Positions 1 through 64,000 of a DNA stretch of 64,000 bases are shown here, one piece after another. This stretch comes from Deltaproteobacteria bacterium (GTDB taxonomy: Bacteria > Desulfobacterota > Binatia > Binatales > Binataceae). The notes below the pieces were generated by a model. It did no database searches, was not told the DNA's origin, and saw nothing but the letters and a program-made list of their open reading frames with translations. Each line of letters begins with the position of its first letter. The first letter of the stretch is position 1. The stretch spans positions 39,448 to 103,447 of the forward strand of contig JAJYRQ010000001.1 in assembly GCA_021794015.1 (NCBI GenBank). The letters are read 5' to 3'. The position numbers were made by a program, and so were the translations under genes.

Positions 1-187
1 GTGTCCCTGTTTAGCTTCGGAGACGGGCGGAAGTCCGACCGCGCGAGGGTCTCTGCGGGTCGTTGCTTGCACGACCGCGGGGAGTTTTCAGGCGCCTCCT
101 TCCCGGAGCGCCGCACTCGGCGGGTTCCATAGTTCTGCGACCGTAGACCCGAAGTTGAGGTGTGACGAGAAGGGCTAGGTTTGAGCC

Positions 188-700
188 ATGAACCGATTTT
201 TCCTGGGGCTGGCGGCGGTTTTGCTGGTAAGCGGCCTGGGGGTGGTCGCATTCTCCCAGCGGCCTTGGCTGCCGCTGGAGAATGTCGAGCAGCCGGTTCC
301 GTTCAGCCACCGGGTCCACGCTGGCGTGAACAAGATTCCGTGTCAGTACTGTCACGAGTATGCCCGCCGCTCCCGGACCTCGGGCGTGCCTCCGGTGCAG
401 CGCTGCGTGGGTTGCCATGGCAGCGCGGTCTCGGGAGGCTTGCTGCCGATCACCAGGCCGTGGGCCGATCACGGTCATCCGAGCTTTGAAATTCGCTGGA
501 ATCGGGTTTACACGCTGCCTGATTTCGTTAAATTTACCCATCGACCTCACATCAACGCCGGCTTGGCCTGCCAGACCTGCCACGGCCCGGTCGAGACGAT
601 GGATCGGCTGGTGCCCGTCTATGAAATCAACATGGGCTTCTGCCTGGATTGCCATAATAAGCGCGGCGCCACCCAGGATTGCGAGGTCTGCCATCACTAA
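188..700 (+). CDS. actA: Alternative Complex III subunit ActA, membrane-anchored pentaheme cytochrome c
   Basis: 170-aa ORF with an N-terminal TM helix and five CxxCH motifs (CQYCH, CVGCH, CQTCH, CLDCH, CEVCH). First gene of an actABCDF-like operon. Confidence 0.8.
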   Translation: MNRFFLGLAAVLLVSGLGVVAFSQRPWLPLENVEQPVPFSHRVHAGVNKIPCQYCHEYARRSRTSGVPPVQRCVGCHGSAVSGGLLPITRPWADHGHPSFEIRWNRVYTLPDFVKFTHRPHINAGLACQTCHGPVETMDRLVPVYEINMGFCLDCHNKRGATQDCEVCHH

Positions 701-715
701 CCGAGGACCAGAGTA

Positions 716-3667
716 ATGGCTGAGGGGCTGTCTCGACGGTCGTTCATCAAGCTGGCTGCCACCGCGTCGGTGGCGGCGTTGCCGGGGTGCGAGCCGGCCG
801 CGCGCAAGCTTATTCCGTACGTCGTACCGGACGATAACGTGATTCCGGGCGTGCCGGCCTTCTATGCAACGGTCTGTGCCGAGTGCAGTGCCGGATGCGG
901 CGTGGTGGCGCGCGTGCGCGAGGGACGAGTCGTCAAGCTGGAAGGCAACCCGGTCGATCCCATCAGCCAGGGAGCGCTTTGCGCACGCGGACAAGCCGCG
1001 CTGCAGGGACTTTACAACCCCGACCGACTGGGCGCCCCGATGCTGCGGCGCAAGGACGGAACGCTGGAAGCTGTCTCCTGGGACAAGGCGCTCGGTCTGC
1101 TCGACGAGCGGCTGCAGGCGGCGGCAAAAAAAGGCGCGAACCGCGTAGCTTATTTTGGCAGCCGGCAAGGCCCGACGCTCGACAAACTTGCCCGGCTCTG
1201 GCTTTCGGCCTGGGGTTCGAACCGGCTCATCGCCTACGAAGCGCTCAACGACGAGGCCGAACGGGCCGCAGCCAAAGCCTGTTTCGGGCGTACTGACCTG
1301 CCGGTCTACCGGATCGACCAGGCCGAAGCGTTGGTTTCATTTGGCGCCGATTTTCTCGAGACCTGGGGCTCGCCGGTGGAATACGCCCGCCAGTACGCGG
1401 CTTTCCGCGCACCGCGCCCGCTTCATGGCGGAACCGTCGTGGGCCGCTCCGCCTACGTTGGCCCACGCCTTAGCATGACCGCAGCCAAGTGCGACCAATG
1501 GGTTGCGGCCAGGCCGGGCACCGAGGGGCTGGTCGCGCTCGGCGTGCTCAATGTGCTGGTGAACCAAGGTTGGCTGCCTCATGACTCGGGAGTCGACCTC
1601 GAGGCGCTGCGCGGTTTGGTGGGCATGTATACGCCGGCTGCGATCGCCGGGCGCTGCGGCGTTGAGGCCAAGGCCATCGTCCGGCTGGGCGAGCTCTTCG
1701 GTCAGGCACACAGCGCGGTTGCGCTGGCCGGCACTGACGACCCAACCGCCCATATCGGCGCCTTGATCCTGAACACCGTTACCGGGAACCTCGGCCGCAC
1801 GGTGGTCTTTACCGACGCCGGCCCACCGCCCCCGCCGACCACCGGCCGGGCCGAGGTGGAAGCGCAAGTCGCCGCGATGAAGGCGGCCGAGGTGGATGTC
1901 GTCGTCGTGGCCGGCGCCAATCCGATCTACGCGATGCCGGCTTCGGCCGGGGTGGCCGAGGCGCTGGCCCGGGTGCCGTTGGTCGTCTGGATGGGCCAGG
2001 TCCCTGACGAGACGGCCGCTTATGCCGGCCTGCTGCTGCCGATCGACCATCCGCTGGAGAGCTGGCACGACGTGATGCCGCGGGCAGGTAACTACGGCCT
2101 GGGTCAGCCGGTGATGCAGCGGGTTTTTCCGACGATGGCGCTGGGCGATCTGCTCATCCGCTCGGCGCGGGCCGGAGGGCTCGGCCCCAAGGAACTTCCC
2201 TGGCAGGACGCTTCGCAGGCGGTTGCGGCGAGCTGGCAGGAGTTACGCGCTCGTTACCAGCCCTCGCAAAGCGCCGATGATTTCTGGACCTCGGTGCGCC
2301 GCCATGGCGGACTTTTCCTGCAGCCGGGTACGGCCGGCGTCAAGCTCGATCCGGCAGTGCTCAAGACCGCGCCCAATCTGCCCGAGCCGGCCGAGTTGGT
2401 ACTGGCCGCCTTCGCCCATCCCTTCTTCTTCGACGGGCGGGGAGCGGACAAGCCCTGGTTGCAGGAAATCCCGGAGCCGGTGACCCAGGTCGTATGGAAC
2501 AGTTGGGCCGAGATTCATCCCGAGACCGCGCGCCAGCTTGGGCTTACCGGCCGGGCCAGCCAGCTTTGGCTCTCGGCCGAGGTCGACGTTCTTGAGATCG
2601 CGTCGAGCCAGGGGCGCGTCGAGCTGCCGGTTTACATCGCCCAGACCGTGCGGCCGGGCGTGATCGCCGCACCGCTCGGACAGGGCCACAGCGCCTACGG
2701 GCGCTACGCCCGGGGGCGCGGCGCCAACCTGTTCCAGCTTTTGCCCGCCGGCGCGCTCAGCGTCGCGGTCAAGGCGCGGCCCACCGGAAAGAAGCAACGC
2801 CTGGTCTCGCCGCTCGGCAAAAGCGAAATGATGGGCCGCGCCCTCGTCGAGGCGATAAGTGTCGAGGAGCTCGCGCGCGGCGTGGCGCCGCGCCCCGAGG
2901 CGCCCGAGGCTCCCGAACCTCACGAGTTCTACGCCCCGTTCAAGTACCCCGTCCACCAGTGGGGCATGACGATCGACGTCAACGCCTGCACCGGATGCAG
3001 CGCCTGCGTGGCGGCCTGTTACGCCGAGAACAACGTGCCGGTGGTGGGAGAGGAAGGCGTCGAGCGCGGGCGAATCATGTCCTGGATCCGGATCGAGCGC
3101 TTTTTCCCGGCCCAGGAGAAGGCCGGCCACGCGCCTCTGCTCTACCTGATGCCGATGCTTTGCCAGCAGTGCGATCACGCGCCGTGCGAGCCGGTCTGCC
3201 CGGTTTTCGCCGCGGTCCATACCGAGGAAGGGCTCAACGGGCAGATTTACAACCGTTGCGTCGGGACCCGTTACTGCGAGAACAACTGCCCCTACAAGGT
3301 GCGCCGCTTCAACTGGTTTGCCCCCCAGTGGCCGGCGCCGCTGGATCTGCAGCTTAACCCCGACGTGACCGTGCGCGGCGCCGGCGTGATGGAGAAGTGC
3401 ACCTTCTGCTTCCAGCGCATCCGGCACGCCGAGATTACCGCCAAGCTGGAGAATCGGCCGGTGCGCGACGGCGAGATTGTCCCCGCCTGCGCTCAGAGCT
3501 GCCCCAGCAAAGCCATCAGCTTCGGAGACATGAATGAACCGCAAAGCGCCATGATGCGCCGGCGCGCCGACCACCGGCTGCGCAACTACGCGGCGCTTGC
3601 CGAACTGAACACGCGGCCGGCAATCACCTACCTGCGCGCGGTTTATCACGGGAAGGGGAAAGCCTAA
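716..3667 (+). CDS. actB: ACIII subunit ActB (fused B1/B2): molybdopterin-oxidoreductase-like domain plus 4Fe-4S ferredoxin domain, with a Tat signal
   Basis: 983 aa. N-terminal twin-arginine motif RRSFIKLAA. Multiple Cys clusters ([34 protein letters not shown]) typical of the NrfC/PsrB-like iron-sulfur domain. Size and operon position match ActB. Confidence 0.85.
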
Positions 3668-5026
3668 GTGGCAGCGGCAGCAAAGTCGGTTTTTGAACCA
3701 GACTACGGCGATGTCGACCGCGGCGTGCTCAGCGTCATGGCGCCGCCGGGCATCCGATACTGGCTCTGGGTCGGGTTTCTGGCGGCGCTGGTTCTGGTGG
3801 GCGGCGCCACCTGGACCAACCAGGTTTACCGCGGCCTCGGGGTGACCGGCCTGACGCAGCCCACGATGTGGGCGGTCTATATCACCAACTTCGTCTTCTG
3901 GGTCGGGATTGCGCACTCGGGCACGCTCATCTCGGCGATTCTCTACCTTTTCCGCACCCGCTGGCGTACCGCGGTCTACCGCTGCGCCGAGACGATGACG
4001 GTGTTCGCGGTGACGACTGCGGGCCTGTTCCCGATAGTCCATCTCGGGCGCCCCTGGTTTTTCTACTTTCTGGCTCCCTACCCGAACGAGCGGTCGCTGC
4101 AGCCCGATTTTCGCTCGCCGCTGGTGTGGGACTTCTTCGCGATCAGCACCTACCTCACCATCAGCTCGCTTTTCCTCTTTATGGGGCTGATTCCCGACCT
4201 GGCCAACGCGCGGGAGGCGAGCAGCGGCTGGCGGCGCAAGTTTTACGGGCTGTTGTCGCTCGGCTGGCATGGGACCGACGAGCAGTGGCGCAATTTCTCG
4301 ATGGCCTACCTGCTGATGGCGGGATTGGCGACGCCGCTGGTGCTGTCGGTCCACAGCGTGGTGTCGTTCGACTTCGCGATGGCGCAGTTGCCGGGCTGGC
4401 ACAGCACGATCTTTCCGCCCTACTTTGTGGCCGGGGCGATCTTTTCGGGATGCGCGATGGTGCTGACGCTCATCATTCCGCTGCGCAAGATCATGGGCGT
4501 GGAGAACCTGGTCACCGCGTGGCACCTGGACAACCTGGCTAAAATCATTCTGTTGACCTCGCTGATAATGAGCTACTCCTACGCCTGCGAGTCGTTCCTC
4601 GTCTGGTACGCCAAGGACCCGATCGAGCTGGAGACCTTCTACATGCGTTACTACGGCCCGCAGGGATGGATTTTCTGGCTCATGATTTTCTGCAACTGCG
4701 TCATACCGCTGCTGCTGTTCTCGCCGCGGGTGCGGCGCAGCATGGTGACCCTGTTCATCATCTCGCTGTTCGTCAACGTAGGGATGTGGAGCGAGCGGTT
4801 CGTCATTGTCGAGGGCTCCTTGGCGGCGAGCTTTGAGCCGTCGCAGTGGCGCTACTGGCATGCCTCGTTCACCGAGGTAACGATAACGGTGGCAAGCTTC
4901 GGCTGGTTCCTGATGTGGTTTTCGCTCTTTGCCCGCTTCATGCCGATTGTCTCGATGACCGAGCTCAAAGAAGGGCTGGGCTGGCTTAGGCAGGCGATTC
5001 GGGACAGCTACTCGAGGGCGGCATGA
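3668..5026 (+). CDS. actC: ACIII subunit ActC, NrfD/PsrC-like polytopic membrane quinol-binding subunit
   Basis: 452 aa, highly hydrophobic with many TM segments. Starts immediately after the actB stop. Overlaps actD by 4 bp. Confidence 0.8.
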   Translation: MAAAAKSVFEPDYGDVDRGVLSVMAPPGIRYWLWVGFLAALVLVGGATWTNQVYRGLGVTGLTQPTMWAVYITNFVFWVGIAHSGTLISAILYLFRTRWRTAVYRCAETMTVFAVTTAGLFPIVHLGRPWFFYFLAPYPNERSLQPDFRSPLVWDFFAISTYLTISSLFLFMGLIPDLANAREASSGWRRKFYGLLSLGWHGTDEQWRNFSMAYLLMAGLATPLVLSVHSVVSFDFAMAQLPGWHSTIFPPYFVAGAIFSGCAMVLTLIIPLRKIMGVENLVTAWHLDNLAKIILLTSLIMSYSYACESFLVWYAKDPIELETFYMRYYGPQGWIFWLMIFCNCVIPLLLFSPRVRRSMVTLFIISLFVNVGMWSERFVIVEGSLAASFEPSQWRYWHASFTEVTITVASFGWFLMWFSLFARFMPIVSMTELKEGLGWLRQAIRDSYSRAA

Positions 5027-5544
5027 ACGGCGAGTTGGAACTGCTTGCCTCTTTTGCAGAGGAGCGCCAGGCGGCCGGCGCCGTCGCGGCGCTGCGCCGG
5101 GCGCAGGCGGACGACATCCGGGTCTTCGCGCCGATCCCGAGCGAGCACGTCGAAGAGGCGTTCGAGCGCCGCAAAAGCCGGGTCCGGCTGTGGGTCCTGC
5201 TGGGCGGGATAGCCGGCGCGCTAAGCGGCCTTGCGATTACCATCGGCACCTCCCTGGAATGGAACCTGGTGGCGGGCGGCAAGCCGATTGTGTCGCTGCC
5301 GCCGTATATTATCATCACTTTCGAGATGATGGTGCTTTTGGGGGGGATTTCGGGCGTGCTGGGTTTTTTCTTTCATAGCCGGCTTCCCGCCCTGGAGTCG
5401 CAGCGCGGCTTCAACTCCCGCTTCGCGCAGGACCACTTCGGCGTGTTGGTTCGTTGCGCGGCCTCCGACGGCGACCGGCTGGAAGGGTTGTTGCGCGAGG
5501 CCGGAGCGCTGGCCGTCGAGCGGGTGGGCGCCGCGGCGGCCTAG
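5023..5544 (+). CDS. actD: ACIII subunit ActD (DUF3341-like small membrane subunit)
   Basis: 173 aa with a soluble N-terminus followed by two TM helices (LWVLLGGIAGALSGLAI..., IIITFEMMVLLGGISGVLGFFF). Operon position matches ActD. Confidence 0.7.
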   Translation: MNGELELLASFAEERQAAGAVAALRRAQADDIRVFAPIPSEHVEEAFERRKSRVRLWVLLGGIAGALSGLAITIGTSLEWNLVAGGKPIVSLPPYIIITFEMMVLLGGISGVLGFFFHSRLPALESQRGFNSRFAQDHFGVLVRCAASDGDRLEGLLREAGALAVERVGAAAA

Positions 5545-5581
5545 AGGACACACTCCTTGCGAGCGAGCAGGCGGAGCTAAG

Positions 5582-6853
5582 ATGACGTCCCATCCTGAAA
5601 CTTTTCGACAACCCGGGCCCGCCGCCGGGGCGGCTCCCTTCGCGGCGCAGCAGTCTGCGCTTGAGGGCTTGCGGATGCCGGCCGGTGCGCTGGTGGTGGT
5701 GGGAGTGCTGGGTTTTGCCGCGGCCCTGGCGCTGGGCGACCGGGCACGCGCCTGGCAGGCGTTTTTGGTGAACCTCCTTTACTTCATGGGGATTGCCCAG
5801 GCCGCGGTGGCGGGTTCGGCCGCCTTTTACCTGACCCAGGGGCGATGGGCTGGGACGGCGCACTTTCGGCTGGCCGAGGCGTTTGCCAATTTTATTCCGG
5901 TGGGTTTTGTACTGTTCTGGGGCCTTTACTTTGGCCGGCGGGAGCTTTTCCCCTGGGTTCTCCATCCGGTGCCCGACAAGGCGGCGTGGCTCAATGTGCC
6001 GTTTTTGTTTACCCGCGACGGTCTGGCTCTGGCGGTGTTGACGGTTCTAAGCTTTTACTTCCTGCGGCTGTCGCGAGCGCAGGAGGCCGCGCGCTGGAGT
6101 GCTTCGCCCCAGGACATCGTGCTGCCGCCGGCGGGGATTCGCCGGCTGGCGCCGGCGGTGGCCATCTGTTACGTTGTGGTCTACACGCTGCTTGCCTTCG
6201 ACCTTGTGATGTCGCTGGCGCCGCTTTGGCGCAGCACGCTTTTCGGCTGGTATTTTGTTGCGGGCTCTTTCTGGAGCGCTTTGGTTGCGATGTCGTTTAC
6301 CGCGGTGCTGCTCGGCCGTTATCTTGGTCCCGGGTCGGTGTTTGAGCAGCGCCGGGTCTTCCATGACCTCGGCAAGTTGATCTTTGCCTTTTCGATCTTC
6401 TGGGTTTATCTGGTCTTCGCACAGTACATCGTCATTTGGTACGGCGACATCCCGGTGGAGACCTTTTTCATCATCCGCCGCGCCAATCTGATGCCGTGGG
6501 CGGCGCTGGCGTGGACGGTGCTGCTGCTGGTCTGGGGGCTGCCGTTTTTTGTGCTGCTGGGGCGCAAGCCCAAGGAGACGCCGGCCATTTTGGGCACGAT
6601 CTGCCTACTCGGGCTCGTCGGTATCTGGCTGGAGCGTTACGTGCTGGTGGTGCCTTCGTTGTCGCCGGAGACGGTCCCGTTCGGCTGGGTCGAGCTGGCG
6701 GTGAGCGCCGGCTTTCTCGGCCTTTTCACTTTGTGCGCTCTGCCGGGGCTTAGACGGGTATGCGAGGCGGCCTGGCCCGCCGGGATCGAGGCTGGCGAGC
6801 GGGTGGAGGCGGCGGCGCCCGAGGCACACCTGGGCGCTGGAGCAGGCCGATGA
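5582..6853 (+). CDS. actF: ACIII subunit ActF (second NrfD-like membrane subunit)
   Basis: 423 aa polytopic membrane protein, paralogous in character to ActC. Contains no CxxCH, so it is not ActE. Its stop overlaps the coxB start (ATGA). Confidence 0.7.
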   Translation: MTSHPETFRQPGPAAGAAPFAAQQSALEGLRMPAGALVVVGVLGFAAALALGDRARAWQAFLVNLLYFMGIAQAAVAGSAAFYLTQGRWAGTAHFRLAEAFANFIPVGFVLFWGLYFGRRELFPWVLHPVPDKAAWLNVPFLFTRDGLALAVLTVLSFYFLRLSRAQEAARWSASPQDIVLPPAGIRRLAPAVAICYVVVYTLLAFDLVMSLAPLWRSTLFGWYFVAGSFWSALVAMSFTAVLLGRYLGPGSVFEQRRVFHDLGKLIFAFSIFWVYLVFAQYIVIWYGDIPVETFFIIRRANLMPWAALAWTVLLLVWGLPFFVLLGRKPKETPAILGTICLLGLVGIWLERYVLVVPSLSPETVPFGWVELAVSAGFLGLFTLCALPGLRRVCEAAWPAGIEAGERVEAAAPEAHLGAGAGR

Positions 6854-7890
6854 ACCGGCGGTTTGGGGCTCGCTGGCTCTTGTGGTGCGCGCTGCTTCTG
6901 TTTTCGGGCGCGACCGAGGCCGCCGCGCGCAGCTATCCGATGGACACGATGGCGCCTCGCTCCGACCTGGCCGAGCTGATCCAGTCGGTCTACGTGCAGG
7001 TTACGCTGTGGGACTTGCTGGTGCTCGTGGTCGTTATTGTTGCGCTTTTCCTGGCGATCTTCTGGTTTTCGACCAGGTTTGGGGAGCCGGGCGAGGAGCC
7101 CGTCCAGTTCCACTCGCATATGGGTCTCGAGGTCGCCTGGACGGCCGGACCGATCCTGATCCTGGTGCTGATTACGGTGCCGACGGTGCGCGCGGTCTTC
7201 AACACCCAGCCCTATCACTGGCCTAAAGAGGCCCTCACCGTGCGGGTGATCGCTCACCAGTGGTGGTGGGAGTTCCGCTACCCCTCGCTGGGCGCGCAGA
7301 CGGCCAACGAAGTGCACATTCCGGCCGACCGGATGATCCACTTCGAGCTCGAATCGGCGGACGTCATCCACAGCTTCTGGATGCCGGCGCTCGGCGGCAA
7401 GCGGGATGTCGTGCCGGGGCAGATAAACCAGATTACCCTGGTCGCCAAGGTGCCCGGCGAGTATTACGGCCAGTGCGCCGAGTTTTGCGGCGCTTCGCAT
7501 GCCAACATGCGCTTTCGCGTCTTCGTCGACACCGCCGAGGGTTTCCAGCGCTGGGTTGCCGACCAGCTCAAGCCTCCGGTGATGCCGGCCTCCGGGCTGG
7601 CCTCCGAAGGCGCCCGGATTTACCAGAACGCCCCTTGCGCAATTTGCCACCGGGTCAAGGGAATATCGGGCTTCTCCAAGCAGTATGAGGGCGGTTTCCG
7701 CGGTCCGGACCTGACCCATTTTGCGGGGCGCTCAACCCTGGCCGCCGGCGTGCTGGACAACACGCCGGACAATCTTGCGACCTGGATCCAGGACCCGCAG
7801 ACGGTCAAGCCGGGCGCGCTGATGCCCCGCCTGGGACTCAAGGGTCACGAGCTGACCGCGCTGGTAGCCTACCTTGAGAGTCTTAAATAG
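6850..7890 (+). CDS. coxB: caa3-type cytochrome c oxidase subunit II with a C-terminal cytochrome c domain
   Basis: CuA motif H-x34-CAEFCGASH-x2-M. C-terminal CAICH heme-binding motif. N-terminal signal/TM segment. Start chosen at the ATG overlapping the actF stop. Confidence 0.85.
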   Translation: MNRRFGARWLLWCALLLFSGATEAAARSYPMDTMAPRSDLAELIQSVYVQVTLWDLLVLVVVIVALFLAIFWFSTRFGEPGEEPVQFHSHMGLEVAWTAGPILILVLITVPTVRAVFNTQPYHWPKEALTVRVIAHQWWWEFRYPSLGAQTANEVHIPADRMIHFELESADVIHSFWMPALGGKRDVVPGQINQITLVAKVPGEYYGQCAEFCGASHANMRFRVFVDTAEGFQRWVADQLKPPVMPASGLASEGARIYQNAPCAICHRVKGISGFSKQYEGGFRGPDLTHFAGRSTLAAGVLDNTPDNLATWIQDPQTVKPGALMPRLGLKGHELTALVAYLESLK

Positions 7891-7903
7891 AGGGGTTTAG
7901 CCG

Positions 7904-10366
7904 ATGGCTGCTCAGCCGAAAGAAATTGCCGGGCAAAGGCCCAGTTATCTTGCCGAAGGCGGTCTGGTCGGTTGGCTGACCACGATCGACCATAAGCGGG
8001 TAGCGGTGCTTTACGGCCTGAGCTCGCTTTTCTTTTTGTTCGTTGGCGGCTTCGAGGCGCTACTGGTGCGCACGCAGCTTGCCGTGCCCAACAATCACCT
8101 TCTGTCGGCCGACACTTACAACCAGATGTTCACGATGCACGGCACGACGATGATCTTCATGGTCATCATGCCGCTGGAGATTGGCTTTTTCGCCAACTTT
8201 TTGATTCCGCTGATGATCGGGGCGCGCGACGTCGCCTTTCCCCGGATAAACGCGCTGAGCTTCTGGGTCTTTATCTTCGGGGCGCTCTTCATGAACGCCG
8301 GCTGGCTGTGGCATGCGCTGCCCGACGCCGGCTGGTTTGGCTATGCCAATCTGACCGAGCGCTACTACTCGCCCGGGATGAACATCGATCTGTGGGATAT
8401 CGGGCTGCTGATCCTGGGCGTCTCGACGCTTTTGAGCGGGCTCAACTTTTTTGTGACCATCGTCAACATGCGCTGCCCGGGGATGACCTTCATGCGGATG
8501 CCGATGTTCATGTGGGCGATGCTGGTCACCACGGTTCTCATTCTGCTGGCCTTCCCGGCCCTGACGGTGGGGCTGATTTTTCTTTTCCTCGACCGTTTCA
8601 TCGGGACGCATTTTTACGTGGCGGCGCTCGGCGCCACGCCGATTTTGTGGCAGCATCTGTTCTGGATTTTCGGCCATCCCGAGGTTTACATCATGGCGCT
8701 GCCGGCCTTCGGGATAATTTCCGAAATTCTGCCGGTCTTCTCACGCAAGCCGTTGTTCGGCTACGCCGGGATGGCATACGCGCTGGTGCTGATCGCCTTT
8801 TTGTCTTACGGCGTGTGGGGCCACCACATGTTCAGCACCGGCATGGGCCCGGTGGCGGACGCGACGTTTTCGATCACCTCGATGCTGATCGCGGTGCCGA
8901 CCGGGATAAAAATCTTCAGTTGGATCGCCACGGTATGGGGCGGCAAGCTGCGCATGACCACGGCGATGTATTTCGCGCTTGCCTTCATCCTGGAGTTCAC
9001 GATCGGAGGCTTGAGCGGAGTGATGCATGCGAGCCCGCCGATCGACCTGCAGCAGACCGACTCGTACTTCATCGTTGCGCATTTCCATTACGTTCTTTTC
9101 GGCGGCATGATGTTCGCCATTCTGGGGGCGTTTTTCTACTGGTGGCCGAAGATCACGGGGCGGCTGCTGGACGAGAAGCTGGGGCGTTGGCAGTTCTGGC
9201 TGACGGTCATCGGCTTCAACGGGACCTTCTTCCCGATGCATTTTCTGGGAGTGCTCGGGATGCCGCGGCGGATTTACACCTACCCGGCGGGCATGGGCTG
9301 GACCTTCTGGAACAGTTTTGAGACGGCTTGCGCCTATCTCCTGGGAGTCGCCTTCTTGATCTTTCTGGTGAACCTGGTGCGCAGCTTGCGCTCGGAGCAG
9401 GCGGTTGGGGACGACCCGTGGGACGCGCGGACGCTGGAATGGTCGGTCGGCTCGCCGCCGCCGGCGCACAACTTTGACGATATTGTGACGGTGCGCGGCC
9501 GCGACGCCTTCTGGCTGATGAAGTACGGCTCGCACGACGCTCCCGGCCACGACAGCAGCGCCGGCGCGCGGGCGAGCGCGGCACACGCCGAGGCCGGTCA
9601 CGCGCACGTGCACCTGCCGGCGCCGTCCTGGTACCCGCTGCTCTTTGCCGCGGGGCTACTCGTGATGGGCGTGGGCGCGATGACCTGGCTTCGGGTGGTG
9701 TTCCTCGGCGCCGGACTGCTCTTGGTGTCCATCGTTGGAATGGGGTTCGAGTACGCCACCTACGGCCAGGAGACTGAAGAAAGTCGGGCGACCTTCTTTC
9801 GCGGCGTGGACAGCCGAAAGATGGGCATGTGGGCCTTTCTCGGCTCGGAATGTGTCTTTTTCGCCTGCCTCATCTCGACCTACATGGTCTACAAGGCGCG
9901 CAACCTGGGCGGCCCGGACGCGGCCGTTTTGGACATTCCCCTGACTTCGTTCAGCACGTTTGTTTTGCTGACCAGCAGCCTGTTGATGGTCCTGGCGCTG
10001 GCGGCCATCCAGCGTGGCGACCGCAAATGGTCGGCCATCTGGCTGTTCGGCACGGCCGGCTTCGGGCTTGTTTTCCTGGGCGGCCAAGTCTACGAGTTCT
10101 CCAAGCTCTACCTGGTCGAGCACCTGGCGATGCAGGACAATCTGTTCGGGCAGACTTTCTATACCCTGGTCGGCACGCATGGCACGCACGTGGCGATCGG
10201 TGTGGTCTGGCTTTTCGTGATGGCGTTTGCGGCGCTTAAGGGAAAGCTGCAACAATCGCGCAGCCTGGCCGTCGAGATTGCCGGACTCTACTGGCACTTC
10301 GTGGATATCGTCTGGATCGTGATATTCACGTTGGTCTACCTGATGAGGTCGATAAAAGAAGCATGA
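7904..10366 (+). CDS. coxA: Cytochrome c oxidase subunit I fused to subunit III (caa3-type)
   Basis: 820 aa. Subunit I signatures (WFFGHPEVY-like GHPEVYI, HFHYVLFGG) are followed by a subunit-III-like C-terminal approx. 250 aa (YWHFVDIVWIVIF). A fused I+III is known in Thermus-type caa3 oxidases. Confidence 0.85.
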   Translation: MAAQPKEIAGQRPSYLAEGGLVGWLTTIDHKRVAVLYGLSSLFFLFVGGFEALLVRTQLAVPNNHLLSADTYNQMFTMHGTTMIFMVIMPLEIGFFANFLIPLMIGARDVAFPRINALSFWVFIFGALFMNAGWLWHALPDAGWFGYANLTERYYSPGMNIDLWDIGLLILGVSTLLSGLNFFVTIVNMRCPGMTFMRMPMFMWAMLVTTVLILLAFPALTVGLIFLFLDRFIGTHFYVAALGATPILWQHLFWIFGHPEVYIMALPAFGIISEILPVFSRKPLFGYAGMAYALVLIAFLSYGVWGHHMFSTGMGPVADATFSITSMLIAVPTGIKIFSWIATVWGGKLRMTTAMYFALAFILEFTIGGLSGVMHASPPIDLQQTDSYFIVAHFHYVLFGGMMFAILGAFFYWWPKITGRLLDEKLGRWQFWLTVIGFNGTFFPMHFLGVLGMPRRIYTYPAGMGWTFWNSFETACAYLLGVAFLIFLVNLVRSLRSEQAVGDDPWDARTLEWSVGSPPPAHNFDDIVTVRGRDAFWLMKYGSHDAPGHDSSAGARASAAHAEAGHAHVHLPAPSWYPLLFAAGLLVMGVGAMTWLRVVFLGAGLLLVSIVGMGFEYATYGQETEESRATFFRGVDSRKMGMWAFLGSECVFFACLISTYMVYKARNLGGPDAAVLDIPLTSFSTFVLLTSSLLMVLALAAIQRGDRKWSAIWLFGTAGFGLVFLGGQVYEFSKLYLVEHLAMQDNLFGQTFYTLVGTHGTHVAIGVVWLFVMAFAALKGKLQQSRSLAVEIAGLYWHFVDIVWIVIFTLVYLMRSIKEA

Positions 10367-10701
10367 ACCCGCACGAGGGAGCCCAGGCGCTGGAGCACGA
10401 GCATCCGCAGGCCCCCGTCTATCTGGCGGTGGCTGTCGTTTTGACGGTGCTGACGGTGCTCGAGATCGCCGTTTTCTACGCCCCGTTTCTGCAGCCGGTG
10501 CTGGTGCCGCTGCTGATTGTGCTGGCGCTGGCGAAGTTCGTGCTGGTAGCGATGTTTTATATGCACCTGCATTACGACGCGGGCGTGTTTACCAGCCTGT
10601 TCGGCTTTCCGCTGCTGCTTGCTCTGCTGATTGGCGCCTCCTTGCTGATGCTGTTTGCCTACCTGGCCGCCCACCTGTCGCCGGTGATACCGTACCTTTA
10701 G
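10363..10701 (+). CDS. coxD: Cytochrome c oxidase subunit IV (small prokaryotic CoxD-type membrane subunit)
   Basis: 112 aa with two or three TM helices. ATGA overlap with the subunit I/III stop. Conserved position in the operon. Confidence 0.6.
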   Translation: MNPHEGAQALEHEHPQAPVYLAVAVVLTVLTVLEIAVFYAPFLQPVLVPLLIVLALAKFVLVAMFYMHLHYDAGVFTSLFGFPLLLALLIGASLLMLFAYLAAHLSPVIPYL

Positions 10702-10734
10702 GCCGGTGGCGCCGGCCGGCGCGGGAGAACGCGG

Positions 10735-11547
10735 ATGGCATTTGACATGGACCCGAGCGCGGCCGCCGGCATTGTCGGGCTCGGGGTGCTCTATTGGATC
10801 GCGGCGCGGGTGTTGCGCCGCAGGCCGCGCCGGCGTCAGCTCTTCTTCTTTTGCCTGGCGCTCGTGGCGCTGGCGGTCGCGCAGGGTCCGCTCGACGAGT
10901 TGTCTGACCGGGGCTCGTTCTGGGGCCACATGGTGGAACACTCGTTTCAGTGCTGGGTGGTGCCGCCGCTGCTTTTGCTTGGCGTGCCGGACTGGATGCT
11001 GCGGCCGTGGGTTACTCGGCGATGGATTTTACCGTTGGCGCGGGCGCTGACCCACCCGGTGGCGGCGTTTCTGATTTTTACCGGGGTTTACGCCGGAGCG
11101 CACGTGCCGGTGGTCTTCAATCTGATGACCGACAACGACGCCTTTCACATCGCGATGCATCTTGCCTTTCTGATTTCCGGAACGCTTCTGTGGTGGCCGC
11201 TGATGAGTCAGATGCCCGAGCTGCCCCCGCTTCCCTACCCGCAGCAGGTGCTCTATTTGTTCCTGCTCATGATACCGATGACGGCAGTGGCAGCGCCGAT
11301 TACGCTTTCGACTTCCGTCGTCTATCCATGGTACGCACATCATCCGCACCCCTTCGGCCTTGCGCCGCTCGAGGACCAGGTGCTGGGCGGTATCGTGATG
11401 TGGGTGGCCGATAGCATCTACCTGATTTTCGTCTTCACCTGGATTTTTTACCGGTGGTCTTTGTCCGACACGGTGGAGGAGCCGCGCCTGGTCCGCCCGG
11501 CCGCGCCAGTACGGCTGGCGGCGGCAGAGCCGCGGCCCGGCGCTTAG
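10735..11547 (+). CDS. ctaG: Cytochrome c oxidase assembly factor CtaG (Caa3_CtaG family)
   Basis: 270-aa polytopic membrane protein with His-rich segments (HMVEHSFQCWVVPPLLLLGVP, HIAMHLAF). Resembles the Bacillus-type CtaG associated with caa3 operons. Confidence 0.6.
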   Translation: MAFDMDPSAAAGIVGLGVLYWIAARVLRRRPRRRQLFFFCLALVALAVAQGPLDELSDRGSFWGHMVEHSFQCWVVPPLLLLGVPDWMLRPWVTRRWILPLARALTHPVAAFLIFTGVYAGAHVPVVFNLMTDNDAFHIAMHLAFLISGTLLWWPLMSQMPELPPLPYPQQVLYLFLLMIPMTAVAAPITLSTSVVYPWYAHHPHPFGLAPLEDQVLGGIVMWVADSIYLIFVFTWIFYRWSLSDTVEEPRLVRPAAPVRLAAAEPRPGA

Positions 11548-11670
11548 GGTTGTTGCAGATTTGCGGCGACCGCGCGCCGGCCGAGCTCGCAGGTGCCAGC
11601 GCCGGCCCGGGATTAGCGCCGGGCGCGCGCCGGTCCGTGACGGGGCGCTGCTGTGAAGGAGGAAGGTCTT

Positions 11671-12147
11671 ATGGGTTTGACGCTGGTTTCGACCGCCTTT
11701 CGACACGGAGAAGAAATCCCGGCGCGTTTCACCTGCGACGGCGAAGACCTCTCGCCCCCGCTTGCATGGTCGGACCTGCCCGCAGGGGCCCAGAGCCTCG
11801 CGCTGGTGGTTGACGACCCGGACGCGCCCGACCCGGCCGCGCCGAAGATGGTCTGGGTCCACTGGGTGCTCTACAACATCGCCGCGTCAGCGACCGGTCT
11901 TCCCGAAGCCGTAAAGCCGGCCGCGCTGCCGGCAGGCACGCTGGAGGGACTCAACGACTGGAGGCGGACCGGCTACGGCGGCCCGTGTCCTCCGATCGGC
12001 CGTCATCGGTATTTCTTCAAGCTTTATGCGCTGGACACAGCGCTGCCGGACCTTGGCAAGCCCAACAAGGCGCGGCTTGAGACGGCACTCCACGGCCACG
12101 TGCTTGGCCAGGCAACACTCATGGGCACCTACCAGCGGCGCCGCTAG
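11671..12147 (+). CDS. YbhB/YbcL family Raf-kinase-inhibitor-like protein (PEBP family)
   Basis: Conserved PEBP motifs (DPDAPDP, GYGGPCPPIGRHRYFFKLYALD). Strong RBS GAAGGAGGAAGG upstream of the ATG at 11671. Confidence 0.75.
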   Translation: MGLTLVSTAFRHGEEIPARFTCDGEDLSPPLAWSDLPAGAQSLALVVDDPDAPDPAAPKMVWVHWVLYNIAASATGLPEAVKPAALPAGTLEGLNDWRRTGYGGPCPPIGRHRYFFKLYALDTALPDLGKPNKARLETALHGHVLGQATLMGTYQRRR

Positions 12148-12185
12148 CGGGGCGCGCGCTCGCCGGGTCAAGGCTGGCTTTATTC

Positions 12186-12833
12186 ATGGCCAGCCCCGCC
12201 ATGGCGAAGGATATGGGGACAGGCCGCAAAGCACGCGCAAGCGTGGCGCCCAGCTACTGCGACGTTGCCCGGGGGCATCCGATACACGGACCGTTCCACG
12301 ACCGTGAGCACGGCTTTCCGCTGACCGCCGACGCTGCGCTTTTCGAGCGGCTGGTCCTCGAAATCAACCAGGCCGGACTCTCCTGGCTTACCGTTTTACG
12401 CAAACGCGCGGCCCTTAAGAAAGCGTTTGCCGACTACGAGCTTGAGCGGGTGGCGCGGCTCGACGCCCGCGCCCGGCAGCGACTGCTCGGTTGCCCCGGT
12501 ATCGTGCGCCATCGGGGAAAGATCGATGCCGTCATAGAGAATGCGCACCGGCTGATCGGAATCAAAGAGCGCTACGGCGGCTTTGCCCGGTGGCTCGACG
12601 CCCACCATCCGCTCAGGCTGGGCGACTGGGTGAAACTCTTCGGCGAGGTCTTCGTTTTTACCGGCCCCAAGATCACCGAGGAGTTCCTGGTCGGCACCGG
12701 CTACCTTCCTGGAGCGCATCAGGCATGGTGCCCGGTCTATGAACTGGCGTTACGTGCCGCGCCGCCATGGAGCAGGACAGGCACAGCCGCGGGTCGCAAG
12801 GCGGGGGCGGCGCACCCGGCAAGGGCCGGATGA
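12186..12833 (+). CDS. tag: DNA-3-methyladenine glycosylase I (Tag)
   Basis: Tag-family motifs: an N-terminal Cys/His zinc site (SYCDVARGHPIHGPFHDREHGFP aligns with E. coli Tag RCGWVSQDPLYIAYHDNEWGVP), LTVLRKRAALKKAF, and a C-terminal HQAWCP. The start is uncertain (12186 or 12213). Confidence 0.7.
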   Translation: MASPAMAKDMGTGRKARASVAPSYCDVARGHPIHGPFHDREHGFPLTADAALFERLVLEINQAGLSWLTVLRKRAALKKAFADYELERVARLDARARQRLLGCPGIVRHRGKIDAVIENAHRLIGIKERYGGFARWLDAHHPLRLGDWVKLFGEVFVFTGPKITEEFLVGTGYLPGAHQAWCPVYELALRAAPPWSRTGTAAGRKAGAAHPARAG

Positions 12834-14134
12834 TGACGGCTGACCGTGAGGGACCGTCTTTGCCGGATCGGCCGGCGCGGCAGGGAGATGCGACGCTGGA
12901 CGCGCGTGGCCAGGCGCGCGCGCCGGCCGCTGCGGCGGCCGCAACCGATCCTCGCGGTGAGGACCGGCAGGGAAGCGTCTCAAGCTTCGCGCTTTACGTT
13001 CATATACCGTACTGCCTGGCTAAGTGCCCCTACTGCGATTTCAATTCCTATGCCGTGGCGCGCTGGCCCGAACAGCGCTATCTCGCAGCGCTGCTCGGCG
13101 AGATGGGGCGCCGGGCTGAAGAGCCGCCCTGGCGCGGCACGCCGGCAAAAACGCTCTTCTTCGGCGGGGGAACGCCGTCGTTGTTCGCGCCCGAGTCGAT
13201 CGAGGCGATCCTCGACCGCGCAGATTCGCTCTTCGGCATCGAGCCGGGCGCGGAAATAACACTCGAAGCCAATCCGGGCACCGTTGACCGCGCAAAGCTG
13301 GAGGGGCTAAGGCGAGCCGGAGTCAACCGTCTAAGCGTCGGCGCTCAGTCGTTTCGCCCGGCAACGCTCGAAACGTTGGGGCGAAACCACGACGCCGACC
13401 AGACGCGTCAGGCTGTCCGGCTTGCACGGCGGGCGGGTTTTGAACAGCTCAACCTCGACCTCATTTACGCCGTTCCCGGCCAGACCTCGGACGACGTCGT
13501 GCGAGACGTGCGCGAAGCGGTCGCTCTCGAGCCCGACCATGTATCGGCCTACTGCCTTACCTTTGAGCCGGGCACCCAGTTTCATTCTCTGATGAAGAGC
13601 GGAAGGCTTTTGCCGCCAAGCGCCGACCGGCAGGCCGACTTCTTGGGCGCCGTCAACCGGGAGCTGGCTTCATCCGCGTTCGAGAGGTACGAAATCTCCA
13701 ATTACGCGCGCCCGGGATGCCAGGCGCGGCACAATCTTGCTTATTGGCGTGCCGAACCTTATTTGGGCCTTGGTGCCGGCGCGCATAGCTTTGGGCCTGC
13801 AGGCGGAAGATGGCGCCGATGGTGGAATGAGCGCAGCCCCGAACGCTATTGCGAGGCGGTGCTCGGCGGCGCGGCGCGGCTTGCCGAGACCGGCGAAGAG
13901 TGGCCTGAGGGGCGCGGGCTTGCGGGCGAGTTCGTCTTTCTCAACCTGCGGCTGCAGCGGGGGTTTGCGCTCTTGGACTTCGAACGGCGCACAGGTTGCA
14001 GCTTCGGCGACCTCTTCAGCAGCGAGGCGGCGCGCCTGGTCGACGCCGGACTGCTCCGGATTGCCGAGGGCCGCGTCCGGCTTACCGAGCGGGGACTGGA
14101 GTTGGCCGACTCGGTCTTTGCCTGCTTCGTGTAA
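12830..14134 (+). CDS. hemW: Radical SAM heme chaperone HemW (HemN-like, oxygen-independent coproporphyrinogen-III oxidase family)
   Basis: CxxxCxxC radical-SAM motif (CLAKCPYCDF). HemW/HemN-like C-terminal domain. An N-terminal extension of about 50 aa makes the start uncertain. Confidence 0.7.
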   Translation: MMTADREGPSLPDRPARQGDATLDARGQARAPAAAAAATDPRGEDRQGSVSSFALYVHIPYCLAKCPYCDFNSYAVARWPEQRYLAALLGEMGRRAEEPPWRGTPAKTLFFGGGTPSLFAPESIEAILDRADSLFGIEPGAEITLEANPGTVDRAKLEGLRRAGVNRLSVGAQSFRPATLETLGRNHDADQTRQAVRLARRAGFEQLNLDLIYAVPGQTSDDVVRDVREAVALEPDHVSAYCLTFEPGTQFHSLMKSGRLLPPSADRQADFLGAVNRELASSAFERYEISNYARPGCQARHNLAYWRAEPYLGLGAGAHSFGPAGGRWRRWWNERSPERYCEAVLGGAARLAETGEEWPEGRGLAGEFVFLNLRLQRGFALLDFERRTGCSFGDLFSSEAARLVDAGLLRIAEGRVRLTERGLELADSVFACFV

Positions 14135-14242
14135 GACGATATTCCCGCAGTCGCAGTTTCCGCAGAGGCTCGGCACTCGATACTTCCAGCCCGATTAATC
14201 CGGCTCGGCAGTCCGGAGAGCGACTGCTTGAAGATTCAGACA

Positions 14243-14995
14243 TCAATTGCACCGATGGCGACAGTCGAGAAGCGACTCAATCGAGTCGTCCTCGAAGGTG
14301 AAAATCCCGTTCTTCCGATTCTGCCAGAAATACTTGCACCGCTTTGGGTCGGCTTGGTTCCATGCCTTCGCGATGAGCTGCGGCGTTGGATATTGACCGT
14401 TCTCGATTGTCGGGTCCGTCGCGGTCGCGAGAAGAGCGTCAAGAGACGACATCAACTCTTCCCCATCCACAGGCTCTGGCCACGGAATCTGGAGCATGGC
14501 ATCTCGATCGACAGCGGGCTTCTCACCCTTGGCGCAATTTAGCCCAGCCGGCGGTTGGCGGTCTTCAGCGACCGTTCGCTTCCAGCAGTCCAGCCAATCG
14601 GCAGGAATCTCCTGTCCGTTCGGATTCCTCAGCAATGCGACGCAGCCCCAGGACCCGCCCAGAGCGTGGCACGGTACAGCGCCGGGCGGCTGCTCGGCGC
14701 GCCATAGGCTCTGAGCTTCTCCAATCAATGCTTCCGGCGAACCTGCCGTATCGTGACATGATACAACGACTGCCTGTCCCCATTTGCCCTTGCGCGCGCA
14801 CGCCGTCGAGAAAACCATCGTGTACGTTAGGCAACGACTCGAAGATTTGCGTCTGTACCGGATTGACGCTCGCACGTGGCATTTTCGGTCCATGTCTAGC
14901 CGAGCAGTTCGCCATTCCACTCGGTGCTTGGCGCAGTCCCACAGCAACGAGCCAATGATTAGGATGCCGGCGCGCAATTGCATGGTCCGCTCCAA
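14243..14995 (-). CDS. Hypothetical protein with ChaC / gamma-glutamylcyclotransferase-like motifs
   Basis: 250-aa ORF in a lower-GC islet. N-terminal IIGSLLWD resembles the ChaC FGYGSLMWNP motif. SLWRAEQ resembles ChaC LLWKREM, which contains the catalytic Glu. The assignment is tentative. Confidence 0.4.
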   Translation of the reverse strand: MERTMQLRAGILIIGSLLWDCAKHRVEWRTARLDMDRKCHVRASIRYRRKSSSRCLTYTMVFSTACARKGKWGQAVVVSCHDTAGSPEALIGEAQSLWRAEQPPGAVPCHALGGSWGCVALLRNPNGQEIPADWLDCWKRTVAEDRQPPAGLNCAKGEKPAVDRDAMLQIPWPEPVDGEELMSSLDALLATATDPTIENGQYPTPQLIAKAWNQADPKRCKYFWQNRKNGIFTFEDDSIESLLDCRHRCN

Positions 14996-15071
14996 ACATG
15001 CACGTCCTTTCCCGCCCGAAGACCACTTTCAGATTGTAGACGTTCGCATCCGGGAGAAAGGCTATGCCTCG

Positions 15072-15944
15072 TCACGGACAATTGCGAGCCGGCCGGTAGC
15101 CGGCGTTCTCGGCGGCCTGCGGACTCGGGAAAGGCACACGACTGTCCGGGGAAATGGCGCCGTAATACGGGCAACCCGGCCATTCGAAAACGTGAGTTCG
15201 GCTGTTTCCGACCACCGGGCCGTTGGTCGGCTCGCTCGTGGTGCGGCATCCGTTGGCGTCGAGCAGGAGCGGTGATTTGGTACGGTGCCGCCAATCCTGT
15301 GGCTGCATGGGATGCGGATCGCTCCACAGTCCGATCTTGGCCTTCATGGCCGCGCATTCGGCCGCAGCGTATGCGGCGCGATCTGCCGGACTCTGCTCGT
15401 CCTCGTACTGCTTGTAGTGCCACGCCATTCCCGCCTTCACCTGGTCCAGGCATGCGTCCTCGCCATCAGGGAGGAGGATCTTGCAGATGCGGCGCCCGTA
15501 GGACATCTCGTTTTCACAATCCAGGGTGACGGTCTTTCCGGCGACCAGTCTTGCGAGATGCTTCGTCGATTGCGCTCCGAAAGGTTGATCGTGCTCGGGA
15601 GCGTCGATTCCGGCCAGTCGGATATCCAGCCGAGCGCCGTTAGTCGCCGCCACCGAAATCGTGTCGCCGTCGGTGATGCTCACGACCCTTGCCGAGAACC
15701 TGTTCGGCGGGCCCGGCCCTACGAGACTGCCAGTGAGAGGATTGGTAGTCGCATTTTCGGCCCGTCTGCTTGGAGACGGTGCGATGAGATGGACAAGCAA
15801 TCCGCCCAGAATCGCACCTGCCGTCAAGAAGCAGACAGCGAGGACTATCATCGCGCGGTAGGCTTGAGGCGAGCGTTGCCAGCGCAGCCGGATATAAAGC
15901 GCGCCGGCGGCGATCAACGCAGTGGCAATCACTACATAGGTCAC
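15072..15944 (-). CDS. Membrane-anchored thermonuclease (SNase/staphylococcal nuclease family) with a C-terminal Cys-containing motif
   Basis: N-terminal TM helix. SNase signature (VVSITDGDTISV...RLAGIDAPE...QPFG). C-terminal HVFEWPGCPYYG...AGYRP...C tail. Lies in the lower-GC islet. Confidence 0.7.
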   Translation of the reverse strand: MTYVVIATALIAAGALYIRLRWQRSPQAYRAMIVLAVCFLTAGAILGGLLVHLIAPSPSRRAENATTNPLTGSLVGPGPPNRFSARVVSITDGDTISVAATNGARLDIRLAGIDAPEHDQPFGAQSTKHLARLVAGKTVTLDCENEMSYGRRICKILLPDGEDACLDQVKAGMAWHYKQYEDEQSPADRAAYAAAECAAMKAKIGLWSDPHPMQPQDWRHRTKSPLLLDANGCRTTSEPTNGPVVGNSRTHVFEWPGCPYYGAISPDSRVPFPSPQAAENAGYRPARNCP

Positions 15945-16750
15945 GAAGCTCAGCTCCGGATTCGCCCAAACATAGTAAGGTGTGCCAGCAAGCGATTTTC
16001 GTGCCGGATGGCCGCACTGATGTCGCGTGTCGTTCCGACTCGATACGATGGTGGCCGACTCTTATAAGCCGGAATTAGCGTTTTGACCCCTCCCCGTCAG
16101 CAGAATCATGCGGCAAATGTGCGCGCTAACGCAACTTTGTGGGGCGTCTGCCGCTGCACGCGCTTGGGTCTGCCGGCAAAGCGCTCGGTCCTATCGCTTT
16201 GCCGGCCTGAAACTGCGGTCTGGGCCACCTGGGGCGGTTTTCCACAGGCACCTCTGCGTCGGCAATCGGCGCGGCGCCTCTTTTGTTGTCATTCCCGCGC
16301 GCGTGTCGGGCGCGCGCGAGGAATCCCGAATCCGGGCTACGCCTGGGTCTGGCGTAGAGCCACAACGTTGCCGCAGCAGGCCGGCCAAGCTGTGTCCCTG
16401 CGCAGCTACGACGCTCACATCATGAATAGCCTCTGCCACACGCTCTGCAGCGGAGCAACCAACGACCTGGAACGCCGGGCTCGCCGGCAGAAACTCGGCG
16501 CCACAGGATCATTCACGGCGCGTTACAACGTCGAGCGCCTGTTCTCCGCCGAGCAGCGCCACGATGTCGGCGCAGCGATCGCCCGCGCGAGTGCGGACAA
16601 GCGGCTGAGCCGTACGGGCAAGCTCGCACTTATCGAATGGGCAAATCCTCAGTGGAACGACTTGGGCGGCGAATAGGACGAAGTTGCGGCAAGACCACAG
16701 CCGGGCAAAGCGCGAAGAGTGTTTGCAAAACCGGGAATCCTCGCACGGCA

Positions 16751-16843
16751 GGCCATTGCATGGCGGCAGGGACACGCGCCGCGCATCTTCGCATTGCGCT
16801 CCCGCTGGTCGGGCAAGCTGCCGTGCGGTCAGCACCGCGCGCG
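16751..16843 (+). repeat. Dispersed intergenic repeat, copy R1 (approx. 93 nt)
   Basis: 93/93 nt gap-free alignment with 60601-60693 at about 93% identity. Shares the internal hairpin GCCA-ttgca-TGGC, a duplicated CATTGC, and the TTGCGCTCCCGYTGGTCGGGC core with the tandem array at 23698-23895. Confidence 0.8.
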
Positions 16844-16930
16844 TGAATGACAAACAGGCCCGGGGCCGGGCAGAACCCGTGTAAGTATATTGTGCGGGAC
16901 TTAATAATGGAGCCGTTCCTCGGCAGACCG

Positions 16931-18670
16931 CTAGCGCCGGTTCTTGTGTGGCGGCTGCGGCGACAGGCCCTGGCAGGCCCGGCGAAGCATCGCGGCCACC
17001 GCTTCGGCGCCGCGCAGGCGGATGAAGGCGCCAAGGCGCGGCCCGCGCTCCTGTCCCATCAGGACAGCGTACAGGAAGGTGAAAATCCTGCCCGGCCGGT
17101 CGTAAAAGCGCCGCCCGATCTCGTAGATGCGATGCTCGATCGCTTCCCCGCCAGCATCGGGGTTCTGCTCCAGAAACTCAGCCAGAGCGCTGAGTTGCTC
17201 CTGTTCCTCGGCCGTTTGTGGAAGCCGGAACTGCGCCGTGGGACGGATAAAATCGTTGTAGAAGTTGATCGCGCACTGCGTAAGCGTGCGGGCCAGCGCC
17301 TCCGTGTCAGGATCGGCCGCCACCTGCGGATCGTAGCGAGTCAGGTACTGCCAGATGAGCGCGGGATCGTCGCTGGCCAGGCTCGGCACCAAGTGCGTGA
17401 TGAGGCTATAGGTGAGCCCCGAGGCGAAGCGGCGCGGGCTTTTCGATTGCCAGACAAAGTCGCGCATCTCCATCGTCTCGAGCCGCAGGGCCGCGCGCTC
17501 GGGCCGCTCCGGATTCTCGGGCGTGCCGTTGTCAGGGGCCGCGTCGGCGCGGTCCGCGGTGGCACCGGCGCCCTCTGGCGCCGGCGCGCTCCAGGCGCGC
17601 AACGCCTCGAGGTACTCGTCCACGTACTGCGGGATCGCTTCCAGAAAGAGCTTGCGCGCCCGGCGCGGATTCAGGATTAGAAAGTACCTGAGCACATCGA
17701 TCGGCGCGTACCTGAGCCACTGCTCGGCGCCCACACCCCGTCCCACAGACTTGGATACCTTGCGCCCCTGCTCATCGAGGTAAAGCTCGAAGGGGAAACC
17801 CAGAGGGGGCGCACCGCCGAGCAGCCGCACGATCTGGCCTGAAAGACGGGCGGAGTCGATAAGGTCCTTGCCGTAAAGCTCATAGTCTACCCCCAGTACG
17901 TACCAGCGAACCGCCCAGTCGACTTTCCACTGAAGCTTGGCTCGACCGCCGAGCACGCTTTGTGTGCCGCCAAAGCCGCAGCCGGCGCTTGCCCCGAACT
18001 GCCGCGAACAGGTGAAAGCCACGCTCTCCCGCTCAACGAAATAGCCCGTCACGACGGTAGAGTTAACCAGCCCGCAGGACGGGCAAACCGGCATGAACGG
18101 CGACCATCCCGCCCGGTTTTCGGCGCGCAAGGTGGGTGCCACCAGCGCGGTTACCTCCTGGTGACGCTCAAGGACCAGCCGCAGACCGGAATCGAAGCGA
18201 CCGGTGCCGTACATCTCGCTCGCCCTGAGCAGCTCGTAGTCAACCTCGACCGGCGCAAAAAGGGCGCGCAGCCGGCCGACCATGTGTTCGGCGAAGCTCG
18301 GGCAGCATCCGAACGGATCAAAAATCCGCGACACCGGCGCGCCCAGCAAGGGCGCAAGTCGCTCGGGCTGCGGGATGTTTTCGGGCACCTTGCGCAGCCC
18401 GTCCATGTCGTCGATGAAAACGATAAGCCGGCTTGCACGCCGCGGGTCGAGCCGGGCCAGCGCCTGGCGGACAAACGACGGTCTTAGCACCTCGCCCATC
18501 GTTCCCAGATGCGGAAACCCGGAGGGGCCAAAGCCGCTTTCGAACACGGCCGGGCGCTCCTTGGCATGCCCGGCAAGCCGAGCCAGGAGCCGGCGGGCCT
18601 CGACGTAGGGCCAAAAGCCCGAGTCACAGCCGCTCTGGCTTGCCCCGTCGCCCATCGCCTTAGCCGTCAT
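16931..18670 (-). CDS. lysK: Class I lysyl-tRNA synthetase (LysK type)
   Basis: 579 aa. HIGH-like motif GFGPSGFPHLG. KMSKS-like motif KVSKS. This is the class-I LysRS architecture, not the class-II lysS. Confidence 0.75.
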   Translation of the reverse strand: MTAKAMGDGASQSGCDSGFWPYVEARRLLARLAGHAKERPAVFESGFGPSGFPHLGTMGEVLRPSFVRQALARLDPRRASRLIVFIDDMDGLRKVPENIPQPERLAPLLGAPVSRIFDPFGCCPSFAEHMVGRLRALFAPVEVDYELLRASEMYGTGRFDSGLRLVLERHQEVTALVAPTLRAENRAGWSPFMPVCPSCGLVNSTVVTGYFVERESVAFTCSRQFGASAGCGFGGTQSVLGGRAKLQWKVDWAVRWYVLGVDYELYGKDLIDSARLSGQIVRLLGGAPPLGFPFELYLDEQGRKVSKSVGRGVGAEQWLRYAPIDVLRYFLILNPRRARKLFLEAIPQYVDEYLEALRAWSAPAPEGAGATADRADAAPDNGTPENPERPERAALRLETMEMRDFVWQSKSPRRFASGLTYSLITHLVPSLASDDPALIWQYLTRYDPQVAADPDTEALARTLTQCAINFYNDFIRPTAQFRLPQTAEEQEQLSALAEFLEQNPDAGGEAIEHRIYEIGRRFYDRPGRIFTFLYAVLMGQERGPRLGAFIRLRGAEAVAAMLRRACQGLSPQPPHKNRR

Positions 18671-18914
18671 CCTCTCCCCTTAGCACGCGCGCGACCGCCT
18701 CGTGGACCCAGGGATCGATCTGCAGTTGGCGCATCCTTTCCGAGGCGAGTCTAAGCTTGACGCCGCAGTTCGAGCAGACGTAAGCCGTCTGAGAGAAGCC
18801 GGCCGGGTCCTCTACTCTTAGACGCAGTAACCATTCTTTAACCGGTCTTCGACAAAGCTCGCAATTCAGCGGCTTGACTGGGTCTTGCTCAGAGCGGTGC
18901 GATTGTTCCACCAT
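18660..18914 (-). CDS. Small zinc-ribbon protein (CxxC...CxxC) upstream of lysK
   Basis: 84 aa with CELCRR...CSNCG. Overlaps the lysK start by about 11 nt, so it is probably co-transcribed. Confidence 0.45.
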   Translation of the reverse strand: MVEQSHRSEQDPVKPLNCELCRRPVKEWLLRLRVEDPAGFSQTAYVCSNCGVKLRLASERMRQLQIDPWVHEAVARVLRGEDDG

Positions 18915-19123
18915 AGCATTGATACCGCCCCAAGCAGCGTGTTAAAGACGGACCGTGACGTAGTCCGGGCGGCCTCGATGACCTTTGCCGCGCGGCAGAA
19001 CTCCGGGTGGCGGCAAGCCGCCGGCGCGCCCGGCAAGCCTGGGAGTTCGGGCTGCCGGGGGCCGCAGCCCGGATTGCGCGGTGCAGCCTCTGAACCTTCG
19101 CTTGGGGCCTTCTCGATAACGCC

Positions 19124-20146
19124 GTGGAGCAACAGCTTACCAGGGAAAAGCTCAAACAGCTAAGGGCGCTGGTCGGCGAGGGAGACCGCGTTGCGATCGT
19201 GGTGCAGGACGATCCAGACCCGGATGCGCTCTCCAGCGCGATCGCGCTGCGCACGCTTTTGGGGCGCAACAAACTTACCACCCCGATCTTCAGCTTTGCA
19301 CCGGTAACCCGGCCGGAAAACCGAACGATGGTCCATCTGTTGGAGATCGAGGTTGCTCCCGCCGACACCGAGGAACTCGCCTCCTTCGACCGGATCGCGA
19401 TGGTAGATGTGGCGCCCCCTTATTTCAATGGCAGGCTCAAGCGGGTCGACGTGGTGGTGGATCACCATCCGGGTTACGTGGGAGGCCAGGCGGTCTTCGA
19501 GGACGTCCGGCCGGGCTACGGCGCCACGGCGACCATCATGACCGAGTACCTGGTCTGTGCCGGCGAGCGAATCAGCGAGCGGCTGGCCACTGCCCTTCTC
19601 TACGGCATCAGGACCGACACGCTGATGCTCTCGCGCCGGGTCACCGACCATGATCTCCAGGCTTTCGTCCATCTTTACCCGCACGCGAACTATAACCTGC
19701 TCAAGCAGATGGACCGGCCGGAGCTTCCGTTGAACTTCGCCCGCGTGCTCGCCAAGGCGATGAGACGGCTTAAGACCACCGACGGCATCGTCGTTCTCTA
19801 CCTGGGAGCGGTGGACCGCGACGACCTGATCGTGCAAATGGCGGACTTCTGCCTGCAATTCGAAGAAGTGGAATGGACGGTGGTCGGCGGAAAGCTGGGA
19901 CCGAACCTGGTGCTGGCGGTGCGCAATAACGGGCTGGGAAGGGACAGCGCGGGCGAGATGGTGCGGCGCCTCTTTGGCGAGTTGGGCAGTGCCGGCGGCC
20001 ATCGCGAGATGGCCAAGGCGGTTGTGCCTTTCTCGATCTGGCGCAAGCGCGAAGGCACGGTGCGCCAAGCCGAAGTCGAGGCGCGTTTGCGCGGGCTCGT
20101 CTCCGCCTATCTGGCAAACCTGAGTGCAGAGGCGCAGGCCGGCTGA
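19124..20146 (+). CDS. DHH-family phosphoesterase (NrnA-like oligoribonuclease/pAp phosphatase)
   Basis: DHH motif (VVDHHPG) and DHHA1-like C-terminus (GGGHREMA). GTG start. Confidence 0.75.
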   Translation: MEQQLTREKLKQLRALVGEGDRVAIVVQDDPDPDALSSAIALRTLLGRNKLTTPIFSFAPVTRPENRTMVHLLEIEVAPADTEELASFDRIAMVDVAPPYFNGRLKRVDVVVDHHPGYVGGQAVFEDVRPGYGATATIMTEYLVCAGERISERLATALLYGIRTDTLMLSRRVTDHDLQAFVHLYPHANYNLLKQMDRPELPLNFARVLAKAMRRLKTTDGIVVLYLGAVDRDDLIVQMADFCLQFEEVEWTVVGGKLGPNLVLAVRNNGLGRDSAGEMVRRLFGELGSAGGHREMAKAVVPFSIWRKREGTVRQAEVEARLRGLVSAYLANLSAEAQAG

Positions 20147-20370
20147 CGGGGCGTGCCGCAGAGCGGGAGAATCCCCCCTGGGCAAGGGCCAAGCTGCGCC
20201 GGGGTGCCGTTCCATTGGTAAGGGTCTGACAAGCCTGCCTTGTCTTGTGGCCGGAACCGATCGCGGCCGCCAAGCGGCGCCTTGGGCGGTTGGCTTGGGA
20301 CGGTGGACGCCCCGCAGCGAAGCGCGCGGCGCGACGGCGCCCGCCCGGGATGGTACTATTGACCCTGCTA

Positions 20371-20645
20371 TGGGAGCGTTGGCTGAGGACACGGTCGTGG
20401 TGAAAAACCGTTTGGGCTTGCACCTGCGTGCCGCCTCGATGATTGCCGAAACGATACGGCGGTTTGATGCTACGGTTGTGCTCTGGCGCGAGGGCCTGCA
20501 TGCTGACGCCCGCAGCGTGACGAGCATGCTGATACTGGGCGCGCCGCAGGGGACCAAACTGGCCATCAAAGCTGACGGACCTGAGGCCGGCGCGGCCTTG
20601 GCCGCAATCAAGGAGCTGTTCGAGCAACGCTTCGGCGAAGAGTGA
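20371..20645 (+). CDS. ptsH: Phosphocarrier protein HPr/NPr
   Basis: About 90 aa. Active-site His context GLHLRAAS. Typical HPr length and fold signatures. Confidence 0.75.
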
Positions 20646-20937
20646 GGGCGACAGCGCGCCGGCCGTTGCGGACCCCAATTGCGGCGTTGGCAGGCTCGGC
20701 CGTCGCTCGCAACGGCTTGATCGTTTGACCTCGGTGAGTTATACCAAAACATCATTCCTGCCTGAGAGGCGAGATCCGTCGGTGGCGGGGCCCAAGGGCA
20801 CTGCCGGGGCGCTGGTCTGCCTTACGGGGCGGGAGAAGGCCGGAATACCGCGGCCGAAAGGGTGAGAAGTCTCTCATCCGGCGGCCCGCCAGCCGCTGTC
20901 GGCTTGGCGGCCTCAGCTTAGGCGGAGAAAGACGCGA

Positions 20938-22104
20938 ATGCCCCTTAAGGATTACCTGTTCAGCTCGGAGTCGGTCTGCGAAGGTCATCCGGACAAAGTC
21001 TGCGACCAGATCTCGGACGCAATTCTGGACACGCTGATCGCGCAGGACCCGGACTCGCGCGTTGCCCTGGAAGCGCTCATAAAAACCGGGCTGGTCGTTC
21101 TGGCGGGGGAAATCACAACCCGCGCCAGGGTCGATTACGCCAGCGTTGCCCGCAAGACGATCTCCGATATCGGCTATACCAGCCTCGAGACCGGGTTTGA
21201 CGCCAATGCGTCTACTTTTGTGACCGCCATCGAACGACAGTCGCCCGACATCTCGCAGGGGGTCAACGTCGGCGGCGCGGGCGATCAGGGGTTGATGTTT
21301 GGCTTCGCCTGCGACGATACGCCGGAGCTGATGCCGCTGCCGATCTCGATTGCGCATCGGCTGATGCAGCGGCTGGGCGTGCTGCGCAGGCGGGGCGAGC
21401 TTGCTTTCCTGCGTCCGGACGGCAAGGGGCAGGTGACCGTGCGCTACGCCGGCGGCAAGCCGGTCGAGGTGACCGCGGTGGTCGTCTCGGTGCAGCACAG
21501 GCCTGAGGTCAGCCAGGCGAAAATTTACGAAGCCATCGTCGAGCAGGTGATTAAGCCGACGGTCGCCCCGGAGTTGCGCGGCCGTGACACCGTCTACCAC
21601 GTGAATCCGACCGGCAGCTTCGTGGTCGGCGGCCCGCAGGGTGATTGCGGGGTCACCGGGCGCAAGATCATCGTTGATACCTATGGCGGTTATGGGCGGC
21701 ACGGCGGCGGCGCCTTGTCGGGCAAGGACCCGACCAAGGTGGACCGCTCCGGATGCTACATGGCGCGCTACGCGGCCAAGAATGTGGTCGGCGCCGGCCT
21801 GGCAAAAAAATGCGAAATCCAGCTTGCCTATGCGATCGGCGTTGCCGAACCCGTTTCGGTGCTGGTCGATACCTTCGACACCGGGGTTTTGCCGGAAGGG
21901 GAGTTGGCCTCGGCGTTGCGCGAGCTTTTCGATTTCACCCCGACCGGGATGATAAAAACGCTCGAGCTCAAGCGGCCGATCTACCAGGCGACTGCGGCCT
22001 ACGGCCACTTCGGGCGCCCGCCGGAGAACGGCTTGTTCCCGTGGGAGCGCCTCGACATGGTGGGACCGCTGGCCCGCGCCCTTGGCTCCGACGGGCGTCC
22101 CTGA
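20938..22104 (+). CDS. metK: S-adenosylmethionine synthetase
   Basis: Full-length MetK with conserved motifs ([42 protein letters not shown]). Confidence 0.9.
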
Positions 22105-22306
22105 AGCTTAAGCGGGCCGGCAATCGGGGGCGCCCGGCGTCCTGAGCGCCGCAGCCGACTCGGGCGCGCACCGACGCCGGGTCTTCGACGGTACCGACCA
22201 GCCGCGCCAGCGCCGCTTGGGAGTGGGAGGTGCGCAGCCGATCGGCCGGCTCAGTCCGACACGATGGCCCGGTGCGGGCCTTTTTCTGCAAGGAGAGGAG
22301 CATCGA

Positions 22307-23611
22307 ATGGCAGTTAACGGGAGAAAAGTTGCGGATGCGCCCGCTCGGTTCGCTGGCGAGGGTGAGATCGCCGATCCGGGCCTGGCCGATGCAGGCTTTA
22401 GGCGTGTCGAGCGGACCGACGACGGGATGCCGGTGCTGCGTGCCATCCGCGCGCACTTCGAACGGGAAAAACCGCTGCAGGGTCAGCGCATCGGCGCCTG
22501 TCTCCACGTCACTGCCGAGACGGCCAATCTGCTGCGCGCCCTCAAGGCGGGCGGTGCCGCGGTCGCCTGCTGTGCTTCCAACCCGCTTTCCACCCAGGAC
22601 GACGTGGCCGCCGCGCTCGTCAAGAAGTACGCCATCCCGGTTTTCGCCGTCAGGGGCGAGGACCGCGACCGCTATTACGCCCATATGCGCGCCGTGCTCG
22701 AATCCCGCCCAACCCTGGTGATCGACGACGGCGCCGACCTGATAAGCCAGTTGCATACCGACTTTCGCGCCCAAGCCGGCCAGGTGCTCGGCGCCATGGA
22801 AGAGACCACCACCGGCGTTATTCGGCTGCGCGCCATGGAGCGCGACGGGGCGCTGGCCATGCCGGTGGTCGCGGTCAACGACGCTCAGACCAAGTACCTT
22901 TTTGACAACCGCTACGGCACCGGGCAATCGACCCTCGACGCCATCATGCGGGTCACCGATATGCTGATTGCCGGGTCGGTGTTCGTGGTCTGCGGCTACG
23001 GTTGGTGCGGCCGGGGTGTGGCGATGCGAGCGCGCGGCTTGGGCGCCCAGGTCGTTGTGACCGAGGTCGCGCCGTTGCGAGCACTGGAAGCGGCCCTGGA
23101 CGGATTCCAGGTGATGCCGATGCGGGCGGCGGCGCGCTTGGGCGACATCTTCACCACGGTGACCGGGGATCGAGGCGTTATCGGCGCTGCGCATTTCCCG
23201 CTGATGAAAGACGGCGCTGTGCTGGCCAACGCCGGTCATTTCGACGTCGAAATCGACGTGGCCGCATTGCGCAAAATGACGCGCAAGGTCGACCGGGACC
23301 CGGCGCGCGAGGCCGAGACCTTTCATCTGCCCAACGGCCGGCGCCTCCATCTTTTGGGCCAGGGACGGCTGGTCAACCTCGCCTGCGCCACGGGACACCC
23401 GCCCCAGGTGATGGACATGAGTTTTGCCACCCAGGCGCTGTCCGCCCAGTGGGTGGCGCGATCGTCGCGCCTGCCGTCCAAGGTGCATGAAGTGCCGGCC
23501 AATCTCGTTGAGCGCATTGCCGCGCTTAAGCTAAAAGCGATGGGCGTCAGGATAGACGCCCTGAGCGCCGAGCAGAAACGCTACCTGGCGAGCTGGCAGA
23601 GCGGCACCTAG
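22307..23611 (+). CDS. ahcY: Adenosylhomocysteinase
   Basis: SAHH family with an NAD-binding GYGWCGRG (GxGxxG) motif and a conserved N-terminal KVADAPARFAGEGEIADPGLADAGFRRVERTDDGMPVL region. Adjacent to metK (methyl cycle). Confidence 0.9.
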   Translation: MAVNGRKVADAPARFAGEGEIADPGLADAGFRRVERTDDGMPVLRAIRAHFEREKPLQGQRIGACLHVTAETANLLRALKAGGAAVACCASNPLSTQDDVAAALVKKYAIPVFAVRGEDRDRYYAHMRAVLESRPTLVIDDGADLISQLHTDFRAQAGQVLGAMEETTTGVIRLRAMERDGALAMPVVAVNDAQTKYLFDNRYGTGQSTLDAIMRVTDMLIAGSVFVVCGYGWCGRGVAMRARGLGAQVVVTEVAPLRALEAALDGFQVMPMRAAARLGDIFTTVTGDRGVIGAAHFPLMKDGAVLANAGHFDVEIDVAALRKMTRKVDRDPAREAETFHLPNGRRLHLLGQGRLVNLACATGHPPQVMDMSFATQALSAQWVARSSRLPSKVHEVPANLVERIAALKLKAMGVRIDALSAEQKRYLASWQSGT

Positions 23612-23697
23612 GGCGCGGTCCTGCCAATACACCCACCAAGCACAGGTTGCCACTCGGAGCGCCGGCCAAGAGTCTCGCCTCCGCCATCCCTTCGACT

Positions 23698-23895
23698 CTG
23701 GCCACTGCGTGGCGGCTGGATGGAGCGGCAAGCGACGCGGCGTTGCGCTCCCGTTGGTCGGGCGGGTTGGCCTGCGGGCGCCGACTGGCCACTGCGTGGC
23801 GGCTGGATGGAGCGGCAAGCGACGCGGCGTTGCGCTCCCGTTGGTCGGGCGAGTTGGCCTGCGGGCGCCGACTGGCCACTGCGTGGCGGGCGGCG
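23698..23895 (+). repeat. Tandem array (2.3 copies) of an 87-bp unit belonging to the same repeat family as R1/R2
   Basis: Units at 23698-23784 and 23785-23871 differ by 1 nt. A partial third unit runs 23872-23895. The unit contains GGCCAcugcgUGGC and GCGTTGCGCTCCCGTTGGTCGGGCG. Lies between the convergent genes ahcY and the TVP38/DedA gene. Confidence 0.85.
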
Positions 23896-23927
23896 CACCA
23901 ACCGTCCGCCCAGGAAGGCGGTTGCGC

Positions 23928-24597
23928 CTAGTCCTCCGGCTGCAGCACGGTGGGTTCGACCGCAGCCGGCCGCAAACGGCGCCATACCTCGCCCGCCGCG
24001 AAACAAGCCGCGATGAGCCCGAGGGCGAGCATGAAGCGCGGGGAGCCGGGATGCCACAGCGTGTCGCCCAGAAACGCGAACAGCACCGTGCCCGGGACCA
24101 TCCCCAGGGTGCTTGCCAGAAAGTAATCTCTGAACTCGATGGGCGAGGCTCCGGCCAAAAGATTAAGCGCGTTGTACGGAATCACCGGCACGATCCGCAG
24201 GTACAGGATTATCCGAAAGCCGTAGGCCGCAACCCTGTCGAGCAGGTTTTGGAACCTGGCCCCCACTACCCGGGTGACAAAGGAACGGCCCAGCGCCCGC
24301 CCGGCGCCGAACGCCACCAGGGCGCCGAGATTGGCGCCCACCAGCGCGTAAATCGCGCCCCGCCAGGCGCCGAAGGCAAGACCGCCCGCCAGCGTCATCA
24401 CCGCCCCGGGAACCAGGAACGACGGCCCCACGGCAAACAACGCTATGTACACCAGCGGCGCCCATACGCCAAAGGCCGCCAGTTCCAGCTTGACCCGCTC
24501 GGGGTTGTTGAACCACTCGCTGTGGGACCAAAAGAGATAGACCGAGCCTCCCGCCAGCGCAACCACAAACGCAAGCCTGACAACGCGACTTCGCATC
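23928..24597 (-). CDS. TVP38/TMEM64 (DedA-superfamily) membrane protein
   Basis: Conserved DedA/TVP38 core (VPGAVMTLAGGLAFG...RIVPVIPYNALNLLAGAS...). Start chosen at MRSRVVRLAF; the longer ORF may instead start at 24842. Confidence 0.65.
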
Positions 24598-24814
24598 TTG
24601 GAATTCGGCGAAGCCCCGTTCAGCGCCCGCTCAGCGGCGGCCCTGTACTCCGCTCCGCTGGAGAAAAGGCTACCATGCCGGCCGCCGCCATAATAGAATG
24701 CAGCAGCGAAAAACTCGCCCCACCATAAGAGCACCGGCGAAAGCGCGCGCCGCGGCGCTAAGCGCCAGGCCGTCGCGCGCCTCACAACGGCGCAGGCAAG
24801 GAGAAGCAGAACCG

Positions 24815-25597
24815 ATGAACGATCTCGCAGGCAAAGTGGCAATCATCACCGGAGGCGGTTACGGGATCGGCAAGGTCATCGCGCGCGCTTTCGGAGCCGC
24901 GAAAATGAAACTCGTGCTCGCCGCCCGGTCGCCCGGGCCGCTCGAGGAAGCCCGCCGGGAACTGGCCGAGGCCGGCGCCGCGGTCGTCGCGCTGCCCACC
25001 GACGTTGCCAGGGAAGAGCAATGCGCGCGCATGGTGCGTACCGCCGTCGAGTCGTTCGGCCGGCTTGACGTTCTGGTCAACAACGCCGGAATCGCCGGGC
25101 CAACCAAGCCAATCACGGAAACAACCCTGGCCGAATGGCAGGAGACGCTCGATGTGAACATCACCGGCGCTTGGCTGTGCGCGCGCGAGGCCATACGCGC
25201 CATGGCAGCCGCCGGCAGGGGCAACATCCTGAACATTTCATCAGCCGCCGGCCGGCGCGGCTATCCGCTGCGCTCGCCCTACTCGGCCTCAAAGTGGGCC
25301 CTTATCGGCCTTACGCAAACGCTGGCCGCCGAAGGGGGACGCCATGGCATCCGGGTCAACTGCATCTGCCCCGGCCCGGTCGAAGGAGACCGTATCGAAC
25401 GGGTGATTCGCGCCCGCGCCGCGTCAACCGGCACGCCCCACGAACAAGTTCGCCAGTGGTTTGTCGGCGACTCCCCGCTGCAGCGCATGGTGACCGAGGA
25501 CGAGGTGGCGCGGGTTGCGCTTTTCCTGGTGAGCGAGGCGTCGGCCGGGATGACCGGGCAGACGCTTAACGTCGACGGCGGCAAAATCATGACATGA
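24815..25597 (+). CDS. SDR-family short-chain dehydrogenase/reductase
   Basis: TGGGYGIG Rossmann motif, NNAG, and a catalytic S...YSASK triad. Confidence 0.8.
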   Translation: MNDLAGKVAIITGGGYGIGKVIARAFGAAKMKLVLAARSPGPLEEARRELAEAGAAVVALPTDVAREEQCARMVRTAVESFGRLDVLVNNAGIAGPTKPITETTLAEWQETLDVNITGAWLCAREAIRAMAAAGRGNILNISSAAGRRGYPLRSPYSASKWALIGLTQTLAAEGGRHGIRVNCICPGPVEGDRIERVIRARAASTGTPHEQVRQWFVGDSPLQRMVTEDEVARVALFLVSEASAGMTGQTLNVDGGKIMT

Positions 25598-25634
25598 GCC
25601 GGCATCGACGCTGAACCGGGGGCCCGAGGCCGGC

Positions 25635-26552
25635 TCAGCCGTCTTCGAGCTGGCGGTCGATATGATGGTGGCGCACGGCTACGGCAAAGCCTTTTTCTTC
25701 CAGCCTTTGCTTCAGTCTGAGCACTAGGGCGGGAGAGCGGTGTCGGCCGCCGGTGCAGCCGAGTCCGATGGTCAGGTAGCTCTTGCCCTCTTTCTGGTAA
25801 AGCGGGAGCAAAAAGGCAAGCAACTCCACCAGCGCGTCAACAAAGCGCTCCGCCTCCGGCCGAGCGAGCACGAACTCGCCCACCTTAGGATCGAGCCCGG
25901 TCAGGTCGCGCAACTCCGGCACGAAAAACGGGTTCGGCAGGAAACGCGCGTCGAACACCAAGTCCAGCCCGACCGGCATCCCGTACTTGTAGCCGAACGA
26001 TGCCAGGGTGACGAGCATTTGCGGTCCCTGGCGGCCGGCTCTAACGATATCTATGATCGTGTCGCGCAACTCGTGGATCGTGAGCGTAGTGGTATCGAGT
26101 ACGTGGTCGGCCCGTTTGAAAAGCCCGGCCAGCGCCTCGCGTTCGCGCTTTATCGCCTCCGCCACGCCCAGCGGGCCGTCAGCCAGCGGATGCGGCCGGC
26201 GGCTCTCGGAGTAGCGCCTGGCCAGGACCTCGGCCGAGGCGTCGAGAAAGAGCACCAGCGGCCGGCTGCCGGCCTGTTCCAGCCCCTCAAACACTTGCGG
26301 CCATTGCGGGAAAAACATCCGCTCGCGGGCGTCCACCCCGAGGCCGAGCCCCGCAACCGAAGCGCCGCCGCGTTCGGCTACCAGCCGCAGCGCAGCCGGC
26401 GCCAGAGCTACGGGCAGGTTATCAACGCAGTAGAAGCCCAGGTCCTCTAAAACGCGCAGCGCCGAGGCCCGCCCCGAGCCTGAGGCGCCGGTTACGATGA
26501 TCACCCGCAGCGGGTTTTCCTGGCGTCCCACGCGGTTGCTCCTACTCGGCAA
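25635..26552 (-). CDS. rapZ: RNase adapter protein RapZ (YhbJ)
   Basis: P-loop (VTGASGSGRAS). RapZ-like N-terminus (LEDLGFYCVDNLP). Located in the conserved rpoN-hpf-ptsN-rapZ cluster. Confidence 0.8.
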   Translation of the reverse strand: MPSRSNRVGRQENPLRVIIVTGASGSGRASALRVLEDLGFYCVDNLPVALAPAALRLVAERGGASVAGLGLGVDARERMFFPQWPQVFEGLEQAGSRPLVLFLDASAEVLARRYSESRRPHPLADGPLGVAEAIKREREALAGLFKRADHVLDTTTLTIHELRDTIIDIVRAGRQGPQMLVTLASFGYKYGMPVGLDLVFDARFLPNPFFVPELRDLTGLDPKVGEFVLARPEAERFVDALVELLAFLLPLYQKEGKSYLTIGLGCTGGRHRSPALVLRLKQRLEEKGFAVAVRHHHIDRQLEDG

Positions 26553-26654
26553 ATTCCTTGGAACCTGCCTTGCTTGTTAGCGGGACCGAGCGCCCGGCAT
26601 GTCGGCGCGCATGGCGTTGCCAGCCCAGGCCGGAAGGCGGCTTGTTAGCGCCGT

Positions 26655-27116
26655 TCAGTACTTGCTGTCCTCTTCCTGGATGAGGCGGTAGATCGTCGCC
26701 GCGTCGGGCGCTGCCATTAGTCGCTCGCGGAAGGCGGCGTCCTTCAGCAGGCGCGAGGCCCGGGCCAGCGCCTTCAAGTGCAGGCTGGTTGAATCCTCGG
26801 GCGCGACCAGCAGAAAAAAGAGAAAAGTCGGCCGGCCGTCGAGCGAATCAAAGTCGATTCCCTTGGGATGGCGCCCGAACAGACCGACGATCTGGGCCAC
26901 GCCGGAAAGCTTGCCGTGCGGGATGGCGATGCCGTCGCCGATCGCGGTGGATCCCAGCCGCTCGCGCTCGATCAGCACCTGGGTCAACCGGTCGGGGTCA
27001 ATGGAAGTGTATTTGCCGACAAGACGTAGCGCCAACTCGTGCAGCAACTCCGGCTTGGTGCTGCTTTCGAGGCTGGACGCTACCAAGTCACCCGACAACA
27101 GTTCGGTGATCTTCAT
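26655..27116 (-). CDS. ptsN: PTS IIA-Ntr (nitrogen regulatory EIIA)
   Basis: 153-aa PTS_EIIA_2 fold with the active His in GIAIPHGK. Conserved position downstream of hpf. Confidence 0.8.
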   Translation of the reverse strand: MKITELLSGDLVASSLESSTKPELLHELALRLVGKYTSIDPDRLTQVLIERERLGSTAIGDGIAIPHGKLSGVAQIVGLFGRHPKGIDFDSLDGRPTFLFFLLVAPEDSTSLHLKALARASRLLKDAAFRERLMAAPDAATIYRLIQEEDSKY

Positions 27117-27435
27117 TATTTGCTTGCCGCTCTGCGGACGGGGGATCCAGATGCGGGCAGCCCGGCGCTTGGTCGGGCCTTTCTAAGCTTGTCCGCACCG
27201 CCACCCGCCCGATGCGCTGCGATATTGCTCCTTTAGCTAGGCAAGCGCAAGAAGGGCCGGGGCTCCCGGCGCCCGGCGACGCCCAAGCAAGGCGGCCGGC
27301 GATTGTCGGAGCGTGGCCCCAGCGGGCCGACCGGCGATCGCGGTAGTTCTCCTCCAGTGACGAGTCTGCAGGCCCGGCCGCGTCGTCGGCTCAGCGCGGG
27401 CGTCGGTTGCCGAAGCGCCGTTCATCGCGTCCGTT

Positions 27436-27879
27436 TCATGACTGGGCCAGACCGGCCGGCGGCTCGGACTCAAGCAGGGCCTCTCCCACCGAGGGCGCTC
27501 GTGTCTTGCGGGCTTTTACCTTGGCGATCCGCTTTTTGAGCTGGCGCGCCGCCAAGTCGGCCAAGCCGTCGATCACGGCGTAGAGGTCCTTGCTCTGGGT
27601 CTCGGCGGCAAAGGCGAAGCGCCCCGACTTGACGGTGACCTCGCCGCACTTGCGGTACTTGTCGACCGACAGGATGAGGTGCGCGGTGATGCGGCGCCCA
27701 AGCGAGCGCGTCAGGCGGGAGAAACGCTTCTCGGCGTAAGCGCGAATCGCCTCGGTCGGCTCCAGATGGCGGAAGGTCATGAGCAAATCGCAGCCCTGGC
27801 GGCCGGCGGCCTTGGCTTTGTGCTGCAGCGGTGCCTGCGGGCCGCTCGGTTGTCCGTTGGCGTGAACAACTGCCTGCAT
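27436..27879 (-). CDS. hpf: Ribosome hibernation promoting factor (HPF/RaiA family)
   Basis: HPF core (MTFRHLEPTEAIRAYAEKRF...). AGGAGG RBS 9 nt upstream of the ATG at 27879. An alternative internal start is at 27780. Confidence 0.7.
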   Translation of the reverse strand: MQAVVHANGQPSGPQAPLQHKAKAAGRQGCDLLMTFRHLEPTEAIRAYAEKRFSRLTRSLGRRITAHLILSVDKYRKCGEVTVKSGRFAFAAETQSKDLYAVIDGLADLAARQLKKRIAKVKARKTRAPSVGEALLESEPPAGLAQS

Positions 27880-27924
27880 CGTTTTCATCCTCCTAGGTCG
27901 GGCGCCGGCAAAGCCGGATAGCCA

Positions 27925-29460
27925 CTAGTCAAGCCGCCGCCGGCGCGCCGAAGGCAGGATTCCCAGCGCCTGCCGGTATTTGGCCACCGTGCGGCGAGCA
28001 ATCTTGATCGTCTCCACCCGCAGGCGCTCGACTATCTCCTGGTCGGAAAGCGGTTTGCCTTCGCCTTCCCCCTCGACCAGCGCGCGGATGCGATCCTTGA
28101 TCGTCTCCGCGCTCACTTCGTCGCCGCTCTCGCTCCTGACGCCCGAGGTGAAAAAGAACTTGAGTTCGAACAGCCCCTGCGGGGTGGCGGCGTACTTGTT
28201 GGTGGTTGCCCGGCTGACCGTTGACTCGTGCATCCCAACATCCTCGGCGACGTCTCTCAGCACTAGGGGGCGCAGCGCCTTGACCCCATGGTCGAAGAAG
28301 GCGCGCTGAAACTTGACGATCGAGGTGCCCACCTTCAAGATCGTGTGCTGGCGCTGGTAGATCGACTTGACCAGCCAGCGCGCGGCGCGCAGCCGCTCCT
28401 GGAGATAATCCCGGGTTTCGCTGCCGACCGCCCCGTTGCTCATCAGCCGCTGGTAGTAGCCGGCCAGCCTAAGGCGCGGCATCGCGGCGTCGTTGAGCGT
28501 GACGACATAGTCGTTGCCGAGTTTTTGAATCTGGATGTCGGGCACGACATAGGCCGGCAGCTCTCCGGAAAAGCTGCGCCCCGGCTTCGGCTCGAGCAGC
28601 GAAATCACCTTGGCTGCGTGCGTCACCAGTTCGGCGGACACGCCCAGCCGGCGCGCGATCTCGGCACCGCGCCGCTTTTCCAGAAGCCCCAAGTGTTCGC
28701 GCACGATGCGGGCGGCCAGCGAATCCTCCATGCCCAGCACGGCGAGCTGTACCAGCAGGCACTCCCTGAGATCGCGCGCAGCCACCCCGGGCGGATCGAA
28801 ACGCTGCACGCGCTTAAGCACCTTTTCGAACCGGACCGGGTCAATCTTGAGCTCAGTCTCCAGCGTTGCCGGGTCGGCGTCCAGGTAGCCTCCCTCGTTG
28901 AGGTTGTAAATGATGGCGGCGCCGATAACCTGGTCTTCGCGGCTTAGGCTGGACAGTCTAAGCTGCCACATCAGGTGCGCTTCCAGCGAGCTTCGACTCG
29001 AAGCGCTGTTCTCGAGCGCCGAATATCCCTCGTCGTTGGTCTCTCGTGCGGCGTCCTGCCAGTTGTTCGCGTAGTCTTCGAAGTACTGCCGCCACTCGAG
29101 CTCGTCCGGGTTGGTGCCGAGGTCGGCGGACTCGGCTGTGGGCTCTGCCGCCTCTGCCGGCTCGGCCGGCGTCGGCGCGGCGCTTTCCTGTTCCTGCGGC
29201 TCGAAGTCGGCGCCGTCGTCCGGGCCGGCGGTCTCCGCGCTCTCGGCAGCCTGCGCGGTCCCCTGGTCTGCCGGGCCTTCTTCAGTCAGCTCCGGTGTGA
29301 CCATTTCGAGCATCGGGTTTTGCTCGAGTTCGCCCTCGACGAGGGCTTCCAGGTCGGGCAGCGAAAGCTGCAAGATTTTGATCGCCTGCTGGAGTTGCGG
29401 CGTCATCACCAACTGCTGGCGCAGCCGCAACTCCTGGCCTAGCTTTACCTCGAGCGCCAT
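27925..29460 (-). CDS. rpoN: RNA polymerase sigma-54 factor
   Basis: N-terminal LRLRQQLVMTPQLQQAIKILQLS. C-terminal RpoN box (ARRTVAKYR). Confidence 0.9.
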   Translation of the reverse strand: MALEVKLGQELRLRQQLVMTPQLQQAIKILQLSLPDLEALVEGELEQNPMLEMVTPELTEEGPADQGTAQAAESAETAGPDDGADFEPQEQESAAPTPAEPAEAAEPTAESADLGTNPDELEWRQYFEDYANNWQDAARETNDEGYSALENSASSRSSLEAHLMWQLRLSSLSREDQVIGAAIIYNLNEGGYLDADPATLETELKIDPVRFEKVLKRVQRFDPPGVAARDLRECLLVQLAVLGMEDSLAARIVREHLGLLEKRRGAEIARRLGVSAELVTHAAKVISLLEPKPGRSFSGELPAYVVPDIQIQKLGNDYVVTLNDAAMPRLRLAGYYQRLMSNGAVGSETRDYLQERLRAARWLVKSIYQRQHTILKVGTSIVKFQRAFFDHGVKALRPLVLRDVAEDVGMHESTVSRATTNKYAATPQGLFELKFFFTSGVRSESGDEVSAETIKDRIRALVEGEGEGKPLSDQEIVERLRVETIKIARRTVAKYRQALGILPSARRRRLD

Positions 29461-29465
29461 GGTCC

Positions 29466-30173
29466 TTAAGGAGCGCGCTTGGCGTGTCCGTCCAGTTCGT
29501 TATTATCCGGCGTTTGTGCCTGGTGAGGGAAGAGTACGGCGTGGGCGCTTTCGACGACACTCTTGCCGCTGCTCAGGTAGACGGTGATTTTCGTGCCCTT
29601 GACCAAGTTAGGGCCGTCGTGGACCACGGGATGGCCAGTAAGGACCACGGTATGCTTTGCCTGGTCGAGCAGGGCGTGGTCGCCCGTCGCCCAGCGAGTG
29701 TCCTGGCTTATCTTGACGTTGCCGTTAGCCACCATTTGCTTTACTTCGTGGAAATCGGCCCCGTAAGTCACCAGCAGGCTTTGGCTGGTAAGGAGGACAT
29801 TGGCTTGAGTCGCATGGACGTGTCCCTGGAACAGAACGGTTCCGGCTTTGTAGTCGAGGGCGAGGTTATCCGACTCGATATGTATGGGAGCGTCGTTCGA
29901 CGCGCCGGAAAAGCCGGCAAACGGCAGGCTGGTACCGGCCGCGCCGTTGTCGCGCGAGGGGACTGGCCCAGGGTTCGAGGCCTTGGCGCGTACTTTGCGC
30001 GCGCCGGCCTGGGCGATAGCCGACGATCCGAGCAGGCCCGCCCCGCCCGCTTCGGCCTTGCGCAAGGTCGAAGCACCGATCATCCCCCCGGGGTCGGCGC
30101 CGGCTGCAACTCCCGCGCCGGCCAGGACGGCAAGCATGAACAGCGGCGCGCAGAGTTTCGCCAATCGGGTCAT
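29466..30173 (-). CDS. lptA: Lipopolysaccharide transport periplasmic protein LptA (OstA-like)
   Basis: Signal peptide followed by an OstA_N-like beta-jellyroll (PIHIESDNLALDYKAGTVLFQGHVHATQ...VVLTGHPVV). Sits immediately upstream of rpoN. Confidence 0.7.
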   Translation of the reverse strand: MTRLAKLCAPLFMLAVLAGAGVAAGADPGGMIGASTLRKAEAGGAGLLGSSAIAQAGARKVRAKASNPGPVPSRDNGAAGTSLPFAGFSGASNDAPIHIESDNLALDYKAGTVLFQGHVHATQANVLLTSQSLLVTYGADFHEVKQMVANGNVKISQDTRWATGDHALLDQAKHTVVLTGHPVVHDGPNLVKGTKITVYLSSGKSVVESAHAVLFPHQAQTPDNNELDGHAKRAP

Positions 30174-30336
30174 TCGAAGGTCAACTCGAACCGACGTGTC
30201 AAGGCCTCCTGCCTGATAGCGCTGCAGTGTGGCGCGGCCGCGCCGGCCGCTACTCCAAAATAATCCTAGCACAGGTGGGCGTGCGGGCGTGATCGCCGGC
30301 GGCGCAAGGCGGCGGTGCCTGAAGGCGCGCGCGCCG

Positions 30337-30945
30337 CTAGCCCGGCTTTCGCCGCGCCGAACGGGGAATTCGCTTCGGATAAACTTGCGTGACCGTGTGG
30401 CTCAGCAGCGTGAAGAGCTGGCGCCCGGGATGTCCTTCGAGCCCGACACCTTCGACCTGGATGCCCTGGCCGACGATTTTGACCGGGCCGGGCGCCGTGA
30501 TCTCATCGCGGTCGGGGAGAAACGTGGCTTGCGCCGTCGTGAAGCGGTAACCCTGGTAGCGTAATTCGATGCCTCCGCTTAAGAAGGCCTCTTTGATGGA
30601 GCTGCCTGAGAGCTTGACGCTGGCGCGCGGGGCGTTAACGGTCACCTCCGCGCCGTCCGCCGACTGCATCGACAGGCGCGCCACGGTCAGGGTCAGCGAG
30701 GTCCCGTCCACGGAATAGCGGGCGTCTGTGCCGTGCAGCACCCAGCGGCGCTGCGCGCCTTTCACTTGGGTCCAGTCGAAGTTGCGCGCGTGCAAAAGCG
30801 TGTTCGCCAGCGGGTGGACATGGCGGCGCTGGACAGCCTCGGCAAAAGCCCGCCGGCGCACCACCCTGATCGCAACCACCAGCAGGACGAGCGAGGCTGC
30901 CACTCCAAGCATCACCAGGAGAAACGCCACGCGCCTAAGCCTCAT
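30337..30945 (-). CDS. lptC: Lipopolysaccharide export protein LptC
   Basis: N-terminal TM anchor followed by an LptC-like periplasmic domain. Position between kdsA and lptA. Confidence 0.6.
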   Translation of the reverse strand: MRLRRVAFLLVMLGVAASLVLLVVAIRVVRRRAFAEAVQRRHVHPLANTLLHARNFDWTQVKGAQRRWVLHGTDARYSVDGTSLTLTVARLSMQSADGAEVTVNAPRASVKLSGSSIKEAFLSGGIELRYQGYRFTTAQATFLPDRDEITAPGPVKIVGQGIQVEGVGLEGHPGRQLFTLLSHTVTQVYPKRIPRSARRKPG

Positions 30946-31059
30946 CTCCGGATTTCCTTTGTTGCCCCGTGCCGCCGCTGGCCGGTCGTCGCGTCCGGCT
31001 TATCTGCTCCGGGCTGGCGCGGTGCAGGGGGTGCTTCCCAGCACCGGTTGGATTCGCCC

Positions 31060-31896
31060 TCATTCGCCGGTCGCAGCCAGCGCCCGCCGGGTCTCGTCGG
31101 TCCTCTTAAGCTGGTCGAGCAGCGCCGCCAGCCGGTCGAGAGGGTAGGAGGTGGCGGCGTCGCTTAGCGCGCTCTCCGGCGTCTGGTGGACCTCGAGGAA
31201 GACGCCCTCGACACCGACCGCTACGGCGGCGCGGGCCAACGGGGCGACGAACTCGCGCTGTCCGCCCGAGGTCGTCCCGCATCCGCCGGGCAACTGCACC
31301 GAGTGTGTGGCGTCGAAAATGACGGGGTACCCGAACTGCCGCATGATGACCAGCGAGCGCAGGTCGGTCACCAGGTTGTTGTAGCCGAAACAGACGCCGC
31401 GCTCGGTGATCAGGATACCGCGGTTGGCGCCGCTTTCGACCTTGGCGACCACTGCTTTCATGTCCCAGGGGGCCAGGAACTGCCCTTTTTTCAGATTCAC
31501 CGTTCGCTCGGTGGCCGCGGCGGCCATGATCAGATCGGTCTGGCGCGAAAGGAAAGCCGGCACCTGCAGTATATCGGCCACTTCGGCCGCCGCCGCGGCC
31601 TGCCAGCTCTCGTGGATGTCGGTAAGCACGGCCAATCCCGTTTCCTGCTTGACCCTTTCGAGGACGCGCAGCCCGGCTTGCAGCCCCGGTCCGCGAAACG
31701 AGAGATGGCTGGTGCGGTTGGCCTTGTCGAAGGAGGCCTTGAAAACCAGCGGCAGGGCCGCCCGGCGGGCAATCACCGCCAGGCGCTCGGCATGGCGCAG
31801 GCAGGAGTCGGCGCTTTCGATTACACACGGGCCGGCGATGAGCGCCAGCCGTTCGCCGCCAAAAACGCACTCCCCTACCGCTACCTTTGCGCTCAT
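31060..31896 (-). CDS. kdsA: 2-dehydro-3-deoxyphosphooctonate aldolase (KDO-8-P synthase)
   Basis: Full-length KdsA ([10 protein letters not shown]..., [14 protein letters not shown]). Confidence 0.9.
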
Positions 31897-31897
31897 C

Positions 31898-33583
<1,686 letters not shown>

Positions 33584-34333
33584 CTACTCCGGCGCGCCGC
33601 TTTGGGCGCGTGCCTGGGCCAGGTCCTCGGCGGTATCGACTTCGATCGACGCTGCCGCGCAGTGGACGACCCGGATGCGCCAGCCGTGCTCGAGCACGCG
33701 CAATTGCTCCAGTTTTTCCACCTGTTCGAGGCGACCGGGCTCGAGCCGGGCAAAATTCAGCAGGAAGTCGCGCCGGTAGGCGTAGACCCCGATATGGCAC
33801 AGCGCGCCCGGCGGCAGGCCGCCGTCGCGGGCGTGCGGGATCGGGGCGCGGGAAAAGTAGAGCGCCTCGCCCTGGTCGTTTAGAACCACCTTGACCACGT
33901 TGGGATTGTACCACTGTTCAAGGCTTTTGACCGGGGCCGCAAGCGTGCCCATGGCAGCCTCGCCGCCGCCAAGCATCGAACGGGCCAGCGCGTCCAGATC
34001 GCGCGGCGCAATGAATGGCAGGTCGCCTTGAATGTTCAGGTAGAGGTCGGCCGCGAACTGCGCGGCGACCTCGGCCACCCGGTCGGTGCCGCTGAGATGG
34101 GCGGGCGAGGTCATAACCGCCTCGGCCCCCGCCGCGCGCGCCGCCTCCGCGATTCGCCGGTCGTCGGTGGCCACCAGCACGCGCCCCAACTCCGTGGCTT
34201 GGCAGGCGTGGCGCCAAACCTTGACAACCATCGGCTCGTTCCCGATGAGCGCCAGCGCCTTGGCCGCCAGGCGGGTCGAACCGAAGCGCGCCGGAATGAC
34301 GCCTATGACTCTTGCACCGGTGCTCGATGGCAT
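33584..34333 (-). CDS. kdsB: 3-deoxy-manno-octulosonate cytidylyltransferase (CMP-KDO synthetase)
   Basis: KdsB motifs (VIGVIPARFGSTRL, ...NIQGDLPFI). Start placed at MPSSTGAR; the longer ORF extends to 34459. Confidence 0.8.
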   Translation of the reverse strand: MPSSTGARVIGVIPARFGSTRLAAKALALIGNEPMVVKVWRHACQATELGRVLVATDDRRIAEAARAAGAEAVMTSPAHLSGTDRVAEVAAQFAADLYLNIQGDLPFIAPRDLDALARSMLGGGEAAMGTLAAPVKSLEQWYNPNVVKVVLNDQGEALYFSRAPIPHARDGGLPPGALCHIGVYAYRRDFLLNFARLEPGRLEQVEKLEQLRVLEHGWRIRVVHCAAASIEVDTAEDLAQARAQSGAPE

Positions 34334-34590
34334 GGATGCTGATTTTCGCGCGGCACGCCCCGCCCCGAACCAAGCTCCAATCGCCGCGTGCGCGCTCCTG
34401 CCCCGCCGCCCCGGCCGGCAAGGCGTCAGCGCGGCCGTTGCGAACCCGTAGCAAAGCAACTCCGGTCGTTCATCATAGGGCCCGGCTGGCGCCGGCGCAA
34501 TGGCGGGGCCGCCCGGCCGGCGCCGCCGGCGCGCGGGGGATACTCAGCCGGCCGCCGCTTGGCTAAACTGGGTGAAGGTCGAGGCCGGCA

Positions 34591-36966
34591 GTGGCAAACG
34601 AACACGACAGTCTTGCGCTCATCGAGGAGATATCGACGATCGGTCGTCAGGCGGGCGATGACCTGCGCGAGACGCTCGACCAACTGGTGGCGGCGGTCGC
34701 CGCGGGACTCGAGGTCGAGGTCTGTTCGCTTTACGTTTTCGACCCCGAACGCCAGCGCCTGGTGCTGCGCGCAACGCTCGGGCTTAACCCGGAGTCCGTG
34801 GGCAAGGTCTCGATGCGGGTGGACGAAGGGTTGGTGGGGCTGGCGGTTGAAGCGGGCGAGGCGGTAAACGAACCGGACGCGATGAGCCATCCGCGCTACA
34901 AGTATTTTCCCGAGACCGGCGAGGAACGCTACCACGCCTTGCTGGCCGTCCCGGTCTGGGACGAGGCGCACAAGCCGCTGGGCGTGCTGGTGGTGCAGAC
35001 GTTGCGCCGGCGCGTTTTCGAGGAGGCCGAAGTCAGGACCTTCCGCGCGGCGGCCAACCAAGTGGCGCAGGTTTTCTCGCGCTTCAGGCTGCGCGAAAGC
35101 CTGCTGACCAAGGAAAAAGAACGCGACGAGTACCGCCGGCGCATGATCGAGGCGAACCGCCAGCTCAAAAGCTTCGAGAAGATTCGCGGCACCACCCGGC
35201 TGGTGGTCGCGCCCAAGGTGCGCCGGCCGCGCCTGAAGGGCCTGGCCGCCGTGCCGGGCTTCGCCCAGGGCTCGGCCCATGTCGCCAGCGGCCTCTTGGC
35301 CGCAGTTAATCGCAACCTGCGTGCCCAGGACCCCAAGGCCGAGCTCCAGCGCCTGGAGGAGGCGCTGGCGCGCTCGCGCAACGAGCTGGTCGCGCTGAAA
35401 AACCGCATGGCGGCGCTGATGGCAGAGACCGAGTTGAGGGTCTTTGACGGCCATCGGCTCATCCTGGAAGACCAGGAGTTCGTCGGCCCCATCCGCACCG
35501 CCATCGAGTCGGGCTACGCCGCGCCCAGCGCGCTCTTGCGCGTGGTCGACGAACTCGCCGCTTCGCTTGGCGCGGTTGCCGACGGCTACCTGCGCGACCG
35601 TGCAACCGACCTGCGCGACGTCGGGCAGCGCCTGTTGCGCCACCTCGAGCGCGGCGCCGCTGGCCAGGCCTTCGACCGCCCCACGGTGCTGGTTGCCGAG
35701 GAGCTGACCCTTTCCCAGCTCACGCTCATCTCGCACGAGAACCTGGTCGGGATTGCGCTCGGCTCGGGCGGCGTTACCTCGCACGCCGCCATCCTGGCCC
35801 GCTCCTTTGAGATTCCCACCGTGGTCGGCGTCGAGCATCTCATGGAGGCCGTTATCGAGGGCGACAGCCTGGTCATCGACGGCAACTCCGGCGTGGTCTA
35901 CGTCAGCCCCGCTCCCGAGATCGAGCGCGAGTACGGGGTGCTGATCAGCCGCTACCAGGACTTCAAGCGCGAGCTGATGAGCCAGCAGGCGGGACCCTCA
36001 ACCACCCGCGACGGCCGACGGGTGCGCATCCTGGCCAATATCGCGCTGCCGAGCGACATTGCCGTGGCGCTCGGCTATGGCGCCGAGGGGATCGGGCTCC
36101 TGCGCACCGAGTTCTCGTTTTTTACCTACGAGGACTTCCCCGACGAAGAGCAACAGGTGGCGTTGTATCGCTCGATGATCGAAGCGGTCGGCCAACGGCC
36201 GGTGACGATTCGTACCCTGGATATCGGGGCCGACAAGTACCCGCCCTACCTGCGCGTGCCGCGCGAGGCCAACCCGTTTCTGGGCTGGCGTTCGATCCGC
36301 ATCTCGCTTGAGCTGGCCGACGTTTTCAAGACCCAGCTTCGGGCGATTATGCGCGCCGCCGCTCGTCGCGACGTAAGCCTGCTGATGCCGATGATCTCCA
36401 GCGTCGAGGAGCTGCGCAAGGCGCTGGCCATCCTGGCCGAAGCGCAGGATGAACTCTCGCGCGAAGGACGCGAGTACAAGCCCGACCTCCCGGTCGGAAT
36501 CATGGTCGAGGTGCCTTCGGCCGTCTGGCTCGCCTCGCATCTGGTGCGCGAGGTCGACTTTTTCTCGATCGGCACCAACGACCTCATCCAGTACCTGCTC
36601 GCCACCGACCGCAACAACCCCCGCGTGGCTCATCTTTACGAAGGGCTCCATCCGGCCGTCCTATCGGCCGTCGCCGAGGTGGTCGGTGTCGGCCGCGCCG
36701 CGGGCAAGGAGGTCTCAATCTGCGGCGAACTGGCCAGCGACCCGTTGGCCACGCTGCTGCTGGTCGGGATCGGGTTCGACCACCTAAGCCTAAGCCCGTT
36801 GTTCATCCCGGTGGTGCGTAAAATCGTGCGCGAGACCAACTATCAGACCGCCCGGCTGGCGGCCCACGATGTCCTTCAAATGGCCACGGTCCAGGACGTC
36901 AAGGCTTACCTCATCGACCGCTACCGCGACCTGGGCCTGATGCGGCTGGTCGAAATGTACCGCTAA
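34591..36966 (+). CDS. ptsP: GAF-domain phosphoenolpyruvate-protein phosphotransferase (EI-Ntr)
   Basis: 791 aa. N-terminal GAF domain followed by a PEP-utilising Enzyme I core with the catalytic-His region (GGVTSHAAILARSFEIPTVVG). GTG start. Confidence 0.85.
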   Translation: MANEHDSLALIEEISTIGRQAGDDLRETLDQLVAAVAAGLEVEVCSLYVFDPERQRLVLRATLGLNPESVGKVSMRVDEGLVGLAVEAGEAVNEPDAMSHPRYKYFPETGEERYHALLAVPVWDEAHKPLGVLVVQTLRRRVFEEAEVRTFRAAANQVAQVFSRFRLRESLLTKEKERDEYRRRMIEANRQLKSFEKIRGTTRLVVAPKVRRPRLKGLAAVPGFAQGSAHVASGLLAAVNRNLRAQDPKAELQRLEEALARSRNELVALKNRMAALMAETELRVFDGHRLILEDQEFVGPIRTAIESGYAAPSALLRVVDELAASLGAVADGYLRDRATDLRDVGQRLLRHLERGAAGQAFDRPTVLVAEELTLSQLTLISHENLVGIALGSGGVTSHAAILARSFEIPTVVGVEHLMEAVIEGDSLVIDGNSGVVYVSPAPEIEREYGVLISRYQDFKRELMSQQAGPSTTRDGRRVRILANIALPSDIAVALGYGAEGIGLLRTEFSFFTYEDFPDEEQQVALYRSMIEAVGQRPVTIRTLDIGADKYPPYLRVPREANPFLGWRSIRISLELADVFKTQLRAIMRAAARRDVSLLMPMISSVEELRKALAILAEAQDELSREGREYKPDLPVGIMVEVPSAVWLASHLVREVDFFSIGTNDLIQYLLATDRNNPRVAHLYEGLHPAVLSAVAEVVGVGRAAGKEVSICGELASDPLATLLLVGIGFDHLSLSPLFIPVVRKIVRETNYQTARLAAHDVLQMATVQDVKAYLIDRYRDLGLMRLVEMYR

Positions 36967-37141
36967 GCGGCCGGTAGGGCTGTGGCAGTGCGGTTCCAGA
37001 TACGGCTCGGTTGGAGGGCGAAGCCCGCGGTGCAGCCAAAGGTTGACTTGATCGGGCGACTTTTGTAACCTGACCGCACGGTTAAATCGAGGCGCGAAGC
37101 CTGGGCTTTGCGCCGCCGTGGTCGGTCCGGAGAGTGCAATT

Positions 37142-38998
37142 ATGGTTTTTCTAGTCATTGTTGCGGCAGTGGCATTGGTGATGGGTGTGAGCGGCTACCT
37201 GTTGCTTGGGCGCAATCGTTACGGCAGAGATTCGGCTGTGGCGCTTTTGGTGGGCGGTGAAAAGGCGGGGGAGAAAACGGTCCTCAGGCCGGAGCCTTAC
37301 CGGACAGTACGGGTCTACTTCATCAAGCCTTCGCGTTACGACCAGGACTATGTTTCGGTCTTCCGTTTCGGGGTCCAGCCGAACAACACGCTTACGGTGC
37401 TGGCGGCGCTCAACGACTCTTTCAACCGCCGTCACTCGGCCAAGCGCAACGTCTACCTCGAGACGGTCATCTGGGACGAGGTGTGCGACGGCGTTGTGAG
37501 CCCTGAAACGGTCAAGGCGATCAAGGACCGGGCGGTGCGCGACGGGGTCGAGCTGGTGGTCGGATTGGCCGGGGTGCAGTCGAACCAATACCCGCGCGGG
37601 CGCGACATCGCGCTGCAGTTTGCCGCGCTTAACGTGCCGACGCTGATGGGCGGCTTTCACGTCAGCGGCTATCCCGAGTCGCGCGGGTTTCTGAATCAGT
37701 GCGGGATCACCACGGTGGTGGGTGAGGCGGAGAATCTTTGGGAAGAGATCGTCGATGACTATCTCAAGGGCGAGCTGAAGCTGAATTACGCGGTCACCGA
37801 CGGGATTCGCGCCAAGACCGGCCAGCAGGACATCATCGTGCCTCTTATCACCGACGCGCAGCTTCCGCTGTTGGACGATCGCTACCTGACGCGTTTTTTC
37901 AATACTCGGATGACCACCCTGGACACCTCGCGCGGTTGTCCTTTCACCTGCTCGTACTGCAGCGTCAAGAACGTGATGGGGCGTACGATGCGCTCGCGCG
38001 AGCCGGAGGCGGTGGTTGCCTGGGTGCGCGACGCGGCCCGTTACCACGGCATCCGGGGGCTGTTCCTGGTTGACGACGACTTCTTTCGCAACCCGCGCTG
38101 GGAGGAAATTCTCACCGGGCTGGAAGGAGTCAAGCGCGAGTTTCCCAAGTTGAACTTCATGATGCAGGTCGACGTCGACGCTTCCTGCTACGCCAACGTG
38201 GCCGAGGGAGAGACCGAGACCGCCAAGCATCGGCGCAGCAAGCGCTTTGTCGAGCTTTGCGCGAGGGCCGGATGCTACCAGGCGTTTGTCGGCATCGAAT
38301 CGCTCAACCCGGCCAATCTGAACCACGCCACCAAGTACCAGAACACCGAGGACCGCCAGCACCGGATGAGCTTCGCCGAGCTGAGCGCCAAGGTGCTCAA
38401 CAAGTACCGGCGGGTCGTTGACAACTGGCACAAGGCCGGGATTTCGGTCCACGCCGGGTACATGCTGGGGTTTCCGTTTGACGGGGCCGACTGCGGCCGC
38501 GTGGCGGCTAAAATCCTGCGCAAGATTGGCTTTGACATCGTATCGTTCTTCATCATGACACCGCTTCCCGGCACCGAAGACCAGGTGCGTTCGGCCAAGG
38601 AGGGTCGAATCATCGACTGGGACTTCAACCAGCTCGACTCGCAGCACGTGACGCTCAAGCACGACCTGATGGATGCGCAGGCATGCTACCGGGCCTACCG
38701 GGAGGCGTTTACCGGCTTTTACTCGCTGGGGCGGCTGCTCTATACGGTGCTCACCGTGGGCGGGCGACGGGCGCTGAGCGCCGAGGCCCGGATTTCGGTG
38801 ATGCAGCAGTTCATGTACTACTTTTTCAGCTACCGGCAGGGGCGCCACCCGATGGTTGGCGGCGTCTGGCAGATTCGCCGGCGCGACGTGCGCCGGCTGG
38901 CGGTTACCGACGAGGAGGCGCGCCGATGCTACCTCGACGCGGCACGCGCAGCCGGCTTTGCCGGGGCCGCGGGCGAACTGGCCGCCGTCGCCGTTTGA
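37142..38998 (+). CDS. B12-binding (class B) radical SAM protein with an N-terminal TM helix
   Basis: N-terminal hydrophobic helix. Rossmann-like B12-binding region. CxxxCxxC (CPFTCSYC). Large C-terminal domain. Its size and architecture resemble the HpnP/HpnR-type methylase family, but specificity cannot be assigned. Confidence 0.7.
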   Translation: MVFLVIVAAVALVMGVSGYLLLGRNRYGRDSAVALLVGGEKAGEKTVLRPEPYRTVRVYFIKPSRYDQDYVSVFRFGVQPNNTLTVLAALNDSFNRRHSAKRNVYLETVIWDEVCDGVVSPETVKAIKDRAVRDGVELVVGLAGVQSNQYPRGRDIALQFAALNVPTLMGGFHVSGYPESRGFLNQCGITTVVGEAENLWEEIVDDYLKGELKLNYAVTDGIRAKTGQQDIIVPLITDAQLPLLDDRYLTRFFNTRMTTLDTSRGCPFTCSYCSVKNVMGRTMRSREPEAVVAWVRDAARYHGIRGLFLVDDDFFRNPRWEEILTGLEGVKREFPKLNFMMQVDVDASCYANVAEGETETAKHRRSKRFVELCARAGCYQAFVGIESLNPANLNHATKYQNTEDRQHRMSFAELSAKVLNKYRRVVDNWHKAGISVHAGYMLGFPFDGADCGRVAAKILRKIGFDIVSFFIMTPLPGTEDQVRSAKEGRIIDWDFNQLDSQHVTLKHDLMDAQACYRAYREAFTGFYSLGRLLYTVLTVGGRRALSAEARISVMQQFMYYFFSYRQGRHPMVGGVWQIRRRDVRRLAVTDEEARRCYLDAARAAGFAGAAGELAAVAV

Positions 38999-39409
38999 TC
39001 CGCTGGCGCCTCTGTCTGGCGTCCGACGGTATGGCTCTGCTTGCCGGACGTTTGCTCGTGAGGCCGTCCTGAGCGAACCTGCTGCAGGTTTCCGGGGGCT
39101 AGAGTCTTTCGCGCTGCCGTGCCGATTCGCCCTTGCTCCGGCTGTGCCACAATGGAAGGTCGGCCGCATAGAGCGTGCCGCTGGCCGCTGGGCCGGGAAA
39201 GCTCAAGGGAAATAATGAGGGGCACGATAGCTGGCCAAGCTGTGCAGAGCTGAGGCGGGTGCCGGCCAGCGTTAGCCTAGGCGAAGACTGGCATGAAACG
39301 CGGCACTGCTTGTGGGGAAGAATTGAGTCGTCTCGGCGCCGGCCAGCCACACGGCCGGCCGCCCGCCCGCGAAGGGTGAGACGCCGGTCGCGGGTAAGGA
39401 GCGGTGGCA

Positions 39410-40348
39410 GTGGGGTACATTTCCGAGGAAGCAAAGGCATTAGCTCTAAGAGTTGCCAAGGCTGAGGCGAGCGACATCCTCCTTTATAACGGCCCGATTA
39501 ATGAAGAGGGCCTGGGGGGCGTCATTGAGTGCTTCGACCGGGGTTCTCAACACGAGTCCGTAATTCTGATTCTGTCCAGCTTTGGCGGTTCGGCGAACTC
39601 GGCCTTTCGCCTCGCCCGGGTGCTCCAGTCAGTCTACAGAAAGTTCTGCGTCCTGGTCTTTAGCTTCTGCAAGAGCGCAGGAACGATCGTCGCCACTGGT
39701 GCGCACCGTCTCATCATGGCGCAACTCTCCGAGCTTGGCCCGCTAGACGTTCAACTGAGGAAGCGTGATGAATTGTGGGAACGAAGGTCCGGGTTGCTGC
39801 TCCGATCCGCGCTCACGAGCCTAAAAGGCAGCGCGGAGGCGTTTTTTAGCGAAATGATGCTCGCGGTGAAGGTGAAGTCGCGCGGCTCGATTAGCTTTAA
39901 GCTTGCCAGCGAACTCGCGGCCGACATGACCTGCGGCCTTTTCGGCCAAATTTATTCGCGGGTCACTCCGGCAGAGCTGGGAGAGGATTGGCAGGAGTTG
40001 CACGTTGCGTACGAATACGCCAGGCGGCTGGCAGAGGCTGGCGGCCTGGTTTCTGAGGAAGCGATCCACAAGCTGGTGCATGACTACCCCTCGCACGACT
40101 TCGTTATCGATAGGCTGGAGGCGAGGAAACTTTTTTCGGCCGTCGATGAAGCGACGGACGAAATGTATGCTTTGGCCGCTAAACTGGGCCCTCTTGTTTA
40201 CGAGGTCGGGTCCGCCAAGCCAATCGTAGAGAGTCTAGCGAAGATAGATAAGATCGAGGAGAAAATCGATGAGAAGACACAAGGGGCTCAAAGTGCTTCC
40301 GAGGAGCAACAGCAAGGCTCAGGCAGTAAAAGCGCCTCCCCGCCGTAA
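39410..40348 (+). CDS. SDH-family (ClpP/S49-fold) serine peptidase
   Basis: Lower-GC gene. ClpP-fold motifs (ILILSSFGGSANSAF, FCKSAGTIVATGAHRL). Acidic, low-complexity C-terminal tail. AAGGAG RBS with a GTG start. Confidence 0.55.
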   Translation: MGYISEEAKALALRVAKAEASDILLYNGPINEEGLGGVIECFDRGSQHESVILILSSFGGSANSAFRLARVLQSVYRKFCVLVFSFCKSAGTIVATGAHRLIMAQLSELGPLDVQLRKRDELWERRSGLLLRSALTSLKGSAEAFFSEMMLAVKVKSRGSISFKLASELAADMTCGLFGQIYSRVTPAELGEDWQELHVAYEYARRLAEAGGLVSEEAIHKLVHDYPSHDFVIDRLEARKLFSAVDEATDEMYALAAKLGPLVYEVGSAKPIVESLAKIDKIEEKIDEKTQGAQSASEEQQQGSGSKSASPP

Positions 40349-40537
40349 TAACGCTTGGCTCTTGCACGCCGTGCCGATTGGCTCAGCCATAAAGCTTCGG
40401 GTGGACGGCGATGCGCCGACTGATTCGCCCGAAGGCGAGTCGGGGAATTTGGCCCGCAAGGCGGGCACTCTTGTCAACTCTTGAGCCAGCGGACGGGGTC
40501 TTTCTCCGCTGGTGTAATGCGGCCGTGCGGTCGGCTG

Positions 40538-40810
40538 ATGCTCAGTGAAGCTCAAATTGAGTCGCTTGCCGCTTACCTGGTCGAAGGGCTGCTCCGCGAG
40601 GGGTCGATGCGGTCCAAGGCTGAGTCGGGCGAGCTGGTTGCCTGCGTGATCGAACTGCTGTCGGCCAATTTCGAGGAAGAGCGCCGTATCGAGGATGAGG
40701 CCGAGAAGATTGCCGAAGAGCAGGCGCGCCTCCATCCCGGCGTCAACCCGGCCGAGTTCCGCCTGCTCGTAAAGAAGCGCCTGGCCGCGCAGCGCGGTTT
40801 CGTCCTGTAG
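40538..40810 (+). CDS. DUF507-family small protein (divergent paralogue)
   Basis: N-terminus MLSEAQIESLAAYLVEGLLREG parallels the downstream paralogue MKLSEQRILALVRDSLKKLQAEG. Confidence 0.5.
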   Translation: MLSEAQIESLAAYLVEGLLREGSMRSKAESGELVACVIELLSANFEEERRIEDEAEKIAEEQARLHPGVNPAEFRLLVKKRLAAQRGFVL

Positions 40811-40835
40811 CGGTGCGCGGCGAGCTCAAGATGCG

Positions 40836-41129
40836 ATGAAGCTCAGCGAGCAAAGAATTCTTGCGCTGGTGCGCGATTCCCTTAAGAAGCTTCAGGCCGA
40901 AGGGCTCGCCGAGGTGCCCAACTTTTCGCTCGCGCTGCGCCAAGGCCGCGCCCTTATCGACCAGTGGCTGGCCCAGGGCGACCGGGTCGACCTTGTGGTC
41001 CGGCGCAAGATAACCTCGCTTAAGCGTCATGTGGCCGAAGGCAGCGCCGAGTGGAACATCCTCTACCGCCGGTTTCGCGAGGAGGAGCTGCGCAAGAAGG
41101 GACCGCTGCCTGGCGCGCGAAACGGCTGA
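40836..41129 (+). CDS. DUF507-family small protein
   Basis: KITSLKRHVAEGSAEWNILYRRFREEELRKKG matches my recollection of the DUF507 signature (...SREWDILYKKYFEEE...). Confidence 0.55.
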   Translation: MKLSEQRILALVRDSLKKLQAEGLAEVPNFSLALRQGRALIDQWLAQGDRVDLVVRRKITSLKRHVAEGSAEWNILYRRFREEELRKKGPLPGARNG

Positions 41130-41207
41130 CCGCGCGCGCCGCGCCCCACCGGGGGCCATGACCGGTACGGCCGGTGGAGGCGGCAAGAGCCTAACGGAGA
41201 TTGCCAG

Positions 41208-41534
41208 ATGGCTGCCAGCGCTTTTCTCGCCCAGGCCGACGCCGCGTTCGCCAGGATCGCCGCGTGGCTTGAAAAATTCGATCCCGACGAGCTCGACTAC
41301 AGCGTGGGCGACGGCATGGTGAGCATCGAGTTTGCCGACGGCTCGCGCTTTGTCGTAAGCCGCCAAAGCGCAGCGAACCAGCTTTGGCTGGCCGCCGCGG
41401 CCCACGGATGGCACTACAGTTGGAACGAAAGCCGGCAAGCTTGGCTCGACGACAAGGACGGACACGAGCTTTTTGCCGGGCTTGCTCGGGTGATTGGCGA
41501 GCAGCTCGGGCGCCAAGTTTTTTTCGACGGGTAG
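41208..41534 (+). CDS. cyaY: Frataxin-like iron donor protein CyaY
   Basis: 108 aa with CyaY motifs (DYSVGDGMVSIEFADGSRFVVSRQSAANQLWLAA...GWHYSW). Confidence 0.8.
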   Translation: MAASAFLAQADAAFARIAAWLEKFDPDELDYSVGDGMVSIEFADGSRFVVSRQSAANQLWLAAAAHGWHYSWNESRQAWLDDKDGHELFAGLARVIGEQLGRQVFFDG

Positions 41535-41590
41535 GCCGGGACGCTTGCGCCGCTGGGCGCGGCGCGCCCTACGTTTTTCTTTCTTCCAGC

Positions 41591-41683
41591 GGAGAGGTGG
41601 CCGAGCCCGGTTTAAGGCGCACGCCTGGAGAGCGTGTAAACTCCAAAAGGGTTTCGGGGGTTCAAATCCCTCCCTCTCCGCCA
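41591..41683 (+). tRNA. tRNA-Ser (anticodon GGA)
   Basis: 93 nt. Acceptor stem GGAGAGG/CCTCTCC. Anticodon stem CACGC/GCGTG with loop CUGGAGA. Long variable arm. T-loop TTCAAAT. Encoded 3' CCA. Confidence 0.85.
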
Positions 41684-41699
41684 CTTCCCGCTGCGCCGT

Positions 41700-42110
41700 C
41701 TACTCGGCACGCGGCTTGCCGCCCTCGACCGGGCCGCCGGCTGCCTTCCAGGCCTTGAAACCGCCGGCCATGTGGCACACCGGCTCAAGCCCCATTTGCT
41801 GAACGGTCTGCGCTGCCAGCGCAGAGCGCATGCCGCCCGCTCAGAAGAAGAGAAACTTCTTGCCCGATGCGAAGACCTCCTTATGGTAGGGGCTCTGCGG
41901 GTCGACCCAGAACTCGAGCATCCCGCGCGGCGCATGAAACGCTCCCGGAATTCGTCCGTCGCGGTTCAACTCCCGGATATCGCGCAGGTCGACGAAGACG
42001 ACGTTGGGGTCGTTCTTTAGCCGCAGGGCAGCCTCCGGGCCTACGCACGCTACGGCCGCATTGGCTTCGGCGACGAGTTGCGCTACCGATTTCTTCAGCT
42101 TGAGTGTCAT
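41700..42110 (-). CDS. Rhodanese-domain sulfurtransferase with an in-frame TGA (putative selenocysteine) at the catalytic Cys position
   Basis: The annotated ORF stops at TGA (41841-41843). Read through, it continues in frame as ...KKFLFF-U-AGGMRSALAAQTVQQMGLEPVCHMAGGFKAWKAAGGPV..., giving 136 aa in total. The TGA sits exactly at the catalytic Cys of the CxxGxR loop. A SECIS-like hairpin lies 15 nt downstream of the UGA. Confidence 0.6.
41807..41825 (-). promoter_or_regulatory. Candidate bacterial SECIS-like hairpin
   Basis: mRNA 5'-UCUGCGCU-GGC-AGCGCAGA-3' forms an 8-bp stem with a GGC loop, starting 15 nt after the in-frame UGA. Confidence 0.4.
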
Positions 42111-42410
42111 AACAACTCCGCTCCACCTCCGCCGGTTACCTGGTTGTGCGGGTTGCGCCGGCGCTCCCTTTCGCTGTGCCGGCGGGCTACAGGTTTAAGG
42201 TGGCCATGACGGCTTGCGCGACTGCGGCGCTGGCCGCGCGTTGTCTGCCTGCGACACGATAGCAGCTTACTGCCCCGGCGGGGGGCCGATGCAAGGGCCG
42301 CCCCGCGCGAGTTCCTGTCACGAGCGGCAAAAAGGCTCAAGCCCTTGTCTTACCGGCAGGCGCGCGAGAGGTCCCGGGCCCACGGCGCTCAGGCCGTGAC
42401 GCCGAGGCAT

Positions 42411-42480
42411 GCCCTGAGCGAAGCCGAAGGGGCGGCGCCTGCCTTTCCTTCCCCTCTCCCTCTGGGAGAGGGTCGGGGTG
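42411..42480 (+). repeat. GC-rich hairpin repeat (family E2), copy a
   Basis: GCCCTGAGCGAAGCCGAAGGGG...CCTCTCCCTCT-GGGAGAGG hairpin. Related copies at 60290-60320 and 60716-60796. Lies about 100 bp downstream of the NHL gene stop. Confidence 0.6.
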
Positions 42481-42579
42481 AGGGTGCTGATTGCGCCTGC
42501 CTGCACCCGCACCCGCGCCTTGGGCGCGACCCCTCCCGAATTGCCGGGAGAGGTGGGGAATCCCGGGTGTGGGGGTCGG

Positions 42580-44601
42580 TCACGGCAGGCAGACCGACTG
42601 CCCCCGGGCGATGCAGGCCACGGTCGGCACCAGGACCGGCGCCGCCGCGCCGACGAATTCGGCCACAAGGTTGCCAAGGTTTGTCACCCAGACATTTCCT
42701 GAGGCGTCAATCGCAATCCCGGTCGGCTGCTTTAAGTCGTTGGTGCAGCTCTGCGTGACGCACTGGGTAAACCCGGTGGACGGCGAGAGCGCGGCGCCCG
42801 ACGGGCTAAGCTCCGTAATACTCTTGGGGCCGGGGAGGCTTGACCCGAAGTTCGCCACCCAGACGTTGCCCGATGAGTCAACCGCGATGCCGAACGGCGC
42901 GCTAAGGCCACCGCCGGAATAGGGAGAGCTGCCGACATTGTTGCCTGACGGGTCGATCTCGCTAACGTTGTTGCCGCTGAAGTTTGTCACCCAGGCGTTG
43001 CCCAGGGGGTCGATCGCGATCCCTTGGGGGTTGTTGAGCGTGCCCGCGGTGTAGCCGCAAGGGGTCGCGTTGCTGGCGCATCCCGAGCTCGGCGACAGAA
43101 AAGCGCCGCCGGGGCTGACCTCGGCGATCGTGCCGAGGCTCGAGTTCACGCCTGACGGGCTGTCATAGTTGGCAATCCACAGATTGCCCACCGCGTCGAG
43201 CGCGGGCGGGTTGGCATTGATAAATTCGTTGCTGCTCAACGTTAGTAGCGTGCTCCCGGACGAGTTGAGTTCGACGACGGAACTCGGGTTGCCAACGCCT
43301 ACGACCCAGACATTGCCCGAGGGCTCGATCGCGACTCCGCCCACGGAGACGGACACGGTGTAGCCGCTATTTCCTGAAAGCGGACTCCCGGAGGGGCTGA
43401 GCTTCATGACAGCGGTAGCGCCGCCGTCGCCGACCCAGGCATTGCCGAAGAGGTCGATAGCCAGCGCGGCCGGTCCGTTCAGCCCGCCGCTAAGGAAGCC
43501 AACGGAACCGGAGAGCGAGGCGCCCAGCGGGCTCAGCTTGGCGACACCGGCTCCGGTAATGGGGTTAGCGATCCAGGCGTTGCCGGAAGCGTCGATCGCG
43601 ATGCCTGATGGATGATCCAACCCGCCGCCGGTGTAGGTCAGCGCGACCGTCCATGCGTTGGGCGCGCTGCCCAGGGGCGGCGCGAAAGCGGGCGTTGCCG
43701 AAGTCAGGTTGAACAGCGCGACGACGTTGTTGGCGGGGTTGAGCGCGATCTCCAGCGCGGCGCTAAGGGTGTCCTGTGGCTGGGCCACGCCGCCAGGCAC
43801 GGTGCAGGGTGCGCTGTTGTTCGTGCCGGGAGTCGAGCCCGGAACTACGCAGCTAAACAGGTTCTGGCATGCGGTTGAGCTGCTCCCGTTTGAGTTCACA
43901 CAGTCCTGAAGAATATCGGCGATGGTATTGAGCTCGGCTGCCGGCGAAACCACCTCGGGCGCCAGCGAGGCGGGGGCCAACCCGGTGGCAACGTCCACCA
44001 GGTTGGCCACCAGGGCCATGGCGTTGGCCAGCCCGGTGGCGTTCGAGAACGGGGCGCCGATGTCCAGGATGCCGGTGGCGGCGGTCCGCATTACGACCGG
44101 CGGGCCGGCGGTCTGCGCTCGCGCGGTTACCGCGCCGCCCGAAGTATTGATAAAGCGCGCCAGCGCCCAGACCGAAGCGACGGTGGTCAGCTCGTTGATA
44201 TCCACGGAAAAGGTGTTGGGCAGGTTGGCGCAGTTGCCCAACGCGGCCAGCATCTGGAGCGCGCTGTTGGTTCCCGCGCCGGGGTTGCCCCCCTGCGCGG
44301 TGAGGTAGACCTGCACGCCCGAGTAGGGGCAGCTAAAGTTCAGGGCGAAATGGCCGGTGGAGTCGGTGGTGGTGACGGCAAGCGAGGTTGCGCCCTGGCC
44401 GTAGCCGCCTGTCCCGGCCTGCCAGAGGGTCACGGCGGAGCCCGAGACCGGGTTCTGCCCGCCATGAACCTGCCCGGCTATGGCGAGCGCGCTGCCGCCC
44501 GCCGCGCCTCCCGCGCCGCCGCATCCCGCCGCCAGCGTCAGCAACAGCGCAGCTCGCAGCGTGGCGGCTGCGGCTCGCAGCAGATGCTTGTGTTTATCCA
44601 T
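42580..44601 (-). CDS. NHL-repeat beta-propeller lipoprotein (paralogue 1)
   Basis: Lipoprotein signal (LTLAAGC). Carboxypeptidase-regulatory-like N-domain. Multiple NHL-type repeats (GIAIDASGNVWVAN...). RBS AGGGGGAAG upstream of the MDKHKH start. Confidence 0.7.
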   Translation of the reverse strand: MDKHKHLLRAAAATLRAALLLTLAAGCGGAGGAAGGSALAIAGQVHGGQNPVSGSAVTLWQAGTGGYGQGATSLAVTTTDSTGHFALNFSCPYSGVQVYLTAQGGNPGAGTNSALQMLAALGNCANLPNTFSVDINELTTVASVWALARFINTSGGAVTARAQTAGPPVVMRTAATGILDIGAPFSNATGLANAMALVANLVDVATGLAPASLAPEVVSPAAELNTIADILQDCVNSNGSSSTACQNLFSCVVPGSTPGTNNSAPCTVPGGVAQPQDTLSAALEIALNPANNVVALFNLTSATPAFAPPLGSAPNAWTVALTYTGGGLDHPSGIAIDASGNAWIANPITGAGVAKLSPLGASLSGSVGFLSGGLNGPAALAIDLFGNAWVGDGGATAVMKLSPSGSPLSGNSGYTVSVSVGGVAIEPSGNVWVVGVGNPSSVVELNSSGSTLLTLSSNEFINANPPALDAVGNLWIANYDSPSGVNSSLGTIAEVSPGGAFLSPSSGCASNATPCGYTAGTLNNPQGIAIDPLGNAWVTNFSGNNVSEIDPSGNNVGSSPYSGGGLSAPFGIAVDSSGNVWVANFGSSLPGPKSITELSPSGAALSPSTGFTQCVTQSCTNDLKQPTGIAIDASGNVWVTNLGNLVAEFVGAAAPVLVPTVACIARGQSVCLP

Positions 44602-44717
44602 TTTGCTTCCCCCTGAAGGCCGAATGCCTTCTTTGGTTCGTTCGACGGACCAAGCGCCGTCGGAATTCTCCGCCTGCGATTGCAATGACAAACGGAACCG
44701 CTTTTCCCACAGGCTGG

Positions 44718-47237
44718 TCATGGCGTGCGTCCCGAGGAACCCCCTAACGGCGCCGGGCGGCCGCGAAGGGCGGGCTCGGGCCTTTGCGGAGGCCCGATAA
44801 GCGGAGTCGTCACCGGGACCGCAATGCCAACGAATTCGGTTACGCTGTCGGCGGCGAAATTAGCCGCCCACAGGTTGCCGGAGCGGTCGATGGCCGGGTT
44901 GAAGGGCTCGCTCAGGCCCCCGCCGGTAAAGCCGCTTGAAGGCGAAAGCGGCGTGCCGGGCGAGCTCGCGCCGCGGCCCTCAAGCGCGCTGATGCTTGCG
45001 CCATGGTAGTTGGTGACCCAGACGTTGCCCCCGCCGTCGACGGCCACACCGCCCGGAGAGGCGAGTCCGCCGCCGGTGAAACCGCGCGCCGGGGAAAGCG
45101 CGGCGCCGTCGGGTCCCAGCTCGGTTACGCTGTCTCCGTAAAAGTTGGTCACCCAGACGTTGCCCGCCTGGTCGACCGCGATCGCCTGGGGAAGGTCGAG
45201 TCCGCCGCCGGTATAGCCCGAAGAAGGAGAGAGCGCCGCGCCGCCGGGCGTAAGCTCGGAAACGTTGTCGTTGCTCTGGTCGGCAATCCAGAGGCTGCCC
45301 GCGCTGTCGAAGGCAAGGCCGACGGGAAAGTTGATGCCGGCGCCGGTAAAGCCGCCCGAGGGCGAGAGTGCTGTCCCTGTGGGAGCGAGCTTGGTGACGC
45401 TCGCGTTGCCGTAGTTGGCTGCCCAGACATTGCCCGCGGGATCGATCGAAAGCGCAACCGGAAAGTCGATGCCGCCGCCCCAATAGCCGCTTGCGCCCGA
45501 AAGCACAGCGCCGTCCGGGGCAAGCTTCGTTACGCTGCCGAGCCCGGAATTTACCCCGGGCGGGCTCTGTTCATTGCTTACCCAGACGTTGCCCGTTGCA
45601 TCCAGTGCGATCGCGAACGACTCCTCGAGGCCGCCGCCGGTAAAGCCGCCCGCGGGCGAAAGGGGCAACCCCGCTCCGCTCAGCTCGCTGACGGCGCTGT
45701 TGTAGTTGGCGACCCAGACGTTGCCCGCGCCGTCTATCGCCACGCTCGTCGGCTCGCTCAGGCCGGCGCCGACGAAATTAAGCGCCAGCGTCCAGTCAGT
45801 GGGCGGCGCGCCCAGCACGGGGGAGAAGACGGTCGCTTTGCCGGCGAGCGTGAAAAGATCGGCGACATCGACCCGGCCCGGGTTGAGCGCAATCGCGAGG
45901 GCGGCCTTCAATGTGTCCGAAGGCTCGGCAGCGCCCGGCGGCAAGCTGCACGTTCCGGTGCTTGCATTGTAAACGCCGGCCGCCGCGTCGCAGAAAAGCT
46001 CGTTGCAGGGCGCCGGACCGGTCGCCGACGGGCCTGCGCTGCTGACGCACTGCGCCAGCGCGTTGGCCAGCGTGTTCAGTTTCTCCACCGGCGCGGTTGC
46101 TCCCGCAGGCAGGTTGCCCCCCGGCGCCGTGCCGGCGCCGAGACTCACCAGGTTTTGCACCGCGCCAAAGGTGTTCTCGAGACCAATCAGGTTCGCTGAG
46201 GAAGTCCCGACGGCCTGCGGATTCACCGCATCCATGAACTGCGCCAGCGCGTAGACCGAGGCGACCGTGGTCGCCTCGTCGATAACCACCGTGGCAGGCG
46301 GGCCGACCCTGATGCTGCCGCCGCACGGGCCCAGCGCCGCCATCAGCTTGAGCGCGGAGTTATTTCCATTGCCGTCGTTGCCGCCGCTCGCAACCAGGTA
46401 GACGTACGACGGCGGGCCGGTCGAAGGGCAGTCGAAGAAGAGCGAAAAGCCGCCGTTTGAGGCGGTCGCGGTCGAGGCAAGCGCCGTTGCCCCGGAACCG
46501 TAGGCGCTTGTACCGGCCTGGTAGGCGGTGACGAACGAATTTGCGACGGGGCCAGCACCGCTGCCGACTCCCGCGCCTCCCTGAACGGTGCCAGATACAC
46601 TCTGCGCCGCCGCCGCCGGCGCCAAGCCAGGGCGCGGCCTCGGCGTCCCCCGGGGAGTTGGCGTCGCCGTTGAAGTTGGTCGGGGCGTGGGAGTAGGCGT
46701 GGCCAGGGCCCTGGGCGTCGCCCTCGGCGTTGGCGTGGGGGCCGGCGCAGTAGGTGTCGGCGGTGTGGGCGTAGGGCTTACGCCTTGTCTCGGTGTCCGC
46801 CCGCCGGGCGGGCGCGCGTCGGTCGCTAGCGCAAACCCAGGGGGCAGCGCCGAGGCGGCTCCGGTGGTGCCGCGGCTGCCGCTATCTTCGGCGCCAAGAC
46901 CGCCAAGCTTCAGCCGGGTCGGTTCCTCGACGCTGGACGCCGGCAGCGACTGAACCGCGAAACCTGGCCGCGGCGCTGCGTGCGTAGCCGCTTCAACCGG
47001 AGTGTCGCCTGTGGCCGGCGCGCCGGTAAGTCGCCTCGAAGGTGCACCCGGGTCTTGCTCGCTCCGCGCCGGCCCGCGGATGGCGCTCCTCTGAGACGAC
47101 GCGCTGAGACCGCCGGTGCCGCCGCTGCCGCCTCCCTTGCATCCGGCGACAAGCAGCCAGGCAGCAAGTACGCAGACCCAGGGCCGGCCCCGAGCCTTTG
47201 ACCGGCGCTCACCTTGGCTGCTGCGAACCCGCCTCAT
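44718..47237 (-). CDS. NHL-repeat beta-propeller lipoprotein (paralogue 2) with a Pro/Thr-rich linker
   Basis: Lipobox LLVAGC. Long PT-rich linker (TPTPPTPTAPAPTPTPRATPR...). Repeats homologous to paralogue 1 (VAIDGAGNVWVANY...). Confidence 0.7.
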   Translation of the reverse strand: MRRVRSSQGERRSKARGRPWVCVLAAWLLVAGCKGGGSGGTGGLSASSQRSAIRGPARSEQDPGAPSRRLTGAPATGDTPVEAATHAAPRPGFAVQSLPASSVEEPTRLKLGGLGAEDSGSRGTTGAASALPPGFALATDARPPGGRTPRQGVSPTPTPPTPTAPAPTPTPRATPRALATPTPTPRPTSTATPTPRGTPRPRPGLAPAAAAQSVSGTVQGGAGVGSGAGPVANSFVTAYQAGTSAYGSGATALASTATASNGGFSLFFDCPSTGPPSYVYLVASGGNDGNGNNSALKLMAALGPCGGSIRVGPPATVVIDEATTVASVYALAQFMDAVNPQAVGTSSANLIGLENTFGAVQNLVSLGAGTAPGGNLPAGATAPVEKLNTLANALAQCVSSAGPSATGPAPCNELFCDAAAGVYNASTGTCSLPPGAAEPSDTLKAALAIALNPGRVDVADLFTLAGKATVFSPVLGAPPTDWTLALNFVGAGLSEPTSVAIDGAGNVWVANYNSAVSELSGAGLPLSPAGGFTGGGLEESFAIALDATGNVWVSNEQSPPGVNSGLGSVTKLAPDGAVLSGASGYWGGGIDFPVALSIDPAGNVWAANYGNASVTKLAPTGTALSPSGGFTGAGINFPVGLAFDSAGSLWIADQSNDNVSELTPGGAALSPSSGYTGGGLDLPQAIAVDQAGNVWVTNFYGDSVTELGPDGAALSPARGFTGGGLASPGGVAVDGGGNVWVTNYHGASISALEGRGASSPGTPLSPSSGFTGGGLSEPFNPAIDRSGNLWAANFAADSVTEFVGIAVPVTTPLIGPPQRPEPALRGRPAPLGGSSGRTP

Positions 47238-47906
47238 GTCATCGGTCCCCGTTGTCGGAACAGCCTTGGGATTTCTCGCCGCGAGGTTGGGCTAAAGATG
47301 TGCCACAGGTCGCAACTAAACAGCGTGGGGAGACTCGACGCCGAGGACGCGATCGCGCTGTCGGCGCCGAAAAGGGGGTTGGCAGCGCAACGAATTTCGA
47401 CGCGGGCCGGCGCGACAGGGTCTGCCCTCGCCGTCCTGTGGGCCGCTGCGTAGGCCCTCACTCGCGGACCTGAGACCAGCCGCTGCCGGCCGCAGCGCTG
47501 TCTACCAAGCAGATACGGCGGGCTGGCAAGCACGGCACAGCCGCGCCGCTTGCGCTCGCGCCCATGCATCCTATCGGTCGTAGAGCCGCCGCGCGCCGCG
47601 AGAGTACCGCCGGCAGACAAACATACCCGCCCGCTGCCCCGGCCGGGCCGCTCGCCAAAATTGGCGCCATTGCTCCCCCTGTCCGCCACCTTTGCCTTAT
47701 CGCAGCAGAGATCCTCCTGGGGGCTTGCGCGACCAGAGGCCGGCGGCGACTAGCCGTTTCAACTAGCGGAAAGTCGCCCAGAAGTCAAGGAACGCGCAAT
47801 CACTCGCCGTGCCCAACGCGGACTGTGCTTGGCCTGCCAGGCGCGCACGGAAATGACCGCAGCGCCCGCGGTGGAACGGAACCTGTCTCGCTATATCGCG
47901 CGCCAA

Positions 47907-48362
47907 TCAAGACGAAAGGAGCGCCCAGAGAAGCCGGCTTGCCAGCGCGCCCGACGAGTCGAGCGCAACGTCGTAAAGCGACGGCGTGCGACCGGGAACG
48001 AAAAGCTGATGGCCCTCGTCGGAGAAGGCGTAAAGCACGCAAAGCACAAGCGCCAGCCACGCCCGCTGGCGCATCGGCCGGCGCACAATCAGCCAGTAAA
48101 GAAGCGCGTAGTTGAAAAAATGCGCAAATTTGCGAATCGCGTCGTTGGCAAGCGCTAGACTCATGCTTGACGCCCCGGGAAAAATCAGACCTGCCAACAG
48201 TTGCAGGACCGACAGCGTGTTGTCGGAGGAAAAAGACCCGGTTGAGAAAAAGAAGATCGCCGCGGCCCACGCAAGCGCCGGCCACCAGGCGCGCAGGCTC
48301 GTTTCGAGCGGCTCTTCCGTTACGCTACTTTCTCTCGGCTCGCTCGCTTCCGAGCGCTGCAC
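47907..48362 (-). CDS. VanZ-family membrane protein
   Basis: VanZ motifs (IRKFAHFFNYALLYWL...DEGHQLFVPGRTPSLYDVALDSSG). The start is uncertain (GTG near 48360; the ORF extends to 48488). Confidence 0.6.
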   Translation of the reverse strand: MQRSEASEPRESSVTEEPLETSLRAWWPALAWAAAIFFFSTGSFSSDNTLSVLQLLAGLIFPGASSMSLALANDAIRKFAHFFNYALLYWLIVRRPMRQRAWLALVLCVLYAFSDEGHQLFVPGRTPSLYDVALDSSGALASRLLWALLSS

Positions 48363-48522
48363 CGGTGTTGCCAAGTTAATCTCCTGCGGACGACATGCGG
48401 CGGATAACCGGTATGATAGAAGATACGGGTCCTGCTGGATACCGGGCGGCGGCGAGGCGTCCGGCGCGGGTTGCGGCGCGCCGCCCACAAGCTCCGGTCA
48501 GGCGGACTCGAGAGGCGGTGCC

Positions 48523-50040
48523 ATGGACGAAGTGCTTACCATCTCGCAGGCGCGTCCGCCGCAGCCTTGCACCCTGGTGATACTGGGCGCCTCGGGCGAC
48601 CTGGCGACGCGCAAGCTGCTTCCGGCGCTTTACAATCTTGAGGTCTACGGTCGGGGCCTGCTGCCGCCCAAGACGGCCGTCCTGGGTTTTGCCCGCACCG
48701 AGATGACGCCGGAAGGCTTTCGCCAGCGGGCGCGCGAGGCGGTCCAACGGCACGCGCCGGGCGGTCTGCGCGAAGAACTGTGGAACCGCTTTGCCGAGCG
48801 GCTGGACTACCTCTCCGGGCTGGAGCGCGCGGATGGCTTCGAGCGGCTCAAGCAGCGGCTCCAAGCGATTGAGACGGCCCGAGGCCTGCCGCCCAACCGG
48901 ATTTTTTACCTGTCGGTGCCGCCCGACGCGGTCCAGGACGCCGTGGTGAGATTGGACGGCGCGGGTTTGATCGCTCCTCCCCGCGGCGAGCACTTCAGCC
49001 GGGTGGTGGTCGAGAAGCCGATTGGCAACGATCTGGCCAGTGCGATGGAGGTGAATCGGACGCTGCGCAAGCATCTGGCGGAGTCCCAGATTTTTCGGAT
49101 CGACCACTATCTGGGCAAAGAAGTGGTGCAGAACCTCTTCGTGCTGCGCTTTGCCAACGGCATCTTCGAAGACATCTGGAACAACCGGCGCATCGCCCAT
49201 GTGCAGATAACCGTGGCGGAGAGCGAGGGGCTGGGCTCGCGCGCCGCTTACTATGACCCGGTGGGCGCGCTGCGCGACATGGTGCAAAACCATCTTTTGC
49301 AGTTGCTGTCGCTGGTGGCGATGGAGCCGCCGGTTTCCCTTGACCCCACCGCCGTGCGCCACGCCAAAGCCAACGCGCTGCGCGCGCTCAGGCCGGCGGA
49401 AGGCAGCCGGGTGCGGGAGCAGGTGGTGCGCGCGCGCTACCGGTCGGGGGTGGTTGACGGGCAGCGCGTGGCCGGCTACCTCGAAGAGCCCGGGGTGAGG
49501 CCGGAGCGCCGCGCCGAGACCTTCGTTGCGCTCAAGGTTTTCGTCGACAACTGGCGCTGGTCGGGCGTCCCGTTCTATTTGCGCACCGGCAAGCGCCTTG
49601 CCCGGCGCGCCAGCGCGGTTTTCGTGGTGTTCAAGGAGGTGCCCGAGATTCTCTTCAATCGCGGCGCCTGGCTCAGGCCCAATGTTTTTGCCATTCGCAT
49701 CCAGCCCGATGAAGGCTTCTCGCTGGACGTTCTGGCCAAGGAGCCGGGGCTGGACCTTGCGGTGCGCCCGGTGCGGATGAACCTGCGTTACGCTTCCGAG
49801 TTCGGGCAAGCGTCGCCCGACGCCTATGAGCATCTGCTGCTGGAGGTGATGAGCGGGGACCATACGCTTTTTCTTGGGGCCTCCTTCGTACGCACGTCGT
49901 GGGAGTTCGTACAGACGATCCTTGACCAGTGGCAGCGCGACCCCAGCATCCCGCTGGGGTCATACGAGGCGGGTAGCTGGGGGCCGCCCGAGGCGGACCG
50001 GCTGCTTGCCGCCGACGGACGTGCGTGGTTCGAGCCCTGA
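48523..50040 (+). CDS. zwf: Glucose-6-phosphate 1-dehydrogenase
   Basis: NADP-binding GASGDLA. Active-site IFRIDHYLGKE. Full-length, 505 aa. Confidence 0.9.
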   Translation: MDEVLTISQARPPQPCTLVILGASGDLATRKLLPALYNLEVYGRGLLPPKTAVLGFARTEMTPEGFRQRAREAVQRHAPGGLREELWNRFAERLDYLSGLERADGFERLKQRLQAIETARGLPPNRIFYLSVPPDAVQDAVVRLDGAGLIAPPRGEHFSRVVVEKPIGNDLASAMEVNRTLRKHLAESQIFRIDHYLGKEVVQNLFVLRFANGIFEDIWNNRRIAHVQITVAESEGLGSRAAYYDPVGALRDMVQNHLLQLLSLVAMEPPVSLDPTAVRHAKANALRALRPAEGSRVREQVVRARYRSGVVDGQRVAGYLEEPGVRPERRAETFVALKVFVDNWRWSGVPFYLRTGKRLARRASAVFVVFKEVPEILFNRGAWLRPNVFAIRIQPDEGFSLDVLAKEPGLDLAVRPVRMNLRYASEFGQASPDAYEHLLLEVMSGDHTLFLGASFVRTSWEFVQTILDQWQRDPSIPLGSYEAGSWGPPEADRLLAADGRAWFEP

Positions 50041-50321
50041 GGCTGTCTGCCGGCTGCGGATCTCTCCCAAGGCGAGTATCCGGCCGGGGCTGCCAAGGCC
50101 GGCCCCTGTCGGTCGGTGCAGGGTGCGTGTTATTTGGGTTGAAGCGGCTTTTGTGACTGCCGGCCGCGCCGCTGACGAAACCGGCCTTCGCGCGGCGGCG
50201 GTCCCGCGCTGAAACCGTGATGGCGGGCAGATACGCGCCACGACGCAGCGGTTATGATGCGACTGTGAAGCCAGCCGGCAACGGTGAAGGCCAGAACCTT
50301 GCGGAAATAAGGCGCCTGGTC

Positions 50322-51332
50322 GTGCGCGAAGTGAACTGGCTGGGGGACCTTGTGCTCAGCCTGCCGGCCTTGCGCGCCCTGCGCCGGCGCTTTGCCCGCG
50401 CGCATCTGGCGGTGCTCGTCAGGGAGGAGTTGGCCGGTTTCTTTGCCGGGCTTGACTGGGTAGATGAGGTGATTGCCTACCGCGTGCGGCGCGGAATACG
50501 CGGCCTGGCCGACCGCCTGAGCGTGGCCGGGGCGCTTCGCGCTCGCAGCTTTCCTCTGGCTGTGGTGTTGCCGAAAAGCTTTGATTCGGCGCTGTCGGTT
50601 GCGCTGGCGGGCATACCGATGCGGGTCGGCTGGCGCGCGCAGGGCCGCAGCTTTCTGCTTACCCACGCCAGCGCGCCTTGCGCCGGGGCCGAGCGCCACC
50701 AGGTCTATCATTGGCTTGCCATGGTTGCCGATACGCTGGCGGCGGCCGGGTCGCCCGACGACTACCGGTGTTTGCAAGCCAACCGGCTGCTGCGTGAGCG
50801 AATGGCGCAGTGGCTTGGGCAGCGGCGGCGCCGGCCGCAGGCCAAGCTGATCGCGCTTGCGCCCGAGGCCGCCTACGGGCCGGCCAAGCAATGGCCGGCG
50901 GCGCACTTCGGCGCGCTCATCGTCTTGCTGGCCGAGCGCTTCGGCGCCGAGTGCGTGATCGTGGGAGGGCAGCCCCAATGGCAACAGGCGGCGGTGGCGG
51001 CCGCCGGCCGGAGCGGGGCGATAATGGCCGCGGGCGAGACCGACGCGGCGCAGCTCGTGGCACTGCTGTCGCTGTGCGACGGCTTTGTCGGTAACGACTC
51101 CGGCCCGATGCATCTGGCGGCTTCTCTGGGCATTGCCGCGGTGGGCATCTTTGGCTCGACCGATCCCGGCCGAACCGGTCCCTTGGGAGCGCGCTCGGCG
51201 GTGTTGCACCGCCCGTTGGAATGCAGCCCCTGTTTTGCCCGGACTTGCCGGTTCGGCCATTACAATTGCCTGGTCGGGATCGGGCCCGAGCAGGCGGCGG
51301 CGCAGTTGGTGAAGCTCGGCGTTTTCGATTAG
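50322..51332 (+). CDS. Glycosyltransferase family 9 (ADP-heptose:LPS heptosyltransferase, WaaF/WaaC-like)
   Basis: GT9 motifs (GDLVLSLPALRAL at the N-terminus; GNDSGPMHLAAS...FGSTDP). Start uncertain (GTG at 50322 or ATG at 50217). Confidence 0.7.
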   Translation: MREVNWLGDLVLSLPALRALRRRFARAHLAVLVREELAGFFAGLDWVDEVIAYRVRRGIRGLADRLSVAGALRARSFPLAVVLPKSFDSALSVALAGIPMRVGWRAQGRSFLLTHASAPCAGAERHQVYHWLAMVADTLAAAGSPDDYRCLQANRLLRERMAQWLGQRRRRPQAKLIALAPEAAYGPAKQWPAAHFGALIVLLAERFGAECVIVGGQPQWQQAAVAAAGRSGAIMAAGETDAAQLVALLSLCDGFVGNDSGPMHLAASLGIAAVGIFGSTDPGRTGPLGARSAVLHRPLECSPCFARTCRFGHYNCLVGIGPEQAAAQLVKLGVFD

Positions 51333-51439
51333 AAGGCGCCGACGGCCCAGCTCGGCAACAGCCTGCGGCCCGGTGGGTCGCCGGGCAGGCTTGCCGGCGC
51401 AGCGGGTTGGGCCGGCCGGCACCGGAAGAGGCGTCGTTG

Positions 51440-52459
51440 ATGAAGCTTTCCGAATTGGCAGAAAAACTGGGACTCGAGCTGCGCGGCGACGGCGCCGTCG
51501 AGATCGACGCGCCGGCACCGCTCGAGCAAGCCGGCCCGGGCAGCGTGGTCTTCGTTGCGGGTCCGAAGTTCCTGGAGGCGCTGCGCGCTACCAGGGCCTC
51601 GTGCGCAATCGTCCCGGCCCGCTACGCGGGCCAGGCACCCTGCGCCGTGCTGGTAAGCGAACGTCCGTACCTGGACTTTGCGCGCGTGCTCGAACTGTTC
51701 TTTCCGCGGTGGCGGCCGGCGCCGGGCGTGGACGCGACCGCGCGCGTGGCGGACGACGCCGTGATCGGCGACGGTTCCTGGGTCGGGCCGTACGCCGTGA
51801 TCGGCGCCGGAGCCCGGATCGGCCGGCGCGCCGTGATTCATCCGCACGCGACCATATATGCCGCGGTCAGCGCGGGCGACGACTTTGTCTGCCACAGCCA
51901 CGTCTCGATTCGAGAGCGAGTTCGAATCGGCAACCGGGTGACCATTCTGAATGGCGCCGTGATCGGAGCCGACGGCTTCGGATTCACCGAGCAGGGCGCC
52001 GAATTGGTCAAGATTCCGCAGGTCGGCACCGTGGTGATCGAGGATGACGTGGAGATCGGAGCCAACGCGACGATTGACCGTGCCACGATGGGGGCGACGG
52101 TAATCGGGCGCGGCGTGCGGTTGGACAATCTGGTCCATATCGGCCACAACTGTGTCGTCGGCGAGTACTCGCGCTTTGCCGCCCAGGTCGGACTTGCCGG
52201 CTCGGTCCGGGTTGGCAAGTGGTGCCAGTTCGGCGGACAGTCCGGCTTTGCCGACCACGCCGTGGTGGGCGACCGCGCGCGCGTGGCGGCACAATCCGGC
52301 GTGCATCACGGCGTTGCCAGCGACGCTACCGTGGGCGGCACTCCGGCGGTCGATATTCGGCTGTGGCGCCGGATGGTTGCGGCCTTGGCGCGGTTGCCCG
52401 AGTTGATGCAGAGGCTGCGCGCGATTGAGGCGCGCCTGGGCAATGCGCAGCCGCGCTGA
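51440..52459 (+). CDS. lpxD: UDP-3-O-acylglucosamine N-acyltransferase
   Basis: Left-handed beta-helix hexapeptide repeats. LpxD-like N-terminal domain (MKLSELAEKLG). Confidence 0.85.
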   Translation: MKLSELAEKLGLELRGDGAVEIDAPAPLEQAGPGSVVFVAGPKFLEALRATRASCAIVPARYAGQAPCAVLVSERPYLDFARVLELFFPRWRPAPGVDATARVADDAVIGDGSWVGPYAVIGAGARIGRRAVIHPHATIYAAVSAGDDFVCHSHVSIRERVRIGNRVTILNGAVIGADGFGFTEQGAELVKIPQVGTVVIEDDVEIGANATIDRATMGATVIGRGVRLDNLVHIGHNCVVGEYSRFAAQVGLAGSVRVGKWCQFGGQSGFADHAVVGDRARVAAQSGVHHGVASDATVGGTPAVDIRLWRRMVAALARLPELMQRLRAIEARLGNAQPR

Positions 52460-52563
52460 ATACTTTCTGCCCTGCCGCTAAAGCCGCGCGCGGACCACCG
52501 CGGCAGGTCTTCGCTGCTTGACGGCTCGGCTTGTCCGGCAAACGAAGCTCAAAGAGGGACTCG

Positions 52564-52800
52564 ATGCGAACAAAAGAGAGAAGCGCAGGCAGGACCGTCC
52601 TGCGATGCGTGCTAACGCTGCTTCCCTTGGTCTTGGGCGGCTGCCTTTGGCTGGCCGTACCCAGCGCCGGATACCAGGGTTACCAGTACATGAACTCTTC
52701 GAAGTCCGGCCCCCAATCGGCGTCGCCCAAGGCCGACAGCAGCCAGCAATCCGCCAAACCGGCCAGTCAAGCCAAGCAGGCGCCTTTGCCCGTCGAGTAG
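52564..52800 (+). CDS. Small Ser/Gln/Lys-rich lipoprotein
   Basis: Signal peptide with lipobox LVLGGC, followed by a low-complexity tail. Confidence 0.45.
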   Translation: MRTKERSAGRTVLRCVLTLLPLVLGGCLWLAVPSAGYQGYQYMNSSKSGPQSASPKADSSQQSAKPASQAKQAPLPVE

Positions 52801-53266
52801 CGAGTTGGCGCCGGCGTAGCCTCAGCGCTCGAGGCCGGGCCAGCGCTCCTCGAGCTCGCGCTGCAGCGCGCGCATCGGCGCGCGGATGGCGGGCGCGCCT
52901 GCAACGAGCCGGCTGACCAGCGCCCTTAACTTTACACTCAGCGGCGATGGTCGCGGGGCGCTGCGATCCATGTCCAGTTCGGGCTCGACCACTGTGCTGC
53001 CGTTGCTCTGCCGGCCGGTTTCTCCCGGCCAACTCCTGCGCTCGACCACCTCGTCCACCTCCTCGCCGCTTTCGGCGCGCAAGTTAGGATAGCCGCGCGC
53101 CGCAGGCGCCACAAGGCGCGGGCGTCGATTAGCCGCTGGGACCTTGTGGAAGCGCGAGCGCCGGCGCGGGAGCAAAGCCGGCGCGCGCGAGCGCAGGCCG
53201 ACGACCGCGGGGCGAGAACCGAAAAGCGGGCGCAGGCGTTGGGGTACGGCTGCGGGCGCCGCGCGG

Positions 53267-54148
53267 TCAGGGCTTGATGATCACCAGGGTGCCGACCGGG
53301 AGACGGCGGTCGAGTTCTAAAATCGCGGCGTTATCGAGCGAGATGCAGCCGGTGGTCCAGTTTATATTGCCGGCGTTGAGAATCGGCTGGTCGGTGCCGT
53401 GGATTCCAATTGCGCCGCCCAGCGCTGCCGGCCGGCGGCCGACCACCGGGACCAGGCCCGAGCGGCGCATCTGGTAGTAGCGCTGCCGGTCGCCCGCGTT
53501 CGGGTAGTTGATGCGCAGAAAGCGCGTGAAGCGCGGGCTCCGGTACTTGTGCACGATGAAGTAGACGCCCTCGGGCGTGCGCCGGTCGCCCGCCCAAAGC
53601 TTCGGTCCGCCTTCGAGGCGGCGCCCGAACACTGCGCGATACGTCTGGTAAAGGCGGCCTTGGTAGTAGACCGCAAGCTGATGGCGCGATTTGTAGACGA
53701 TCACGAACCAACTCTCGGGATCGGCAAAAGACCCGTCGCGCGTCGCCTCGAAGGCCGCTCGGCCGGGGGTGCGAGCGGCGCGGCCGGCTCCGTCGGCGTC
53801 GGGAGGCGAAAGATGTACGGCCGCAAGAGCCTTCCCGGCAGACAGCGGGGCGGTCGCGCTCGCTTTGCCGTCAACGGGACCCCTTTTGGCCGAAGCGCCC
53901 TCGGCCCCGCCGGCCCAGCCTGCGTTAGAGGGGCGCTTGCCCTGATCGCCGGGCCCGAGGCTCGCGGCTTTCGCCGCTGGCCCGGCCGATGCTGCCAACG
54001 GCGGCGCGGTCGAGGGCCCGTTGCCGGCAGCCACGGCCGCTGGCGTTACGTCGGCGGCGCGCGCCGGCTTGAGCGCGCCGGGCGCGCTCAAGCCGGTCAC
54101 CGAACCAAGCAATGCTATCAGAAACAGGAAGCCTGTTCGGTATTTCAT
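53267..54148 (-). CDS. L,D-transpeptidase (YkuD domain) with a signal peptide and an Ala/Gly/Pro-rich linker
   Basis: Catalytic GIHGT...TTGCISL motif at the C-terminus. N-terminal signal peptide MKYRTGFLFLIALLGSVTG. Confidence 0.75.
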   Translation of the reverse strand: MKYRTGFLFLIALLGSVTGLSAPGALKPARAADVTPAAVAAGNGPSTAPPLAASAGPAAKAASLGPGDQGKRPSNAGWAGGAEGASAKRGPVDGKASATAPLSAGKALAAVHLSPPDADGAGRAARTPGRAAFEATRDGSFADPESWFVIVYKSRHQLAVYYQGRLYQTYRAVFGRRLEGGPKLWAGDRRTPEGVYFIVHKYRSPRFTRFLRINYPNAGDRQRYYQMRRSGLVPVVGRRPAALGGAIGIHGTDQPILNAGNINWTTGCISLDNAAILELDRRLPVGTLVIIKP

Positions 54149-54557
54149 CGGGGCTTTTGAAAATCGGATGGCCGGGTGGCTACTCGAAAGCAGCGAACAT
54201 CGTTGATACTGATTTTGTGCAACTTGGGCAGTCCAGTCAACGTACCTCACTTGCAGCAGGGGCCGGCGTCCCGGCGCTCGCGCATGCGCGGATTGGCGCG
54301 CCGCGGCGTTGCGCCGCCCCGGCGTGAGACAAGAGTCTCAGCCGCAAAGTGGTTTAGGCGGTGGGCAGCGTCACAGAAGGCGGGCTTTTGTAGGCTTTGC
54401 CCCGCCTGACGGCGACTACTTCCGCCTTTACCATTGCCGGCGGGCCGCGCCCCATTACGCTATGCCATCGTGAGCCGCGCCGGTGCCGCGCTCCGCGGGG
54501 TCGCGGCGAATTGACCCTTTGCCGATCGGTCTGGTAGGCTTTACGGGCAAGCGACGG

Positions 54558-55037
54558 ATGGTCATGCCTCTGGACGCGCAGTCGCTGCGCCGGGTCATCG
54601 GACATTTTCCAACCGGAGTGGGTGTCGTCACCACGCGGTCGGAGACAGGTTCGATCCACGGTCTTACGGCCAACGCGGTGACGTCGGTTTCGCTGGTCCC
54701 GCCGCTGCTCTTGATTTGCATCGACAAGAAGGCCCGGAGCCTGTTGCATTTGGAGCGAAGCGGCATCTTTACCGTCAATATACTTGCCGCCGGGCAAGAG
54801 GAGCTGTCGCGCCGCTTCGCCACGAGCGGCGGCGAGAAGTTCGAGGGCGTCAGCTACCGGGTCGGAGACAACGGCGCGCCGCTGCTCGAAGGCGCCGTGG
54901 GCTATCTCGAATGCAGCGTCTGGGCCCGGCACGAGGCGGGCGACCACGTCATCTTCCTCGGTCAGGTAGAAAGGGCGGAGGCCCGGCGCAGCGACCCGCT
55001 GGTCTTTTTCCGCGGCCGCTACCGGATGCTCGACTAG
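54558..55037 (+). CDS. Flavin reductase-like (NADH:FMN oxidoreductase, RutF/HpaC family)
   Basis: Flavin_Reduct domain motifs (FPTGVGVVTT..., GDHVIFLGQV). Confidence 0.75.
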   Translation: MVMPLDAQSLRRVIGHFPTGVGVVTTRSETGSIHGLTANAVTSVSLVPPLLLICIDKKARSLLHLERSGIFTVNILAAGQEELSRRFATSGGEKFEGVSYRVGDNGAPLLEGAVGYLECSVWARHEAGDHVIFLGQVERAEARRSDPLVFFRGRYRMLD

Positions 55038-55055
55038 CATCAGTCGGCCGGTCCG

Positions 55056-55862
55056 ATGAACGATTCAGCGCGCCTGGGAACTGCCGCGGACCAGGGCAAA
55101 GCGAGCGTAGTTTCGCTCGCCCAGCCGAGCCGACCGCTGCCGGGGCTGAGCGTCTTCCTTCCGGCCTACAACGAAGAGGAAAACATCGAGCGGGTGGTCG
55201 CCGGCGTCCTGGCCCACCTCCCCGCCATCGCCGACGACTACGAAGTGATCGTGGTGGATGACGGCAGCGCCGACCGCACGCCGCGGATCGCCGACCGTCT
55301 GGCCGCCGCAAACAGCCGCGTACGGGCCGTACATCACCAGACCAACCGCGGCTACGGCGCAGCGGTGGCCTCGGGCATGGCCGCCGCTCGACAACCCTTC
55401 GTTGCGCTGCTGGACGCCGACGGCCAGTTCGACCCGGCGGACCTGGCGACGCTGGCGCGTTTTGCCAGCGACAACGACGCCGTGATCGGTTGCCGGGCGG
55501 TCCGGGCCGACCCGCTGGTGCGACGGATTTACGGCTGCGGCTGGACCCTGCTGATGCGTCTTTTTTTCGGTCTTGGAGTGAGCGACCTGAACTGCGGTCT
55601 TAAGCTTTTTCGGCGCTCGACCGTGGAGAAGATCGAGCTTCAAGCGAGCGGTGCGCTGGTTACCGCCGAGTTGATGGTTAAGCTGCTGGCCCGAGGCGCG
55701 CGGATTCGCGAGGTCGAGGTGCGCCATTTGCCGCGGCTCCAAGGGCAGCAGACCGGCGCCCGTCCGGCGGTTGTTTTGGGGGCGTTCCGGGAGCTGGTCT
55801 TGCTTTTTCCCGGCCTTTGGGCGGCGCGTTGGGGCGGCCGCAGGGGCGGCGGCGGGCGCTAG
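55056..55862 (+). CDS. Glycosyltransferase family 2 (polyprenyl-phosphate sugar synthase-like)
   Basis: GT-A fold with VVDDGSAD and a DAD motif (LDADGQFDP). Confidence 0.75.
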   Translation: MNDSARLGTAADQGKASVVSLAQPSRPLPGLSVFLPAYNEEENIERVVAGVLAHLPAIADDYEVIVVDDGSADRTPRIADRLAAANSRVRAVHHQTNRGYGAAVASGMAAARQPFVALLDADGQFDPADLATLARFASDNDAVIGCRAVRADPLVRRIYGCGWTLLMRLFFGLGVSDLNCGLKLFRRSTVEKIELQASGALVTAELMVKLLARGARIREVEVRHLPRLQGQQTGARPAVVLGAFRELVLLFPGLWAARWGGRRGGGGR

Positions 55863-55985
55863 GGTTCAGGCGGCTGGGTGGGGCGCCGGCAAAGGGCGCA
55901 ACGAGACTGTGGGCTGCGCGCGCAGCAGAAAAGTGCGCGGCAGCGATGGCGCCGGCTTTGCGCGCTGGTATAATTAAAGCCAACG

Positions 55986-56744
55986 GTGGGCTATGCTCGG
56001 CCGCACACCTTGAAGCAGACAAAGGTCGCTCTGGTAGTCACGGTTGTTGTGGTGGCTTTGCTCGCCGCTCGGGGGCCTCTGTTAGCCTTGGCCGGGGACG
56101 GCGTCGGCGCGTCGGTAAAAGAGCAGGTAAAAGAGCAAATCTGTGACCCGACGGCCGACTATTTTCTCGGCCTCGAGGACTATCCCCGCGCCATCGAGCT
56201 CCATCGCCAGGTCATTCGGCGCGACCCGTCCAACGCCCTGGCGCATTACCATCTGGGCTTTGCCTATGGCATTACGGGCCACCACAAGCACGAGTTGAGC
56301 GAGTATCGCAAGGCCATCGATCTCGGTTTCGACGATTGGCAGCTTTTCCTGAACCTGGGGTTGCTTTATCTGGAACAGGGCCATTTGCGGGTGGCAACCG
56401 ACGTACTGCGCCTGGCCGCGCTGCTCGGAGATAATACCGCCGAGACCCATTTCAATCTCGGCTTGGCGCTGGAGCGGCGGGGCATGCTCGGACAGGCGGC
56501 GCGCGAGATGCTGGTGGCGGCGCGGCTTGACCCGGCCCAGGACGACGCGCGCAACATGCTCGGTGTTATTTACGCGGAGCAGGGCAGGCTTGCCCAGGCG
56601 CGCGCCGAATGGACGGCCATCCTGCGCGACCGGCCCGACTATCTGCCGGCGCGGATGAACCTTTCGGTTTTGACTCGCCTGGAACGCACCGGCGCGCCGG
56701 CGCACGAGCCGGTACGGCCCGGGACTTTCGCGCGCACGCCTTAG
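55986..56744 (+). CDS. TPR-repeat protein with an N-terminal TM/signal segment
   Basis: Several TPR-like repeats (AHYHLGFAYG, FNLGLAL, LGVIYAEQGRLAQA). Confidence 0.6.
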   Translation: MGYARPHTLKQTKVALVVTVVVVALLAARGPLLALAGDGVGASVKEQVKEQICDPTADYFLGLEDYPRAIELHRQVIRRDPSNALAHYHLGFAYGITGHHKHELSEYRKAIDLGFDDWQLFLNLGLLYLEQGHLRVATDVLRLAALLGDNTAETHFNLGLALERRGMLGQAAREMLVAARLDPAQDDARNMLGVIYAEQGRLAQARAEWTAILRDRPDYLPARMNLSVLTRLERTGAPAHEPVRPGTFARTP

Positions 56745-56794
56745 CGGCTTTAAGAGCCGGTTTGGGCGGGGTGAGGATAGGGGAGGTGGTGTCG

Positions 56795-58069
56795 TTGGCG
56801 TTGCCCAAAGGGTTCGTTGCAAAATACTGCGTTGTCGTGGCGGCGGCGGCCCTGGTGCTGGCGGGTCCGGCCTCCGGTGCGGCCGATGCCGCCCGCCGGC
56901 GGCATCACCGCGCCTACCACAGCACGCGCCGCGCAAGGGTGCGCCGGGTGGTCGCCGCGCCGCCGTTTCGGGCGGCGCTGCTGGAGGATGCCGATACCGG
57001 CCGCGTGCTTTACGCCGTCAACCCGGAGTTACAGTGGCCGCCGGCGTCGATGGCCAAGATGATGCTGCTGTTGGTGGCTGCCGACCAAATAAGGGCCGGA
57101 CGAGCGCAGCTTGACGACCCGGTGCGCATCTCGCGCCGGGCGGCACGTACCGGCGGTTCGCACGTCCTGCTTTCCCCGGGGGAGGTCGTTCCCCTGGGTG
57201 ACCTGATGAAGGCGGCCCTTATCCAGTCGGCCAACAATGCCGCGGTGGCGGTGGCGGAGCGAATTGCCGGCTCGGTGGAAGCCTGCGTCCGAATGATGAA
57301 CGAACGAGCCCGCCGGCTCGGCCTGACCCATACGCGTTTCGCTACGGTCAACGGCCTGCCCCCTCGTCCGGGGCACGACGTGGACGTGACCGACGCTCGC
57401 GACTTGGCGGCGCTGGGCCGCGCGCTCATTCGGGAGACCAACCTCCTGCAATGGTCCTCGCAAAGCCGGGCAAGCTTCATGGATGGCCGGGTCATCCTGC
57501 GCAACACCAATCACCTGGTGGGCGTTTTCCCCGGCTGCGACGGACTCAAGACCGGCTACACCTTCAAATCCGGCTTCAATCTGACGGCCACCGCGCGGCG
57601 CGGCAATCTGAGACTGCTTGCCGTCGTACTGGGAGCGCCGACCAATCGCCAGCGATTTGCCCAGGCGGCGCGTCTGCTCGACTGGGGATTCGAGCACTTC
57701 GCCAAGCTCAGGCTCTTCCAGGCCGGTGAACTGCTGCCGGTCTTCACCCAGGTGGGCCCGGGACAACTCGTTCAGCCGGTCGCAGAAACTAGCGTGGAGG
57801 TCCTGGTCGCGCGAGAGGACCTCGACCGGATAAGCCTCGACTACGACGTGCCGGCGTCGGTCGCCGGCCCGCTGTTGCCCAACATGCCGCTGGGACAAGT
57901 CGTGGTGCGGGTCGGAGAACGCGTGCTGGCGCGGGCCGAGGCGATCTCTGCCTTAGCGCCGGTTGCCGGCGCCGGCGCCCGGTCTTTATCGGCCGTGCTA
58001 CACCGCAGCTATCTAGCGCCGCCCGGCGCCGAGGAGCTGCCGGCGCAAATGGGAGTAAGAATCCGATGA
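56795..58069 (+). CDS. dacC: D-alanyl-D-alanine carboxypeptidase (PBP5/6 family)
   Basis: SxxK (SMAKMM), SxN (SANN) and KTG motifs. Signal peptide. TTG start with a GGGAGG RBS. Confidence 0.75.
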   Translation: MALPKGFVAKYCVVVAAAALVLAGPASGAADAARRRHHRAYHSTRRARVRRVVAAPPFRAALLEDADTGRVLYAVNPELQWPPASMAKMMLLLVAADQIRAGRAQLDDPVRISRRAARTGGSHVLLSPGEVVPLGDLMKAALIQSANNAAVAVAERIAGSVEACVRMMNERARRLGLTHTRFATVNGLPPRPGHDVDVTDARDLAALGRALIRETNLLQWSSQSRASFMDGRVILRNTNHLVGVFPGCDGLKTGYTFKSGFNLTATARRGNLRLLAVVLGAPTNRQRFAQAARLLDWGFEHFAKLRLFQAGELLPVFTQVGPGQLVQPVAETSVEVLVAREDLDRISLDYDVPASVAGPLLPNMPLGQVVVRVGERVLARAEAISALAPVAGAGARSLSAVLHRSYLAPPGAEELPAQMGVRIR

Positions 58070-58188
58070 ATGTTGCTTCGCGAAAGCGCAACGCACGCCT
58101 GCGCAAGCTCACCCGCAAACGGCGCTCCCGCACCGACCAGGTTCGCGCTCGGCGCCGGCGCCTGGTGCGCAAGCGCCGCGCTCGCTAA
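58066..58188 (+). CDS. Possible 40-aa highly basic peptide translationally coupled to dacC
   Basis: ATGA overlap with the dacC stop. GGGAG located 9 nt upstream. 22 of 40 residues are Arg/Lys (MNVASRKRNARLRKLTRKRRSRTDQVRARRRRLVRKRRAR). Confidence 0.3.
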   Translation: MNVASRKRNARLRKLTRKRRSRTDQVRARRRRLVRKRRAR

Positions 58189-58883
58189 ACCTCCGGCTTA
58201 GGCCTGCCGGGCCCGATCGGCCGCTCGTACCCGGTCACGTAAGAGGGAACGGCAATCCCGCCAGGCAGGCGCGGGTCGGGTCGCGCCGCCAGCGGCGTGA
58301 GCCGAAGCGGCAGCTCTCCGGCCCACAGCGGCAGTTCGTAGTCACTCTCGTCGTCCAGCGGCGGCCCCGTCCTGACCTTGGCCGAAGCTTCGCTGAGCGC
58401 CAGCGCCAAGAGCTTGGTCTGTCTGAGCTCCGCCTCGCTGGGATGGCGCGCGTCGGCCCATCGTCCGGGCACGACATGCTCGACGACTGCCTGCAGGGCA
58501 CGCCGCTGCTCGCGCAAATCGACCACCTCGCGCGCTCGCCCGAAAACCATCACCGATCGGTAGTTCATCGAGTGATGAAAGGCCGAGCGGGCCAGCACTA
58601 GCCCGTCAAGAATCGTTGCCGTAAGGCACACCTCGACGCCCTCGGCCAGGGTCCGCAGCATGCGGCTTGCCGACGAACCGTGCAGGTAGACCACCTCCCG
58701 GAGCCGAGCGTGGATGGTCGGGATCACGAACGGTTGGCCGTCCACCACAAAGCCAACATGGCAAAAGAGGGCCTCGTCGAGGATAGCGTGGACGGTTTGG
58801 CGATCGTAGCGGGCGCGCGCCGGGCGCCGGCGCACCGTGGTGCGTGGAGTCCGGGTGAAGTGGTCTTTGGTTTGGCTTGGCAT
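58185..58883 (-). CDS. Pyridoxamine 5'-phosphate oxidase family (FMN-binding split-barrel) protein
   Basis: PNPOx-like fold (ARYDRQTVHAILDEALFCHVGFVVDGQPFVIPT...). Divergent from the MocR-type regulator. Confidence 0.65.
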   Translation of the reverse strand: MPSQTKDHFTRTPRTTVRRRPARARYDRQTVHAILDEALFCHVGFVVDGQPFVIPTIHARLREVVYLHGSSASRMLRTLAEGVEVCLTATILDGLVLARSAFHHSMNYRSVMVFGRAREVVDLREQRRALQAVVEHVVPGRWADARHPSEAELRQTKLLALALSEASAKVRTGPPLDDESDYELPLWAGELPLRLTPLAARPDPRLPGGIAVPSYVTGYERPIGPGRPKPEV

Positions 58884-58889
58884 TTGTGC

Positions 58890-58916
58890 TAGTACGTTCC
58901 TAGTAAAGTGTTAGTA
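58890..58916. promoter_or_regulatory. Three TAGTA direct repeats at 11-bp spacing in a 25-bp divergent intergenic region (candidate MocR operator)
   Basis: cTAGTAcgttccTAGTAaagtgtTAGTAcatg. The repeats span both start codons. The block is AT-rich within a high-GC genome. Confidence 0.4.
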
Positions 58917-60230
58917 CATGATTACATAACCGGCCGCACTGCCGTCAAGATTGCCGCCGGGATCGAAGCCTGCCTACGGGCTGGCCGACTCAAGCCGGGC
59001 GCGCTGCTGCCCCCGGTGCGCCGCCTTGCGCGTTCGCTTGGAGTAAGCCCGGCGACGGTTTTGGCGGCTTACCGCGAGCTCAGGCTGCGCGGCCTGCTCA
59101 CGGGCGAGGGCCGGCGTGGCAGTCGGATTGCCGCGCGGCCTGCGCTGGCGCTTGCCGTGGAGGCGCCCATTGCGCCAGGCGTGCGCGACTTGTCCGATGG
59201 CAATCCTGCGGCTGAGTTGCTGCCGGCGCTAAGACCTGTGCTATCCCGACTTGGCCGGGTGCCGGTGCTTTACGGCGCGCCGGTGGCGCTGCCGGAGCTG
59301 CTGAAGCTTGCGCGCCGCGACTTCGAGGCGGACGCAATACCGGCTGAGAACATCGCGGTGGTTGGCGGCTCGCTGGACGGAATTGAACGGGTGGTGCAGG
59401 CTCAGCTTCGGTCCGGAGACCGGGTTGCGGTCGAGGACCCGGGCTTTCCACGGGTATTCGACTTGTTACTGGCACTGGGCCTGCGCCTGGTTGCAGTGGC
59501 GGTAGATGATGACGGTCCCCGCCCGCAGGCGCTTGCGCAGGCGCTGCGCTCAGGGGTTCAGGCCTTTATCGTGACGCCGCGGGCGCAAAATCCCACCGGC
59601 GCCGCGCTTAGCGCTGAGCGGGCGGAAGAGCTGCGCCAGGTTCTTCGCGCCTATCCTGACTGCCTGGTAATCGAAGACGATCATGCGGGCATGGTCTGCG
59701 GGGCGCCGGCGACCTCTCTGGTCGAACCAGGGTGCGCGCGCTGGGCGGTGCTCCGGTCGGTATCGAAGTGGCTCGGGCCCGATTTGCGGTTGGCCTTGAT
59801 GGCGGGCGATGCGACCACGGTGGCCAGGGTTGAGGGGCGACGCCTGCTTGGCACCGGCTGGGTAAGCCATCTTTTGCAGCGGCTGGTGGTGGGGTTGTGG
59901 TCGGCCCAAAGCACGCTTGAGCTTTTGCAGCGTGCCGCCCGGGTCTACGCTGAGCGGCGGCAGGCGCTGCTTGCGGCGCTGGCGCAACACGGTCTTACGG
60001 CGCGCGGGCGCTCGGGCCTTAACGTATGGGTCGAGGTGCCCGAGGAGGCTGCGGTCGTTCAGGCGCTGCTCAAAGCGGGTTGGGCGGTCGCCGCGGGCGA
60101 GCGCTTCCGGCTGCAGAGCCGGCCGGCCGTGCGTGTTACGGCTTCCAGCCTTGAGCCGGCCGAGGCCAGCGCGCTGGCGCGCCACTTGGCGCGATGCTTG
60201 GAGCAGCGCCGGCGCACGCCGCAAAGCTAA
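58908..60230 (+). CDS. MocR/GabR-type transcriptional regulator (GntR HTH plus aminotransferase-fold domain)
   Basis: N-terminal GntR HTH (LPPVRRLARSLGVSPATVLAAYRELRLRGLL). Class I/II aminotransferase-like C-terminal domain of about 350 aa. GTG start. Confidence 0.8.
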   Translation: MLVHDYITGRTAVKIAAGIEACLRAGRLKPGALLPPVRRLARSLGVSPATVLAAYRELRLRGLLTGEGRRGSRIAARPALALAVEAPIAPGVRDLSDGNPAAELLPALRPVLSRLGRVPVLYGAPVALPELLKLARRDFEADAIPAENIAVVGGSLDGIERVVQAQLRSGDRVAVEDPGFPRVFDLLLALGLRLVAVAVDDDGPRPQALAQALRSGVQAFIVTPRAQNPTGAALSAERAEELRQVLRAYPDCLVIEDDHAGMVCGAPATSLVEPGCARWAVLRSVSKWLGPDLRLALMAGDATTVARVEGRRLLGTGWVSHLLQRLVVGLWSAQSTLELLQRAARVYAERRQALLAALAQHGLTARGRSGLNVWVEVPEEAAVVQALLKAGWAVAAGERFRLQSRPAVRVTASSLEPAEASALARHLARCLEQRRRTPQS

Positions 60231-60235
60231 AGCCC

Positions 60236-60267
60236 TGCGCCGGCGTGCTGTGGCCGCCGGCGCAGGC
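60236..60267 (+). terminator. Strong GC hairpin immediately after the mocR stop
   Basis: CCTGCGCCGGCG-tgctgtg-GCCGCCGGCGCAGG, a 12-bp perfect stem. There is no U-tract, as is common in high-GC genomes. Confidence 0.45.
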
Positions 60268-60600
60268 GGAGTCTTGGCAGCGCGGGACGTCCTTCCCTTT
60301 CTCCGCCGGCAGAGGGGGCGACAAGGATGCGGCCGGGACCTGCTCTTTGCTCCCTTTTTAGGGAGGGCTTATCTTATTGAGGATTGCATATTATAGCGAC
60401 AGTTTCATTCCTGCCGGGCTACTTTGGCGTGTCGTTCTCACGCGCAAAGGGTCCCTCGGCGGCCCTGAGCACGCCGAGGACGGCGGCTGGCGCGCCGGGA
60501 AGCTCGAGCTTTCGCCCGCGCCGCGCCGGCGCAGTCCGCGATTCCTCGCGCGCAGCCAGTGCCTGGCGCGGCAAGGCCCCGGGGCCCCTCGCGCGCGCCG

Positions 60601-60693
60601 GGCCATTGCATGGCGGCAGGCAGACGCGTCGCGCATCCCCGCATTGCGCTCCCGCTGGTCGAGCAAGCTGCCGTGCGGTCAGCACCGCGCGCG
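60601..60693 (+). repeat. Dispersed intergenic repeat, copy R2
   Basis: 93-nt gap-free match to 16751-16843 (6 mismatches). The flanking upstream GATTCCTCGCGCGCAG motif and the downstream AT-rich block are also shared. Confidence 0.8.
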
Positions 60694-60715
60694 GGGGTGA
60701 CAGAGACGGGGGGCC

Positions 60716-60796
60716 CTCTTTTCCTCTCCCTCTCCGCCGGCGGGGGAGAGGATCGAGGCGCCGCCCTGAGCGGAGCGCAAGCGGAGTCGAAGGGAG
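60716..60796 (+). repeat. GC-rich hairpin repeat (family E2), copy b
   Basis: CCTCTCCCTCTCC-gccggcggg-GGAGAGG hairpin plus CCCTGAGCGGAGCGCAAGCGGAGTCGAAGGG, related to 42411-42480. A shorter relative is at 60290-60320. Confidence 0.55.
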
Positions 60797-60875
60797 ACGC
60801 ACCGCGCGTGGCAATGACGGAACGACGCGCGACCGAGCGGAAGCTGCGTAACTATATTGTGCAGTATTGAATAGT

Positions 60876-61811
60876 ATGGCAATGGCCTTGAGATTTGGGT
60901 GGCGCAAAGGCAGGCATTCGCGCAGCAGGGGCGCCGTCGAGGTCGGGGAGCCGAGCGCCGGCTACCGCGGCAGCCGGTTGTTCGGCGGGCTTAGGACCGG
61001 CAGCGGGCAGACCGATCTGTATCACTTTCTGCTTGCCTCGCCATGGCCGGTGCTTCTGCTCATGGGTGGCGCGGCGCTGGTGGTGGTGAACAGCCTCTTT
61101 GCCCTGGCCTATATGCTGAGCCGGGGGCTGGAGGCGGCGCAGCCGTTGTCCTTTGTCGATGTCTTTCTTTTCAGCGTGCAGACGATGGCCACCGTCGGCT
61201 CGAGTCAGGCGGTGGCGCGCACGGTGATGGCCAACGCGCTGGTCGGCCTGGAAGCGACTACGGGTTTCTGCGTTCTGGCGATTGCCACGGCGGTTTCGTT
61301 TGCCCGCATTTCGCGGCCCACGGCGCGGGTGCGTTTCAGCAGGGTAGCGGTGGTTAGCCAGCGCGACGGCGCGCCGGCGCTCTGGTTTCGCATGGCCAAT
61401 GTGCGCGGCAATCGCATCGTCGAGGCGCAGGTCCGGCTGATGCTGGCGCGGTGGGAAACGACGGCCGAGGGCGAGCCGCTGCGCCGGCTTTACGACCTGG
61501 CGTTGGTGCGCGACCGCACGGCGTTGTTTGCGCTGAGTTGGTCGGTGTTTCATCGGCTGGACGGCGACAGCCCGCTGTGCAACGCCACACCTCAGACGCT
61601 TTTGGCCGGCAAGGCGCTAATCGTCGTTTCGGTCACCGGGATCGACGAGACTTTCATGCAAACGGTGCATGCGCGCCACGTTTACCGCCCGCAGGAGGTC
61701 ATCTTCGGCGCGCGCCTGGCCGACATCTTAAGCGAGAGCGTAGAGGGACGGCTGCTGGTTGACTATGCGCGCTTCGACGAAGTGATTGTTCTGCCTGAAG
61801 GAGCGCAATGA
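60876..61811 (+). CDS. KirBac-like inward-rectifier K+ channel homologue with a degenerate selectivity filter
   Basis: Kir architecture: a two-TM pore domain (LLMGGAALVVVNSLFALAYML...FSVQTMATVGSS) plus an IRK C-terminal beta-rich domain (FARISRPTARVRFSRVAVV...MANVRGN). The canonical T-I/V-G-Y-G is replaced by TVGSS. Start ambiguous (TTG 60867 or ATG 60876). Confidence 0.65.
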   Translation: MAMALRFGWRKGRHSRSRGAVEVGEPSAGYRGSRLFGGLRTGSGQTDLYHFLLASPWPVLLLMGGAALVVVNSLFALAYMLSRGLEAAQPLSFVDVFLFSVQTMATVGSSQAVARTVMANALVGLEATTGFCVLAIATAVSFARISRPTARVRFSRVAVVSQRDGAPALWFRMANVRGNRIVEAQVRLMLARWETTAEGEPLRRLYDLALVRDRTALFALSWSVFHRLDGDSPLCNATPQTLLAGKALIVVSVTGIDETFMQTVHARHVYRPQEVIFGARLADILSESVEGRLLVDYARFDEVIVLPEGAQ

Positions 61812-61848
61812 GAGCGCGCCGGCGCGGGCGCAGTCCGGCGGCCGGCGC

Positions 61849-63447
61849 CTAATGGGCGCCGGCGCTGCTCGCCCCGGCCGCCCCGCGGCGAAACAGCAGC
61901 GCCCACGGCACCATCAGGAGCGCCACCAGGGCCAGCAGGCGGTAGACGTCGTTGAACGAGAGCAAGAGCGCCTGGCCCTCGACCTGCTTGAGCAGCAGGC
62001 CCAAGCCCTGTTTCTGGCCGGTTGCCAGCTCGAGCGGGAAGTTGAACTTCGGCGCTCCCGGCATCCGCGGCGCCGTGCTGCTCAGCCGCCACAGGACAAA
62101 CGGCGTAACATGCCCGACCAAGTACGACTGATGCACCTGGGGCAGCCGTTCGAGCAGATTGCTCACCATCGAGACGCCGATCGCCGAGCCGGTGTTGCGC
62201 AGCATGTTGTAAAGGCTGGCGGCGAAACCCATCCGCGCTGGCGCAACGCTGCTCAGCGCCGCCGAAGCCAGAAAAGGAAAAACCATCCCGCTTCCCACCC
62301 CCATCAGCAGAATCGGCAACTGAATGGAGTAGGCGCTCACCGTGGTGTCCCACTGAGACATCTGCCAGGACGACCAGGCCAGCAGGACGAAACCGAGACT
62401 GGTCAAAAACCGCGTGTCAACACCCGTGCGGGCCAACTGGCCCACCAGAATCATTGAAGCCGCCACGCCCACGCCGCGGCTGGCCACGGCCAGCCCCGCG
62501 TTCCACGCGGTGTAGCCCATCAGCTCCTGCAGGAAGAGCGGGTTCATCAGGTTGGCCCCGTAGAGCACGACCACCAGGAGCGAGACCATCAGGGCGCTCA
62601 GGCTGAACTCGCGGATGCGAAAAACCGTCAGGTCCAAAACCGGCGCGGAAAAACGCAGCTCGTGAACCACCAATAGAACCGCCGAGACTGCCGAGGTCAG
62701 CGTCAAATACCAGACCCACGGCGCCGCAAACCAGTCCGAACGCTCGCCCCGGTCGAGCACCATTTGCAGGGCGCCGAGGCTCAAAGCCAGGAAGGCGATC
62801 CCCAGGTAGTCAATCCGCGCCTGCGCCCGGCGCTGGAGCTTAAGATAACTGGGATCATGCACGAAGGTATAAACCATCAAGGAAGCGGCCGCTCCGATCG
62901 GAAGATTGATGTAGAAGTTCCAGCGCCAACTCCAGTTGTAGGTTATCCAACCGCCCACCACGGGGCCCATGACCGGGGCGACCATTAGCCCGAGCCCCCA
63001 GGCCGCCATGGCCATCTGCCGCTCCTCGGGCGCGAAGGTTTCCATCAGGATTGCCTGGGAGGTGGGGATCATGGCTGCCCCGGCTGCGCCCTGGAAGAGC
63101 CGGAAAAAGACCATCTGGTCAAGCGACTGCGCGGCGCCGCAAAGCCAGGAGGCGAACAGGAACATGAAAACCGAAAACATGAAGTAGCGCTTGCGCCCGA
63201 AACGCGCCGACAACCATCCGGTCAGCGGGATCATGATCCCGTTCGAAACCAGGTAGCTGGTCAACACCCAGGTGATCTGATCGCGGCTGACCGAGAAAGT
63301 GCCCTCCATGTAGGGCAACGCGACATTGACGATGGAGGTGTCGAGCAACTCAAGGGCCGCGCAAAAAACTACCGCAAACGCGATGAGCCACTTGTGGCGC
63401 GCAGGGCTGGAGGGCGCGGCCGCGCCGGCCGGAGCCTTGTCTTCCAT
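61849..63447 (-). CDS. emrB: MFS drug-efflux transporter, DHA2 (EmrB/QacA, 14-TMS) family
   Basis: 532 aa. DHA2 signatures (LDTSIVNVALP, GWLSARFGRKR). Confidence 0.85.
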   Translation of the reverse strand: MEDKAPAGAAAPSSPARHKWLIAFAVVFCAALELLDTSIVNVALPYMEGTFSVSRDQITWVLTSYLVSNGIMIPLTGWLSARFGRKRYFMFSVFMFLFASWLCGAAQSLDQMVFFRLFQGAAGAAMIPTSQAILMETFAPEERQMAMAAWGLGLMVAPVMGPVVGGWITYNWSWRWNFYINLPIGAAASLMVYTFVHDPSYLKLQRRAQARIDYLGIAFLALSLGALQMVLDRGERSDWFAAPWVWYLTLTSAVSAVLLVVHELRFSAPVLDLTVFRIREFSLSALMVSLLVVVLYGANLMNPLFLQELMGYTAWNAGLAVASRGVGVAASMILVGQLARTGVDTRFLTSLGFVLLAWSSWQMSQWDTTVSAYSIQLPILLMGVGSGMVFPFLASAALSSVAPARMGFAASLYNMLRNTGSAIGVSMVSNLLERLPQVHQSYLVGHVTPFVLWRLSSTAPRMPGAPKFNFPLELATGQKQGLGLLLKQVEGQALLLSFNDVYRLLALVALLMVPWALLFRRGAAGASSAGAH

Positions 63448-63449
63448 GG

Positions 63450-64000
63450 TTAGCGCGCCGGTTTCGCTTTGCCGAACCAGAGCGCCTGGCCGTCGCGGCC
63501 CGCAGCGCCGGCCGGCCCCGCCGGCGCGCCGCCGGCCCCGGGAATCGGCCCCACAGGCAGCGAAAGCGGCGGCAGGTAGATCGGCTGGCGGCGGTCGAAA
63601 GCGTGCTGCAGCGTCGAGCTCAAAAGCGGCCCGCGCGTGTCGCTTACGTCGATCGCCACCTCAACCGAAAGACCCAGACGAAGCGGCTTGTCGGCCGGCG
63701 GCGGTCGATCGAGCACCACCCTGACCGGCAGCCGTTGGACGACCTTTACCCAGTTGCCGGTGGCATTCTCCGGCGGCAGCAAGGCAAAGGCCGCTCCGGT
63801 CCCCATCGCCAGCGAATCGACGCGACCGTGGAATACGTAGGCGGGATAAATATCGGCCCGTACCTCGGCCGGCTGGCCCACCCGCACATGGGTAAGCGCC
63901 GTTTCCTTGAAGTTGGCCGTGATGTAGAGCCGGTCGGTCGAAACCACCGCCATCAGCGGCTGTCCGGCCTCGACCCGCTGGCCGACCTCAACGCTCTTGC
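63450..64000 (-). CDS. emrA: HlyD-family membrane fusion protein (EmrA-like), 3' portion only; the gene continues beyond the window
   Basis: C-terminal HlyD beta-barrel region (YITANFKETALTHVRVGQPAEVRAD...VQRLPVRV). Sits immediately upstream of emrB. The 5' end lies outside the window. Confidence 0.7.
   Translation of the reverse strand, partial: KSVEVGQRVEAGQPLMAVVSTDRLYITANFKETALTHVRVGQPAEVRADIYPAYVFHGRVDSLAMGTGAAFALLPPENATGNWVKVVQRLPVRVVLDRPPPADKPLRLGLSVEVAIDVSDTRGPLLSSTLQHAFDRRQPIYLPPLSLPVGPIPGAGGAPAGPAGAAGRDGQALWFGKAKPAR

Follow-up and report, generated by a model that had tools for sequence, protein, structure and literature searches.

An ~87-bp intergenic repeat, R, usually nested in the loop of an SRM-like hairpin repeat in a Binatia-like lineage

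Described hairpin and mosaic repeats in relation to R

The neisserial NIMEs, composed of dRS3 and RS elements, were reportedly described by Parkhill in 2000 and Bentley in 2007. In them, inverted repeats of the dRS3 type enclose RS units of 50-150 bp; the arrays vary among strains and have been proposed to promote recombination, and as of 2007 NIMEs were stated to be absent outside Neisseria (PMC1797815). A second system is that of the Ssn family, small single-domain GIY-YIG nucleases specific for ssDNA (Chenal et al., Nat Commun 2025; PMC11893778). According to the available text of that paper, multi-copy hairpins accompany these nucleases, namely NTS, CGTCATTCCCGCGMAVGCGGGAATCYRG, generalised as SRM; SsnA cleaves ssDNA next to the hairpin, the loop sequence of NTS is dispensable and loop extensions are tolerated in vitro, and the arrangement NTS-ssnA-NTS has been published (PMC11893778).

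In the window, that is, the whole 64-kb stretch of DNA analysed here, we find a repeat of about 87 bp, R, most copies of which sit in the loop of a hairpin repeat, PE. The most informative context for these elements is their connection with SsnA-type GIY-YIG nucleases and the hairpins that accompany them. PE has the architecture of the SRM/NTS hairpins that flank Ssn-type GIY-YIG ssDNA nucleases: it is a multi-copy hairpin with NTS-like asymmetric ends (CGTCATTCCCGCG..CGGGAATCC, namely GTCATTCC...GGAATCC), the R-free form of PE has a non-palindromic flank (GTCAT...) on one side, and inverted PEs at 16286-16329 and 16729-16853 stand on both sides of a ~94-aa single-domain GIY-YIG gene, as NTS flank ssnA in the available text of Chenal et al. 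The position of R in the PE loop moreover fits the tolerance of SsnA for arbitrary loops and extensions as published there, of which R would be a natural example. There are however differences. The PE stem is 6-8 bp longer than that of the published hairpins and has an alternating CG tract, the nuclease gene beside PE is decayed, and loop cassettes of ~87 nt are not met in the available text of Chenal et al. 2025 (PMC11893778). The degenerate SRM pattern of that paper, HGTCWYN(0-2)YYVSBRHN(0-5)WNVSBRGN(0-2)RNCYNB (PMC11893778), matched the NTS control and none of the PEs of the window, L029 and L055, nor the hairpins of L056 and L057; PE falls outside it owing to the greater length of its stem. 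Since PE shares the GTCATTCC...GGAATCC frame and fails the pattern, we term it SRM-like rather than a formal member.

The NIMEs offer a close parallel in organisation. Their units of 50-150 bp lie between short inverted repeats of the ATTCC...GGAAT type, of which the arms around R are reminiscent. Both systems form intergenic clusters with other repeats, differ by strain in the number and length of units (here 1.2, 2.2 or 3.2 units at one R locus among strains at least 99.7% identical, and presence or absence of a module at another), and have been proposed as recombination substrates; dRS3 furthermore overlaps NTS, which places the NIMEs in the same Ssn-linked hairpin world. Unlike in the NIMEs, where complete 20-bp dRS3 palindromes stand between RS units, R (87 bp) is invertible and lies between the two halves of one hairpin, the arms ATTCC..CGCGCGCG and CGCGCGCG..GGAAT, which enclose it in 7/9 copies and are not two dRS3. 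The phylum is also different, being Binatia-like and not that of Neisseria. Correia elements (CREE), ERIC/IRU and MITEs likewise have terminal inverted repeats with a core that is present (long forms) or absent (short forms), and are intergenic and lineage-restricted, but R/PE has no shown TA-type target-site duplication, IHF site or promoter function, and the PE arms are also an independent, abundant hairpin family.

The reading that we favour, and hold to be reasonably probable, is that R is a non-coding repeat cassette of ~87 bp acting at the DNA level, usually carried in the PE loop, with no evident gene-like function and arranged in NIME/BIME-like mosaics. R itself is new and lineage-specific, while cassette-type intergenic repeats in REP-like hairpins are already known. 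If the reading is right, SsnA/SRM-type hairpins with nested cassettes would form strain-variable mosaics beyond Neisseria, in a Binatia-like lineage and in related Mu-like prophages.

R copies in the window and the enclosing PE hairpin

Copy A of R lies at 16751..16843 and copy B at 60601..60693, both on the + strand. A third locus, C (23698..23889, +), is a 2.2-unit tandem array, a VNTR that lacks PE arms. The gap-free identity of 93% between A and B reported in an earlier note on this DNA is reproduced at 87/93 positions (93.5%), and the similarity extends to 16742-16852 against 60592-60702 (89%). The related, tandemly repeated 87-bp unit that the note had seen at C is also recovered, with a period of 87 nt, 2.2 copies and 99% matches between units, and matches A at 58/87 positions in a gap-free comparison. 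All window copies are on the + strand and between genes, in agreement with the same-orientation, intergenic placement described before: A is flanked by a 94-aa ORF (+) and lysS (-), C by ahcY (+) and a VTT/DedA gene (-), and B by a GntR-aminotransferase regulator (+) and a Kir-type K+ channel (+).

The R core spans ~87 nt, equal to the tandem period at C, and in A is placed by the HMM at 16750-16835, between two PE arms. Two blocks are exact in A, B and C, the 21-mer TTGCGCTCCCGYTGGTCGRGC, with 4 occurrences in the window against 0.06 expected, and the 5' hairpin motif GGCCAYTGCRTGGCGG, with 5 against 0.31 expected. Among the stems that had been proposed as conserved, GCCA-N5-TGGC (as GCCAT-TGC-ATGGC) and CCCG-N5-CGGG are indeed hairpins conserved among the R copies, but CGCA-tt-GCG is not; in the alignment it is present only in A and B, and it is unable to form a hairpin because the loop would be 1-2 nt. 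A profile search of the window returned no R copy beyond A, B and C. The possible fragment that had been placed in the hpf-ptsN spacer around 27160-27190 gave no match at three or fewer mismatches and no nhmmer match at E<=1, and its best gap-free match to the core was no better than 72% of random windows; with similarity at chance level, it was rejected as a remnant of R. A coding role was likewise rejected: ORFs cross R, but its conservation is at the nucleotide level and gene callers skip these ORFs. A six-frame peptide query of R against 5.8 billion proteins gave nothing.

PE is a GC-rich hairpin repeat of ~45 nt, CCGGGAYYCCTCGCGCGCGCC-loop-CGCGCGCGGGRRTGACA, the loop of which is occupied by the R core; the arms CCGGGAYYCCTCGCGCGCGCC and CGCGCGCGGGRRTGACA enclose R in 7/9 copies. 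At A, the left arm, CCGGGAATCCTCGCACGGCA, is found at 16729..16750 (+) and the right arm, CGCGCGCGTGAATGACAA, at 16836..16853 (+), the latter being an inverted repeat of 16286-16303. At B, the left arm, CCGGGGCCCCTCGCGCGCGCCG, occupies 60579..60600 (+), with a second, duplicated left arm at 60536-60552, and the right arm, CGCGCGCGGGGGTGACA, 60686..60702 (+). PEs also occur empty, with the arms joined by a loop of 5-7 nt; L029 has at least four of these and the window one (TGTCATTCCCGCGCGCG-tgtcgg-GCGCGCGCGAGGAATCCCGA, 16286..16329, - strand). Folded as ssDNA, an empty PE (TGTCATTCCCGCGCGCG-loop-CGCGCGCGAGGAATCC) is predicted to form a stem of 13 bp (z = -4.1); for PE::R, stability does not clearly exceed that of shuffles, and the predicted fold differs between direct and inverted R. 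When 5 empty and 6 filled PEs are aligned, the arms are identical, and the filled ones have ~87 nt between ...GCGCC-RGGC and CGCGCGCGGG... The earlier note had contained neither the PE arms nor the link to Ssn nucleases, nor a 104-nt module at B that is treated below.

R occurs in both orientations relative to the PE arms, direct in A, B, L011 and L029b and inverted in L027, L029a and L029c. It has furthermore been swapped between arm subtypes, with near-identical R (~92-93%) in A, B and L011 sitting in ATTCC/GGAAT and in CCCC/GGGG arms. R is without PE arms at locus C and in L005, and PE is thus not obligatory, which counts against our preferred reading. The lack of arms at these two loci and the equality of the 87-nt period and the core length indicate that R is separable from PE. 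A 2-bp 'GC' stands at both R/PE junctions and fits target-site duplication or microhomology deletion alike, so that the junctions are compatible with insertion into empty PEs as well as with deletion from filled ones.

These features bear on the possibility that R is an independent MITE, which a transposase encoded elsewhere (for example IS110/IS1111-like or IS200/IS605-like) would insert, in either orientation, preferentially into PE loops. In its favour, a discrete ~87-nt segment sets filled PEs apart from empty ones, and both orientations and different arm subtypes are seen; the ends of R, GCATGGCGGC and GCTGCCGTGC, are imperfectly complementary (~93% paired allowing G-T), the GC at the junctions is a possible 2-bp duplication, and R outside PE, at C and in L005, is what a self-mobile unit would show. 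Yet the terminal inverted repeat is weak, relying as it does on the G-T pairs, the evidence for target-site duplication is ambiguous, an orthologous pair of empty and filled sites was not found for R itself, and there is no transposase among the Pfam-matched gene calls of this strain over the whole window and ~20 kb of flanks. We therefore regard a MITE as possible, if unlikely.

Relatives of R and the RNA and protein-binding readings

A scan of a genome collection with the core pattern returned 25 loci, and the whole element was present in three of them only. L012 is the ortholog of locus B (98% identical), L011 stems from another organism and is not orthologous to any of the window loci, and L005 holds a diverged copy of R. 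The remaining 22 of the 25 were single chance matches in unrelated taxa and were set aside, as were the weak nhmmer matches L033, L038 and L017, which barely exceed the 21-mer and have none of the rest of R. A metagenome scan added R in L027, L029 and L030, with three copies in L029 (L029a, L029b and L029c); these loci and L005 are likewise non-orthologous to the window loci. A plasmid search gave no R match, and scans of viral contigs gave no R, only chance matches to the 5' hairpin motif and one PE-rich phage contig. In total, there are ~9 independent R copies over four lineages, which underlie the alignments and pair counts given here: the lineage of the window and three others, one with a Mu-like prophage. 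L029 encodes a Mu-like major head protein, tail sheath and tail tube, and we therefore take it to be a Mu-like (pro)phage region. R has thus spread across lineages. Copies beyond the window were found in L011, L005 and L027/L029/L030, and the family is real and lineage-restricted.

The class I LysRS of the window has its nearest relatives at ~63% identity, the named ones being mostly Candidatus Binataceae, and a search via LysRS for intermediate genomes found none. As LysRS has no relative above ~63%, the organism belongs to a deep, poorly sampled Binatia-like lineage.

The 21-mer TTGCGCTCCCGYTGGTCGRGC is unchanged in all copies, while the adjoining 25-30 nt vary freely. This suggests some constraint on R, for example a site that is recognised or a structure that propagation requires; an invariant 21-mer is poorly explained by a purely neutral cassette, and so counts against the reading that we favour. 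The same contrast between invariant block and variable surroundings, together with the position of R copies between Mu-like prophage genes, would suit a site bound by a protein of the host or of a phage and kept for regulation or nucleoid organisation, with repetition being secondary. This we consider very improbable, as the core lacks dyad symmetry, the genes around the copies share no function, there is no candidate binding protein, and tandem amplification and strain-level loss or gain speak against tight regulation.

Invariance of the 21-nt block in all copies is also what one might expect if R were a structured RNA (an sRNA, or a 3'-UTR or intergenic stabiliser or processing element) that acts when transcribed. 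Moreover, pairing in the two local hairpins reaches 97.5%; C and L005 have both partners of one T-A pair replaced to give C-G, strain L048 shows a T-G wobble intermediate, and L029c carries a 33-nt self-complementary insertion in the CCCG/CGGG loop. A long-range pairing, mutually exclusive with the local hairpins, reaches 93%, includes two such double changes and, with its G-U pairs, works only on the + strand; the three window loci are all sense, downstream of a + strand gene. However, none of the three loci has an Rfam match at gathering or E-value thresholds, and no promoter-like or terminator-like site is found within R. Single copies fold with z of -0.4 to +1.65 as RNA, not better than shuffles on either strand, and of -2.2 to +0.2 as DNA, with different predicted structures from copy to copy. 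The covariation term of RNAalifold is +0.32, about 0, of the L029 copies L029b is sense to the neighbouring genes and L029a and L029c are antisense, and tandem copy number differs among strains.

Neither pairing model is convincingly above controls for these nine, largely invariant sequences; covariation as judged by RNAalifold and by pair counts over the nine copies is weak, with one or two pairs changed on both sides. The RNA element that the earlier note had offered as one option is thus not upheld, R having neither a curated family match nor a supported fold, and neither a promoter or terminator of its own nor a consistent orientation. We deem an RNA function improbable, and annotation of R as an RNA gene is not warranted. 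The conserved hairpins, the wobble in L048 and the expanded loop of L029c are as compatible with ssDNA hairpins as with RNA.

Strain-variable mosaics and the small GIY-YIG gene

The surroundings of R are built of further shared blocks. At A, a tail of 50 nt lies downstream of R; it is common to A, B and L011, lies at 16854..16906 (+) and ends in GTAAGTATATTGTGC, and at A it also contains a terminator-like hairpin of lysS on the - strand (16871-16858). At B, a hairpin-rich module of 104 nt (60695..60798, +) is interposed and flanked by two PE right arms. The second of these (60803-60819) and the tail common with A together make up 60799..60873 (+), ending in GTAACTATATTGTGCAGTATTGAAT just before the Kir-type channel gene. 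A and B consequently have a further 75-nt match downstream, 16832-16906 against 60799-60873 (72%), unseen by the earlier note. L011 has a different module, of ~190 nt, where B has the 104-nt one. B and L011 also have in common a left motif, ATTGAGGATTGCATATTATAGCGAC (60376..60400, +, also written ATTGAGGMTTRCAYATTATAGCGAC), which by eye is 17/25 complementary to the right motif, and the left and right motifs at the two loci hint at a composite unit of ~500 bp.

Modules have been gained or lost at a PE arm between close strains. Strain L048 (99.7-99.9% identical) is without the 104-nt module at B, and the single arm that it has instead consists of the left part of one window arm and the right part of the other. 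These junctions look like the outcome expected of a crossover between the two PE right arms, and not like a simple target-site duplication. At locus C, strains at least 99.7% identical have 1.2, 2.2 or 3.2 units, and this locus is usable directly as a VNTR marker for strain typing.

The window is 100% identical to the ENA contig ERZ27237345 k141_390187 and largely identical to the MAG GCA_027403035.1. One MAG contig breaks off immediately ahead of B, at window position 60549, and another, DAHZEK010000029.1 (L060), joins B to another neighbourhood, leaving the window sequence at the left motif (60376..60400) and diverging to the left of position 60377. All 12 mismatches between L060 and the window fall within 60385-60535, and the two are identical exactly from the PE arm at 60536. 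The left part of the B block thus has a paralogous copy elsewhere in the genome; the switch at the PE arm may reflect either recombination or assembly. The repeat accounts for the contig breaks and the chimeric contig in public MAGs of this organism.

The view of R as REP/BIME-like, mobile or mosaic DNA, which the earlier note had raised, is supported by its nesting in a hairpin, its two orientations, its presence in several lineages and its strain variation. It does not follow that PE and R are a classical REP/REPIN system mobilised by a RAYT (Y1, IS200-like) transposase. PE and R do share with REP, BIME and REPIN-RAYT of Enterobacteria and Pseudomonas the extragenic palindromes with an asymmetric flank, a mosaic organisation with strain-variable tandems and one flanked nuclease-type gene, and PE doublets in inverted orientation are present in L055. 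But the gene between the inverted PEs is of the GIY-YIG type and not an HUH/Y1 transposase, neither a PF01797 protein nor a RAYT gene flanked by repeats is found across the window and its flanks, there is no GTAG-type head, and R is not two inverted REPs. Furthermore, GTCAT...ATGAC hairpins likewise flank GIY-YIG genes in other Binatia. A RAYT-driven origin is accordingly highly unlikely.

The gene in question is a decayed small GIY-YIG ORF (SsnA/UPF0213-like) of 94 aa at 16392..16676 (+). It is bracketed by inverted PEs, 16286-16303 pairing with 16836-16853 (94%) and 16313-16328 with 16732-16747 (88%). The ORF has no Pfam match of its own, but it has 1675 homologs at E up to 0.001; the best homologs that were scanned (~92-121 aa, 39-52% identical) matched PF01541 GIY-YIG in 8/8 cases, and the family profile finds the structures 1zg2 and 1ywl, both of UPF0213. 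The ORF has lost the two motif tyrosines together with the His of EHK and the Glu of REKQ, and the protein is probably inactive or the gene a pseudogene. No intact copy of the gene is found in the ~85 kb of genome covered. A tblastn search for GIY-YIG remnants upstream of B and in L011, L029 and L055 found none; the only matches were PE sequences that had been read as protein within mis-extended database entries. Two Binatia MAGs carry intact homologs between TGTCATTCTGAG...hairpin and hairpin...CTCAGAATGACA, an architecture of the form TGTCAT-hairpin...gene...hairpin-ATGACA, in which the hairpin sequences differ from PE.

Returning to the favoured reading of R as a DNA-level cassette in the PE loop, the self-complementary CGCGCGCG arms would fold once the DNA becomes single-stranded, during replication or DNA uptake. 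The folded arms might then serve as points of recombination or template switching, at which the loop cargo, R, could be copied, inverted, swapped among arm subtypes, tandemly amplified or lost. The decay of the local GIY-YIG gene and the lack of an intact copy in the ~85 kb count against a nuclease-driven mechanism, which, like any ssDNA-hairpin-driven event at PE, we only infer. In a more specific form, an SsnA-like nuclease would nick the DNA next to the folded arms of PE, and the loop would be copied or flipped in the course of repair or template switching, with the 21-mer as a second recognition element. We offer this as a tentative idea, quite unlikely in all its particulars. Were it true, SRM hairpins would be a cut-and-copy platform for NIME-like mosaics, far from Neisseria and also in Mu-like phages.

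As a minor observation on the GIY-YIG family, many of the database homologs of the ORF have N- or C-terminal extensions that by eye resemble translated hairpins, and the homologs with such extensions are mostly on contigs shorter than 3 kb.

Strain variation and mosaicism at the intergenic copies

Between strains that are otherwise ~99.7% identical, changes are clustered inside the copies of R, the ~87-nt intergenic repeat, with an SNP density several-fold above that of the flanks. Copy A (16751-16843) reads TT or CC at positions 16787-16788 depending on the strain, and copy B (60601-60693) carries in a near-identical strain (L048) an A to G change in the 5' hairpin, with a C to G change close by. 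Such clustering could reflect gene conversion between copies.

The repeat mosaic surrounding copy B, block B, lies between the GntR-aminotransferase regulator gene and the Kir-type channel gene. Public MAG contigs of the same organism (DAHZEK010000016.1 and DAHZEK010000029.1) break at 60549 or switch neighbourhood at 60377, in either case inside this block. When compared with window positions 60377-60549, the database locus L060 (13071-13260) consists of a paralogous copy, with 12 mismatches in 60385-60535, joined to B, with identity from 60536 onwards. The L060 mosaic stems either from a genuine rearrangement or from chimeric assembly.

Some strains (L046, L047 and L061) have in addition a ~6-kb insertion in the gap between the GntR gene and block B, with a 5-nt overlap at the breakpoint (60357-60361). 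This gap is thus a hot spot for insertions. The cargo comprises a DDE transposase (DDE_Tnp_1_4) and an ORF6N protein, together with a Gabija-like pair made up of an OLD-family ATPase/TOPRIM nuclease and a UvrD helicase. Block B and the right side of A are furthermore bounded by the AT-rich motifs GTAASTATATTGTGC and ATTGAGGATTGCATATTATAGCGAC (16881-16905 and 60848-60872; 60376-60400), in a window of otherwise 66% GC. Both motifs recur in another organism (L011); possible readings are that they mark the termini of a larger composite element or that they are promoter-like.

Hairpin repeats in phage contigs and small GIY-YIG genes

PE, the ~45-nt GC-rich hairpin repeat of Ssn type, was also found in several intergenic gaps of two Mu-like phage or prophage contigs, L055 (574-9232; IMG/VR UViG 3300013761_000048) and L029 (4891-10959), which are related, sharing 66% nucleotide identity in the sheath gene. 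L055 holds seven PE clusters, mostly head-to-head doublets with 3-nt spacing, and R is absent from this contig. Such a density of Ssn-type hairpin repeats within a phage structural module struck us as unusual.

Homologs of the decayed small GIY-YIG gene at 16392-16676 (P0124-P0387) reside mostly on contigs shorter than 3 kb in public data, and two Binatia MAGs display the gene order bioA, small GIY-YIG gene, bioD. Many of the homologs are extended at the N or C terminus (for example by ...SSLRSE, VIPAKAGTQ, HSERSEESP or FVIPARVG), and these extensions, judged by eye, look like translated hairpin repeats.

The hpf-ptsN spacer and other content of the window

The fragment of R that the earlier note had placed in the hpf-ptsN spacer, at 27160-27190, did not hold up: the sequence there (GCCCG..CGGGC CTTTCT) forms a small GC hairpin with TTTCT after it, and a local terminator-like hairpin is a likelier reading than a piece of the repeat.

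The direct-repeat list is dominated by coding repeats of 132-171 nt (families D1-D4), unrelated to R, in two large neighbouring genes (42580-47237) with faint or weak Pfam matches to the beta-propeller families NHL, SGL and Vgb_lyase. At 716-10366, clustered genes with matches to alternative complex III (molybdopterin/Fe-S subunit, NrfD and ActD) are followed by those of a caa3-type cytochrome oxidase, ordinary respiratory content for the lineage. The sole RNA gene in the window is one tRNA-Ser (GGA) with a long variable arm, at 41591-41683.

Follow-up and report, generated by a model that had tools for sequence, protein, structure and literature searches.

We found that the tandem array between the convergent genes ahcY and dedA is best read as a passenger VNTR, in which one module of a dispersed repeat family drifts in copy number by slippage; we give this reading a probability of about 0.75. 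The repeated unit is a member of a dispersed, modular, non-coding family of intergenic repeats that was previously undescribed. Its copy-number variation is real and ongoing, because one, two or three units are found on several SNP backgrounds whose sampled flanks are ~99.9% identical. The array reveals no new mechanism, and it matters as a clean natural case of copy-number variation of a repeat module within the population of one uncultured soil lineage, probably Candidatus Binatia.

Across the window (i.e., the whole 64,000-nucleotide stretch that was analysed), Tandem Repeats Finder (TRF) reported one strong tandem array, at 23698-23889, with a period of 87, 2.2 copies, 99% matches and a score of 377. 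A pattern search of the same DNA found two full 87-nt units lying head-to-tail with one mismatch, where none is expected in shuffled sequence. The tandem duplication claimed in the original prediction was thus confirmed, while its extent (2.3 copies, 23698-23895) had to be reduced to 2.2 copies ending at 23889, an overshoot of 6 nt. Unit 1 (23698-23784, + strand; TRF, and a pattern match with one mismatch to the consensus) and unit 2 (23785-23871, + strand; TRF and pattern search) differ at unit position 68, which is G in the first (23765) and A in the second (23852), and this is the single G/A difference that had been reported. Downstream of them lies a partial third unit (23872-23889, + strand), an 18-nt direct repeat, CTGGCCACTGCGTGGCGG, that corresponds to the first 18 nt of the unit. 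The array is not a CRISPR, as had also been claimed, because the units adjoin directly without spacers and the entire 87-nt period is repeated.

Each copy of the unit, including the partial one, carries the 5' hairpin HP1 (GCCAC-TGC-GTGGC), located on the + strand at 23701-23713, 23788-23800 and 23875-23887. Folded as single-stranded DNA, the 18-nt repeat forms exactly this hairpin (-4.4 kcal/mol, z -2.0). The two full units also contain a conserved box, TTGCGCTCCCGTTGGTCG (23743-23760 and 23830-23847, + strand), which holds a small hairpin, CCCG-YUGGU-CGGG. Directly 5' of the array is the motif CCCTTCGAC (23688-23696, + strand), which also precedes the sole other member of the same type (hereafter T-type), L037; enrichment of this motif in the window is marginal (4 matches versus 0.94 expected), as is that of a relaxed version of the box. 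On the 3' side, a unique GC-rich hairpin, GGCGGGCGG / CCGUCCGCC (23883-23911, + strand), overlaps the last bases of the partial unit.

Pfam matches confirmed the flanks, and with them the claim that the array sits between the 3' ends of ahcY and a DedA-like gene. S-adenosylhomocysteine hydrolase (AhcY, 434 aa; PF05221/PF00670) is encoded at 22307-23611 on the + strand, with its stop 86 nt before the array, and a VTT/DedA (TVP38/TMEM64) family membrane protein (PF09335) is encoded at 23928-24596 on the - strand, with its stop 38 nt past the array, so that the spacer measures 316 nt from stop to stop. The best ahcY start is the ATG at 22307, behind GGAGAGGAG, and the exact AhcY product is present on many contigs. 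Upstream of ahcY is metK (20938-22104, + strand; Pfam), and the two are separated by a leader of ~200 nt (22105-22306); no SAM or SAH riboswitch was detected anywhere in the window at the Rfam gathering threshold. At that threshold the whole window gave no Rfam match except tRNA-Ser(GGA) (41591-41683, + strand), the sole RNA gene detected in it, and permissive Rfam searches of the array and of the dispersed copy C (see below) returned only chance-level matches. A literature search on the box, the hairpin and the associated motifs found no relevant paper. The largest direct-repeat families of the window lie elsewhere, in two adjacent large genes (42580-47237, - strand; 713 and 839 aa) with NHL/beta-propeller repeats of 135-nt period, and are ordinary coding repeats.

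The array unit is not confined to this locus. The module that defines the family consists of HP1 in the general form GCCAY-TGC-RTGGC, a variable middle and the conserved 3' box TTGCGCTCCCGYTGGTCG, which is exact in all family copies. HP1 has six matches in the window and the box five, versus 0.37 expected for each; one of the five box matches (3568-3585, - strand) has three mismatches and is not a family copy. The prediction had assigned the array to an "R-family", and this membership was right: related copies with the exact 18-nt box and the 5' hairpin lie at about 16731-16852 (copy A, + strand), between an ORF for a 94-aa hypothetical protein (+) and class-I lysS (-), and at about 60586-60704 (copy C, + strand), which follows a MocR-like gene (+) and precedes one for a Kir-like channel (+). 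Direct-repeat analysis showed that copies A and C are 89% identical to one another and ~60% identical to the tandem unit. In both, HP1 reads GCCAT-TGC-ATGGC, a compensatory change from C-G to U-A. Genome and metagenome scans added further close members, namely L051, L037 and four copies on contig JAEHJW020009951.1 (L106 and L107), as well as L059, which is the orthologue of copy C (98.6% identical); the one metagenome scan, run with an extended box pattern, yielded three stretches from two contigs. The local densities (three loci in the 64-kb window and four in ~17 kb of the JAEHJW02 contig) suggest, by extrapolation, that each genome has roughly a hundred copies or more.

Family copies come in more than one architecture. 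Copies such as A and C (A-type) are bounded by GC-rich terminal inverted repeats of the form CCCC-CGCGCGCG ... CGCGCGCG-GGGG, and these termini are of two kinds, X (TCTGTCACCCCCGCGCG) and Y (CCGGGRCCCCTCGCGCG), found in the combinations Y..X', X..Y' and Y..Y'; this mosaic recalls BIME or BOX elements. The T-type unit of the array and L037 have no X or Y termini and are preceded by CCCTTCGAC instead. The array and copy A are placed between convergent genes, and copy C and two of the JAEHJW02 copies (L107a and L107b) between unidirectional ones, with none clearly between divergent genes. With respect to the transcription around them, the copies face both ways, copy C and L107b being sense and L107a antisense. 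Six short-read contigs with identical LysRS all end at 16814, inside copy A, and breakage of short-read contigs inside copies is typical of multi-copy repeats. The family thus fragments short-read assemblies of these uncultured soil genomes, and a profile built from the known copies would improve intergenic annotation in such MAGs.

Several neighbouring features were seen alongside these copies. In a third copy on the JAEHJW02 contig (L107c; L107:3290-3440, + strand), the loop of the box hairpin (CCCGTTGG^TCGGG) is split by a perfect 33-nt palindrome, CCTGCCTGCGCCGCGCCCGGCGCGGCAGGCAGG, with the stem left intact; the palindrome represents either the insertion of a second, nested palindromic element or an expansion of the structure. 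Beside a family copy on the same contig, ~4 kb (L107:3256-7175) contain no ORF with gene-like GC3 periodicity. Just past copy C in the window (60714-60810) lies a hairpin, CCTCTCCCTCTCCGCCGGCGGGGGAGAGG, whose - strand reads TCCCTTCGACTCCGCTTGCGCTCCGCTCAGG, that is, CCCTTCGAC fused to a box-like TTGCGCTCC without the internal hairpins; this is possibly a minimal relative of the family, on a short-motif enrichment that is only marginal in the window. L059, which bears the label 'Acidobacteria bacterium YP4.bin42', matches window positions 60357-60935 at 98.6% identity, and beyond L059:580 the similarity is wholly lost. This break, ~230 nt upstream of copy C, marks the edge of an island, a rearrangement specific to the strain or chimerism of the contig. 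NCBI assigns L059 to Acidobacteria and L051 to Proteobacteria, and both phylum labels look unreliable, since those relatives of the window's DedA-like protein that have been named belong to Candidatus Binataceae.

The original prediction held that the duplication was very recent, with copy number perhaps still varying, and proposed a comparison of array length among populations or metagenomes. We ran this comparison on eight contigs from independent assemblies, the window included, which were found by exact-product look-up of AhcY, the DedA-like protein and MetK in ENA, NCBI and JGI assemblies, all of them metagenomic. Contigs with identical AhcY or MetK hold one, two or three units, so that near-identical strains carry three array lengths, which bears out both recency and ongoing variation. 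The distance from the ahcY stop to the dedA stop is 229, 316 or 403 nt, successive lengths differing by exactly 87 nt, and the flanks of L100-L103 are ~99.9% identical to the window. One unit (229 nt, with G at position 68) is present in L100 (ERZ27237490), L103 (ERZ27237177) and L125 (ERZ27237285). Two units (316 nt; G, A) are present in the window, L101 (GCA_027402935.1), L104 (GCA_023475445.1) and L129 (GCA_027403035.1). Three units (403 nt; G, G, A) are present in L102/L105/L130 (JGI 3300039716), a count that comes from one assembly in which some 141-mers are repeated within the array, so that the true number is three or more. In all three alleles, that with a single unit among them, the last unit is followed by the 18-nt partial unit. 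The SNP at 23690 in the flank (C or G) is shared by one- and two-unit arrays, and one- and three-unit arrays share a CC/CT variant where the first unit begins. Because these variants cross allele lengths, copy number must have changed repeatedly, or the alleles recombine. The array therefore combines tandem units with strain-level copy-number polymorphism, as a VNTR or minisatellite does, and the ahcY/dedA spacer could serve as a strain marker.

Could the duplication, or its variation among strains, be the mis-assembly of a repeat? Every allele record derives from metagenome assemblies, and Logan contigs break both inside copy A and inside the array (one short-read contig, L127, at 23860). However, the two-unit form occurs in four independent records and the one-unit form in three ENA assemblies. 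The sequences themselves argue in the same direction. In the one-unit allele only 105 nt separate the unique flanks, which single 150-nt reads would span; in the two-unit allele every 141-mer is unique (the array, at 192 nt, is shorter than 87 + 141) and the G/A SNP should mark the units; and neither the G-G adjacency of the three-unit allele nor the G beside the 3' flank in the one-unit allele should be derivable from a G,A genome. Given this agreement among independent assemblies and the k-mer logic, an artefact, which the prediction had named among the results that would overturn it, appears largely ruled out, and we regard it as barely credible. Even less tenable, and effectively refuted, is a protein-coding repeat of 29 codons (87 nt) within a small unannotated gene. 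The period is divisible by three and no stop interrupts any of the six frames within the spacer, but open frames are expected at 66% GC. The spacer ORFs have GC1/2/3 of ~0.68/0.75/0.78, versus 0.65-0.71/0.47-0.49/0.80-0.82 in the neighbouring genes, and thus lack the GC3 periodicity of coding DNA. Gene callers placed no gene in the spacer in any fetched contig. The compensatory changes in the hairpin likewise point to nucleic-acid structure. We conclude that the array is non-coding, because its ORFs lack the codon-position GC pattern of their neighbours and no gene is called there.

The rivals that assign the array a role in RNA have more to recommend them. Foremost is a functional element in the overlapping 3' UTRs, in which transcribed units would form stem-loops that bring about termination without a U-tract or, as has been suggested for REPs, protect ahcY/dedA mRNA from 3' exonucleases, with copy number tuning expression; such a REP-like effect is the main rival to the passenger reading, with which it is not mutually exclusive. 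The original prediction favoured a related role, as a bidirectional terminator or mRNA-stability element, and the searches gave it no support. A consensus scan of 23300-24300 for sigma-70 promoters and intrinsic terminators placed none in the spacer, neither the units (on either strand) nor the hairpin at 23883-23911 are followed by a T-run, and the spacer thus lacks the combination of GC-rich hairpin and U-tract that marks an intrinsic terminator. Nor do the units fold better than shuffles. Compared with dinucleotide shuffles, a single unit has z-scores of +0.9 to +1.2 as RNA and +0.6 to +1.3 as DNA, and none of the whole spacer, the units and copies A and C beats shuffles on either strand (z -0.3 to +1.5 for units and copies). 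The one unusually stable structure of the spacer is the hairpin at 23883-23911 (-27.2 kcal/mol, z -2.47, with 3 of 200 shuffles as good), and on these predicted energies any shared 3'-end structure would most likely be this one. By eye, the hairpin region had some resemblance to a sigma-54 promoter and to an integron attC site, and both were rejected on misfitting spacing and core sites.

Comparison among family members also bears on the RNA readings. RNAalifold, applied to nine distinct members, predicted a long-range helix in which a 5' arm, GGCCAUUGCAUGGCGGCAGGG, pairs with an arm of the box, CCCGCUGGUCGGGCAAGCUGCC, a model in which each module becomes one long, imperfect palindrome whose tip varies. 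In this model 90.2% of cells pair, versus 36-55% in slid controls; in a model with local hairpins instead (HP1, CCCG-YUGGU-CGGG in the box and one further hairpin on the 3' side) 90.3% pair, versus 28-46%. Compensatory changes link Y26 with R30 and with R88, and the SNP between units 1 and 2 keeps a G.U or A-U pair. Covariation is not decisive between the two models, because the nine members are few and very similar and both models are ~90% paired. A 3'-UTR element is further favoured by an absolute folding energy of ~-40 kcal/mol per unit, by the position between convergent stops, which matches the concentration of REP elements there (PMC3733652), and by the fact that the spacer is without the canonical terminator present in a related genus (L124, below). 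Against it stand the unremarkable folding of the units (z +0.9 to +1.3), the terminator scan, the occurrence of copies both sense and antisense to flanking genes, the separate and significantly stable hairpin already 3' of the array, and the coexistence of one- to three-unit alleles, which argues against a tight functional requirement. We therefore consider this element unlikely. Very unlikely, in our judgement, is an array of small-RNA genes or a novel structured ncRNA, with one RNA per unit. The conserved hairpin and box with some covariation, the recurrence of the pair in MAGs labelled Acidobacteria (9 of the 100 box sites listed have the hairpin upstream, versus 0.18 expected) and the exact nesting of the L107c palindrome in the box loop, where it preserves the stem, would all fit it; it is opposed by the lack of a promoter-like site, of a terminator for each unit and of any Rfam match, by z-scores near zero or positive, by mixed orientation relative to neighbouring genes and by freely varying copy number.

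The orthologous locus in related genera, where the DedA protein is ~70% identical and some genomes are named Candidatus Binataceae, keeps the convergent dedA/ahcY arrangement. Their spacers contain no family element and are too diverged to align, and ~150 kb of fetched DNA from these genera held no family copy. In L124 (4518-4640) the spacer is only 123 nt long, without a repeat, and carries a canonical intrinsic terminator with a 12-bp GC stem, GCGGGCGGGCAT-CATCG-ATGTCCGCCCGC, followed by TTTTCTTT. Because the element is missing from the orthologous spacer and from the fetched DNA of these genera, it would have been inserted into this 3' intergenic region in one lineage. Copies A, C and T are present in every close strain, and whole elements showed no presence/absence polymorphism among these strains; no target-site duplication was recognised and no associated transposase was found, and mobility of the element is suggested by its dispersal only.

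How might a passenger VNTR have arisen here? The module sits between the ahcY stop and a GC-rich hairpin that would have been there before it. The simplest allele has the form HP1 - 69 nt - HP1, so that a single module is already bracketed by an 18-nt, hairpin-forming direct repeat, and repeats so placed classically give rise to slipped-strand mispairing or unequal crossover. Units would then be added and removed by replication slippage or unequal recombination, acting at first between the direct repeats and later between whole units, and after the first duplication the 87-nt homology would ease further gain and loss. A parsimonious history may run from one unit (G) to two (G,G), then through a G-to-A change in the distal unit, to three (G,G,A). 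The array would be tolerated because the region between the convergent stops is presumably under weak constraint, and any effect on the 3' ends of ahcY or dedA would be incidental rather than the reason for the array's existence. Elements of this kind seem prone to tandem growth, since looser relatives (L013, L014 and L038) also have arrays of hairpin and box. The compensatory changes in the hairpin, and the box stem kept around the L107c insertion, hint at selection on structure, and this counts against a purely neutral model, which does not require that structure be preserved.

By analogy, the closest counterparts of the array are the BOX elements of pneumococci and the REP/BIME repeats. BOX elements of Streptococcus pneumoniae (boxA-boxB(n)-boxC) are dispersed, modular and non-coding, with one module in tandem and variable among strains; any transcript of them is predicted to fold into stem-loops, they lie preferentially downstream of genes, and their copy-number variation is the basis of pneumococcal MLVA typing (PMC3049150; PMC1315331). 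The family described here is likewise a modular mosaic (HP1, variable middle, box, X/Y termini) in which one module ranges from one to three copies between near-identical strains. Unlike BOX, where the 45-nt internal boxB repeats, here the entire module of hairpin and box does so, and the terminal inverted repeats of BOX elements and of copies A and C are missing from the tandem locus. The likeness is one of architecture only, an analogy, as sequence homology is not expected across phyla.

REP elements are high-density extragenic repeats with a conserved short hairpin, located mainly between convergent or co-directional genes, for which termination, mRNA stabilisation or neutrality have been proposed as roles, and which are defined by a GTAG/CGTC tag and a palindromic unit of 20-40 bp (PMC3733652). 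The present copies share the extragenic location between convergent or unidirectional ORFs. They differ in that none of 10 members has GTAG/CTAC, while CGTC/GACG is inconsistent (missing in copy A and L107b) and never adjacent to the hairpin, and in that the unit is 87 nt (T-type) or ~115-120 nt (A-type), with only the 13-nt HP1 as a simple palindrome. The array is thus not REP by definition. It differs from BIMEs and REPINs as well, because its units are direct and head-to-tail rather than inverted, and all three loci of the window are on the + strand. MITEs such as Correia, ERIC and RUP are similar in being ~100-120 nt long, non-coding and dispersed, in the terminal inverted repeats of the A-type copies and in the element's absence from orthologous sites in related genera; the T-type unit, however, has no inverted termini, and neither a target-site duplication nor a strain-level empty site was seen. 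To our knowledge, the family has no parent IS. Like bacterial VNTRs and minisatellites, the array consists of near-identical tandem units whose number varies among strains by slippage or unequal crossover, but its unit belongs to a dispersed family and is not locus-specific.

The only part of these results with wider potential is the recurrence of the 18-nt box, often with a similar hairpin and in head-to-tail arrays, in distant phyla. A genome scan with the 18-mer covered 596 Gb, where ~70 chance matches are expected, and the matches listed were mostly chance ones in coding DNA; matches within conserved or repeated elements are multiplied. Even so, an HP1-like hairpin lies 30-50 nt upstream of the box in the nine sites counted above, drawn from the 100 box-selected sites listed, and seven of the nine, among the matches listed, are in MAGs labelled Acidobacteria. 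Looser versions of the pair occur, again among the matches listed, in two Tunturiibacter isolate genomes. Motifs like the box are present, too, in repeats of other phyla that look unrelated to the family. The exact 18-mer was also listed in Verrucomicrobiota (L033, L079), in L035/L082 and in a conserved element of at least six Oscillospiraceae species (L036, L061, L069, L081, L087, L098). A Bacteroidaceae rumen MAG (L008:4512-5094) has an 85-nt tandem array of 6.9 copies (87% matches) whose unit holds a near-copy of the box, GGGGTTGCGCTCCCTTTGGTCGCTCCACCCC. At the gathering threshold, Rfam gave no match for 12 related loci, among them L036, L061, L008, L033, L035 and L082.

Much of the recurrence of the box in other phyla may be chance, while the association with Acidobacteria is not, and could be due to common descent, to horizontal spread or to convergence on a site for a host factor. 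One might go further and take hairpin and box together (CCAY-TGC-RTGG ... TTGCGCTCCCGYTGGTCG) as more than a selfish repeat of one lineage, namely as a conserved cross-phylum motif for recognition or structure, the substrate of a mobilising or processing enzyme or the mark of a new class of structured RNA, with array formation intrinsic to its propagation. This reading would span Binatia-like MAGs, MAGs labelled Acidobacteria and the Tunturiibacter isolates, and possibly Bacteroidaceae, Oscillospiraceae and Verrucomicrobiota; we think it quite improbable. Modules related to that of the array are found as head-to-tail arrays and as single copies in six loci labelled Acidobacteria (L013, L014, L038, L048, L050 and L054), where a GCATTGCATGC or CCACTGCGTGG hairpin is followed by a variable hairpin and then by TTGCGCTCCCGTTGGTCGCGGG. 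In L013, three diverged modules lie head-to-tail on the - strand at 99-nt spacing, with boxes at 1625, 1724 and 1823.

Follow-up and report, generated by a model that had tools for sequence, protein, structure and literature searches.

A candidate selenocysteine-containing single-domain rhodanese encoded across an in-frame UGA in an uncultured Binataceae lineage

Does the TGA that terminates a short rhodanese-like ORF in a Binataceae genome end translation, or does it encode selenocysteine (Sec) at the catalytic position of a longer enzyme? The question arose from the 64,000-nucleotide stretch of DNA analysed here (hereafter, the window), for which an earlier note had proposed a Sec-containing sulfurtransferase, with a pseudogene, a sequencing error or a split gene as the alternatives. 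We addressed it by following the reading frame across the TGA, by examining the hairpin located downstream of this codon and by comparing both features with those of relatives of the gene that carry either TGA or a Cys codon in the same column.

The reading frame and its catalytic codon

On the minus strand, the frame opens with an ATG (42110-42108), adjoined upstream by the purine-rich stretch GGAGCGGAG (42115..42123), which is likely the ribosome-binding site; it then runs through 89 codons (41844..42110) to an in-frame TGA at codon 90 (41843-41841) and continues for 46 further codons (AGGMRSALAAQTVQQMGLEPVCHMAGGFKAWKAAGGPVEGGKPRAE) to a TAG stop (41702-41700). The complete coding sequence (41700..42110) thus comprises 136 codons, Met1 to Glu136, followed by TAG, and would specify a single-domain rhodanese with Sec at residue 90. 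The earlier note had described an 89-aa ORF ending at TGA and followed by 46 in-frame codons with the rhodanese consensus, all of which recur in our reading at the same coordinates. With Cys put at the TGA, the 136-residue query matches the Pfam family PF00581 over residues 26-124 (E=1.7e-18; 67.4 bits against a cut-off of 22.2), in an alignment that spans the TGA and includes profile positions 3-102 of 102, that is, 100 of the 102 positions. The read-through protein is 73-81% identical to Cys orthologues of about 135 aa over 96-99% of its length (thousands of proteins), several of which are named 'rhodanese-like domain-containing protein [Candidatus Binataceae bacterium]'.

Every public gene call that we examined breaks this gene into an 89-aa 'rhodanese fragment', corresponding to the codons preceding the TGA, and a 43-aa orphan ORF initiated at Met94 (41700..41831, minus strand). 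In the window and in its six equivalents (L001-L006), the 89-aa product carries a weak Rhodanese hit and the 43-aa product is unannotated. To judge from the alignments, the separate 43-aa ORF is a gene-calling artefact and represents the C-terminal part of the same protein.

In an alignment with 17 orthologues, the column of the TGA is that of the invariant catalytic Cys of the motif FFCAGG[MLG]RS, and it coincides as well with the catalytic Cys of the protein of known structure PDB 2hhg_A (E=4e-45). The active-site loop, U-A-G-G-M-R-S, lines up position by position with C-A-G-G-[MLG]-R-S of the 17 orthologues and 2hhg, and so conforms to the pattern C-x-x-G-x-R followed by S/T, the first residue being a predicted Sec instead of Cys. 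The assignment of Sec to the first position of the Cys-X-X-Gly-X-Arg loop, put forward in the earlier note, is accordingly borne out column by column. Among 162 database proteins, all but one have Cys at the UGA column, and scans of DNA recovered 115 forms with TGC or TGT there among the matches listed, along with 22 distinct orthologues, other than the window gene, that have TGA in this very column.

TGA-containing relatives occur both close to the window gene and at a distance from it. At close range, the identical 89-aa truncated ORF is recorded in 39 blocks of a public assembly collection, and the same TGA allele is present in at least 24 contigs, with the same neighbourhood in all 24 that were read; these include the NCBI MAGs GCA_027403035.1, GCA_027402905.1 and GCA_027403105.1 as well as several ENA assemblies. 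Between these copies and the window there are a few SNPs, including a synonymous one inside the gene, which indicates independent strains sharing the same TGA; none of the 7 strain-level copies contains a frameshift or an extra stop. The recurrence of one TGA in at least 24 contigs, amid SNPs at the strain level, speaks against the sequencing error considered in the earlier note. At longer range, a codon-degenerate pattern, FF-TGA-[AS]GGxRSALA, with synonymous positions left free, matched 18 genomes of a species-representative collection, mostly soil MAGs labelled Candidatus Binataceae, Binatia or 'uncultured delta proteobacterium'; the TGH version of the same pattern, applied to metagenome contigs, retrieved at least 120 loci, with 5 TGA and 115 TGC/TGT forms among the matches listed. 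Counting the window, the matches listed include 23 distinct TGA orthologues, hereafter Sec forms, and the other 22 share 76-79% identity with the window protein.

In all 23 Sec forms listed, the frame past the TGA is intact for 42-51 codons. Using the Nei-Gojobori method, we estimated pN/pS among these 23 forms at 0.18 over the 88 codons upstream, 0.11 in the five-codon stretch that separates the UGA from the hairpin described below, and 0.22 over the 30 codons past the hairpin. When the window gene was compared with the other 22 forms listed, the respective values were 0.22 upstream and 0.25 downstream, with pS of 0.70 and 0.54. Purifying selection acts alike on the codons before and after the UGA, and the similarity of the two ratios implies that the part beyond the UGA is translated.

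The hairpin downstream of the UGA

Within the coding sequence, a hairpin that fold and conservation with the UGA identify as a putative bacterial SECIS core (41807..41825, minus strand) begins 15 nt past the UGA, in full agreement with the 8-bp stem and GGC loop noticed earlier. Its 5' arm, UCUGCGCU (41825-41818), and its 3' arm, AGCGCAGA (41814-41807), form the 8-bp stem and enclose the GGC loop (41817-41815), so that 23 nt separate the UGA from the apical loop. For an identical copy of this 19-mer, the computed folding energy is -11.5 kcal/mol. Taken in isolation, this structure is unremarkable: the folding energy of the 77-nt region is no better than that of shuffled sequences (z=-0.02; the window is 66% G+C). 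Given that the single-sequence fold does not exceed chance, the significance of the hairpin can come only from comparison with relatives.

This comparison separates the Sec forms from the Cys forms. Among the matches listed, the 18 nt UCUGCGCUGGCAGCGCAG (+18 to +35) have zero entropy in all 23 Sec forms, six third-codon, synonymous positions included, and occur in none of the 115 Cys forms. Across the six hairpin codons of the 23 Sec forms listed, pS equals 0, compared with about 0.6 outside them; third positions flanking the hairpin carry 1.0-1.7 bits of entropy in the Sec forms, and the six hairpin third positions themselves carry 1.1-1.6 bits in the 115 Cys forms listed. The full 8-bp stem can be drawn in 21 of the 23 Sec forms, the remaining two retaining 7 bp, and in 0 of the 115 Cys forms listed (Fisher p=7e-23); the mean hairpin folding energy is -11.4 kcal/mol in the Sec forms and -4.4 kcal/mol in the Cys forms among the matches listed. 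The consensus structure that RNAalifold derives for the Sec forms is again this hairpin, with no covariation in it. The latter is explained by the hairpin never varying, so that the evidence of pairing consists of conservation together with co-occurrence with TGA.

The published bSECIS model calls for a loop of 3-9 nt, a stem of 4-16 bp and a minimum free energy of -7.5 kcal/mol or lower (PMC13188914, Fig 2 legend), with G in the first two loop positions, typically G and then G/U, and a UGA-to-loop distance of 16-37 nt (PMC13188914). The window hairpin, with its GGC loop, 8-bp stem, 23-nt spacing and -11.5 kcal/mol, lies within each of these bounds (PMC13188914). On this comparative evidence, the hairpin is predicted to be a functional element tied to the UGA.

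Alternative readings of the UGA and the Sec/Cys history of the family

In a neighbour-joining tree of 182 sequences, every Sec form falls into one 33-leaf clade, in which 10 Cys forms are nested, and the window sequence is the earliest branch of this clade. The DNA of three nested Cys forms was compared, and they differ in the state of the hairpin: one (P0036) combines TGT with a fully intact hairpin, another (P0026) has TGC and a single stem mismatch, and in the third (P0057), which also has TGC, the hairpin is lost. Such graded decay is what one would expect if replacement of Sec by Cys frees the SECIS element from constraint, and the intact hairpin beside TGT in P0036 makes that Sec-to-Cys change look very recent. 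The P0036 rhodanese is found at two loci (L145, 10001-10426, and L146, 2545-2970), with TGT and the intact 19-nt hairpin. The earlier note had counted TGC/TGT orthologues that lack a downstream hairpin as a potential refutation; such orthologues do exist, but the criterion was misplaced, because this is the expected look of a Sec/Cys family, so that they lend support instead. Sec forms, a just-converted TGT form and older, decayed Cys forms together make the family a test set for Sec-to-Cys replacement and for the training of SECIS predictors. One sequence close to the Sec forms (P0122, from a Logan assembly) has Arg at the Sec/Cys column (FFRAGGGRS); the Arg codons CGA and AGA lie one base away from TGA, and an inactive variant or an assembly error could explain it.

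The pattern of relatives also bears on the readings of the UGA that dispense with Sec. A recent pseudogene in the window's species, produced either by loss of Sec decoding or by a nonsense mutation of TGC/TGT to TGA, in a frame that has not yet decayed, would accord with several features of the locus. ARAGORN, run on the window and 149 sequences (1.04 Mb), and tblastn with E. coli SelA, SelB and SelD, queries that were validated by NCBIfam models at 446-920 bits, found no selA, selB, selC or selD in the 64-kb window or in the 1.04 Mb of related loci; the window protein keeps Met94 and Ala115, which are Cys-clade-like, and forms a basal branch of the Sec clade; and the PrdB-like partner discussed below is absent from its neighbourhood. 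Yet the window carries the exact 19-nt hairpin, which is seen in none of the 115 Cys forms among the matches listed, and a Cys gene newly hit by a nonsense mutation would not acquire a SECIS hairpin in the process. Furthermore, the hairpin has stayed unchanged at a synonymous divergence (pS) of 0.54-0.70 from the other Sec forms, the downstream pN/pS of 0.25 is close to the upstream value, and the strain-level copies show neither frameshifts nor extra stops. Thus, we regard decay in this species as highly unlikely, and for the family at large the pseudogene alternative of the earlier note is contradicted by 23 diverged TGA forms listed, which keep the downstream frame at a pN/pS of 0.22 against 0.18 upstream.

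The chance is even slighter that the UGA is a genuine or regulated stop and that the locus is a split gene encoding the 89-aa fragment and a 43-aa peptide from the ATG at 41831, notwithstanding that gene callers predict exactly this pair and that an in-frame ATG (Met94) does lie 4 codons past the TGA. Neither fragment would constitute a full rhodanese domain, the active-site loop would be severed at its first residue, and the five-codon interval that leads from the UGA to the hairpin evolves under purifying selection (pN/pS 0.11). Moreover, Met94 is replaced by Gly in all 22 other Sec forms among the matches listed, so that the family has no downstream start, and this removes the split-gene reading entertained in the earlier note. 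Equally slender is the probability that the UGA is read through without Sec, by near-cognate insertion of Trp or Cys or by some other recoding, with the hairpin merely stimulating the read-through. In other systems, read-through can be enhanced by structures that follow the stop codon, and the identity of the inserted amino acid cannot be told from sequence alone; nevertheless, the UGA falls exactly on a catalytic Cys that is redox-active and nucleophilic, and TGC/TGT take its place at various points of the tree, which is the signature of Sec/Cys pairs; the hairpin fits the SelB-type bSECIS model, with G-G opening a 3-nt loop at the required spacing; and UGA is a regular stop codon as well in these organisms, where several orthologues end with it.

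With these alternatives weighed, we consider it very probable that a single gene, mis-annotated in public records, occupies the locus and encodes a single-domain rhodanese selenoprotein of 136 residues. The proposal of Sec at the rhodanese catalytic Cys, accompanied by a SECIS-like hairpin, thereby gains support from the comparison with relatives. By the established bacterial mechanism, SelB-GTP-Sec-tRNA(Sec) would bind the hairpin and deliver Sec when the UGA enters the A site, and, should selenium or SelB be missing, translation would stop and leave an inactive 89-aa fragment. By analogy with the rhodanese family, the Sec90 selenolate would sit in the six-residue cradle loop (U-A-G-G-M-R-S) and could take up sulfane sulfur, or possibly selenium, as an Se-S(-Se) adduct for transfer to an acceptor; the lower pKa and higher nucleophilicity of Sec might make the enzyme a faster carrier than its Cys orthologues.

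Gene neighbourhoods, implications and known systems

In the window, the rhodanese is a solitary gene flanked by NHL-repeat genes on one side and by tRNA-Ser/cyaY on the other, and its neighbours (CyaY, two DUF507 proteins, NHL proteins and a radical SAM protein) recur in no other rhodanese locus compared. The 64-kb window contains a single tRNA, which is also its sole Rfam hit: tRNA-Ser(GGA) (41591-41683, plus strand), convergent with the rhodanese gene and with 17 nt between its 3' end and the rhodanese stop codon; Rfam, promoter and terminator scans added nothing beyond this tRNA. A G+C-rich, terminator-like hairpin (41555-41569) follows the cyaY-like gene (41208-41534). Upstream of the rhodanese, and parted from it by a 470-nt intergenic region, two large tandem genes (42580-47237, minus strand; 713 aa and 839 aa by the ORF list) show only faint matches to the NHL, SGL or Vgb_lyase beta-propeller families, and neither has a homologue at any of the other rhodanese loci compared. 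Six other in-frame-TGA candidates picked out in the window by a GC3 filter were rejected, being Arg/Ala/Pro-rich and off-frame; the same filter missed the rhodanese as well.

A different arrangement prevails among the relatives. In 14 related loci, the gene immediately upstream of the rhodanese encodes a 266-aa PrdB-like protein, for example, at L007 (3800-4579, minus strand), L016 (5848-6624, minus strand) and L012 (4658-5437, plus strand), in each case upstream of a Sec-rhodanese, and at L145 (9133-9933, plus strand), with 10 further loci likewise. Against TIGR04483, the PrdB-like protein reaches 140 bits of the 300 required by the cut-off; PF07355 is a further match. Its gene has an in-frame TGA of its own at codon 163 (LVPA-U-PLDHQTVG), followed after 11 nt by its own conserved hairpin, CCAGACC-GUN-GGUCUGG, and the resulting U-P-L-D differs from the UxxC of PrdB/GrdB. 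In the protein collection, all of about 105 full-length homologues have Cys at the corresponding column, alongside fifteen 162-aa truncations; no PDB relatives of this neighbour were found. Judging by these two genes, Binataceae appear to carry at least two Sec/Cys families, and the PrdB-like selenoprotein of the relatives implies that Binataceae use selenocysteine. The PrdB-like gene is absent from the window.

The pair comes in several versions, Cys/Cys at L149 and Sec/Cys at L145; at the latter, the P0036 locus, the PrdB-like gene still has TGA and its hairpin contains an A.C mismatch (GGCCUGG). At L149 (6001-7952), where all are Cys forms, one strand encodes the PrdB-like protein, then, after a 15-nt gap, the rhodanese (C-A-A-G-G-R-S), and a SAM methyltransferase. 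Distant Cys-type PrdB-like genes that have no rhodanese neighbour occur in MAGs of Gammaproteobacteria and Acidobacteriota (L150, L151 and L152), and in these three loci, as in L145 and L149, a SAM-dependent methyltransferase adjoins the PrdB-like gene, which hints at a conserved association of the two. In most of the Sec clade, gene neighbourhood suggests that the rhodanese would work with the PrdB-like selenoprotein encoded next to it, frequently in the vicinity of a methyltransferase gene. One Sec-rhodanese and PrdB-like pair, on a 4.9-kb contig (L015, DASQHV010000523.1), belongs to a MAG labelled Candidatus Acidiferrales (Acidobacteriota); its position outside Binatia could reflect horizontal transfer or a binning error.

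It is conceivable, albeit rather doubtful, that the Binataceae clade constitutes a Sec-rhodanese subfamily beyond the five catalogued forms, normally residing in an undescribed two-selenoprotein module that the window gene has left. If so, soil Binatia would possess a module composed of the PrdB-like protein (U-P-L-D), the Sec-rhodanese and, often, a SAM methyltransferase, which would run a selenium-dependent reductive or a sulfur/selenium-transfer reaction, and the window gene would be an early-branching copy gone from that module. The pair of PrdB-like protein and rhodanese is absent from the section on selenoprotein operons of a recent review (PMC13188914). This module of the relatives, located outside the window, is a more novel lead than the window gene itself.

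The finding implies selenocysteine use by Binatia, and our literature search found no link between Binatia/Binatota and selenocysteine. The full window protein stays below the cut-off of every NCBIfam model, so that annotation pipelines will keep missing the clade; given the split gene calls and the lack of a curated model, genomes of Binataceae, an uncultured soil lineage, miss at least one selenoprotein, and usually two. Furthermore, U is recorded in none of the 162 close homologues in the protein collection, which leaves the clade un-annotated in practice.

The closest counterpart of known structure is RPA3614 of Rhodopseudomonas palustris (PDB 2hhg), a 139-aa protein of the same architecture (E=4e-45), deposited as a hypothetical protein, whose active-site stretch FYCAGGLRSALAAKTAQDMGL has Cys where the window protein has the predicted Sec. 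With respect to the recoding signal, the window locus resembles the SECIS/SelB system of the E. coli fdhF type in that the hairpin is within the ORF just after the UGA, G opens a small apical loop and the spacing falls within 16-37 nt; it differs in having a loop of only 3 nt (GGC), a perfect 8-bp stem and no bulged U. By analogy, a Binataceae SelB presumably recognises this hairpin.

Sec-rhodaneses are known but rare (PMC13188914, PMC9312934, PMC1088965), as the earlier note had remarked, and earlier surveys list them as 'rhodanese-related sulfurtransferase' selenoproteins. A 2026 review distinguishes five forms (PMC13188914). Form 3, the 'rhodanese-related (seleno)protein' rhodanese_LYCAU (NF041203), is likewise a small rhodanese-domain selenoprotein family, but its CxU motif puts Sec elsewhere in the loop than the UxxG of the window protein, which scores 31.9 bits against a cut-off of 115 and does not belong to it. 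Form 5, TsoB (NF045694), also combines a rhodanese domain with Sec and is encoded beside other selenoprotein genes; it is, however, a 572-position rhodanese/DsbD fusion with UxxxxU, whereas the window protein is a 136-aa single domain with neither feature, and membership is rejected here too (22.6 bits against 805). The likeness is with forms 2 and 4, which are PF00581 proteins with UxxG, represented by MBM9537886.1 and MCY3690685.1 (PMC13188914): a single PF00581 domain, predicted Sec at the catalytic Cys, a U-A-G-G that corresponds, by motif alone, to UxxG, a putative SECIS within the coding sequence just downstream, and a predominance of Cys homologues. The window protein thus adds to an already catalogued kind and leaves the knowledge of rhodaneses and of Sec recoding unchanged.

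Follow-up and report, generated by a model that had tools for sequence, protein, structure and literature searches.

Potassium channels hold their ion with the carbonyls of the T-V-G-Y segment and the Thr hydroxyl, which together make up four contiguous K+ sites, and explanations of K+ selectivity usually draw on mutants engineered in a small number of model pores. K+ selectivity needs four contiguous sites; the NaK channel (filter TVGDG), with two sites, and NaK2CNG (TVG-X-TPP), with three, are both non-selective (PMC3082925). Within the Kir family, filter mutations of Kir3.4, including Y152C, alter ion selectivity, the mutants G151R and L168R having been shown to let Na+ through (PMC6834635), and TbIRK, a Kir homologue without T-x-G-Y-G whose filter reads GGYVG, keeps a K+/Na+ selectivity above 7 (PMC5429665). 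KirBac homologues with a non-canonical filter are also an already published kind, namely NirBac (PMC4607889, Zubcevic et al. 2015). NirBac1.1 and NirBac1.2 carry foreign P-loops, form tetramers, and pass Na+, K+, and Rb+ with little discrimination in a POPG-dependent flux, and NirBac2.1 from Gemmatimonas aurantiaca, with the filter TTGTD, keeps the P-loop frame and was left uncharacterised (PMC4607889).

The window (i.e., the whole 64-kb stretch of DNA analyzed here) contains a real and intact channel gene of the Kir/KirBac family in which the GYG of the filter is changed to GSS (Table 1), as confirmed by the agreement of KirBac3.1 homology, Pfam, the Kir fold, and the motif alignment. The exact protein is MCL5044511.1 at NCBI, annotated merely as 'MAG: ion channel [Deltaproteobacteria bacterium]'. 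Two alternative in-frame starts were noted, an ATG at 60882 (giving a 309-aa form chosen by some gene callers) and a TTG at 60867. In Pfam, the protein scored 94.4 bits for IRK_C (PF17655; cutoff 22.5, E = 7.9e-27) and also matched Ion_trans_2, a generic pore domain (E = 1.3e-06); the IRK TM model (PF01007), carried by most canonical relatives, reached 12.2 bits, below its cutoff of 22.7, and the NCBIfam models gave no match. The best PDB-sequence matches were all KirBac3.1 (window residues 40–303 against 29–293), followed by KirBac1.1 (~1e-55) and then eukaryotic Kir2, Kir3, Kir6, and Kir7. An AlphaFold2 (AF2) model built from 117 homologues (mean pLDDT 84.6) displayed a slide helix, TM1, a pore helix, and TM2, followed by a C-terminal domain rich in beta structure. 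When this model was compared to the PDB with Foldseek, the best matches were again all KirBac3.1 (E ~1e-32, TM up to 0.85). An earlier reading of this DNA from its letters (the sequence-only reading) had placed the protein along its length among the KirBac-like channels, which the Pfam, alignment, and structural matches bear out, and no other two-TM channel family scored better in Pfam or the PDB.

Table 1. Features of the channel gene and its flanks (positions are those of the window; aa, residues of the window protein).
Feature	Position	Strand	Remarks
Terminator-like hairpin	60350–60365		after the MocR-type regulator
Upstream non-coding block, ~500 bp	60375–60875	+	stays with the gene in three different upstream contexts
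Dispersed GC-rich palindromic repeat copy	60587–60693	+	other copies given in the text
AT-rich block GTAACTATATTGTGC	60848–60862	+	14 nt ahead of the ATG; again at 16881–16895 behind another repeat copy
Channel gene	60876–61811	+	ORF, 311 aa plus stop; starts at ATG 60876
Disordered N-terminus (predicted)	first 41 aa	+	AF2 model
Slide helix, aa 46–54	61011–61037	+	AF2 model, KirBac3.1 alignment
TM1, aa 57–82	61044–61121	+	AF2 model
Pore helix, aa 93–105, SFVDVFLFSVQTMA	61152–61190	+	alignment, AF2 model; FSVQTMA canonical
Selectivity-filter position, T106 V107 G108 S109 S110	61191–61205	+	replaces T-I/V-G-Y-G
Post-filter loop QAVART	61206–61223	+	without the family-invariant Pro (P114A) and a conserved Met (M112A)
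TM2, aa 117–146	61224–61313	+	alignment, AF2 model
Kir-type beta-rich cytoplasmic domain (IRK_C), aa 147–305	61314–61790	+	Pfam, model; conservation at the family norm
EmrB-like MFS transporter	61849–63447	-	convergent with the channel gene

Compared to KirBac3.1 and KirBac1.1 (TC 1.A.2), the window protein shows full-length homology (43% identity, E = 1.7e-62) and the same fold, with the slide helix, the TM2 hinge Gly (G130), an aromatic bundle-crossing residue (F142, opposite Y132 of KirBac3.1), and the beta-rich cytoplasmic domain. The pore helix 'fsvqtmat' is identical in the KirBac3.1 alignment, and the IGYG of KirBac3.1 lies opposite VGSS, in line with the pore helix and the GYG-to-GSS change described in the sequence-only reading; the family's K+ signature, T-x-G-Y/F-G, is not present in the window protein, which has TVGSS instead. 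The stretch FARISRPTARVRF, which the same reading had named the G-loop, covers, in the AF2 model, the last part of TM2 and the linker that joins it to the cytoplasmic domain. The differences from the two KirBac channels comprise the filter itself (TIGYG/TVGYG to TVGSS), the loss of the invariant post-filter Pro, nine further TM/pore substitutions at conserved positions, and the sub-threshold PF01007 score. By the published description of NirBac, the window protein has in common with that group the overall KirBac architecture and a non-canonical filter. It differs from NirBac1.x, where the whole P-loop is replaced, in having kept its pore helix; in NirBac2.1, as here, the general P-loop is kept and only the signature is changed, although to a different filter (TTGTD rather than TVGSS).

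The five filter codons read ACC GTC GGC TCG AGT. The protein or its filter is identical on at least 24 contigs from independent assemblies (ENA, NCBI, JGI, and Logan; the 309-aa form is indexed in 44 assembly-collection blocks, and 24 contigs were read). All six loci returned for the 309-aa form translate exactly, all five members of the 90% protein cluster (NCBI, JGI, ENA, and Logan) have TVGSS, and a 3%-diverged variant (L007) carries the same filter codons as the window. With the same codons read in assemblies made independently at four sources, and again in a diverged lineage, an artefact of sequencing or assembly at the filter, the error that could have undone the sequence-only reading and for which we found no supporting point, is refuted and has next to no probability left.

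The motif is rare among relatives. Beyond the protein's own cluster, the best matches reach only 50–57% identity, and the nearest named relatives are Candidatus Binataceae. In the best 120 matches, 119 of which could be motif-matched, the triplet was GYG in 115, GFG in two, GSG in one, and GSS in one (the query itself). When all 1.84 billion cluster representatives were scanned with HMMER, 3,786 relatives were recovered (E ≤ 1e-3), and the GYG/GFG triplet was intact in 145 of the 149 most similar diverse representatives and absent in four; one of the 145, P0207, reads TIGGYG, with an extra Gly ahead of the triplet. Whether homologues keep GYG, a check proposed with the sequence-only reading, is answered mostly in the affirmative, a small T-x-G-S-x clade being among the exceptions. 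Query-specific peptides searched in the GTDB species genomes, a scan that did not recover the window's own species, returned only two 40%-identical genes from Acidobacteria/Bryobacterales, both TIGYG. A degenerate DNA pattern (QTMAT[IVM]G[S/T/C/W/R][S/T/C/W/R]) run over JGI metagenome contigs gave 78 matches, none Kir-like by BLASTP, a weak negative given that the window's own lineage was also missing from that collection's results.

The divergence of the window protein is concentrated around the pore. We took as conserved those positions identical in at least 90% of relatives (98 positions), and the window protein deviates at 15 of them, 11 of which lie between residues 89 and 145 (R89Q, G91L, F98L, I107V, Y109S, G110S, P114A, L131F, G139A, L140V, and F145I). 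Four of these positions (F98, G110, P114, and L131) are 100% invariant in relatives, and all four are changed. At the conserved TM/pore positions, 11 of 38 deviate in the window protein, compared to a mean of 0.87 (sd 1.03, maximum 4) across the 119 relatives, and at the conserved cytoplasmic positions, 4 of 55 deviate, compared to a mean of 1.7 and a maximum of 8 (11/38 versus 4/55, Fisher p = 0.0085). The pore module is exceptionally diverged and the gating/regulatory domain is ordinary, and deviations centred in this way on the TM/pore module do not match a pseudogene, in which decay would be expected to spread evenly. Unusual residues in TM2 of the window protein are T128, F131, V133, A139, V140, and I145. 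The substitutions behind the filter (F98L, M112A, P114A, L131F, and others) may be read as a remodelled filter support.

A second TVGSS protein, P0128 (48% identity to the window protein), occurred among the diverse representatives, and a search with P0128 led to further filters of this type, namely TIGSA (P0274, P0275, and P0278), TIGSD (P0276 and P0277), TVGSL (P0280, P0281, and P0353), and TIGSL (P0284), together with one TVGDN. The nine of these proteins that are comparable over the full length (P0128, P0274–P0278, P0280, P0281, and P0284), all from uncultured bacteria, were compared in bootstrapped neighbour-joining trees of 140 sequences, where they formed a clade with support of 90 from the cytoplasmic domain alone, 96 without the pore columns, and 100 with all columns. 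Their filters follow T[IV]GS[SADL], where all nine keep the Thr and the first Gly and have Ser in place of the Tyr while the last position varies, and eight of the nine have full-length ORFs of 295–312 aa, the exception being P0128 (frameshifted); the three invariant residues and the full-length ORFs indicate that the T-x-G-S-x filter is evolutionarily stable. In the channel literature searched, we found no paper with the motif TVGSS, TIGSA, TIGSD, TVGSL, or TIGSL and, as far as that search shows, the clade has not been previously described.

The window protein is either a basal member of this clade or a convergent case. With all columns it is sister to the clade (64%), and with the pore columns removed it joins five canonical sequences beside the clade, at a support of only 15–19%. 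It shares with the clade S56P, Y109S, G110S, W277F, and an F-to-L change in the FFF stretch that opens the pore helix, and PF01007, for which the window protein lies below the cutoff, is likewise absent from the precomputed Pfam domains of the clade proteins. At the clade signature sites V182L, F260L, H265P, and Y297A/S, however, the window protein is canonical (4/4), and the post-filter Pro that it has lost is kept in the clade. All the Ser109 codons are of the form TCN, a single change away from TAY. For Ser110, the window has AGT, which a single change separates from GGT, whereas the fifth-position Ser of P0128 has TCA, separated by a single change from the Ala codons (GCN) of its sister group, and these differing codons suggest that TVGSS was reached in parallel, at least at the fifth residue. 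Acquisition of the pore from the clade by recombination was considered and rejected, as the window pore helix has an identity of 0.76 to canonical sequences and 0.56 to the clade.

The conservation of the pore differs between the two groups. Canonical relatives have a pairwise identity of 0.90 in the pore helix and 0.97 in the filter, compared to 0.64 over the whole protein; the corresponding values for the T-x-G-S-x clade are 0.65, 0.74, and 0.65, with the cytoplasmic domain at 0.69 (0.63 in canonical relatives). On these identities, the extraordinary constraint of K+ selectivity appears to be gone from the clade, with ordinary purifying selection on the pore seemingly remaining. The loss of this extra conservation would also fit a pore that has ceased to matter.

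We infer that the TVGSS channel would conduct and would do so non-selectively, and we give about even weight to the window protein being a functional tetrameric KirBac-type channel, non-selective for monovalent cations. The parts that serve gating, from the slide helix through the hinge Gly of TM2 and the Phe at the bundle crossing to the Kir cytoplasmic domain, would be intact, the pore module having been remodelled while Kir-type gating was kept. With T-V-G kept in the filter, the inner ion sites S2–S4 would be retained, and the outer K+-specific sites would no longer be built or braced, as both the Tyr and the second Gly are gone. The pore would then conduct monovalent cations with little K+/Na+ discrimination, as it would hold fewer than four contiguous K+ sites, in the manner of NaK (TVGDG), the CNG-type T(V/I)G-X-T pores, and NirBac. 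Counting against a conducting channel, single substitutions of the second Gly in canonical Kir backgrounds usually abolish function. The wider prediction of the sequence-only reading, that the GSS filter would bring a loss of K+ selectivity or of conduction, seems a reasonable one.

The likeness to NaK and CNG/NaK2CNG (T[V/I]G-E/D-T-P-P), whose pores have 2–3 carbonyl sites and no Na+/K+ discrimination, is one of filter sequence pattern alone (T-(V/I)-G and then two residues other than YG). No homology extends beyond the pore, the post-filter loop is different, and the window protein lacks an acidic residue after the Gly, while the TIGSD members of the clade have one at the next position.

Going further than a loss of selectivity, we entertain as a tentative possibility that T-x-G-S-x may be a stable and so far undescribed Kir filter class, with Ser always in place of the signature Tyr and at least two independent origins, which would confer a defined new permeation property under Kir-type gating (e.g., a Na+-permeable or re-tuned pore). 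The origins so counted are the window lineage and the nine-member clade.

Related copies of the gene show some signs of decay, and these bear on a rather unlikely alternative to the non-selective channel, a loss-of-function allele heading to a pseudogene, where the filter mutations killed conduction, the constraint on the pore was relaxed, and an intact ORF is slowly decaying. The L007 variant has an 11-bp tandem duplication that causes an N-terminal frameshift, as well as a 3-bp deletion, and in L091 a run of T within TM1 breaks the reading frame of the P0128 gene; both frameshifts are suggestive only, given that each was seen on just one short-read metagenome contig, where assembly errors may account for it. 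Between the window and L007, dN/dS is 0.67 for the channel gene (17 non-synonymous and 9 synonymous substitutions) and 0.33 for the adjacent MFS gene, with the channel dN 3.4 times that of its neighbour (p = 0.003). The N:S ratios of the two genes, however, showed no significant difference (p = 0.36) on just 26 channel substitutions and one diverged relative, too few for dN/dS against L007 to be informative. While the 11 pore deviations and the weak IRK TM score would also fit decay, the ORF is intact and invariant on at least 24 contigs, the cytoplasmic domain, which plain decay would not spare, lies within the range of the relatives, and the diverse T-x-G-S-x clade has retained both its reading frames (8/9) and its three filter residues (9/9).

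A conserved cytoplasmic domain beside a relaxed pore might also be expected of a non-conducting or modulatory subunit, either kept as a ligand or lipid sensor or co-assembling with a canonical KirBac to alter or suppress its conductance. Canonical KirBac genes (e.g., P0070) do occur in MAGs of the same sample series, and GYG mutants of eukaryotic Kir channels are dominant negatives. We nonetheless consider such a role improbable, as no second Kir gene was found within the 64-kb window, we know of no bacterial heteromeric KirBac, and T-x-G-S and the pore helix motif are still conserved in the clade, which a purely cytoplasmic role would not need.

About as improbable, in our estimate, is a pore that retains K+ selectivity through a different filter geometry. 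It is kept in consideration because TbIRK is K+-selective without the signature (PMC5429665), and T-V-G and the pore helix are kept in the window protein; against it, the structures of NaK variants indicate that four contiguous sites are required (PMC3082925), and the surveyed homologues hardly ever have another residue at the Tyr position or at the second Gly (115 GYG and 2 GFG among 119; 145/149).

A natural Kir-fold set in which T-x-G is kept, Ser is fixed for Tyr, and the last position is S, A, D, or L would be a ready-made evolutionary experiment, compensatory changes included, on the roles of the Tyr and the second Gly and on the conversion of a K+ pore that keeps its gating domain. The NirBac observation is thereby extended from three genes of cultured organisms to a clade in uncultured bacteria, and T-x-G-S-x proteins should be tractable in flux assays and structural work. 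The set may hold moderate interest for channel biophysicists as an experiment in selectivity done by nature; should the protein be non-functional, the finding would merely be a case of modular decay.

The channel gene appears to be monocistronic with its own upstream region. The upstream gene, a GntR-aminotransferase (MocR-type) regulator, ends at 60230, 645 bp from the channel gene, and on the other side an EmrA/HlyD-like gene comes after the convergent MFS gene, and farther out lies a TetR regulator. The sequence-only reading had placed the gene behind a repeat-derived promoter module, of which the repeat stands and the promoter remains putative: the repeat at 60587–60693 is 90.7% identical to a copy at 16739–16843, with two further copies near 23.7–23.9 kb, and a sigma-70 promoter scan of 60150–61950 gave no site. 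The AT-rich block GTAAnTATATTGTGC follows the repeat both at 60848 and at 16881, and the block at 60848–60862 is a candidate promoter or leader element. The upstream region, including the repeat, had no match in Rfam, and the repeat folds as a long hairpin that is not better than shuffled sequence (z = −1.56).

Conserved synteny was considered as an orthology test and found uninformative, given that P0014 and P0070, two canonical relatives, have in common a Cu-ATPase/abhydrolase/FUR neighbourhood that does not resemble that of the window and that the EmrB-like MFS beside the window gene and the MFS beside P0284 are just 37% identical. Efflux-type genes do lie near clade members (MFP plus MFS in L089, MFP in L088, and FUSC in L091), but with neighbouring MFS genes of such low identity no conserved operon can be claimed. 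In other assemblies, the channel gene and ~500 bp upstream (from ~60375) are unchanged and the sequence farther upstream differs. L001, L002, and L005 have the MocR-type gene there, L003 has a gene for a periplasmic binding protein, and L004 has a Gabija-like pair of OLD-TOPRIM and UvrD together with ORF6N.

A structural breakpoint lies ~500 bp 5′ of the KirBac-type channel gene in the loci compared, including L003 and L004 from other assemblies, and three different upstream contexts were found among the assemblies. In one of these, an ORF6N gene accompanies a Gabija-like pair, OLD-TOPRIM plus UvrD helicase. The breakpoint represents either a variable island or hot spot, or else a chimeric assembly. 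Also 5′ of the channel gene, a Pyridox_ox_2 gene and a MocR-type regulator form a divergent pair. We did note a PNPOx-like gene directly 5′ of the TIGSD channel gene in L088, a locus from another assembly; the occurrence of such genes near both channels may be a coincidence.

The 64-kb window carries at least four copies of a dispersed, GC-rich palindromic repeat (~90–110 nt; core GCrTTGCGCTCCCGyTGGTCG), which looks REP- or MITE-like; it had no Rfam match, and its hairpin was no better than that of shuffled sequence. The AT-rich block GTAAnTATATTGTGC occurs twice in the window (0.03 expected by chance), each time with a repeat copy upstream and an ATG 13–14 nt downstream. Given that the ATG ORF at 16.9 kb is overlapped by a 579-aa minus-strand ORF, it is doubtful that this copy of the block marks a gene start.

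Feature coordinates in the window and in loci from other assemblies
Feature	Location	Remark
Dispersed repeat	window 16739–16843	
Dispersed repeat	window about 23700–23880	two adjacent copies
Dispersed repeat	window 60587–60693	
AT-rich block	window 16881–16895	
AT-rich block	window 60848–60862	
MocR-type regulator	window 58908–60230	GntR/aminotransferase
Pyridox_ox_2 gene	L001 3304–4002	minus strand
Upstream breakpoint	window about 60352–60375	
Channel-gene copy	L007 1–1000	Logan SRR15116022
P0128 frameshift	L091 about 3150–3400	JGI 3300075769
P0284 gene and neighbours	L089 8560–12915	TIGSL channel

Frameshifts were observed in two of the related loci. The L007 copy of the channel gene, 3% diverged, is frameshifted at its N-terminus by an 11-bp tandem duplication (TCTGTATCACT) and also lacks 3 bp within TM1. 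In L091, the reading frame of the second TVGSS gene, P0128, is broken at a T-run inside TM1; the slide helix and the start of TM1 are legible in another frame, 5′ of the called start.

The gene encoding the TIGSL channel (P0284) adjoins conjugation genes (TraD-like, relaxase, and T4SS coupling protein), with an EmrAB-like MFP and MFS pair and a sigma-54 activator also adjacent, which together suggest a mobile-element neighbourhood.

Non-canonical filters were present in ~3% of the diverse KirBac-homologue representatives. Further isolated cases among KirBac homologues are those of P0017, P0202, P0258, and P0344 (TIGSG, TLG-G with a deletion, SLSVG, and the NaK-like TVGDN). Many KirBac relatives are 640–715 aa long, comprising an N-terminal extension of ~430 aa followed by a C-terminal KirBac unit (P0145, P0186, P0194, P0197, P0200, P0217, P0220, P0224, and others). 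In P0261 (682 aa; filter TVGQA), the KirBac unit is N-terminal.
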